A DNA stretch of 31,065 bases from a virus (lineage: Duplodnaviria; Caudoviricetes), in the IMG/VR virus record IMGVR_UViG_3300044820_000053, positions 1 through 31,065 of that record. One strand, 5' to 3'. Every line of letters begins with the position of its first letter. Positions within the stretch are counted from its first letter, which is position 1. Shown one piece after another: positions 1 through 31,065 of the stretch. The notes beneath the pieces are model-generated. The model was not told where the DNA came from. It worked only from the letters and a program-made list of their open reading frames with translations, and did no database searches. Both the position numbers and the translations under genes were made by a program.

Positions 1-275
1 TAGGCAGTGCTGTCCAGTGGGTTCGCGCCATCGGTGAATGTGTCGTATAGCGCTAGCACCGATACAACCGGCCGCCCGCGCAGGGCGAGCATCTTCATGC
101 CACCGTCGAGATAATCGGTCTGCTGTGTCGGCTCGAAGCGCTTTTGCGTGTAGTCGCAGATCGCTTCGCTGATGTCGTCAATGGCCATCTGCAGCCTGGC
201 AATCGACACCGCATCAAGATCAGCCTGGGCGACACCGAGATAGGTGCAGACGGTGGTGAGGTCCACAAGTGCCAT
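1..275 (-). CDS. Head-tail connector/adaptor protein (gp6/gp15-like); 3' end runs off the window
   Basis: Not in the ORF track. ATG at 275 after GAAGGGATAAGGC reads MALVDLTTVCTYLGV...AIDDISEAICDYTQKRF...DYLDGG...LRGRPVVSV, open to position 1. Motif and position after the capsid genes fit a connector. Confidence 0.75.
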   Translation of the reverse strand, partial: MALVDLTTVCTYLGVAQADLDAVSIARLQMAIDDISEAICDYTQKRFEPTQQTDYLDGGMKMLALRGRPVVSVLALYDTFTDGANPLDSTA

Positions 276-279
276 TGCC

Positions 280-513
280 TTATCCCTTCTTCACGCCGGG
301 TCCGAACGGCTTGCGCCGCACGTCACCACCCCGGTCCGCCTGGGTCGGGCCGCCGGATTGCTTGTCCAAGGGGTTTGCCTCAGTGATGTACCGGGCAGCG
401 TTGCGGTTTTCGACCAGGTCGTGCGCGTCGTGATCTTCGACCGTGATGCGGTCACACGCCTGATAGATGTGTCGACCGTGGTGAGCCACGCCCGTAAATT
501 CGATAGTCTTCAT
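280..513 (-). CDS. Small head-module protein (77 aa), function unknown
   Basis: Co-oriented ORF filling the gap between the decoration and connector genes; basic, flexible C-terminus. Confidence 0.7.
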   Translation of the reverse strand: MKTIEFTGVAHHGRHIYQACDRITVEDHDAHDLVENRNAARYITEANPLDKQSGGPTQADRGGDVRRKPFGPGVKKG

Positions 514-521
514 AAGCGCCG

Positions 522-557
522 ATGGCCGCCCAGCACCTCACAGCGCCGGGCGGCCAT
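522..557 (-). other. 15-bp RNA hairpin (with G-U pairs) in the late transcript
   Basis: Minus strand ATGGCCGCCCGGCGC-TGTGAG-GTGCTGGGCGGCCAT; the G-U pairs form only on the minus-strand RNA. Confidence 0.6.
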
Positions 558-578
558 TCCCTTCCAGATGTGAACCGA

Positions 579-1046
579 TCAGTTCGCGCGCGCGGTGCTC
601 GGCTGCTCGGCCGCGCCGAACAGGATCAACAGCACGTTGATGGTCGACGTATCCGTACCGCTCGCGGTCAGATCGGGCGTGATGTCCGAGGCGATGAAGC
701 CGCGGCAGCCTGCCAGATCATAATCGAGTTCCATCACGGTCAGGTTGTTCGTAACGGCGCCAGCGTCCATCTGCTTCGAGGTTACGCCCGAACCATAAGC
801 TGCCGCACCCGTGCCGCTGGTATCGGTGGCGTCCTTGAGTGCCGCAGTGACATTGAGCACTTTGGCCGCCGTGATGCTGGATTTCGCCATCAGGACGAGC
901 TTGGCGGAGCAGTAGCCACGCACATCGATATAGGAGCTGATGGCCTCGGTGTTGTCGCCGGTGCCGCCGGCGGTCAGAGAGATGACGGCAAGAGGGACGG
1001 CTTTGCAGAACGCGCCGCCGTCGTGAAAGCGGGAAGGTCCGCTCAT
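579..1046 (-). CDS. Putative capsid decoration/cement protein (155 aa)
   Basis: Directly follows the major capsid gene; Ala/Thr/Gly-rich, beta-strand pattern with IDVRGYxS motif; SD AAGGA upstream. Confidence 0.65.
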   Translation of the reverse strand: MSGPSRFHDGGAFCKAVPLAVISLTAGGTGDNTEAISSYIDVRGYCSAKLVLMAKSSITAAKVLNVTAALKDATDTSGTGAAAYGSGVTSKQMDAGAVTNNLTVMELDYDLAGCRGFIASDITPDLTASGTDTSTINVLLILFGAAEQPSTARAN

Positions 1047-1083
1047 GTGTCGATTTCCTTTTCGGTGGAGGGTTGACGACGAC

Positions 1084-1109
1084 GGCGGCCGACAATCGCG
1101 CCGGCCGCC
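1084..1109 (-). other. GC-rich hairpin downstream of the capsid gene (mRNA stabiliser or pause site)
   Basis: GGCGGCCGGC-GCGATT-GTCGGCCGCC on the minus strand; no U-tract follows. Confidence 0.5.
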
Positions 1110-1128
1110 TCAATCGCGCATCAGACCG

Positions 1129-2349
1129 TCAATAGACGATCTTGTTCTGGTAGGCGACCGCCTCATCGTGACGGACGCCGATGTCGTGACGAGCGGTCAG
1201 CTTCACCACGGCCTCGCCGCGTTGGAACGCGGAAACGAGCGTGCCGGTGCTGTCCACATACGAAGCCTCGGTCGAATACTCGACCTCGATTGCGGACACC
1301 TCGCCGATCACGACGTCGGCCATGTTGGCGAAATACATCTCGGTCGTGTTGTTCACGGCACTGACCGTGAGGTTGATCGGGATGTTGTTCGTCACCGCCA
1401 CCGGGTAACCGCGGAGCTTCGGCAGCCCGTCGACCGTGGCCGAGTACACGTTGCCGGTGCGCAGCTCGGGGTAGATCGGGAAGCCGTTGGTGTTCAGCAA
1501 TTCGCGGAGGCTGATGAACGTGCGGTGTGCGATGATGTAGGCCGCTTCCATCAGCGCGATGTTGGCATTCGCCAGAAGGGTTTCCACGCCCTTCACATCC
1601 AAGAGGATGTTGGCGAAGTCGGTCGCGCTCGTTGCGGCGGAGCCCGACATGACGTTGGCTGGCAGCGTCCAGTTCTTGAGCCCCTTGGGGGTGTACTGGG
1701 TGCCGTCACCACGAATGAAGGCGGAGTCTTCGGCCTGCGCCATGCCGCGGGTTGCGTCACGGGTCAGGGTTTCGTCCACCGACACCGCAGCGGTCAACAG
1801 CAATTCCTTGCTGATGGCGACGGTGGTGTCGAGGATGCGGTGGGTCAGCTTAACGTCGCCAGTCTTGACGTCGGACGCCTTGCGCGTCGTGGACTCGCCG
1901 CGATAGCCCGCCGTGGCGCCGCCCGTGATTTTCGGGACAGACAGATTGCCGTTCGGCATCGGGTAGATGGTCGGGTTGAGGCGGCGGACCGCCGACAACG
2001 GGCGCAGGTACTCGATGACCTCGGTGGAGAGGTCTTCCGGCACGAAGGCGGCGCCGCCCGCTTCGGCCGCGGTGGTGAGCGCCTTCGAGATGAAGTCGTC
2101 TTCGAGGGTCCTCTTGGCGAAGGCTGCGGCCTTCTCCAGATCGCCCTTGCCGACAGCGACGGAACGGACATAGCGCCCGAACTGGATGCGTTTCTGCCGG
2201 GGCGTGCGTTCCGGCTGCTTATGATAGTCGCCCGACAGCAACTTCTCCTGGAAATCGGTGAAGCGCTTGGTGAACAGCGGTTCGACATTGTCCTTCACCG
2301 ACTTCGAGACGCTCTCATCGATGAGTTTCTGCAGTTCTTCGCGGGTCAT
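1129..2349 (-). CDS. Major capsid protein, HK97 family (406 aa) with N-terminal delta/scaffold domain
   Basis: GGAAFVPEDLSTEVIEYLR, VPKITGG, EDSAFIRGDGTQYTPKGL and LRGYPVAVTNNIP motifs; probable maturation site FISK|ALTT at about aa 89/90. Confidence 0.95.
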   Translation of the reverse strand: MTREELQKLIDESVSKSVKDNVEPLFTKRFTDFQEKLLSGDYHKQPERTPRQKRIQFGRYVRSVAVGKGDLEKAAAFAKRTLEDDFISKALTTAAEAGGAAFVPEDLSTEVIEYLRPLSAVRRLNPTIYPMPNGNLSVPKITGGATAGYRGESTTRKASDVKTGDVKLTHRILDTTVAISKELLLTAAVSVDETLTRDATRGMAQAEDSAFIRGDGTQYTPKGLKNWTLPANVMSGSAATSATDFANILLDVKGVETLLANANIALMEAAYIIAHRTFISLRELLNTNGFPIYPELRTGNVYSATVDGLPKLRGYPVAVTNNIPINLTVSAVNNTTEMYFANMADVVIGEVSAIEVEYSTEASYVDSTGTLVSAFQRGEAVVKLTARHDIGVRHDEAVAYQNKIVY

Positions 2350-2400
2350 AAAGTGGTTCCTTTCACTAGGAGTCGGGGCACCCGCTGCCCCTGTTGGTGG

Positions 2401-4266
2401 TCAGTCGATCTTGCCTTGGCCACGGCGGATCACGGCGGTCACGGCTTTGCTTGCGGAATCAGCGATCATCTCAGCCACGTCGGCCGCGGAGATGCCGTCC
2501 AGGATGTCGGACGAAGATGCGCGCTTCGTCTCCTCGATCTCGATGATGTGCTCGCCGTCCGCCTTAACCGGCGCCGGCGCGACGGCGCGCGCATCCAATT
2601 CTTCGCGGACAATCTTGCGCAACAGCTCCTCGAGCCCGCGTGTCGGGATCGCTTCGTCGGATGGCTGTTGCGGAGGGTTGGGATTGGCGGGCTGTTCTTT
2701 AGGCTTGCCGATGGACTGCGGATCCGGGTCATGGTTGTGCGCCTCGGCATCCCCGATTGTCACCGTGCCGTCTTCACCCCAGGTGACGCCGTGCATATGG
2801 GGTGGGTCGCCCGCCTCTTCGGTCTGGGTGTCGCCCTTGCCATATGCGTGTTCGTGGCTGTCAGGTCCGCCCTGCGTCTGGAACGTCTTGCCCGCATCGA
2901 CGTCGATCACGTCGTCTTCATCGGCCAGAGGGTCTTCGTCGTTGTCGGGATCGAGCGGAGCTTCCGGCGCATTCTCGTCCGCGCCTTCGTTTAGCGGCTC
3001 CATCTTCTCGGGGCCGAGTTCGAGCAAGCCGGTGTAGGGCGAGATTTCGGCAGGGTCGAGTTCGCCCCGATCGTATGTCAGCGTGACGTGCGGCTTGAAG
3101 TCCGCATAGTCCCACGACGCGCCGGCGGACCGGATTTCCTGATGACGGGCGGCCAGGCCATCGTGACCGAAACTCATCACCACCGCGCCCTTTTCACCCA
3201 GCGTGTGGCAGGCGAACGTCGCGCCTTCGATCTTGAGCGAGCTCTGGTCGGGCGTGATGGTCGACCAATCGACGGGATCGCGCGAATATGCCAGCGTGAC
3301 GTGCATGTCCTCGGGCTTGAGGGCCGACTTGAAGCCCTGATCCTTCATCCACTTGTGTATGTCAGCCGCGTTGTTAACGCAGCGGCTCATGTAGAGCGGG
3401 CGCGCATCGCCCGGGGCCTTCACCGGCGGCTGTTTCTTCTGCGCGGACCACAAGCCCTTGTCGCTTTTCGTCCATTCCAGGTCCGGCATCATGTCGAAAA
3501 CGACGGTGTCGCCTGCCTTCGCGCTCGGGTGACGGCGGTCGAGTTCGCCACGGACCAGATTGAAGATCGCCATTTCGGCTTTCCCGACTGGCGCGACATG
3601 GTGGACGATCGGGCTCTCGCCCTTGGCCGCGCGATAGAGCCGACGCAGGAACGCCTTTTCGGCCTCGCTGTGGGTGCTGTCCTCGAGCTGCTTGGCGCAC
3701 CATCCGATCATCGGCGCCGTGTCGATGCCCGAAGCCTTCGCGCGCGCGAGTGCCTGCGGGTTCGACGGCACGCCGACGTTTGACCATTCGAGCAACTCTT
3801 GCGAGCTGTAATCGACGCCCCAGTCCGTTTCGCTGCCCGAGCGCATGACGTATTCGATCGGCTTGAAGCCGACAGAGGCCGCATTGAGGAATCGGCCGAC
3901 ATACATGCGGAAGATCATAAACCCGAACGGGTTGAGGTCTTGGGGGGTATAGATCGCCGTCGAGACGAGGAGGTCCCCATCCATGCGGGTGTTCTCGGCA
4001 CGCGCCACCGGCGGGACCCTCTGGTCGTGGGCCCACAATACGACAGGGTTTTGCAGGTAGGCGTCGAGCTTCCATCCGCGCGGGTTGATGGTGTCGTTGT
4101 CGCGATCAAGCATCGCCGACGAAATGACAAAATCGATCGAGAGGTTGGCCTCATCGATCGACTTCAGCTTGGGAGCGAACAGACCGCGCACGATCGCGCC
4201 CGCCGGCGCGTTCTGCTGTTTGGCAAGCCGCGCGAATGCGTCGGCAGCGAACACATTACCGCCCAT
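2401..4266 (-). CDS. HK97-type prohead protease fused to an Acb1-like 2H phosphoesterase, an HxH-repeat domain and a scaffold-like tail (621 aa)
   Basis: aa ~33-175: DRDNDTI, NPVVLWAH (H80), ASVGF (S131), ELLEWSNVGVPSNP, matching a prohead protease. aa ~289-427: two HxT motifs, MHVTLAYS (H322) and PHVTLTYD (H393). aa ~460-515: HEH/HMH/HNH. Confidence 0.9.
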   Translation of the reverse strand: MGGNVFAADAFARLAKQQNAPAGAIVRGLFAPKLKSIDEANLSIDFVISSAMLDRDNDTINPRGWKLDAYLQNPVVLWAHDQRVPPVARAENTRMDGDLLVSTAIYTPQDLNPFGFMIFRMYVGRFLNAASVGFKPIEYVMRSGSETDWGVDYSSQELLEWSNVGVPSNPQALARAKASGIDTAPMIGWCAKQLEDSTHSEAEKAFLRRLYRAAKGESPIVHHVAPVGKAEMAIFNLVRGELDRRHPSAKAGDTVVFDMMPDLEWTKSDKGLWSAQKKQPPVKAPGDARPLYMSRCVNNAADIHKWMKDQGFKSALKPEDMHVTLAYSRDPVDWSTITPDQSSLKIEGATFACHTLGEKGAVVMSFGHDGLAARHQEIRSAGASWDYADFKPHVTLTYDRGELDPAEISPYTGLLELGPEKMEPLNEGADENAPEAPLDPDNDEDPLADEDDVIDVDAGKTFQTQGGPDSHEHAYGKGDTQTEEAGDPPHMHGVTWGEDGTVTIGDAEAHNHDPDPQSIGKPKEQPANPNPPQQPSDEAIPTRGLEELLRKIVREELDARAVAPAPVKADGEHIIEIEETKRASSSDILDGISAADVAEMIADSASKAVTAVIRRGQGKID

Positions 4267-4289
4267 CGGTTTGGTCTCCTTGGCTTTGT

Positions 4290-6395
4290 TCAGGGCTTGA
4301 GGGCCGCACGTTTCAGGGCGGCAATGGCAGCGCGACGTTGAATGGCGAATGCGCCGCGAAGTTCGGCTGTGAGTTGGCGCTCGAACGGAGCCTTGCGGCG
4401 CTCCCGAGCCTTCCAGTGGGTGACCCGCTTCTGTTCGGTGTCGAAGTACGACTTGCCGTCATCCTCCTCACCCTGGCCCTTGCGGAACACGGGCACGATT
4501 CCGCACCGGCAGTTGCAGTCTTCGGCCGGGTCACCAAACTCGCCCGGGTACGCGGCGCGGGCGCCCGATACTGGATCCTCGAAGTCCTCGTCCACACCCA
4601 CGACCTGGCCGTCGAGCTGGACATGCGAGGCATATTTCGTATCGCGGACAAGATCGTCGCGTGTCGAAAGCCATTCCTTGGCCGGGATACCCGCCTGTTC
4701 GAAGCCGGTCTGGGTCGCGAAGTTGGCCGCGCGATTGGTTTCCGTGCCAGCGATCAGCTCTGCGCGGGAGTCGCTCGCCTCATCGAACACGTCCTTGATG
4801 GCAGCGATCATGTCGTCGGTCGTGCCACCGCCGTGCCACACTTCCGAAAGGGCATCACCGATCTGCCGGCGTGTCGTCTCGTTCACCTTGCCGGTCAGGC
4901 GGTCGGCGGCGAACCGCTCCAGGAAATTGCCGACAGCCGGATCGGTCAGGTCGAAGCTGATCCCCATGCCAATGTCATCGACCGCGGATGCGCCGAACTC
5001 AGCGATCAGCGCCTTCATGGTGTCCTTGCTCGCGCGGACCAGGGTGGCGGGGTCGACCGCATCCAGGATCGCGTCGAACTCGTGAGGCTTCGGCGTGTTG
5101 CCTTTCACGAAGGCCTTCTTCGCGCCCGGGTCCTTGGGGTCTTGCTCGGCCGGTACGCTGCCGTGTGTCTCGCCCAGGGCATCCATCGGCTTCTCGGCCG
5201 GTGTCATGGTGTAGGGCATCATAAAGACCTTGCCCTCGCCATTCGGCAGTTCATCGAAGCCTGCCTCCTCGCGGTGCTCATCGACCTTGAAGGCCCACGG
5301 GCGGGCGTTCATCGACGCGCGGCGGCCCTCCGCATCGGCCGGGACCGGGTCGACAAAGTGCAGCCGCAACCGTTCATCGAAGTCCGGCACATACGACTTT
5401 TGCAGCGTCTCCCGCGCGCCCACACATAGCGGCCTGATGACCTCCTTGGTGAAGAGGTAATCGGCGCTGTCGATGGTGGCGCGGTTCGAGTTGGCGAGGA
5501 TGCCGACCATTTCGGGCGGGACGCCATAGGTGGTGACGATGATGTGCTCTTCGAGTTCGCGCAAGTCCTTGAACTGCATCTCGCGCATCGTGGCGCTGAG
5601 CTCCTTGACGGTCAAAGAACCGCTGGAAAACAAGGGTTTTCCGGCTCCCTTCACACCGCTGAACTTCTCGACCCACACTTCTTCAAGGCGCTTGCGTTCC
5701 GTGTCGAGAAGCGGCTGCTCGTCAGAGCCGGTCACAATGATGTCCGGTCGGGCGTTGTTCATAAAATAGTTGGCGGCATATCGGGCGGCCAACTCATCCG
5801 CGTTCAGTTCATCTTCCAGCGCCATCGCGGCGCCAGACCCGCGGTCGTAAGGATAGAGCGGATCGATGTCGCGGTGTGTCACCACTTCTGTCCGGTAGAC
5901 CTGGCCGACGAAGCCAGTCTGCGGGATGACCACATGATAAAACGGCCGGTTGGGCCGCGGCAGCGCCATGATCCAGTTGGGGACGAGCGGGACCAGCGCG
6001 ATCGGCGTCCCGAAGATATTGCGCTCCTTGGCAAAGTGCCACTCGCCAACGATCAGGTAGTGCAGCCACAAGGTCTTCATCACCTCGAAGCCGGACATGA
6101 TGTCGTTGCCCGCGTGCAGCGAATTGATGAGCGGATGGTCCTCGATCTTCTGGACGCCGGCAGTGGTCTTCGCCTCGACATACCATTCGATCTTCGCCAT
6201 CGCGGCGGCGATCTTCGACACCACCATGCGCAGGCGCGGCATCTGCGAATAGGCGAGCAAAAACTCCTTGGTGCCACGCTTCGGCGGAACGCGGCGAATG
6301 CTGGACAGCAGCTCGAGCTGCGACAGCTTCGTGCGGATCGATTGCCCGCCGATCACTCGCGCGGCTTGCGCGCGCATATCCGTCCACCAGCTCAC
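4290..6395 (-). CDS. Portal protein (HK97 family) fused to a MuF/SPP1 gp7-like minor head protein domain (~701 aa)
   Basis: GTG at 6395 overlaps the terL stop (GTGA) with AAGGAG SD. Portal motifs NYFMNNARPD, EMQFKDLR, YGVPPEMVG, SNRAT. C-terminal KEWLSTRD...H...DGQ...YPG...NCRC is the MuF signature. Confidence 0.9.
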   Translation of the reverse strand: MSWWTDMRAQAARVIGGQSIRTKLSQLELLSSIRRVPPKRGTKEFLLAYSQMPRLRMVVSKIAAAMAKIEWYVEAKTTAGVQKIEDHPLINSLHAGNDIMSGFEVMKTLWLHYLIVGEWHFAKERNIFGTPIALVPLVPNWIMALPRPNRPFYHVVIPQTGFVGQVYRTEVVTHRDIDPLYPYDRGSGAAMALEDELNADELAARYAANYFMNNARPDIIVTGSDEQPLLDTERKRLEEVWVEKFSGVKGAGKPLFSSGSLTVKELSATMREMQFKDLRELEEHIIVTTYGVPPEMVGILANSNRATIDSADYLFTKEVIRPLCVGARETLQKSYVPDFDERLRLHFVDPVPADAEGRRASMNARPWAFKVDEHREEAGFDELPNGEGKVFMMPYTMTPAEKPMDALGETHGSVPAEQDPKDPGAKKAFVKGNTPKPHEFDAILDAVDPATLVRASKDTMKALIAEFGASAVDDIGMGISFDLTDPAVGNFLERFAADRLTGKVNETTRRQIGDALSEVWHGGGTTDDMIAAIKDVFDEASDSRAELIAGTETNRAANFATQTGFEQAGIPAKEWLSTRDDLVRDTKYASHVQLDGQVVGVDEDFEDPVSGARAAYPGEFGDPAEDCNCRCGIVPVFRKGQGEEDDGKSYFDTEQKRVTHWKARERRKAPFERQLTAELRGAFAIQRRAAIAALKRAALKP

Positions 6396-7729
6396 GAGAA
6401 GCTCCTTGTCCGTTCGAGCCTCAGCTCTGTCAGCGCCCACACGAGGGCGTCGGCACGGTTCGGGGATCGGTCGCCCACATAACCGGCCACGGTGAAGTTG
6501 CAGAGTTCGTCTTCCAACTCGGGGAACCCCTGCAGGTGCTTGACGCGGCCTTGCTCGTAGAGCGCGGCGATCGGCTCGGCCCGCACCACCTTGCCTCGCG
6601 ACGCGGTGACAGAGCGGTATGGTGCCGTGCATCCTGCCGTCAGGATGACATGCTCGACCATCGCGCCGCCGAAGTTCTCCTCACCCACCACCCTATCGGC
6701 ATTGAAGAAAGCCGCGGCGTCTGCTGCGCGCTTGCCCCACCCGGCCGGAGAGAGCGAACAGGTGTAGTCCGCGATGACGTAACCCTTGTCGTCAGTCCCG
6801 CGACCCGCAACGACGATGCCAACGTCGTCTCGATTGTCCCCGCCTTTGGTGCCGGACGGATCGACCGCCACGACGACGCGCTGCATCTGGACGATGTTGG
6901 ACCGCTGCTCGGGCGTTAGCAGGGCTTGGTTGAGCATCGCGCGGGTCCACAGCGCGCCCTCGACATCTTCGAGGATTTCGGCGTTCAACTCCTGGCGGCC
7001 GAGCCGTGTGCCTTCGTACCGCCGGATGATTTCAGTGAAGAAGACCGGCGCCAGATTGATCCGGTTGTCGTAGGTGGTGCCGAAGGTGCGGACTGTGTCG
7101 GTGCGGGCCAGGATCGACTTCAAGAGCGGAATCGGCCGGGGCGTCGTGGTGATGATCTGCTGCGGCCGCTGCCCGAGGCGAAGGCCGAACTGCAGGTTAT
7201 CCCATGTCTCGTCAGGATAGCTCCATTTGCAGACCTCATCGGCCCATGCCGTGTCATGCTGCGGCCCGCGCAGCGTGTCCGGTTCCTCGGCCGAGTAGAG
7301 CGTGGCGATTGCGCCGTTGGGCCAGGTCAGGCGCCGCTTCGACGGCTCAAAGTGCGGCTTGTTCCAAGGCGGTGAGACAGCGAGCAGCCCGCTTTCGCCT
7401 TCGACCATGACGTCGCGGGCGTCGGCGGCGGTGGATGCCACAAGGGCAACGCGGCGAGAGATGCGATGCTCGACGCGATCCCTGATCCACTCGGCGCCGG
7501 TGCGCGTCTTACCCGTGCCGCGGCCGCCGAGGTAAATCCAGGATGTCCAGTCGCCTTCTGGCGCTACCTGTTCGGGCCGCGCCCAGGCGAGCCAATGATA
7601 GAGGATGGTTGCAGCTTCACGCGGGCTCAGCAGCATTATTGCCGCCATCCGATCCTCGGCGCTGAGCCCTTCGATCGATGATAGCAGCGAGTTTAGCCGT
7701 TGCGTCTGCAATTTCGACGGGTGCGCCAT
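6392..7729 (-). CDS. terL: Terminase large subunit
   Basis: Walker A GGRGTGKT, LRGPQHDTAWADE Walker B, ITTTP, nuclease motifs VVAVDPS and DALVWA. The start is uncertain (7735, 7729 or 7648). Confidence 0.95.
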   Translation of the reverse strand: MAHPSKLQTQRLNSLLSSIEGLSAEDRMAAIMLLSPREAATILYHWLAWARPEQVAPEGDWTSWIYLGGRGTGKTRTGAEWIRDRVEHRISRRVALVASTAADARDVMVEGESGLLAVSPPWNKPHFEPSKRRLTWPNGAIATLYSAEEPDTLRGPQHDTAWADEVCKWSYPDETWDNLQFGLRLGQRPQQIITTTPRPIPLLKSILARTDTVRTFGTTYDNRINLAPVFFTEIIRRYEGTRLGRQELNAEILEDVEGALWTRAMLNQALLTPEQRSNIVQMQRVVVAVDPSGTKGGDNRDDVGIVVAGRGTDDKGYVIADYTCSLSPAGWGKRAADAAAFFNADRVVGEENFGGAMVEHVILTAGCTAPYRSVTASRGKVVRAEPIAALYEQGRVKHLQGFPELEDELCNFTVAGYVGDRSPNRADALVWALTELRLERTRSFS

Positions 7730-8129
7730 TCTCACCTGTGAGTTCCAGGCGCTCGGACCACCCGAGGTTCTTGCCGCGCGTCTTCATAATGAAGCAGCAA
7801 GCGGCAACGTCGGGCACGACTTCGGCACGGAGCTGCTTGCCGTCTTTGTCGTACTGGGCGGGCGCTCCGACCGCCATGCGCCCAAGCGAACGAACAACGG
7901 CCGAAATGAAATCCATCTGCGCAAATTCGAGCTGGGCCGCGAAGTGCTTGCGCAACGTCTTCTCGCTGACGCCGATGCGCCTTGCGATGTCCACCTCGCC
8001 GTATCCGCACTCGACATAGGCGCGGACCATGCCGCGCTGTTCATCGGTGGGCTCAAAACGAGGACGCCCGCGTTGGCGTTTAGCCTGCGGGCTTGTCGGT
8101 TCCTGATTGTCCTGCATCGGTGTGCTCAC
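7617..8129 (-). CDS. terS: Terminase small subunit (HTH)
   Basis: GRPRFEPTDEQR...DIARRIGVSEKTLRKHF HTH, ACCFIMKTRG..GWSE and ELTGENGAPV motifs; lies directly upstream of terL. Confidence 0.85.
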   Translation of the reverse strand: MSTPMQDNQEPTSPQAKRQRGRPRFEPTDEQRGMVRAYVECGYGEVDIARRIGVSEKTLRKHFAAQLEFAQMDFISAVVRSLGRMAVGAPAQYDKDGKQLRAEVVPDVAACCFIMKTRGKNLGWSERLELTGENGAPVEIADATAKLAAIIDRRAQRRGSDGGNNAAEPA

Positions 8130-8316
8130 GGATCGTCACCGTTCCGGTTTTGACCTCGATGGTCTTCAGCCTTTTGCCATCGGCGTCCACCTGCCAGCAC
8201 CACACACGCCCGCTCGGCGCGTCAGCCGCAACGAACAACTCCCTCGGGATCACGGTGTCGAATACCAGCACGTCATGGGTGGCACATTCGGCATCGGCAA
8301 GGGTGAGCTGGTCCAT
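8080..8316 (-). CDS. Hypothetical protein (78 aa)
   Basis: ATG at 8316 with GAGG SD, just after the sRNA terminator. The track start at 8376 lies inside the sRNA and was not used. Confidence 0.55.
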   Translation of the reverse strand: MDQLTLADAECATHDVLVFDTVIPRELFVAADAPSGRVWCWQVDADGKRLKTIEVKTGTVTIREHTDAGQSGTDKPAG

Positions 8317-8326
8317 GTTGACCTCG

Positions 8327-8400
8327 CAAAAAGAGGCCGCCGCGCCATTGGGAAACGCGACGGCCACCAAGTTCAAGGGAGGAAACGCCTAACAAGGCTA
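8327..8400 (-). ncRNA. suhB/MmgR (alpha-r8)-family small RNA
   Basis: Short hairpin GCCT-TGTT-AGGC, then the family decamer UUUCCUCCCU (8385-8376), then a GC-rich hairpin (8365-8335) and UCUUUUU. The 5' end is uncertain. Confidence 0.75.
8328..8365 (-). terminator. Rho-independent terminator upstream of the packaging/head operon
   Basis: GGCCGTCGCGTT-TCCCAAT-GGCGCGGCGGCC followed by TCTTTTT. Confidence 0.75.
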
Positions 8401-8563
8401 CGCCACCGCAGCGGCCCGAAACGGTTAAGCCGCCGAGGTTCTAGATGCCGTGTTCATTTTCGCGACCTCCGATGAGGTCGGAAAAATTAACATGCGGCGA
8501 ATTGGGTTCCCGGCGCCCGTCAGGGGGGATACGGGCGCCGGGAGGTGGGAACAGCCAACCCAC

Positions 8564-8857
8564 CTACGAGCGCGGCGAGGCGCCCGTCTCTTCGGCCTTC
8601 GTTTCGATCACGACTGCGGCCAGCATCGATCCGTCCGCCAGCCACTTATCGAACAGCGCATACATCGCCTCATCTTTCGCCTCGGGCGTGCCGGCGGCGT
8701 CGCGCGCAATGCCGATCTGCTCGTCTTGCGCAGAGGTGACGAGAAATCCGCCGTGTTCCTTCTGCCAAGCCTCGGCGCCAGGGCGATCACCGCTATAGCC
8801 GCCGCACACGGGCTTGCCGTTGGCATCGACCGGATAACAGAGCCAGTTCTCGAACAT
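8564..8857 (-). CDS. Hypothetical protein (97 aa)
   Basis: ATG at 8857 with AAGGGG SD; avoids overlap with the upstream gene. Confidence 0.6.
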   Translation of the reverse strand: MFENWLCYPVDANGKPVCGGYSGDRPGAEAWQKEHGGFLVTSAQDEQIGIARDAAGTPEAKDEAMYALFDKWLADGSMLAAVVIETKAEETGASPRS

Positions 8858-8894
8858 GCCGTGCCCCTTGATGGTTGGATGAATGTGCGGCCGA

Positions 8895-9152
8895 TCAACG
8901 GATCGGAGCGGGACGATCGGCGCCAGGCGTTCCGCCGTTATCGAGTTCGATGCGCGTCTCGCCAACGACTTCAAGCCGTTGTTCATCGAACCATTGGGGG
9001 GACTTCAGATCGCCGTCCTCGCCGACCTTAGGCGCGAGCAGATACTGGTTGCAGCCAGTGATGTATTGAACATACCCGGTGGCCGTGCCGGTAAACCCTG
9101 TAATCTTGTCTCGCATTGTGAGCCCAAAGCTCGCTGTCGCGATCTTCAACAT
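8895..9152 (-). CDS. Conserved small phage protein (85 aa)
   Basis: RDKITGFTGTATGYVQYITGCNQYLLAP...WFDEQRL pattern seen in many phage hypotheticals; GGAG SD. Confidence 0.75.
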   Translation of the reverse strand: MLKIATASFGLTMRDKITGFTGTATGYVQYITGCNQYLLAPKVGEDGDLKSPQWFDEQRLEVVGETRIELDNGGTPGADRPAPIR

Positions 9153-9258
9153 GGTCGTTTTCTCCGTTGATGGTGGAGCGTGTGGGTCGGTGTCGCGCCG
9201 CCGCTGTGCCGAGTGGGGGCTCGGCCATTGCCTACTTCACACGCGGATGGTGGTGGGA

Positions 9259-9687
9259 TCAGCCGGCCGTCGCCGTCAGCATCCATTTTTGCTTCAAGTG
9301 ATAGTCCATCCGCTCCGCCAGCAGATTGATCGTCGCCTGATCGTCTTCCGGCTCGGCCACGGTCTGCGCAAACAGGATCGTGGTGATGACGGCTGCATGG
9401 CCCGCGATGAGGTCGTTGACCATGTCCTGCCACGACGCAGCGCTGCGCTGGGTCGCGTCGAGTTCGGTGCGTGTGGCGAAGTCGGGCGGGATGACCTCAC
9501 CCAGTGCGCGCACATGCTCCGCGATCTTGTCGACCTCTTCGAACAGCGCATCGTACTGATCATTGAACATCTTGTGCAGCGCGGGGAAGTTCGGGCCGGT
9601 GACGTTCCAGTGGTAGAGGTGCGTGACACGGTAAAGCGCGAAGGTGTCGGCCAGCAGGTCGATGAGGCTATCGGCAACCTTGGACAT
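9259..9687 (-). CDS. dps: Dps family mini-ferritin (142 aa)
   Basis: HLYHWNVTGPNFPALHKMF...QY...VDKIAEHVRALG and terminal WML; ferroxidase His/His/Asp/Glu present; GGAGG SD. Confidence 0.92.
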   Translation of the reverse strand: MSKVADSLIDLLADTFALYRVTHLYHWNVTGPNFPALHKMFNDQYDALFEEVDKIAEHVRALGEVIPPDFATRTELDATQRSAASWQDMVNDLIAGHAAVITTILFAQTVAEPEDDQATINLLAERMDYHLKQKWMLTATAG

Positions 9688-9733
9688 GGCGGTCCTCCGC
9701 TTGCAGCATGGGCCGCTGCCTATTGGCGACGTG

Positions 9734-10375
9734 TTAACCCGTCACCGTTCGGTCAGCGGCCCTCTCTCTGGGTTGTCTCTTCGGATACGGCTTTGCGAGC
9801 AGCGCGACCCGCTTCCGCATCGCCGCGTCGAGCGGCATCAGGTACTTGTGCCGGACCAGGCCGGTGACGCGCTCAACGTTGGGGTCCACGTTCTCGCGCA
9901 GCCATTCCATGTCCGCGCGGCCATATCGCGAGCTGAGCGTGCGGGCGTGTGTCAGCTTGCCGTGGACCTTGAACGAATAGCTGTCGGCCGCGCCCTCGTA
10001 TATCCAGCCGCCCGCCTGATAGATGCCGCCGTGGTGGTTCTGTTCGCCTGCAGCGTAGGACACGACCAACCGCAGCCCGGGCGAGAACTTCGTTAGCAGC
10101 CTGAGGGCAATCGCCACGATGCGGCTAACAGGGGCGTCGTGCTTTTGCAGCGCCACGCGGGTCAGCTCGCACACCTCGGTCTGCTGCAGGTCGTAGGGCT
10201 TGCCAATCGACACCGTCGCACCACGGCTGAAGATGACCACGCCCTTGAACGTCGCGTCTTCCCAGACGCCCAGCTTGATCGTGCGGCCTGCGGGCATACA
10301 TCCGCTGTAGTGCCAGTGTTCGCAGGCGTAGAGCGCGGCAGCGTATGTCGCCCAGTCGAGACGGAGCGTGCTCAT
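9734..10375 (-). CDS. mom: Mom-like (phage Mu Mom family, GNAT fold) adenine-modification enzyme
   Basis: HWHYS, GVVIF, CELTRVAL, VSRIVAIALRLL, VVSYA..EQNHHGGIYQAGGWIYEG motifs; ATGA-coupled to the upstream ParB-N gene. Confidence 0.8.
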   Translation of the reverse strand: MSTLRLDWATYAAALYACEHWHYSGCMPAGRTIKLGVWEDATFKGVVIFSRGATVSIGKPYDLQQTEVCELTRVALQKHDAPVSRIVAIALRLLTKFSPGLRLVVSYAAGEQNHHGGIYQAGGWIYEGAADSYSFKVHGKLTHARTLSSRYGRADMEWLRENVDPNVERVTGLVRHKYLMPLDAAMRKRVALLAKPYPKRQPRERAADRTVTG

Positions 10376-10884
10376 CGGCGCGCCCCCATCTCGAATGTCT
10401 TACCGCAGTGCGGACAAGTGACCTCGCTGAGATGGTCGAGCGGTTTTGATGTCGGCTCGCCGGCCGGGGTGAAGTTGGCCGCTTGCGGCAGCTCGATCGG
10501 ATCGAAGCCGGTCAGCGCCAGGTCGAAGCCCGCCACGTCGAGCGCCTGCAGCTCGAGCTCCAAGGCGGCGGGGATCCATGTTGCCTCTTCGTGCGTGCGG
10601 TTGTCCGCAAGCCGGTATGCCCTGATCTGCTCTGGGCTGAGGCCGTGCGCCACATGCACGGGCACGCGCTTGAGCTTGAGCTTCTTGGCGGCCAGCAGCC
10701 TTGTGTGGCCGACAACGATTTCGTCAGCCTCATCGACCACGATGGGCTGTCGCCAGCCGAACTCTTTGATGGACTTGGCGACTTTCTCAATCGCTCGGTC
10801 GGATATTTCGCGGGGATTGCCCGGGTACGGGCGCACGTCCCCGATCGGCCGCCATTCGACGGCCAGGGATTCGCTCTCTTGCAT
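10372..10884 (-). CDS. ParB/Sulfiredoxin N-terminal domain protein with C-terminal CPHCG Zn knuckle
   Basis: PYPGNPR, SIKEFGWRQPIVVD, IVVGHTRLLAA, YRLADNR, VTCPHCG. Confidence 0.9.
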   Translation of the reverse strand: MQESESLAVEWRPIGDVRPYPGNPREISDRAIEKVAKSIKEFGWRQPIVVDEADEIVVGHTRLLAAKKLKLKRVPVHVAHGLSPEQIRAYRLADNRTHEEATWIPAALELELQALDVAGFDLALTGFDPIELPQAANFTPAGEPTSKPLDHLSEVTCPHCGKTFEMGARR

Positions 10885-11079
10885 GGACTCATGGTCAAGT
10901 TTCCCCGCCGCACGCGCGGTGGCGGGGTGGCCGTGAAGCGGCCGGTCATGGTCATGCGAGGCGAATTCTCGCGGCTCGCGGTGTTGGTAGCACCGCTGCC
11001 CCCGCCCTTCTCTTTTTTAGGGCGGGAAATAATCTGTCGAACTGCTATGATGCAGTGCTCTCTTCACCGGATGGATGAC

Positions 11080-11472
11080 ATGCGCCGCGATATGGACCTC
11101 ATTCGCGAACTGATGCTGAGGCTGGAGGCGGTGCCCCTAGAGGCCGGGGATGTCTGGACAATCCCTTATGACGACGAGCGATTGGCGGTCGAAGGCCACA
11201 CATTCGCTGAGATCATGTATCATGTGGAGCTCATCCACAGCGCCCGCTTTACAGAGCCTTACGGGAACCAGGGCGCGGCGAGCCTGACGTTTTCGGGCTT
11301 TACGTGGCAAGGACACGATTTCATCGACAGCGTCCGAGACCCGAAGATTTGGCGCGATACGAAAAGCACGCTCCAGAAAGTGGGCGGTTATACGCTGGAT
11401 ATCGTGATTGGTGTCGCAAAGGGTCTGCTCAAGCAGCAACTACAGCAAATCGGGCTTCCAATTGATCCCTAA
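11080..11472 (+). CDS. DUF2513-family protein (130 aa), antisense moron
   Basis: MRRDMDLIRELMLRLE...YHVELI...TWQGHDFIDSVRDPKIW..TK signature; extended -10 TGCTATGAT at 11043-11051. Confidence 0.85.
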   Translation: MRRDMDLIRELMLRLEAVPLEAGDVWTIPYDDERLAVEGHTFAEIMYHVELIHSARFTEPYGNQGAASLTFSGFTWQGHDFIDSVRDPKIWRDTKSTLQKVGGYTLDIVIGVAKGLLKQQLQQIGLPIDP

Positions 11473-11550
11473 TGCGAGGTCGTTTCTGAATTGCTCTCGC
11501 ACCGGCGTCCAAGCGGATAACCGATGCGACTCACAGGGAAAGTGCAGCAG

Positions 11551-11585
11551 AAATCCACCCTTAGCCGAGTCTCTGTCAAGAGACT
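11551..11585 (-). promoter_or_regulatory. Putative late promoter (pR'-equivalent); -35 TTGACA enclosed by an inverted repeat
   Basis: AGTCTC-TTGACA-GAGACT (11585-11568) on the minus strand, downstream of the NusG-like gene. The -10 match is weak. Confidence 0.45.
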
Positions 11586-11613
11586 TTCGCATCAGGTCGG
11601 CAATGTTAGCCAC

Positions 11614-11817
11614 CTACGCCTTACCGTCCGCGCGCCGCTGGCGCATGAGGTTGCGCTGGTAAAGCCGCCGGTCGCGCTTCTTCGGTGTCTTCTTGGGCGC
11701 AGATTTCGGCTTTTGTTGAGCCGGAGTGGTTGCAGCCTTGACTGGCGCCGGGCCCGCGCAGGTGTGGTTCCATTCCTTCTTGTGGCAAGTGCGGCACTCG
11801 GGCGGTTCGATCGGCAT
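11614..11817 (-). CDS. Small basic Zn-finger-like protein (67 aa)
   Basis: CRTC-x6-HTC, Lys/Pro linker, C-terminal DRRLYQRNLMRQRRA helix; AAGGA SD; 3 bp after the nusG-like stop. Confidence 0.7.
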   Translation of the reverse strand: MPIEPPECRTCHKKEWNHTCAGPAPVKAATTPAQQKPKSAPKKTPKKRDRRLYQRNLMRQRRADGKA

Positions 11818-11820
11818 GGT

Positions 11821-12405
11821 TTAAGTCCTTGCGCTGTCTTTCTTCTCGAACGGCTTGACGGGCAGGATGTCGGCCTCATTCAGCCGCACGGGCATCTTGT
11901 TTGGGCCGAGTTCCGCAATGACTGAGCCTGGCCGCACGTCCGCGATCGCGCCCTGGTATCCGGCGAAAGGATGGTCGGGGCCGACTGCGACGATTTCGCC
12001 GAGCCGGTAGAGGCTTTCCTTCCGGCGCACACGACGGATTGCGACCTCGTAGTCCGCGATCATGTCCTGGCGAAGCCCTTCCACGACGCAGGCCGGGATT
12101 TCGCTCGGATTGAGGTCACCACCCCGGCTGAGGCTGAGGGAGATGGCGCCGGAAAAGCCGAAGGTCTGCTTGACGGTGACGAAGTTCTGCTGACGCTTGG
12201 TGTCGGCCTCGATGCGGGCGTCATCGATGGCGACCCACACATAGGGCGACAGCCGCAGTCGCGGTTCCGGCCATGCCCGATTGCCGGTTTTCATGCGGAC
12301 GAACGTCATGGCGATGAATGTCTCGTAGCCACGATCGCCCAGGTCGCGCGCGAAGCGCACGTCCATGTTCGGCTCAGCCGCGATCACATACCAACGCTTC
12401 GTCAT
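11821..12405 (-). CDS. NusG/RfaH-family transcription antiterminator (NGN + KOW) in the lambda Q position
   Basis: RWYVIAAEP, L.DRGYETF, LSPYVWV, PSEIPACVVEGL; KOW-like GEIVAV...PFAGYQGAI. Confidence 0.82.
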   Translation of the reverse strand: MTKRWYVIAAEPNMDVRFARDLGDRGYETFIAMTFVRMKTGNRAWPEPRLRLSPYVWVAIDDARIEADTKRQQNFVTVKQTFGFSGAISLSLSRGGDLNPSEIPACVVEGLRQDMIADYEVAIRRVRRKESLYRLGEIVAVGPDHPFAGYQGAIADVRPGSVIAELGPNKMPVRLNEADILPVKPFEKKDSART

Positions 12406-12406
12406 C

Positions 12407-12523
12407 CTATTGCACGTCTTCCCATGGTGGACCCATCAGCGTTGTGCGGATCACACTCGGATATTGCCATTTGAAATCAGGGTCGTGGACGAGCCACGAC
12501 CAGATGTGGTTGATCCAGCTCAC
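12407..12523 (-). CDS. Trp-rich small protein (38 aa), not in the ORF track
   Basis: GTG overlaps the upstream stop (GTGA) with GGAG SD. MSWINHIWSWLVHDPDFKWQYPSVIRTTLMGPPWEDVQ ends 1 bp before the nusG-like ATG and fills the gap exactly. Confidence 0.55.
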   Translation of the reverse strand: MSWINHIWSWLVHDPDFKWQYPSVIRTTLMGPPWEDVQ

Positions 12524-13191
12524 TCGCGAGACTCCGGCTTCGGTTTGTTGGCGGCAGCGATCAGCCCCCGGATAGAGGTGGCGAGGCCTTCGGGCAGCGT
12601 CTTCAACCGATCCTCGATGTCGACTAGGAACTCGGGGGGCGGCGGCTCGCCATTGGTGCGACGGTCTGCAGGAAGGTCGTAAAACTGGGCCTCATCGATC
12701 CCAAGCAGGATGCGGGCGCGCCGGCGCATTACGACGTCGTATCCGTACAGCCGAAATAGCTTGTCGTGCATCTCTGGGATTTTGGGAAACCACTTCTCCG
12801 TCCGCCGCCATTCGGCGCAAGCCTGGACCAAGTGCAGTTCGGAAAACTCCGCTAGATCGTCGGCCATGTCCGACAGCACGATTCCGAAGGCGTCAGGATC
12901 GGCCGAGGCGTTCGGGTAATGGACTGCGAGACGCGACAAAATGGCGATGATCCATTCGCGGCGAGCTGGTCGCAGCCGTTCCTCGAGCTCGCGCAGCACA
13001 TTCACGACGGCGGGCACTTGGTCCTCGGGCAACGCGCGCGCCGTCCATTGCGGCCCCCGGATGTTCGGCCTCGGTTCACTGTGAACGAGCGCCGGCGGCA
13101 ATTGCGGCGGACGCCGCCTGAGCAATTCGGTCAAGTCTTCCGGAGGAACTGCCGGTAGCGCCTCCTGCTGGCGCATTGGAACGGCCGCCAT
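12520..13191 (-). CDS. Putative replicative helicase loader/inhibitor-like protein (lambda P position)
   Basis: DMADDLAEFS...ACAEWRRTEKWFPKIPEM motif; follows the initiator; GGAGG SD before ATG 13191. Confidence 0.65.
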   Translation of the reverse strand: MAAVPMRQQEALPAVPPEDLTELLRRRPPQLPPALVHSEPRPNIRGPQWTARALPEDQVPAVVNVLRELEERLRPARREWIIAILSRLAVHYPNASADPDAFGIVLSDMADDLAEFSELHLVQACAEWRRTEKWFPKIPEMHDKLFRLYGYDVVMRRRARILLGIDEAQFYDLPADRRTNGEPPPPEFLVDIEDRLKTLPEGLATSIRGLIAAANKPKPESRE

Positions 13192-13936
13192 ACTGGCCTC
13201 CTATTTGCTGTTGGTCCTTGAGGGGGTAAAGGCCGCGCCACGACTTCCTGATGGACTGGTCGATGACCGCTTCCGGGTCATGTCCATCGGCACGCAGCTT
13301 GGTGAGTTCGGTGATTTCGAGCTTCTTGGCGCGATCGGTGAGCGGCGCCTTGATGCGCTTGCGCATCTCGACATAGCCGTTCCAGGCTTCGACCGGGATC
13401 CATGGCGGCAACTCGTATCCGCTGCCGTCTTTCGGCACCTGTTCTGTGAACAGAGACGATTGACCGGGAGGCGCAGAGGCACGCGGCGAAGCCGCTGGCG
13501 GTTCTGATGACGGTTTAGATAACGGTTCTTGGTGGTTATCTATATGCGATGCTGTGGATTGCACCCGTCCTGTTGCAGACTGCACCCGTTCCTGCTGCGG
13601 ATTGCACCCGTCCTCGTCATCAACTGCACCCGTCTCAGCCTGAGCAGACGCGTGCAATTCCTGCACCCGTCTGACGTTGATCTTGTATTCGTTTGCCTGC
13701 CCCGGCCTACCCGTTGTTTCCTTCACCAATTCGAGGACGCCGTCTTCCCTCAGCGTCTTGATCGCGGTTTTCACCTGCCGGATTTCGAGCCGCGCCTTCT
13801 TCGCGAGGGTGGCGGCCGTGGGGAACACATTGCCGCCGTCGTCGCTGGCAAAGTCCGCCATCGCGAGCAAAACCAACAGCGTCCCGCCCTTGTACGGGGC
13901 ATGATCCCACACGGCCGTCATCACCCTGATGCTCAT
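13076..13936 (-). CDS. Phage replication initiator (O-like, N-terminal winged HTH)
   Basis: MSIRVMTAVW...LLVLLAMADFASDDG..FPT..TLA; central iterons; C-terminal WNGYVEMRKRIK...VIDQSI..SWRGL. Confidence 0.88.
   Translation of the reverse strand: MSIRVMTAVWDHAPYKGGTLLVLLAMADFASDDGGNVFPTAATLAKKARLEIRQVKTAIKTLREDGVLELVKETTGRPGQANEYKINVRRVQELHASAQAETGAVDDEDGCNPQQERVQSATGRVQSTASHIDNHQEPLSKPSSEPPAASPRASAPPGQSSLFTEQVPKDGSGYELPPWIPVEAWNGYVEMRKRIKAPLTDRAKKLEITELTKLRADGHDPEAVIDQSIRKSWRGLYPLKDQQQIGGQYGGRSNAPAGGATGSSSGRLDRIAQAASAAIAAGARSQ
13560..13670. repeat. Replication-origin iterons (5 x TGCACCCGT) inside the initiator gene
   Basis: Copies at 13560, 13581, 13603, 13625 and 13662 (spacing 21, 22, 22, 37), next to an AT-richer stretch at ~13513-13546. 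Confidence 0.85.
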
Positions 13937-14130
13937 GCTGTGCCCTCTGTGATGAAGATGCGCCCGTCACCGGGCATGAAGCCGAGCGCGGTTTCGTACC
14001 GGTCCAGCTTCTCGATGAGGGTTCGCACCATGTCCGCCAATTCGTTGTCGAGGCCGTCTTGCGCGTAATCGTGCAATCGGCGAACGGCGCCCCAGGCTTC
14101 ACGGCGTGGAATGTAGAGCTGCTGGTTCAT
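13933..14130 (-). CDS. Hypothetical protein (65 aa)
   Basis: ATGA overlaps at both ends (MNQQLYIP...TEGTA). Confidence 0.7.
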   Translation of the reverse strand: MNQQLYIPRREAWGAVRRLHDYAQDGLDNELADMVRTLIEKLDRYETALGFMPGDGRIFITEGTA

Positions 14131-14762
14131 CGCGAGCCCTCGATCGCGAGCCCGAGCTGGGCTTTCGGCGCTTTCTGCCGACGACACCAACCGAACTCCG
14201 GGCGGCCGCCATATCCGCGCTCGAAGATAAACCAGGCATAGTCCTGCAATCCGCCAGACGGATTGATGCCCGCCTTGATGACGGCGCCGGGCGGCATCGA
14301 AGGCCTCGGAGTCAGGGCGAGAACGCGGCGCAACGGCAGGCTCTCAAGCCAGCGCGAGCGTGTACCGGCGTTAGCCCACTGAGCCCGAAGCAGGATGGCC
14401 GCCTTGCGCCGCGCACGGCGAACGGCGGCGGCAACGAACTCATCGTCATACTTGTAGGGCGGGTTGCAGGCGATGTTCTCGTATTCTTCTGAACTTGTGA
14501 AGAAATCGCCCTGCACGAAATGGTGCCGCGCGCTGGCGCTGCGGTCGCGGATGTCGAACCCGAGCGTCGGATAGCCTGCGCGCCACGCTGCATCCAAGAT
14601 GCGCCCCATGCCACAGCACGGGTCAACGATCACGCCGTCGAATTTCTCGACTGCGAACAGGCCGTCGTTGCACCAATCAGGCTCGACATACCAGTCATCG
14701 GGATCCCGCGCCCAAAGATGCGCGTTTTTCTTCTTTTTGTCGGCCTTGGTGCGAACCATCAC
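14127..14762 (-). CDS. Orphan SAM-dependent amino (N6-adenine type) DNA methyltransferase
   Basis: DPCCGMG motif I, GFDI, GDFF, and IACNPPY catalytic motif IV. Confidence 0.8.
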   Translation of the reverse strand: MMVRTKADKKKKNAHLWARDPDDWYVEPDWCNDGLFAVEKFDGVIVDPCCGMGRILDAAWRAGYPTLGFDIRDRSASARHHFVQGDFFTSSEEYENIACNPPYKYDDEFVAAAVRRARRKAAILLRAQWANAGTRSRWLESLPLRRVLALTPRPSMPPGAVIKAGINPSGGLQDYAWFIFERGYGGRPEFGWCRRQKAPKAQLGLAIEGSR

Positions 14763-14763
14763 A

Positions 14764-15627
14764 TCACCTGCCAGCCATCATCTTGTTGAGCGGAAGGCCG
14801 GCCGTGCGGATTGCCAGATTGACAGCGTCGGTCAGGACCGCATGAAAACTCGACCACTCGGGTCCGCCATGCGTCGCCTTGCGCGCCCGGGCCTTGGTGC
14901 TGAGCGCCGCGATGCCGCCACGGTCAGCCAGCTTGCCACCGTAGAGCTTTGGGTCCCGCGCCCATTGTGGATTGACGGATAACGTCTTGGCGGCGCCGAT
15001 GATCGCGGCAGCGCCGATGCCAGCTTCCGGCTCGGCCGCGCGAAGCAGCTTGAAGGCGGCGATCAGGATGGCGTCGTTGTAGTTCTTCCGTACCTGACGG
15101 ATCGAACCCAGCGCCATCGTCTCGCCCGGATCCGGGTCCATCTTCGGGTAAGGCGCAATCGTCACCCCTCCCCTCGCACAAAGGTCAACGATTTCCCGCG
15201 CGGCGCCGTCGCCGGCGGCGACGTTTGCGCGGAAGCTCTGAAGCGGATGGATGCGGGTGACGTTGCCGTTGATCGCTGCGAAGGCGCGCGCCTCGGCCTC
15301 ACGCCCGCCTTTCAGGATCAGGCACGGCACCTTATCGATGCCGCCGTGTAGCATGGCCGCAGTGGCGCGGTGCTGGCCATCGATGACGGCATAACGGGAC
15401 GGGGTGCGGCGGGATACAACAAGTGTACCGAATTGGAGCCAGGAAAAGGCCTCGATCATGCGGCGGATGTTGGCCTTGCCGCTGTCGAGAATGGCCCGCT
15501 GATAAGCCGGATCGACGTAGAGCTGCGAGAGAGGCAACCATGCCAATTCGCCCTTGTCGCCAATGTCGGACGCCGGCACGGGCCTTTGCGCGAACTGGAG
15601 CTTTTGGAGGGGTTGGAGGTCGCTCAT
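14764..15627 (-). CDS. ParB/Srx-fold protein with DGQHR motif (DUF6551-like)
   Basis: LYVDPAYQR, FSW..FG.LVV, YAVIDGQHR, EARAFAAIN. Confidence 0.8.
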   Translation of the reverse strand: MSDLQPLQKLQFAQRPVPASDIGDKGELAWLPLSQLYVDPAYQRAILDSGKANIRRMIEAFSWLQFGTLVVSRRTPSRYAVIDGQHRATAAMLHGGIDKVPCLILKGGREAEARAFAAINGNVTRIHPLQSFRANVAAGDGAAREIVDLCARGGVTIAPYPKMDPDPGETMALGSIRQVRKNYNDAILIAAFKLLRAAEPEAGIGAAAIIGAAKTLSVNPQWARDPKLYGGKLADRGGIAALSTKARARKATHGGPEWSSFHAVLTDAVNLAIRTAGLPLNKMMAGR

Positions 15628-16343
15628 GCTGCCCTCAGTTGTTTGGCTTTGGCGCGCAGAAACGCGGCGAGCTTCGAGACGGCGCGCTTCTCGATCTGGT
15701 CGATGCGCTGACGGGACACGCCCATCTCAAGCGCCAGCTCGTTCATGGTCGGCTGCTCGTCTTGGTCGCTGAAAAATCGACGCTCGATGACCGCGCGTTC
15801 GTTCGGCTGGAGCCCGGCGATCGCGCTCATCACCACGGCAGATTTCCGCTGCCGGTCGATCGACGCCGCCAGTTCGGTTTCATCGGGCGCGTCCCGATCG
15901 GGGATTGCCTGCATAAGCGACCGGCCCGATGGTGTGGTCGCATCGAGCGGGGCATCGAACTGCAGCGAGGCGTTGCGCAATTGCTCCGCGAACATCCGCT
16001 TGCCGCGGGTCGTGGTCGGATGCGAGACGATGCTGACGTTCCGCATGACGTGGCGGTAAAGCGCGGTTCGCATCCACCAATGGGCATAGGACGCGAAACG
16101 CATCCCGCGCTCGGCATCGAAGGACTCGGCTGCCCTAAGCATCGCCAGGAGCGCTTCTTGAAGAAGATCCTCGCGGTTCCCCATCTTGGCGTATTTGCGC
16201 GCCATGTGGGCGGCGAGCGGAATGTGCGCTTCGATGAGCTGGTCGCGTGCAACGCGATCACCGGCGAGCATCCGGGCGACGATGACCTTCTCTTCGTCTT
16301 CGGTGAGAAACCGGTGCGGCCTGGCTGTTAGAATGTCCTTCAC
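15624..16343 (-). CDS. Phage sigma-70-family sigma factor, RpoH (sigma32)-like (239 aa)
   Basis: GTG 16343 overlaps the RuvC-like stop. Region 1.2 FLTEDEE; region 2 ARDQLIEAH...EDLLQEA...FDAERGMRFASYAHWW; region 4 TMNELALEMGVSRQRIDQIEKRA. Confidence 0.88.
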   Translation of the reverse strand: MKDILTARPHRFLTEDEEKVIVARMLAGDRVARDQLIEAHIPLAAHMARKYAKMGNREDLLQEALLAMLRAAESFDAERGMRFASYAHWWMRTALYRHVMRNVSIVSHPTTTRGKRMFAEQLRNASLQFDAPLDATTPSGRSLMQAIPDRDAPDETELAASIDRQRKSAVVMSAIAGLQPNERAVIERRFFSDQDEQPTMNELALEMGVSRQRIDQIEKRAVSKLAAFLRAKAKQLRAA

Positions 16344-16861
16344 CTGTTGATCCCCCCGAAAAGTGGTGTGGAGGCGAGCGCGCGGCTCGGCTGTTTCAGC
16401 GCGAGCGCGTAATCGAGCAGCGCCAGGGCGTCGGCATCGTTGTCGTCTTTGGTCGGCCAACCGCGGACGCGGCACTGGGCGACGGTGGCCTTCTTCCGCA
16501 GCTCGCTCTTTCGCGGATAGCCCCGGCAGAGGAAGTGCGTGCAGATTTCGGATATGTTCGCCTCGCGGCACACCAGCTTGTGGTCCAGTGCCACCAGCTC
16601 GGTCAGGCCAGCGAGCGAGTACAGCTTGCGGAGTGTGCTGATGCTCGTTTTATCGGGCAGGATCGGGGACTCGAAGATCACTTCGCCCGGCCGGTTGCGC
16701 GCGATCGTGCTTTCGAGCCACTTGCGGAAATATGCGAGGAACATGCCGACATCCTCGCCCGTCTTCGGCAGCTGATAGCTGCTGTGCTCCACCACCCCTT
16801 CGGGGATGGAGCCGCAGGCCCAGCCGGTACAGCTGGCCAAATCGAGGGCGAGGATGCGCAT
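16340..16861 (-). CDS. RuvC-like Holliday junction resolvase
   Basis: MRILALDLASCTGWA, VIFESP and DDNDADALALL catalytic acidic motifs. Confidence 0.85.
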   Translation of the reverse strand: MRILALDLASCTGWACGSIPEGVVEHSSYQLPKTGEDVGMFLAYFRKWLESTIARNRPGEVIFESPILPDKTSISTLRKLYSLAGLTELVALDHKLVCREANISEICTHFLCRGYPRKSELRKKATVAQCRVRGWPTKDDNDADALALLDYALALKQPSRALASTPLFGGINR

Positions 16862-16867
16862 GGTCGA

Positions 16868-17257
16868 TCAATTGACGATCGGTTGACCGTCGACGGGCGC
16901 CGCGTCCTTGCGGGACGCCTTGCCGGCACCGCGCTGCTCGAACACGAAACACATCTGATCGAAGTTTTCCTTCTGATCGTCGCTCAACTTCTCGCGGACG
17001 GCCTCGGCCCGATTTTCCAGCTTCCGTTTCTGGACCACGGCATTGAGTTCCTTGCGCGGGATGTTGTCGTTGTCGTGCGCCTCCTTCTTGATGCGCGCGA
17101 TCTCTTCGTAGTGCGGCCTCGCTTCGTCCGCCGCTGCCGCCATGATGGTGTCGATTTCCGCCTGTTCCGCCTCGATTTGCTTGACGTACTTGGGGGTCTT
17201 CTTGGGATCGAAACCGCCAGTGCGTTCCGAATCCGATGCTGATGCACGCTTAGCCAT
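16868..17257 (-). CDS. GapR/DUF2312-like helical DNA-binding protein (129 aa)
   Basis: GAGGAG SD. YVKQIEAEQAE...EEIARIKKEAH...IPRKELNAVVQKRK resembles the GapR pattern (distant). Confidence 0.5.
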   Translation of the reverse strand: MAKRASASDSERTGGFDPKKTPKYVKQIEAEQAEIDTIMAAAADEARPHYEEIARIKKEAHDNDNIPRKELNAVVQKRKLENRAEAVREKLSDDQKENFDQMCFVFEQRGAGKASRKDAAPVDGQPIVN

Positions 17258-17351
17258 AGTCGTACTCCTCGTGGCATTTCCTGCATCCGCCACTACCCGC
17301 GGGTCTTCGTGGTTCAACCCGGCTCGCGCGACCCGACGCGGCCGATGCAGT

Positions 17352-17558
17352 TCAATGGCCGCGCGCCGTCTCGGCGTCGGCTTGGATGTCTTCGTCTGCC
17401 AGCTCACGGCGCAGCGCGCGGAGCTGTTTCAGCGCTTCGTCACGCACAGCGTCACGCCGCGCGGAGGGATTGGATGCGAACTCGATGCGATTGACCTGGT
17501 CCGCGATGATGTTGGCCCTGCCTTCGATCGACATTTTCGTCGGCGCGTCGGCCATCAT
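17352..17558 (-). CDS. Hypothetical protein (68 aa)
   Basis: ATGA overlap with the upstream gene; helical composition. Confidence 0.6.
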   Translation of the reverse strand: MMADAPTKMSIEGRANIIADQVNRIEFASNPSARRDAVRDEALKQLRALRRELADEDIQADAETARGH

Positions 17559-17920
17559 TCGCCTCGCAGCAGTCGCGTCAGGATCGCGCGTGCGGCGGAA
17601 CCTTCAGGACCAGGTTGAGATGAGACGTATTGCAGACCAGCAATGACCGCGTTGATCGCTTGAGGGTCGCCCATGACTTCGCCAATCACCCAGCCGCCAA
17701 TCGACGGGATCGAGCGCGCCATGTTGATGGTCTTGGCGAGATTGGGGCAGCTACGGGCCGCCTTCCACTTCTTGCCTGCTTCTTTCGTGGCGTTTGCGCC
17801 TTGTGCGAGCTCGCCCACCTCGAACCGAATGATGACCGCTGCGAAGCGTTCTGCCACTTCCCGCTCTGTCACCGGCGGCGAAACAACTTTTGTCCTCGCC
17901 GTTAATCTTGTTGTTGCCAT
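17555..17920 (-). CDS. HTH-like regulator in the cII position (121 aa)
   Basis: ELAQGANATKEAGKKWKAARSCP HTH-like segment; first gene after cro. The track start at 18157 crosses structured non-coding DNA and was not used. Confidence 0.55.
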   Translation of the reverse strand: MATTRLTARTKVVSPPVTEREVAERFAAVIIRFEVGELAQGANATKEAGKKWKAARSCPNLAKTINMARSIPSIGGWVIGEVMGDPQAINAVIAGLQYVSSQPGPEGSAARAILTRLLRGE

Positions 17921-18287
17921 CCCAATGACCCCATCGTTCGTCCGCCTCGCGTGTCCCGCGTGGCTCATACCCGCTGAATTGGCGCTCGACTGCTTATTGG
18001 CCGAGCGTCCTTTTTCTGGTGTGAGACAGCGGCGCGCCTGGTTGGCGGGGGGGCTTGTCAGACGCGCCGCTGCTGCACTCGCGATGTGGACGCCGATCGA
18101 GCGCTTGGAGGTCACGCCCTGACCGAACACGTCGCGGTGTTGGAGATGAGGCATCATGGCGATGCACTCGAATTGGAGCCCTCGACGGCAGCGGCCATGC
18201 CAAGCGGCTCGCCGCCGAGGGAAACGCCCTGCCGCTCTCGCGACTTGGGCGGGACTGAGAACCTGTGCTGTTGCCCCCCATCACGCA

Positions 18288-18554
18288 TCACGCCGCCTCT
18301 TGCACCGGTGGGGGAACGAAGTCGGCGGGCCACAGATCGGGGCGGAGCTGGTGACAGCTCACGCGGCGTCCGAGCTTGGAGGTCATGCGATCAATCGGAA
18401 TGCACCACTCAGCTGTCACACAGTCGGCCTTCGTCAGCGCGTAATTGACGGAGGGCTGCTTGACGCCGACGACGGCCGCGAGCGCGGCTTGGCTGCCGAT
18501 GATGTCCTTGGCGAGGCGCAAGGCCTCAATGCCGGTGAGAAATTGCGAATCCAT
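18288..18554 (-). CDS. cro: Cro-like repressor (YdaS family, 88 aa)
   Basis: GSQAALAAVVGVKQPSV HTH and VSCHQLRPDLW C-terminus; divergent from cI. Confidence 0.88.
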   Translation of the reverse strand: MDSQFLTGIEALRLAKDIIGSQAALAAVVGVKQPSVNYALTKADCVTAEWCIPIDRMTSKLGRRVSCHQLRPDLWPADFVPPPVQEAA

Positions 18555-18567
18555 AGTTTGGCATTCA

Positions 18568-18630
18568 ATAGAATTTTCTATCGTCTTGTCAATAGAAAGA
18601 CCTATCAATGCGAATTATAAGAATTTCTAT
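18568..18630. promoter_or_regulatory. oR-like triple operator with divergent pR/pRM promoters
   Basis: ATAGAATTTTCTAT (18568), ATAGAAAGACCTAT (18592), ATAAGAATTTCTAT (18617). Minus-strand TTGACA at 18592-18587; plus-strand TATAGT at 18628-18633. Confidence 0.85.
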
Positions 18631-18642
18631 AGTATTGGCCGT

Positions 18643-19332
18643 ATGAGGACCCTCGGCCAACGCATTGAGTTGACGCTAGAAAAGCGGCGCATGAGCCAAC
18701 ACGCGCTCGCCAAAGAGGTCGGCATCACCCAGCCGTCCATCAACGCGATCATCAAAGGCAAGGCCAAGGGCACGAAGCACATCTACAAGATCGCCACGAC
18801 GCTGCGGGTGTCGCCGGAGTGGCTGCTTTACGAGGAAGGCACGGGGCCCGACGACAGCCAGGGCTTTGCAGCGTCGGCACGCGGAACATCCGCCGGCACG
18901 CCGCCGCGCCCTGCTCCGAGCTCAACCGTTCTTTTGGAAACCCTGCCGATCTTGGGAACCGCCGAAGGCGGCCCTGACGGGTTGCTCGAATGGAATGGCG
19001 ACGTGATCGATCGCATCCCGCGCCCGCCCTACCTCGCGGACGCAAAGGATGCCTATGCGCTCTATGTGACCGGCACGTCGATGGAGCCGCGCTATCGTCA
19101 GGGCGAGCTGATCTATGTCCACCCCGGGCGGCCAGCGACACCGGGATCGTTCGTCGTGGTCCAGTTTCACAAGGACGGCGCCACGCCGATGCCCTCGGCA
19201 CTGGTCAAGCAATTCGTCCGCCGCGATGACCGTCAGGTTGTTTTACACCAGCTCAACCCAGATAAAGACCTGAAGATCCAGATCGCGCAGGTCAAAGCGG
19301 TCCATCGGATCGTCGGCAGCAGCGAGTCATAG
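18643..19332 (+). CDS. cI: CI-like repressor (XRE HTH + S24 autopeptidase, 229 aa)
   Basis: MSQHALAKEVGITQPSI HTH; VTGTSMEP (Ser) and ALVKQF (Lys) dyad. No SD and a -10 about 10 bp upstream, so probably near-leaderless. Confidence 0.93.
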   Translation: MRTLGQRIELTLEKRRMSQHALAKEVGITQPSINAIIKGKAKGTKHIYKIATTLRVSPEWLLYEEGTGPDDSQGFAASARGTSAGTPPRPAPSSTVLLETLPILGTAEGGPDGLLEWNGDVIDRIPRPPYLADAKDAYALYVTGTSMEPRYRQGELIYVHPGRPATPGSFVVVQFHKDGATPMPSALVKQFVRRDDRQVVLHQLNPDKDLKIQIAQVKAVHRIVGSSES

Positions 19333-19334
19333 CG

Positions 19335-19511
19335 CTAAGCGCGCTTCTTGCGATCTTGCTCTTCTGCACGAAGGCCGCGAGCCACTAGCCGACGAATAGC
19401 CTCAGCGCGCGACGGGATGTCGGTCTGCTCGCGGCGCCAATCATCAACGTCACGAAGAAACTGATCGGATACCCGCATATGGAGTGCGGGCGGCTCGTCT
19501 GGTTTGGCCAT
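19335..19511 (-). CDS. Ribbon-helix-helix DNA-binding protein (58 aa)
   Basis: LHMRVSDQFLRDVDDWRREQTDIPSRAEAIRRLVARGL. Confidence 0.8.
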   Translation of the reverse strand: MAKPDEPPALHMRVSDQFLRDVDDWRREQTDIPSRAEAIRRLVARGLRAEEQDRKKRA

Positions 19512-19657
19512 GTTGCGGGAATACCGGAGATACATGCGGCAGCAAGTAGCCACAGGAACACACGGTATGTTGTGTGCAGGTTGGTCAACGTGTGGCTTCG
19601 CCTCCCGCTGAGGTTGACACTTCGCATCCCTTGTATCGGGAAATTGGGGGGTATGAA

Positions 19658-19945
19658 GTGGCATCTTCAAGGAAATGCACAAGAAAACAGGTCAGGCGTC
19701 CAACCAAATTGCAGCTCGAAATCGATCGGTTGGGGGTGACGATCCTTGAGCGGATCGTGGAGGGATTGATCGACGTGATCGACCAGGCCGAGGGCGACAC
19801 GGACCTGGAGGACGGCGCCGAATCAGAACCGGATGCAGACGACGGGCCATGCGCTTTTTGCTGGGTTGGCGGCGGCGAAGGGCGGGAAACCGCTCCCCGC
19901 CGCAGGCGTCAGCACCGAGCAAGCGCGAGGCGTCCATCGACCTGA
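19658..19945 (+). CDS. Hypothetical protein with acidic DGDxDLE-type motif (~95 aa)
   Basis: LERIVEGLIDVIDQAEGDTDLED motif; GTG start after GGGGGG. The start is uncertain. Confidence 0.45.
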   Translation: MASSRKCTRKQVRRPTKLQLEIDRLGVTILERIVEGLIDVIDQAEGDTDLEDGAESEPDADDGPCAFCWVGGGEGRETAPRRRRQHRASARRPST

Positions 19946-20003
19946 TTCCGTTGAAAAACCGCCTTTGGGGCGCTCGGCGCCCTGATAAACGACGGGATTG
20001 TTG

Positions 20004-20046
20004 ATAGATTTCTCTATTGACTGACTGATAGATATTTCTATACCCT
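20004..20046 (+). promoter_or_regulatory. oL-like double operator overlapping pL
   Basis: ATAGATTTCTCTAT (20004) and ATAGATATTTCTAT (20028), the same consensus as oR and 24 bp apart. TTGACT at 20017-20022 and TATACC/TACCCT at ~20039-20046. Confidence 0.85.
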
Positions 20047-20088
20047 CCAACACGTCCCAGGAATCACCGGGATTTGGAGGCAACAAAA

Positions 20089-21261
20089 ATGATCATTTTC
20101 GAGAACGAAGGGCTGATCGACCCGATGGCGATTGCCACCTTCGGCGTGAACGCGAAGGAGAGCGAGAACCCGATCGGCTTTTTCGGCACTGGGCTCAAAT
20201 ACGCGATCGCTGTCATTGTTCGCACCGGTCAAGGCATCACGATCTGGCGGGGGCTGGACAAGTACGAGTTCGGCATCCTGCATCACGAGCTGCGCGGAAA
20301 GACTTTCGCAGTTGTGACGATGAACGGTCAGCCGCTTGGCTTCACAACCGAACTCGGCAAGCAGTGGGAGGTCTGGCAGGCATTCCGCGAGCTGTGGTGC
20401 AATTGCCAAGATGAAGGCGGCCGCGCGTACAAGGCCAACAGCTACGAACCCGGCGAAGGTAAGACTGGCGTGGTCGTGGTCGGGCAAGAGTTCGCCAACG
20501 CCTACGATGCTCGCTCTCGCACTATCCTCGACACCGACCCGGTCTTGAGCCTTCCTGGCGTTGACGTCCATGCCGGGCGGTCACAGACAATTTTCTATCG
20601 CGGCATCGCGGTGGCAATTTCCGAAAGGCCTTGCCTCCACACCTACAACATCACCAGCCAGCTCGACCTCACCGAAGACCGGACGCTTCGCTATGGATGG
20701 AAGCCGGCCGAAGTCGTCGCACAAGCCCTGCAGACTTGCGACCGGCAGACCTTCATCGAGGAGTGCTTGCGCGCGCCCGAAGGCAGTTTTGAAAGCTCCA
20801 TCGACTTCATCTTCCACGGGACAAAGCCCCAGTCGGCATTTCTCGAAGCCGTGAAGAAGGTGAGCAGCACCGACCGCGAGCGTATCAACAAGAGCGCCGT
20901 GCGCCAGGCCGAGCGCCACATGCCACTGCCACCGATCCAAGAAATGCGCTTGAATGAGGTGCAGCAGGAACAGCTCACCAGGGCCAGCGGCTTCCTCAAG
21001 CGGCTCGGCTACCAGTTCGACCGATACAACATCAAGTTTGTCGAAACGCTCGGTCGCGGCGTGTTCGGCACGGCCGACAACGGCACCATCACCATCACCC
21101 GCGAAGCCTTCCTCGGTGGCACCAAGCAGCTCGCCATCACGCTTATCGAAGAGTTCTTCCACCTGGCGCATGACGTACCCGATGAGACGCGCGCCTTTCA
21201 GGAGCGCGTCCTGCATGAGTTTATCTCGCTGGGCGAACGGTATGTGGGGGCGCCGCTCTGA
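20089..21261 (+). CDS. GHKL (HATPase)-like ATPase with permuted motif order and C-terminal zincin-like EExxH segment (390 aa)
   Basis: GGAGG SD. IGFFGTGLK (aa 29-37) precedes FRELWCNCQD (aa 99-108); TLIEEFFHL near the C-terminus. Confidence 0.65.
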   Translation: MIIFENEGLIDPMAIATFGVNAKESENPIGFFGTGLKYAIAVIVRTGQGITIWRGLDKYEFGILHHELRGKTFAVVTMNGQPLGFTTELGKQWEVWQAFRELWCNCQDEGGRAYKANSYEPGEGKTGVVVVGQEFANAYDARSRTILDTDPVLSLPGVDVHAGRSQTIFYRGIAVAISERPCLHTYNITSQLDLTEDRTLRYGWKPAEVVAQALQTCDRQTFIEECLRAPEGSFESSIDFIFHGTKPQSAFLEAVKKVSSTDRERINKSAVRQAERHMPLPPIQEMRLNEVQQEQLTRASGFLKRLGYQFDRYNIKFVETLGRGVFGTADNGTITITREAFLGGTKQLAITLIEEFFHLAHDVPDETRAFQERVLHEFISLGERYVGAPL

Positions 21262-21704
21262 TGACATACCGCGACCTCCCACCCCTTTTCGCCAGCGAGC
21301 AGCGCACCTGCAGTAAGTGCGAAATCCCGCTGTACGACGGCGTCGATGATGACCTTCGGGACGGTGATGACGAATACTGCGATCGGTGCGCCGAGCCTTA
21401 CATCATCGACGCCATGACCGAGTTGTTCGAGGGGCTGGCCGATGTCTTGCCTCCATCGATCTTTGAAGCGCATGGCGCGCGCATGGTCGCGATGTACGAC
21501 GGCGCGCAGATCAACGATCTGCGCGAACACGTCGAGGTCCATTTCAACAAGCCGCCGCGGCGGGGCGTCATCGGCGCCCTCGTCTATGGTCACGGCTTCC
21601 GCCGTCACACCCACCGCTCCTATTGGGCAGCATCCAAGCCCGACGCGATCTTCGCCGCGCAAGGCGTGCTCGCTGAGTTCGGTTACCGGGAGAACCAACA
21701 ATGA
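21261..21704 (+). CDS. Hypothetical protein with CxxC...CxxC Zn finger
   Basis: TGATG coupling; CSKC...YCDRC. Confidence 0.7.
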   Translation: MTYRDLPPLFASEQRTCSKCEIPLYDGVDDDLRDGDDEYCDRCAEPYIIDAMTELFEGLADVLPPSIFEAHGARMVAMYDGAQINDLREHVEVHFNKPPRRGVIGALVYGHGFRRHTHRSYWAASKPDAIFAAQGVLAEFGYRENQQ

Positions 21705-22036
21705 CCAGCAAGGTGCTGACCATCTTCATTAATCAGGCGCGGACCGTCACACCGAATTTCAAGGACGATTGGCACGACGCCTGCAGCGGTCACCAAGAAC
21801 TCTACGAGGCGATTACATGCAGTGAACGCTCGCAAGCCGCACTCGACGGCAGCGATCAGCGCGAGAACGCGCGGTTTCTGCACGACTTGGTCGAATTGCA
21901 GCTCGCTCCTTTCGGCCCCGATGCTCACCTCGAACATCGGGTGGTCCGCCGCACGATCACGGCCGTAGACGAAGTTGTCGATGGCGTCGGCGCCGAACTG
22001 CCGACAGCCGACGTTCCAACCCACGGAGTCCAGTGA
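21701..22036 (+). CDS. Hypothetical protein (111 aa)
   Basis: ATGA coupling and GGAG SD. Confidence 0.7.
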   Translation: MTSKVLTIFINQARTVTPNFKDDWHDACSGHQELYEAITCSERSQAALDGSDQRENARFLHDLVELQLAPFGPDAHLEHRVVRRTITAVDEVVDGVGAELPTADVPTHGVQ

Positions 22037-22233
22037 TGACCACGCTGGAAGAAGGCATCGCCTCGATCATGCGCACCCGATGCTACGAGCCTCCGGCACT
22101 TCCCCGCCGCGTGCCGGTTCGCACCCGCGTCCTTCGCCTCATCAGCACGATCGCCAGGCAGCTTACGCCGACCGGCTGGTCGCTCGTGTTCGCAGCCATC
22201 GCGGTCGGCGCAACATTGGGGTTTATCCTATGA
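22033..22233 (+). CDS. Small protein with C-terminal transmembrane helix
   Basis: Coupled at both ends; WSLVFAAIAVGATLGFIL hydrophobic tail. Confidence 0.65.
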   Translation: MMTTLEEGIASIMRTRCYEPPALPRRVPVRTRVLRLISTIARQLTPTGWSLVFAAIAVGATLGFIL

Positions 22234-22781
22234 ACGCTGAACAAGCACTGTCGAAAGAGGTGGCCGCCGCCCGTGCGCTTCACGCGGCAATGGCCTTGGT
22301 GGTCGGGGACGACGTTGAAACGCTCCGCGACACCATCGAAGGCGAAACCAACCTGCACGACGCCATTCAGGACGTGATCGGCTCGGTCCGCGAGGACGAA
22401 ATCCTCGTGGCCGGCCTGACCACCATCATCGCCGACCTCGAACAGCGGAAGGGCCGTCTGTCTGAGCGGATCGCGCGCAAACGGGCCGCGATCGAACAGG
22501 CGATGCAGATTGGCGAGCTGAAGAAGCTCGAACTGCCCGACTGCACGCTGTCGCTCAAGTCGGTCCCGCCGAAGGTCGAAATCACGGACGAGGCCCTAAT
22601 CCCGGGCAGGTTCTTCAAGAAGCAGGACCCGACCCTCGACAAGAAGGCACTGGCCGACGCCCTCAAACAGCAGGTCACCGACATCGCCTCGGCCATCAAA
22701 GAGGGTCGCGAGCCACCAGCACCAATTGCCGGCGCGCAGCTCGGTAACGGCGGCATCGCGTTGCAGATCAGGAGGTCCTAA
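22230..22781 (+). CDS. Siphovirus Gp157-family protein (183 aa)
   Basis: DTIEGETNL, coiled coil, TLSL...KVEITDEALIP..FF....PTLDKKAL...GAQL.NGG..LQIR. Confidence 0.85.
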   Translation: MNAEQALSKEVAAARALHAAMALVVGDDVETLRDTIEGETNLHDAIQDVIGSVREDEILVAGLTTIIADLEQRKGRLSERIARKRAAIEQAMQIGELKKLELPDCTLSLKSVPPKVEITDEALIPGRFFKKQDPTLDKKALADALKQQVTDIASAIKEGREPPAPIAGAQLGNGGIALQIRRS

Positions 22782-23725
22782 TGAACCAGATGGTCCCTGT
22801 TCGATCGGCAACGCCGACGCTGGCGTATTCCGGCCCGCAGCTCGAACTCATCAAGCGCACTGTCGCGGCAGACTGCAACGACAACGAGTTCAATCTATTC
22901 ATCGAGGTCGCCAAACGTGTCGCCCTCGATCCGTTCCGCCGTCAGATTTACGCGGTAGTCTACAATAAGGACAAGCCCGACAAGCGGCGCATGTCCATCA
23001 TCACCGGCATCGACGGCTACCGTGCCGTGTCGGCGCGCACCGGTCGCTATCGTCCAGACGAACAGGCGCCGGTATTCACCTACAATGATGCGCTCAAGAA
23101 CCCCGACCTCAATCCGCTCGGCCTCGAGAAGTGCACTGCCCGTATCTTCATCCTCGGCGCCGATGAGCAGTGGTACCCGGTATCGAACGAAGCCTACTGG
23201 GAAGAATACGCGCCGCTGACAGAGGCGTGGGAAGGACCGTCCGGCCAGCGTAAACCCACGGGCAAGTTCGAACTCGATAAGCGCTCCAAGTGGTTCACCA
23301 TGGGTCGCGTCATGCTGGCGAAGTGCGCCGAGGCTGGCTGTCACCGCAAGGCATACCCGGAGGATTTGTCGGGCGTCTATATCGCGGAGGAAATGGATCA
23401 GGCGCGCGTCGCTGACATGACGGCGACTGACCAGCTCGAGGAGCACGCCCGCGACCAGCGGATGCTACTGACCCGCGCCAACGACACCGTCTGCATTGTC
23501 TGGGACCCCGGCAAGCCGATGGAGGCCGTTCCGATCGACCAGTTTGCCGATGAAGTCGAAAAGCGACTGCCCCTGTTCACTTCGGTCGCCGATTTGGTGG
23601 GCTGGCGCGAGACCAACAAGGTCGGCTTGAACCACTTCTGGGCGAAGAACAAATCGGACGCGCTGCAGCTTAAGAAGATGATCGAAGCGCGGGAGGCCGA
23701 GCTTCGCAGCGGGAGCGCGCAATGA
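22781..23725 (+). CDS. bet: Phage single-strand annealing recombinase (Bet/RecT family)
   Basis: LDPFRRQIY, IITGIDGYR, MLAKCAEA...RKAYPEDLSGVYIAEEMDQA. Confidence 0.92.
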   Translation: MNQMVPVRSATPTLAYSGPQLELIKRTVAADCNDNEFNLFIEVAKRVALDPFRRQIYAVVYNKDKPDKRRMSIITGIDGYRAVSARTGRYRPDEQAPVFTYNDALKNPDLNPLGLEKCTARIFILGADEQWYPVSNEAYWEEYAPLTEAWEGPSGQRKPTGKFELDKRSKWFTMGRVMLAKCAEAGCHRKAYPEDLSGVYIAEEMDQARVADMTATDQLEEHARDQRMLLTRANDTVCIVWDPGKPMEAVPIDQFADEVEKRLPLFTSVADLVGWRETNKVGLNHFWAKNKSDALQLKKMIEAREAELRSGSAQ

Positions 23726-24069
23726 ACGATCGCGTCCCGGGGATCAAAGAAAGAGAACTGGAAAAGCTGGGCACCTGCCCGATTTGCGGACAAGTCATCC
23801 TCAAAGGTGGCGAGCTCACTTTCTATCGGCTGCGGATCGAGCGCGCGATCTGGGACCCGGCGGCGATCCAGCGCCGCGCCGGTCTCAGCATGATGCTCGG
23901 CAATTCCGCGCTCGCGGCCGTCATGGGACCAGACGAAGACCTCGCCAAGGTGTTCACCGGCCCCATCGAAGTCGTCGTGCACGAGTCCTGCACTGAAAGC
24001 GCCTTCCTGCTGGCCCGCATCTGTGAAGCGCGAGCTGAGCAAGACGAACCGGAGGCGGCGGCAGAATGA
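23722..24069 (+). CDS. Hypothetical protein with CPICG...HESC metal-binding motif
   Basis: ATGA coupling at both ends. Confidence 0.7.
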   Translation: MNDRVPGIKERELEKLGTCPICGQVILKGGELTFYRLRIERAIWDPAAIQRRAGLSMMLGNSALAAVMGPDEDLAKVFTGPIEVVVHESCTESAFLLARICEARAEQDEPEAAAE

Positions 24070-24290
24070 AGATCGCGACCCCAAAGCTGGCGCTCCCGGA
24101 AGGCCTGACGCTCGACATGATCGAAGACGCCGTCAAGCGCCGGATGGAAGGCCTCGACAATCCCGGTTTCTGCCTCGCGTGCGGAAACGAACAAGAGGGG
24201 TGTGAACCCGACGCCCGCGAATACGAGTGCGAGGCCTGCGGCGAACCGCAGGTCTACGGCGCGGACGAACTGCTGCTGGAGCTGTCGTGA
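24066..24290 (+). CDS. Small acidic zinc-ribbon protein (74 aa)
   Basis: GFCLACG...EPDAREYECEACG..VYG. Confidence 0.75.
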   Translation: MKIATPKLALPEGLTLDMIEDAVKRRMEGLDNPGFCLACGNEQEGCEPDAREYECEACGEPQVYGADELLLELS

Positions 24291-25063
24291 AAATCAGAGT
24301 TATCGACCTCGAAACGACCGGCGAAGCGCCACCCGATCACGGCGTCTGTGAAATCGGGTGGTGCGACGTCGTCAGCACGAAGACAGACCTCGCGCTCGAT
24401 CCCAGCGGGTGGGAGGTCGAGGCGCCGCAAGCCGTGCTTGTGAACCCCGGCCGACCGATGCCGCCCGAGACGGCCGCAATTCACCACATCATCGATGAAG
24501 ACGTGGCGGACGCGCCGCGCTGGGAAGATGTCTGGCCGGCGATCATCCGTCCAGGCGATGATGTGATTGCAGCCTTTGCCGCGCATTCTGCGAAATTCGA
24601 GCGGAAGTTCATCTCGGATGAGATGACGGCCGGCGCGCACTGGATCTGCACCTACAAGTGCGGCCTGCGCCTCTGGCCCGACGCACCGCTGCATAGCAAT
24701 CAGGGCCTCCGCTACTGGCGGAAGCCCATCGGCCTCAACCGCGACCTCGCGCGCCTGGCGCACCGCGCCGGGCCCGACGCCTACGTCACCGCGTTCCATG
24801 TTCGCGACCTTCTCGAAATGGCGTCCCTTGCCGACCTCGTGCGCTGGTCGAACCAACCGGCCCTGCAGGTGGTTTGCCATATTGGCAAACAGCGCGGGAT
24901 GAAGTGGCGGAACGTGGACATCGGCTTTCTCTACTGGCTCCTCGACAAGGACTTTGACGAGGATGTGCTGTTCACCGCGCGTACGGAAATCGAACGGCGC
25001 GAGCACGAGCATCCTGTCGATGTCGAGGAGGAGGATGTCGACCAAAGCGGGGGCTTGGCGTGA
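24287..25063 (+). CDS. exoX: DEDDh 3'-5' exonuclease (exonuclease X-like, 258 aa)
   Basis: GTGA-coupled start. IDLETTG (ExoI), AHSAKFE (ExoII), AHRAGPD (ExoIII); C-terminal GKQRG..W..VD.GFL.W. Confidence 0.85.
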   Translation: MKIRVIDLETTGEAPPDHGVCEIGWCDVVSTKTDLALDPSGWEVEAPQAVLVNPGRPMPPETAAIHHIIDEDVADAPRWEDVWPAIIRPGDDVIAAFAAHSAKFERKFISDEMTAGAHWICTYKCGLRLWPDAPLHSNQGLRYWRKPIGLNRDLARLAHRAGPDAYVTAFHVRDLLEMASLADLVRWSNQPALQVVCHIGKQRGMKWRNVDIGFLYWLLDKDFDEDVLFTARTEIERREHEHPVDVEEEDVDQSGGLA

Positions 25064-25809
25064 ATGTCGAGCTGCAGCCCGCACCTGTCGATGTCCGCAA
25101 GCCGCCGATCGGCGCCGTTCTCCGGCTGCACCCGCAAGGTCAACGCGGCATTTGCGGATGGTGCGGCGAAGCCGTCACCGAGACGACGCCGGTGCGCGGG
25201 TGGCTTAAATATTGGCACGACGCCTGCGCGGCGGAAATGGCAATCATCGAACAGCCCGACGCCGCCCGCCGTGCCGTCCTGGCCCGCGACAAAGGTATCT
25301 GTTGCGATTGCGGCGCGGATTGGAGCGATGCCGTCCGCTTCATCCCCGAGTTCTACGTCTCGAAAAACCGCGTCGATCCTGAAGGCATGGAGCCGGAACT
25401 CTATTCCCCCGGCCCCAAGCCAGGGACGTGGGTTCAGCTCAGCCACGAATACTTCGATTGGAGCGCGCGTCGAGAGCAACGGGTGCGATGCCCGTATGTC
25501 TCGCTTGTCGCGATTTCACTCTGGCACGTCGACCACAAGGTCCCGCTGTGGAAGGTCCGACATCTGCCGGCGCTGCAGCGCATCGAGTTTTTCAAACTCG
25601 CGAACCTCATCACTAGATGCGAGCCCTGTCACAAGATCAAGACCAGCAAGGAAGCCGCCGAGCGCGCGCACCTCAATGAGCTGGCCAGCGGGAAGAAGCC
25701 AAAGCAAGCGCGGAAATTCGGCTCACGGCAGATGCCGTGCGGCCGCAACTCCAAATGGATCAAACGCCTAAACGGGAAACCGGAGAAGCGAGATGGCGAG
25801 TCTGAATAG
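25060..25809 (+). CDS. HNH endonuclease with N-terminal Zn finger
   Basis: [24 protein letters not shown]...[14 protein letters not shown]. Confidence 0.85.
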
Positions 25810-26245
25810 GGTGCAGCTCATCGGCCACCTGGGGCGTGACCCCGAAGTGCGCCGCATGACGAGCGGCGATCCGGTGGTCAATCTGTCGATTGCCACGAGC
25901 GAGAGCTGGCGGGACAAGAACTCTGGCGAGCGAAAAGAGCGCACCGAGTGGCACCGCGTTGTGATCTTCAACAAAAACCTCGCCGAAATTGCCGAGAAGT
26001 ACCTGCACAAAGGTTCCAAGATTTTCCTCGAAGGCTCACTGCAAACGCGGAAGTGGACCGACCGCGACGGACAGGAGAAATACACCACAGAAATCGTGCT
26101 TGCCGCCTACAACGGCCAAATCATCATGCTCGACAACGCCCAGGGCCGTCGCAGTGATGATGACCAGAACGGTGCGAACGAGCGTTCCGCCCCCGCCGCT
26201 GGCGCCGACACCAGCGCGCCGATCGATGACGAAATCCCATTCTGA
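25793..26245 (+). CDS. ssb: Single-stranded DNA-binding protein
   Basis: [41 protein letters not shown] tail. Confidence 0.97.
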
Positions 26246-26253
26246 GGGCGCGC

Positions 26254-26712
26254 GTGATGTCTGTTCCCGAATGCCCCTACTGCGGGCGGCCGGCCAAGGC
26301 TGTTGACGGGACCTCGATTTACCCGAACCGCCCCGAGCTGGCCCACAAGATGTTCTGGCGCTGCGATCCGTGCAGCGCATGGGTCGGATGCCACGCTGGC
26401 ACGATGGTCGCCCTCGGGCGCCTGGCTAACGCCGAGCTACGCGCCGCCAAGCAACGCGCACATGTGGCCTTTGATCCGCTGTGGCAGGGCAAAATGAAGC
26501 GCGACGGCTGCTCGAAGGCCGAGGCGCGGTCGGCCGGGTATCAGTGGCTTGCTGCCCAACTCGGCATCGAAACGCAGGCCTGCCACATCGGCATGTTTGA
26601 CGTCGATCAGTGCCAGCGCGTGGTCGAGGTCTGCACGTCCATTTCCCGAAATCACCAGCAGCCGCGGGACTCCGCGACCGGCGCGCTGCCTCAAACCACA
26701 GCCGCGGAATAA
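26254..26712 (+). CDS. DUF3268-family zinc-finger protein
   Basis: CPYCG, C..CSAWVGCH, LGRLANAELR, AH..FDPLW, YQWLA..LGI...CHIGMFD. Confidence 0.85.
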   Translation: MMSVPECPYCGRPAKAVDGTSIYPNRPELAHKMFWRCDPCSAWVGCHAGTMVALGRLANAELRAAKQRAHVAFDPLWQGKMKRDGCSKAEARSAGYQWLAAQLGIETQACHIGMFDVDQCQRVVEVCTSISRNHQQPRDSATGALPQTTAAE

Positions 26713-26726
26713 GGAAGGACCACGCA

Positions 26727-28460
26727 ATGACGAATACGGTCACAATCGACCAGCTACGGCCGGGCTACGAATACCCTGGCGGCAGCATCAACAGTCGAAA
26801 GGAATACACGCGCGATCAGATCAACAGCCGAAAGGAGTCGATTCTGGCATTCGGCATCCTGCAATCGCTGCTGGTCTGTCCGGCTCCTGGCAAAGACGGC
26901 ACACCCTATTATGTCGGCGCTGGCGGCCTGCGCCTCGTGGCCACCCAAGAGCTCGTCAAGGAAAAGAAGTTACCACCGACCTTTGAGGTCCCGATCCTCG
27001 TCAAAGGGGACTGGGATGCGGTCATGGCCCTGTCGGCCTCGATCGAGGAGAACCGGTCTCCGGTCCCGCCTCACCCCGTCGAGACGTTCGAGCAGTTCTC
27101 CGAAGTGAACAACCGCGGCAAGTCAGTCGAGGATATGGCGAAGCTCTACGGCATGGGCGTCAATGAAATCCGCGGTGTTCTCGCTTTGGGTCGGCTCTCT
27201 CCGACTATCCGCAAGGCGTGGAAGTCTGCCGAGTTCGGCGCTGAGTCCGCCAAGGCGTTCTTGTTCGGAAAGGATCACGCGCAGCAGGACGCCGTCTATA
27301 AGCGCCTGAAGAGCAGCGGGAAGTGGCAACTCAATCAGCCGCAGACAATCCGGCAGATGCTCGTGGGCGACCAGCGCATGGCGCCGGGTTGGCTGAACTT
27401 CGTCGGTCGCGAGGCATACGAGGCCGCTGGTGGTGGCATCAAAGAAGACCTGTTCGGCAAGCAGGACGCCGTGGGCGACATGGACCTGCTGAAAAAGCTG
27501 GTTGACGAGAAGATCGAAAAGAAATGCTCCGATCTGGTTGCGGGCGGATGGTCGTGGGCCAAACCGGATGACGCGCTCGACGCGAACGCGCGGCACTACT
27601 GGCCGAAAATCGGCAAGGGCGCGAACAGTTCGAAGGACGATAAGGCCAAGTCCGGTTGCATCGTGAACGTCAACCATCAGGGCCAGTTCGATATCGCCTT
27701 TGGCATCTGCAAGCCCGGCACGAAGGCGGCAAAACAGGCAAAACCCGGCAGCGGGAAGAAGGCCACCAAGCCAAAGGAAGGCGGTCCCGTTATCAGCAAT
27801 GCGATCGCGCAGCGCATGAGCGAATGGCTGACCTACGCCACCGGAGACGTGATCGCCGTCTCAAAGCCGGAAGTGATTCTTGCCCTTGCGCTGGCCGGGA
27901 TCGCCAGCACCGACCAAACAGTTGCGATGACGGAGCGCGGGCTTATCACGAAGCGCGGGGATCGCGATTACGACAAGGAAATTCCCGAGTTCGCGGACCT
28001 GTTCAAGGGTCTCCTGAAGCATCCGCTGAAGGACTTGCAGGCCCGGTTCGCGCGGGTCGTAGGCAACGCGTTGGACTTCCAGACCAACCACGCGGAGGAA
28101 AAGCCGTTCGAGGGCCGCCCCGAGCCGCTTGAAATTGCCAAGGCTATTGACGGCGACAAGCTCAACGCAGCGATCCGTCAGCGTTTCGATGCGGCCGACT
28201 ACTTCAAATCGGTCAGCGCGAAGGTCCGTCTTGCGGCGATCGAGGAAGCCATGGGCTCCGATCACGCCCGCACGGCTGCCAAGCTGAAGGGTGCCGAACA
28301 GGCGGCGTTCTGCGTCGAGAACCTGCCGAAGACGAAATGGCTGCCGCCTGAGCTGCGCACGTCGCACTACGACGGCCCGGCAGCGAAGAAGGCCACCGTC
28401 ACCAAGCTCAAACCAAAGGCGAAGACCACGAAAAAAGCCGCCCACAAGAAGGCGGCCTGA
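26727..28460 (+). CDS. ParB/RepB/Spo0J-family protein with long C-terminal extension (577 aa)
   Basis: AAGGA SD; SILAFGILQSLLV, AGGLRL, SIEEN, HTH SVEDMAKLYG, Y...GG.I.EDLF; Lys/Ala-rich tail. Confidence 0.85.
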   Translation: MTNTVTIDQLRPGYEYPGGSINSRKEYTRDQINSRKESILAFGILQSLLVCPAPGKDGTPYYVGAGGLRLVATQELVKEKKLPPTFEVPILVKGDWDAVMALSASIEENRSPVPPHPVETFEQFSEVNNRGKSVEDMAKLYGMGVNEIRGVLALGRLSPTIRKAWKSAEFGAESAKAFLFGKDHAQQDAVYKRLKSSGKWQLNQPQTIRQMLVGDQRMAPGWLNFVGREAYEAAGGGIKEDLFGKQDAVGDMDLLKKLVDEKIEKKCSDLVAGGWSWAKPDDALDANARHYWPKIGKGANSSKDDKAKSGCIVNVNHQGQFDIAFGICKPGTKAAKQAKPGSGKKATKPKEGGPVISNAIAQRMSEWLTYATGDVIAVSKPEVILALALAGIASTDQTVAMTERGLITKRGDRDYDKEIPEFADLFKGLLKHPLKDLQARFARVVGNALDFQTNHAEEKPFEGRPEPLEIAKAIDGDKLNAAIRQRFDAADYFKSVSAKVRLAAIEEAMGSDHARTAAKLKGAEQAAFCVENLPKTKWLPPELRTSHYDGPAAKKATVTKLKPKAKTTKKAAHKKAA

Positions 28461-28552
28461 CGGTCATGGGGCGGCGGCTTTCGAGATCGGCCGGGTGAAT
28501 GCCGGCAGGTCGGCGCCTTCCCCGCCCCACCACCTAACAGGACAGACAGACG

Positions 28553-30361
28553 ATGACATTCCCGATCCCCGACATAGCGCTGGCGCAGCACATTGCGGTG
28601 CTGGGGAAAACTGGCAGCGGCAAGACATCGACGGCGAAGCTGGCCGTCGAGCATGTGGTAAAGCAAGAAGCCCGGGTCTGCATTCTCGACCCGATCAAAT
28701 CCGACTGGTGGGGTCTGACCTCCAGCGCGAACGGCGAGCGCGCCGGGCTTCCCTTCCATATCCTCGGCGGACCCCGTGGCCATGTCGCGCTTCACCCGTC
28801 GGCCGGTAAGGCGGTCGGTGAAATTGTGGCGAGCGGCGAGCTGCCGTTGTCGATCATCGACATGGCGAATTTCAACCCCGGCGGCCAGGCGCAGTTTTTT
28901 GTCGATTTCGCACCGACGCTTTTGCGGCGAATGCGTGGCGTGGTCTATCTCGTCATCGAGGAAGCGCATCTGTTCGCCCCGAAGGAGCGCTCGGGGATCG
29001 GCGCCGAGAATATGTCGATCCACTGGGCGAAGATGCTGGCGACGGCGGGGCGCTCAAAAGGCGTGCGCCTCATCGTCGTCACCCAGCGCACCCAGGCATT
29101 GCACAACGCGCTGCTTGGCAGTTGCGACACCATGATTGCACACCGACTCACGGCGCCGGCGGACCAGGAGCCGGTCATCAAGTGGCTTAAGGCCAACACC
29201 GACAAGGTGACGGTCGAGAAGGTCGCCGCCTCGTTGTCCTCGCTGCCGACCGGCAGCGGATGGCTTTGCTCGGGCGAGGCCAAGGTTTTCGAGCTGGTCC
29301 GGTTCCCGCGGATCAGCACCTACGACAACACGGCAACGCCGACCGGAAAGGGTATCGACCACGACGTCAAGACCGCCGCGGTAGATCAAGAGAAGTTGCG
29401 CACGATCATCGGCACGGCTGTGAAGGAAGCCGAGGCGAACGATCCGCGCGCGCTGAAGGCGGAAGTGGCGCGCCTCTCGGCCGAGCTGCGCCGAGCATCC
29501 GCCGCACCGACTCCCTCAACTGTGGGCCAGAAATCGGAAGCTGCGGCGCTAAAGGAGCGCGAGCGCATCTTCGCCGCTGGCGTCAAGCAGGGCCGCGAAG
29601 AGGCCCAGACGGAATTTGCCGCCAGGGTGGCGACATTCCAGGCGGCAGTCACCGACGCGAACCAAGCGATCAACCCGCTGCTGCTCCAGCTTCGTAAGGA
29701 TGTGATGCACGCCGACGATGTGTTCCAGTCGCATATTCGGAACCTGACGAAGAGTGTCCCGGCGACGTCCATCAAGAACTTGCCTGCCACCGCCGCTTCG
29801 CCGCCCGCGCTGCCGTCGCCGGTTCAACCCGCGAGGCCCAAGCCCCCGGCATTGGTTCCGACAATTACCCGCGAGGCGACGGGACTGCCCGGCAATCAGC
29901 AGCGCGTTCTCGATTCCCTTCAGACGTGGCAACGCATGGGGCATCGCGCACCGTCGAATGCGCAGGTGGCCTGGCTGGCGAACTACTCCCCGACTTCCAC
30001 GTCGTACACCAATCCGCGCGGCGCGCTGAAATCGTCCGGCCTGGTCGAGTATCCGTCACCCGATCGGGTCGCGCTGACCGACCAGGGCGCACATCTCGCC
30101 GGGCAGATCGACCTCGGCGGTGACCTGCTCGCCTATGTGCTGAACCAGCTCCCGGGCAACGAGCGCCGCGTCCTCGAGGCTGTCGTCGCGGCCTATCCCA
30201 ACGCTGACAGCAACGATGCCGTCGCAGAGCGCGCCAACTACAGCGCGTCCTCGACCAGCTACACGAACCCGCGCGGTTCGTTGAAATCGAAAGAGCTCAT
30301 CACCTATCCGGCAGGCGGCATGGTCCGCGCCGTCGATTGGCTCTTTGAAGGAGGACGGTGA
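28553..30361 (+). CDS. HerA/FtsK-family ATPase (DUF87-type) with two C-terminal winged-helix-like repeats (602 aa)
   Basis: HIAVLGKTGSGKT Walker A, ILDP, LVIEEAH Walker B, GRSKG Arg finger, TQR sensor; tandem 88-aa repeat. Confidence 0.85.
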   Translation: MTFPIPDIALAQHIAVLGKTGSGKTSTAKLAVEHVVKQEARVCILDPIKSDWWGLTSSANGERAGLPFHILGGPRGHVALHPSAGKAVGEIVASGELPLSIIDMANFNPGGQAQFFVDFAPTLLRRMRGVVYLVIEEAHLFAPKERSGIGAENMSIHWAKMLATAGRSKGVRLIVVTQRTQALHNALLGSCDTMIAHRLTAPADQEPVIKWLKANTDKVTVEKVAASLSSLPTGSGWLCSGEAKVFELVRFPRISTYDNTATPTGKGIDHDVKTAAVDQEKLRTIIGTAVKEAEANDPRALKAEVARLSAELRRASAAPTPSTVGQKSEAAALKERERIFAAGVKQGREEAQTEFAARVATFQAAVTDANQAINPLLLQLRKDVMHADDVFQSHIRNLTKSVPATSIKNLPATAASPPALPSPVQPARPKPPALVPTITREATGLPGNQQRVLDSLQTWQRMGHRAPSNAQVAWLANYSPTSTSYTNPRGALKSSGLVEYPSPDRVALTDQGAHLAGQIDLGGDLLAYVLNQLPGNERRVLEAVVAAYPNADSNDAVAERANYSASSTSYTNPRGSLKSKELITYPAGGMVRAVDWLFEGGR

Positions 30362-30750
30362 TGGAAGAGCAGACCTGCCGCTATTGCGGATGCACCGACC
30401 GCCGCGCGTGCGAAGGCGGATGCTACTGGGTCAATCCGGGCTATTGCTCGGCCTGCGCCGATCGGCACATGGACCAGTTGGTCGAGGCCGCGGCCGCGTG
30501 GGTCGAGAAGAACGGCATGTTTACCGGCGCCGGGCGGCATCGCCGCTTGTCCGGCACCATGACGTGCAAGGACCTGCAGCTCGGCGGGCGCCCCTGCGTC
30601 GTGACGATCGGCGCCACCGGCCTCGCCGTGACCGACCACCTGGGCGTCGAGGTTTTCAGCCTGACCCCAGACACCGCGGCGCTCGCCGCGCATTACGACG
30701 CGCTCGAAGTCAGGGCGCTATTTGCCGATGAAACCAGGAGGGCAGCATGA
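30358..30750 (+). CDS. Cys-rich phage protein (130 aa)
   Basis: CRYCGCTDRRACEGGCYW...CSAC; GGAGG SD. Confidence 0.75.
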   Translation: MMEEQTCRYCGCTDRRACEGGCYWVNPGYCSACADRHMDQLVEAAAAWVEKNGMFTGAGRHRRLSGTMTCKDLQLGGRPCVVTIGATGLAVTDHLGVEVFSLTPDTAALAAHYDALEVRALFADETRRAA

Positions 30751-31065
30751 CAATCACAATCGAACAGCAAATCGCGTGCGCGCGCCGTGAGCTGGCGCTG
30801 CGCCAGCGTGTCTATCCCAAGTGGGTCGCCACGGGCAGGATGAAGCAGGCCGAGGCCGACAAGGAACTCGCCGCGATGCAGGCCGTGCACGACACGCTCG
30901 CCGCGATCGCGGAGAAGCCCGCCCCCACCAAAGAGCTGCCCGCCGATGTCGTGCGCCTGATCCTGGCCGCGCGCGAAGTCGCCTTTGGCGACATCAGGAT
31001 CGGCGGTCGAGACGACAAGGCGATGCAGGAACTCGATCCCGCCAGCGAGGCCTTTGCCGATCGCG
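30747..31065 (+). CDS. Conserved phage hypothetical protein; 3' end runs off the window
   Basis: Not in the track. ATGA coupling and AGGAGG SD; MTITIEQQIACARRELALRQRVYPKWVATGRM...; open to the window end. Confidence 0.75.
   Translation, partial: MTITIEQQIACARRELALRQRVYPKWVATGRMKQAEADKELAAMQAVHDTLAAIAEKPAPTKELPADVVRLILAAREVAFGDIRIGGRDDKAMQELDPASEAFADR

Follow-up and report, generated by a model that had tools for sequence, protein, structure and literature searches.

The window, by which we mean the whole stretch of DNA analysed, is a virus record of 31,065 bases with an estimated completeness of 34%. Its minus strand carries a head module in the order terminase, portal-MuF, fusion gene and major capsid protein, where the fusion gene joins a prohead protease, an Acb1-family domain and a scaffold-like tail in one protein. 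The features are the following.

2401..4266, minus strand: protease-Acb1-scaffold fusion gene (P0001), a single uninterrupted open reading frame of 621 aa
Upstream of the ATG at 4266, minus strand: ribosome-binding site of the AAGGAG type, seen by eye in the sequence
3625..4170, minus strand: prohead (HK97/S78-like) serine protease, aa 33 to about 185, with a helical hairpin to aa 214 (PHROG 80, conserved residues, AF2, Foldseek)
4029, 3876 and 3789, minus strand: protease residues H80, S131 and E160 (alignment)
3427..3582, minus strand: small predicted alpha/beta domain, aa 229-280, within the insert (pLDDT 84-95; aligns with P0014)
2980..3399, minus strand: Acb1-family 2H phosphoesterase, aa 290-429 (Pfam PF23474, phmmer, Foldseek)
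3303 and 3090, minus strand: first nucleotides of H322 and H393, in HxT motifs at aa 322-324 and 393-395 (sequence)
2872..2979, minus strand: acidic linker, aa 430-465 (38% D+E over aa 429-465)
2722..2871, minus strand: six-histidine module with three HxH pairs, H471-H512, common to relatives without Acb1
2401..2706, minus strand: Pro-rich stretch, then a scaffold-like tail with G-K-I-D at its end (terminal motif)
1129..2349, minus strand: HK97-fold major capsid protein (profile matches)
4290..6395, minus strand: portal fused to MuF, without Acb1 (Pfam PF04860 and PF04233)
6392..8129, minus strand: terminase large and small subunits (profile matches)

A sequence-only reading of this DNA had proposed that a prohead protease is fused here to an Acb1-like domain, and intact protease residues together with the PF23474 match in one reading frame demonstrate that the fusion is real. 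The five residues that it had named (H80, S131, E160, H322 and H393) all lie where it had put them. The extent it had given, 2986-4170, falls within the reading frame, which is longer at both ends (4266-2401); likewise, it had recognized the protease and Acb1 parts of the protein and had overlooked the C-terminal 190 aa and the small domain at aa 229-280.

Throughout the window, the only Acb1 match is that of the fusion gene. Base composition is uniform across the domains of the fusion (GC 0.625-0.649, GC3 0.75-0.82), which, together with the occurrence of the same architecture in a second protein, P0014, rules out an assembly chimera or a chance reading frame. A Logan contig from run X1 covers 2200-4500 with neither differences nor joints; X1 is the probable source run, so this support is not independent. 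Genes for a repressor, RecT and SSB suggest a temperate phage, and a probable alphaproteobacterial host is indicated by the best matches of SSB and sigma factor, the lineage of the SSB models being taken here as alphaproteobacterial. The portal-MuF gene probably starts at GTG 6395, where it overlaps the terminase stop. Dps/ferritin-like, Mom-family DNA-modification and ParB-like genes (9259-9687 and 9734-10884, minus strand) lie directly upstream of the terminase, and a NusG-like gene (11821-12405, minus strand) and a sigma-70 factor most like RpoH (15624-16571, minus strand) lie upstream of the late region. On the plus strand, 26610-30361 encodes a ParB-family protein and, after it, a HerA-like ATPase of 602 aa.

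The protease domain is that of a prohead protease, divergent but intact. Residues 53-183 match PHROG 80, 'head maturation protease' (E 4e-8), and H80, S131 and E160 are invariant in all 62 aligned rows of protease relatives, the role of E160 being assumed from this conservation. A homologue search with aa 30-215 returned 61 other proteins, 52 of which match Peptidase_S78 (E<=1e-3). The fusion protein itself has no match to PF04586 in Pfam at E 0.01 and scores 13 bits with TIGR01543, below the cut-off of 59; judged by sequence, the protease is a divergent subgroup that misses the curated Pfam and NCBIfam cut-offs. A PDB sequence search with the protease gave zero matches. Modelled with AlphaFold2 (pLDDT 90), aa 1-285 have T4 gp21 (5jbl, E 3e-4) as their best Foldseek match, and the position of the gene between portal and capsid genes is that expected for a prohead protease.

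Beyond the protease, the protein is assembled around a variable slot. The syntenic loci L066 and L025 have the protease, the histidine module and the tail and lack about 190 residues, comprising the small domain and Acb1; hence, the Acb1 domain is an insert. An AAA ATPase occupies the slot in 3 of 61 relatives (P0047, P0058 and P0066), and that of the related proteases P0023, P0025, P0049 and others holds shared unnamed stretches. P0014 has the same insert as P0001 (43% identity over 463 aa), and in both the small alpha/beta domain accompanies Acb1. Searches of the ESM Atlas with aa 224-285 and with aa 455-525 yielded no named match. The six-histidine module, likely metal-binding, is conserved in the scaffold part of the protease clade (L066:1030-2496, L025:2319-3845, L187, L196, L214, L176 and P0055), and no family name was found for it. 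A terminal motif of the type G[RK][VLIA] is present in 39 of 64 relatives, and the tail presumably has a scaffold role. Within this protease clade the Acb1 fusion is rare: it occurs in 1 of 61 proteins, in none of 80 viral loci, of which 76 have a complete 3' end, and in none of 79 metagenome loci (67 complete), two sets that partly overlap. Locus searches based on a single protein returned 0 and 3 loci.

As the sequence-only reading had proposed, the inserted domain belongs with Acb1, judged by profile, sequence and predicted fold. Pfam Acb1 (PF23474) matches aa 290-429 with 123 bits (cut-off 27, E 8e-36), while LigT_PEase reaches only 25 bits over 30 aa of the same protein and 2_5_RNA_ligase2 stays under its cut-off. 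Among solved structures, phmmer found the C-terminus of the Pam3 portal (8hds, E 9e-19) and FBB1 Acb1 (7t26, E 7e-11). The AF2 model of the domain (pLDDT 95), ranked by Foldseek alone, is closest to FBB1 Acb1 7t26 (E 2e-9, TMq 0.72), followed by BCSR5 PDE-9, LigT (E 1e-4) and, far below, AKAP18 (E 0.016). An identity as LigT, 2',3'-CPDase or AKAP7, the grouping that would have spoken against the sequence-only reading, is ruled out, since in profile and fold these rank below Acb1.

The catalytic core of the domain is complete. Residues H322, T324, H393 and T395 align with H44, T46, H113 and T115 of T4 Acb1 (57B), and Y292, Y387 and E423 are the counterparts of T4 Y12, F107 and E141; the roles of the HxT/HxT tetrad and of E141 were described by Hobbs et al. 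2022 (PMC9117128). E423 sits in E-P-L, as does the adenine-reading E141 of T4, and 34 of 38 family-conserved positions are retained in the domain. The predicted nuclease activity is likely, yet not assured.

Head-fused Acb1 domains are abundant, with 2143 clusters related to the domain at E<=0.001. Carriers were examined in the best 149 of these clusters. Pfam, run on 135 of them (all but the 14 longest), assigned a portal to 25, MuF to 7 and a protease-type domain to 18, the latter being XkdF-type (9), DUF2213 (7), which we take to be a prohead protease, and S78 (2). Local profiles, seeded from the same 149-protein set, detected protease-type domains of four subfamilies in 25 of the 149, one match being partial. 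The rest comprise fragments and polyvalent proteins that bear ADP-ribosyltransferase or NUDIX domains. In bacterial genomes, 80 of 101 prophage loci gave portal 70, protease 6 and other 4, a portal excess that partly reflects one common prophage portal family, each sample having been drawn by likeness to the query domain. The statement in the sequence-only reading that Acb1-like domains occur on portal and head proteins is thereby borne out; its view of the protease fusion as something special is weakened by a survey in which portals, MuF, polyvalent proteins and four protease subfamilies all serve as carriers. Among operons that share the order portal, MuF and DUF2213 protein, L104 and L132 have the Acb1 domain on the portal, and L094 and L112 have it on the DUF2213 protein. 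Among the proteins surveyed, the protease comes first only in P0001, P0014, P0095 and P0158, the last two found from the Acb1 side. P0005, P0008, P0010 and L142 combine Acb1, NUDIX and protease in a single chain, in two domain orders.

On the tree, the 29 protease-borne Acb1 domains require 11 changes, which points to many carrier switches, while a single clade stands unrejected (p-AU 0.09, 70 rows, with P0139 and 93 'other' rows omitted); a single clade of the four protease-first proteins is likewise not rejected (p-AU 0.55). The case for repeated fusion derives from the differing protease subfamilies and domain orders, not from the trees. A cultured-phage candidate for a protease fusion, gp129 of Roseobacter phage DSS3P8 (L001:4992-5444), proved to be a stand-alone 150-aa Acb1 despite its annotation as 'prohead protease, HK97 family', a name probably inherited from a fused protein. 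Roseophages MD18 and RcXuper have similar stand-alone Acb1 genes. In the 60 phage records covered, out of 674, the only other protease annotation is that of the DSS3P8 relative vB_RpoS-V10. As to a link with host CBASS, a SMODS match was present in one of only five lysogens bearing protease fusions, which says little.

From the established architecture, catalytic residues, insert nature and carrier spread we infer the functional steps, and on balance we lean towards an Acb1-family nuclease that gains late timing and dose from being carried on a head protein, the protease being one of several interchangeable carriers. Late in infection, the inserted domain would likely degrade CBASS cyclic nucleotides that contain adenine. 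It would be produced with the head genes, in the amounts needed for head assembly, and, from unassembled protein and proheads alike, would act on the diffusible signal. At maturation the protease may release the domain, and some of it may remain in the virion. The benefit would be timing and dose, gained by riding any head protein, with no specific partnership with the protease. Since prophage portal carriers outnumber protease carriers by 70 to 6 (n=80), generic tethering to head proteins is favoured over a specific pairing of trigger and antidote.

Such a pairing, put forward in the sequence-only reading, in which Acb1 is kept on the protease to remove the signal where protease or scaffold activates the CD-NTase, is nonetheless the alternative that fares best, and we consider it unlikely. 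The notion that prohead proteases activate CBASS, also part of the sequence-only reading, agrees with the report that CD-NTases are activated through cleavage by a prohead protease, T4 gp21, with an activation loop in ~24% of CD-NTases (Hobbs and Kranzusch 2026, bioRxiv 10.64898/2026.03.04.709575); the available portions of that preprint do not mention an Acb1 fusion. Furthermore, a scaffold domain was by itself sufficient to activate a type I CBASS system (bioRxiv 2023.05.21.541620, on a T1-like protease-scaffold), in a text whose accessible part names no Acb1 fusion either. The fusion protease is predicted to have a T4 gp21-like fold, and Acb1 is joined, in either order, to proteases of four subfamilies, so that the fusion recurs. 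Against the pairing, portal carriers are equally common or far commoner, the fusion is rare in its own protease clade, and with a diffusible signal, co-expression would already match the timing.

The second alternative concerns the enzyme itself: its specificity may be narrowed or altered, or the domain may be decaying, so that it is no broad CBASS nuclease and may target another signal or spare a Panoptes decoy. The T4 set of four base-stacking aromatics with a C-terminal lid is incomplete here, with W74 replaced by L356 or H354 and W147 by A429, and the lid window after A429 is devoid of any aromatic. In addition, F351 takes the place of a family Arg (Arg in 153 of 163 relatives), and none of the 163 rows has diverged further than the Acb1 domain of the sister fusion P0014, which retains 23 of 38 conserved positions. 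According to the available text of Doherty et al. (bioRxiv 2025.08.21.671373), the T4 Acb1 lid was required in a cell assay, certain viral 2H groups cleaved 0 of 18 signals, and the lid of PDE-9 matters by substrate: the lid-less enzyme still cut 3'3'-cGAMP, and the lid mattered more for 2'3'-c-di-AMP. However, the same source attributes specificity to the 2H core, and in our domain the four catalytic residues and the E141 equivalent are all intact. The column of T4 W74 is Leu in 140 of 163 relatives, and the lid column has Trp in 99, Tyr or Phe in 36 and no aromatic in 27, one being too short; an aromatic-free lid is hence a common natural state. We regard altered specificity as quite unlikely.

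A further reading is a self-masking maturation protease, in which a lid-less, narrower Acb1 is tethered to the protease-scaffold that trips CBASS, proximity offsetting the weaker enzyme, so that the signal would be destroyed where it arises and Panoptes-type decoys would be spared. We judge this very unlikely; if true, the fusion to four protease subfamilies would represent convergent selection for coupling.

Protease-scaffold proteins are mostly removed during head maturation, which argues against a last alternative, that the protease frees the folded domain in the head and the domain stays in the virion to be ejected into the next host. Although raised in the sequence-only reading, in print for 2H domains on portals and MuF proteins (PMC5512222, PMC9503650) and compatible with the likely flexible, cleavable segments flanking the Acb1 domain and with the Pam3 virion portal entry, whose sequence contains such a domain, delivery is highly improbable here, as CBASS is reported to act late in infection (bioRxiv 10.64898/2026.03.04.709575).

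Now that prohead proteases are reported to activate CBASS directly, natural protease-Acb1 fusions offer a ready test of whether a phage benefits from having the antidote attached to the trigger or merely from its late and plentiful production, and the present gene, having near relatives both with and without the insert, fits such a test; its lid variant is also relevant to a CBASS-Panoptes trade-off. A predicted counter-defence role of 2H domains fused to portals or MuF proteins is already in print. Such fusions were described by Iyer et al. 2017 (PMC5512222), who proposed that the 2H domains degrade nucleotides used in defence; packaging and injection were later added in an account that, in its accessible part, names the capsid-processing peptidase as a carrier of Nudix domains, not of 2H (Iyer et al. 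2022, PMC9503650). Extra domains, 'proteases' among them, were noted in 13 of 75 2H proteins (Doherty et al., bioRxiv 2025.08.21.671373). The literature covered describes neither a protease-Acb1 fusion, although Doherty et al. may list one in their Supplementary Table 2, nor a test of a head-fused Acb1 form.

Among known systems, Acb1 of T4 (57B) and Erwinia phage FBB1 (7T26/7T27, PF23474, PMC9117128) shares with our domain the 2H fold, the HxT/HxT motifs and the equivalents of Y12, F107 and E141. However, the domain is only ~24% identical to T4 Acb1, lacks the W147 lid aromatic, is not aromatic at the W74 position, and is embedded in a head protein, whereas T4 Acb1 stands alone. The 2H domains fused to portal or MuF (Pam3 portal 8HDS, Pseudomonas phage phiPSA1, Rhizobium RHEph phages) belong to the same Acb1 subfamily, at <=47% identity, and likewise reside on a head-assembly protein; here, the carrier is a protease-scaffold and the domain lies between protease and tail. 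T4 gp21 and the T1-like protease-scaffold, both CBASS triggers, resemble the fusion in protease fold and protease-scaffold layout, yet the fusion protease is 10-11% identical to gp21. Finally, Xanthobacter WP_394099815.1, Bradyrhizobium WP_079602012.1 (with NUDIX) and the DUF2213 fusions of Bosea and Neorhizobium prophages also combine Acb1 and a prohead-protease-type domain in a single chain, but with Acb1 first and with other protease subfamilies, in the opposite order to P0001.
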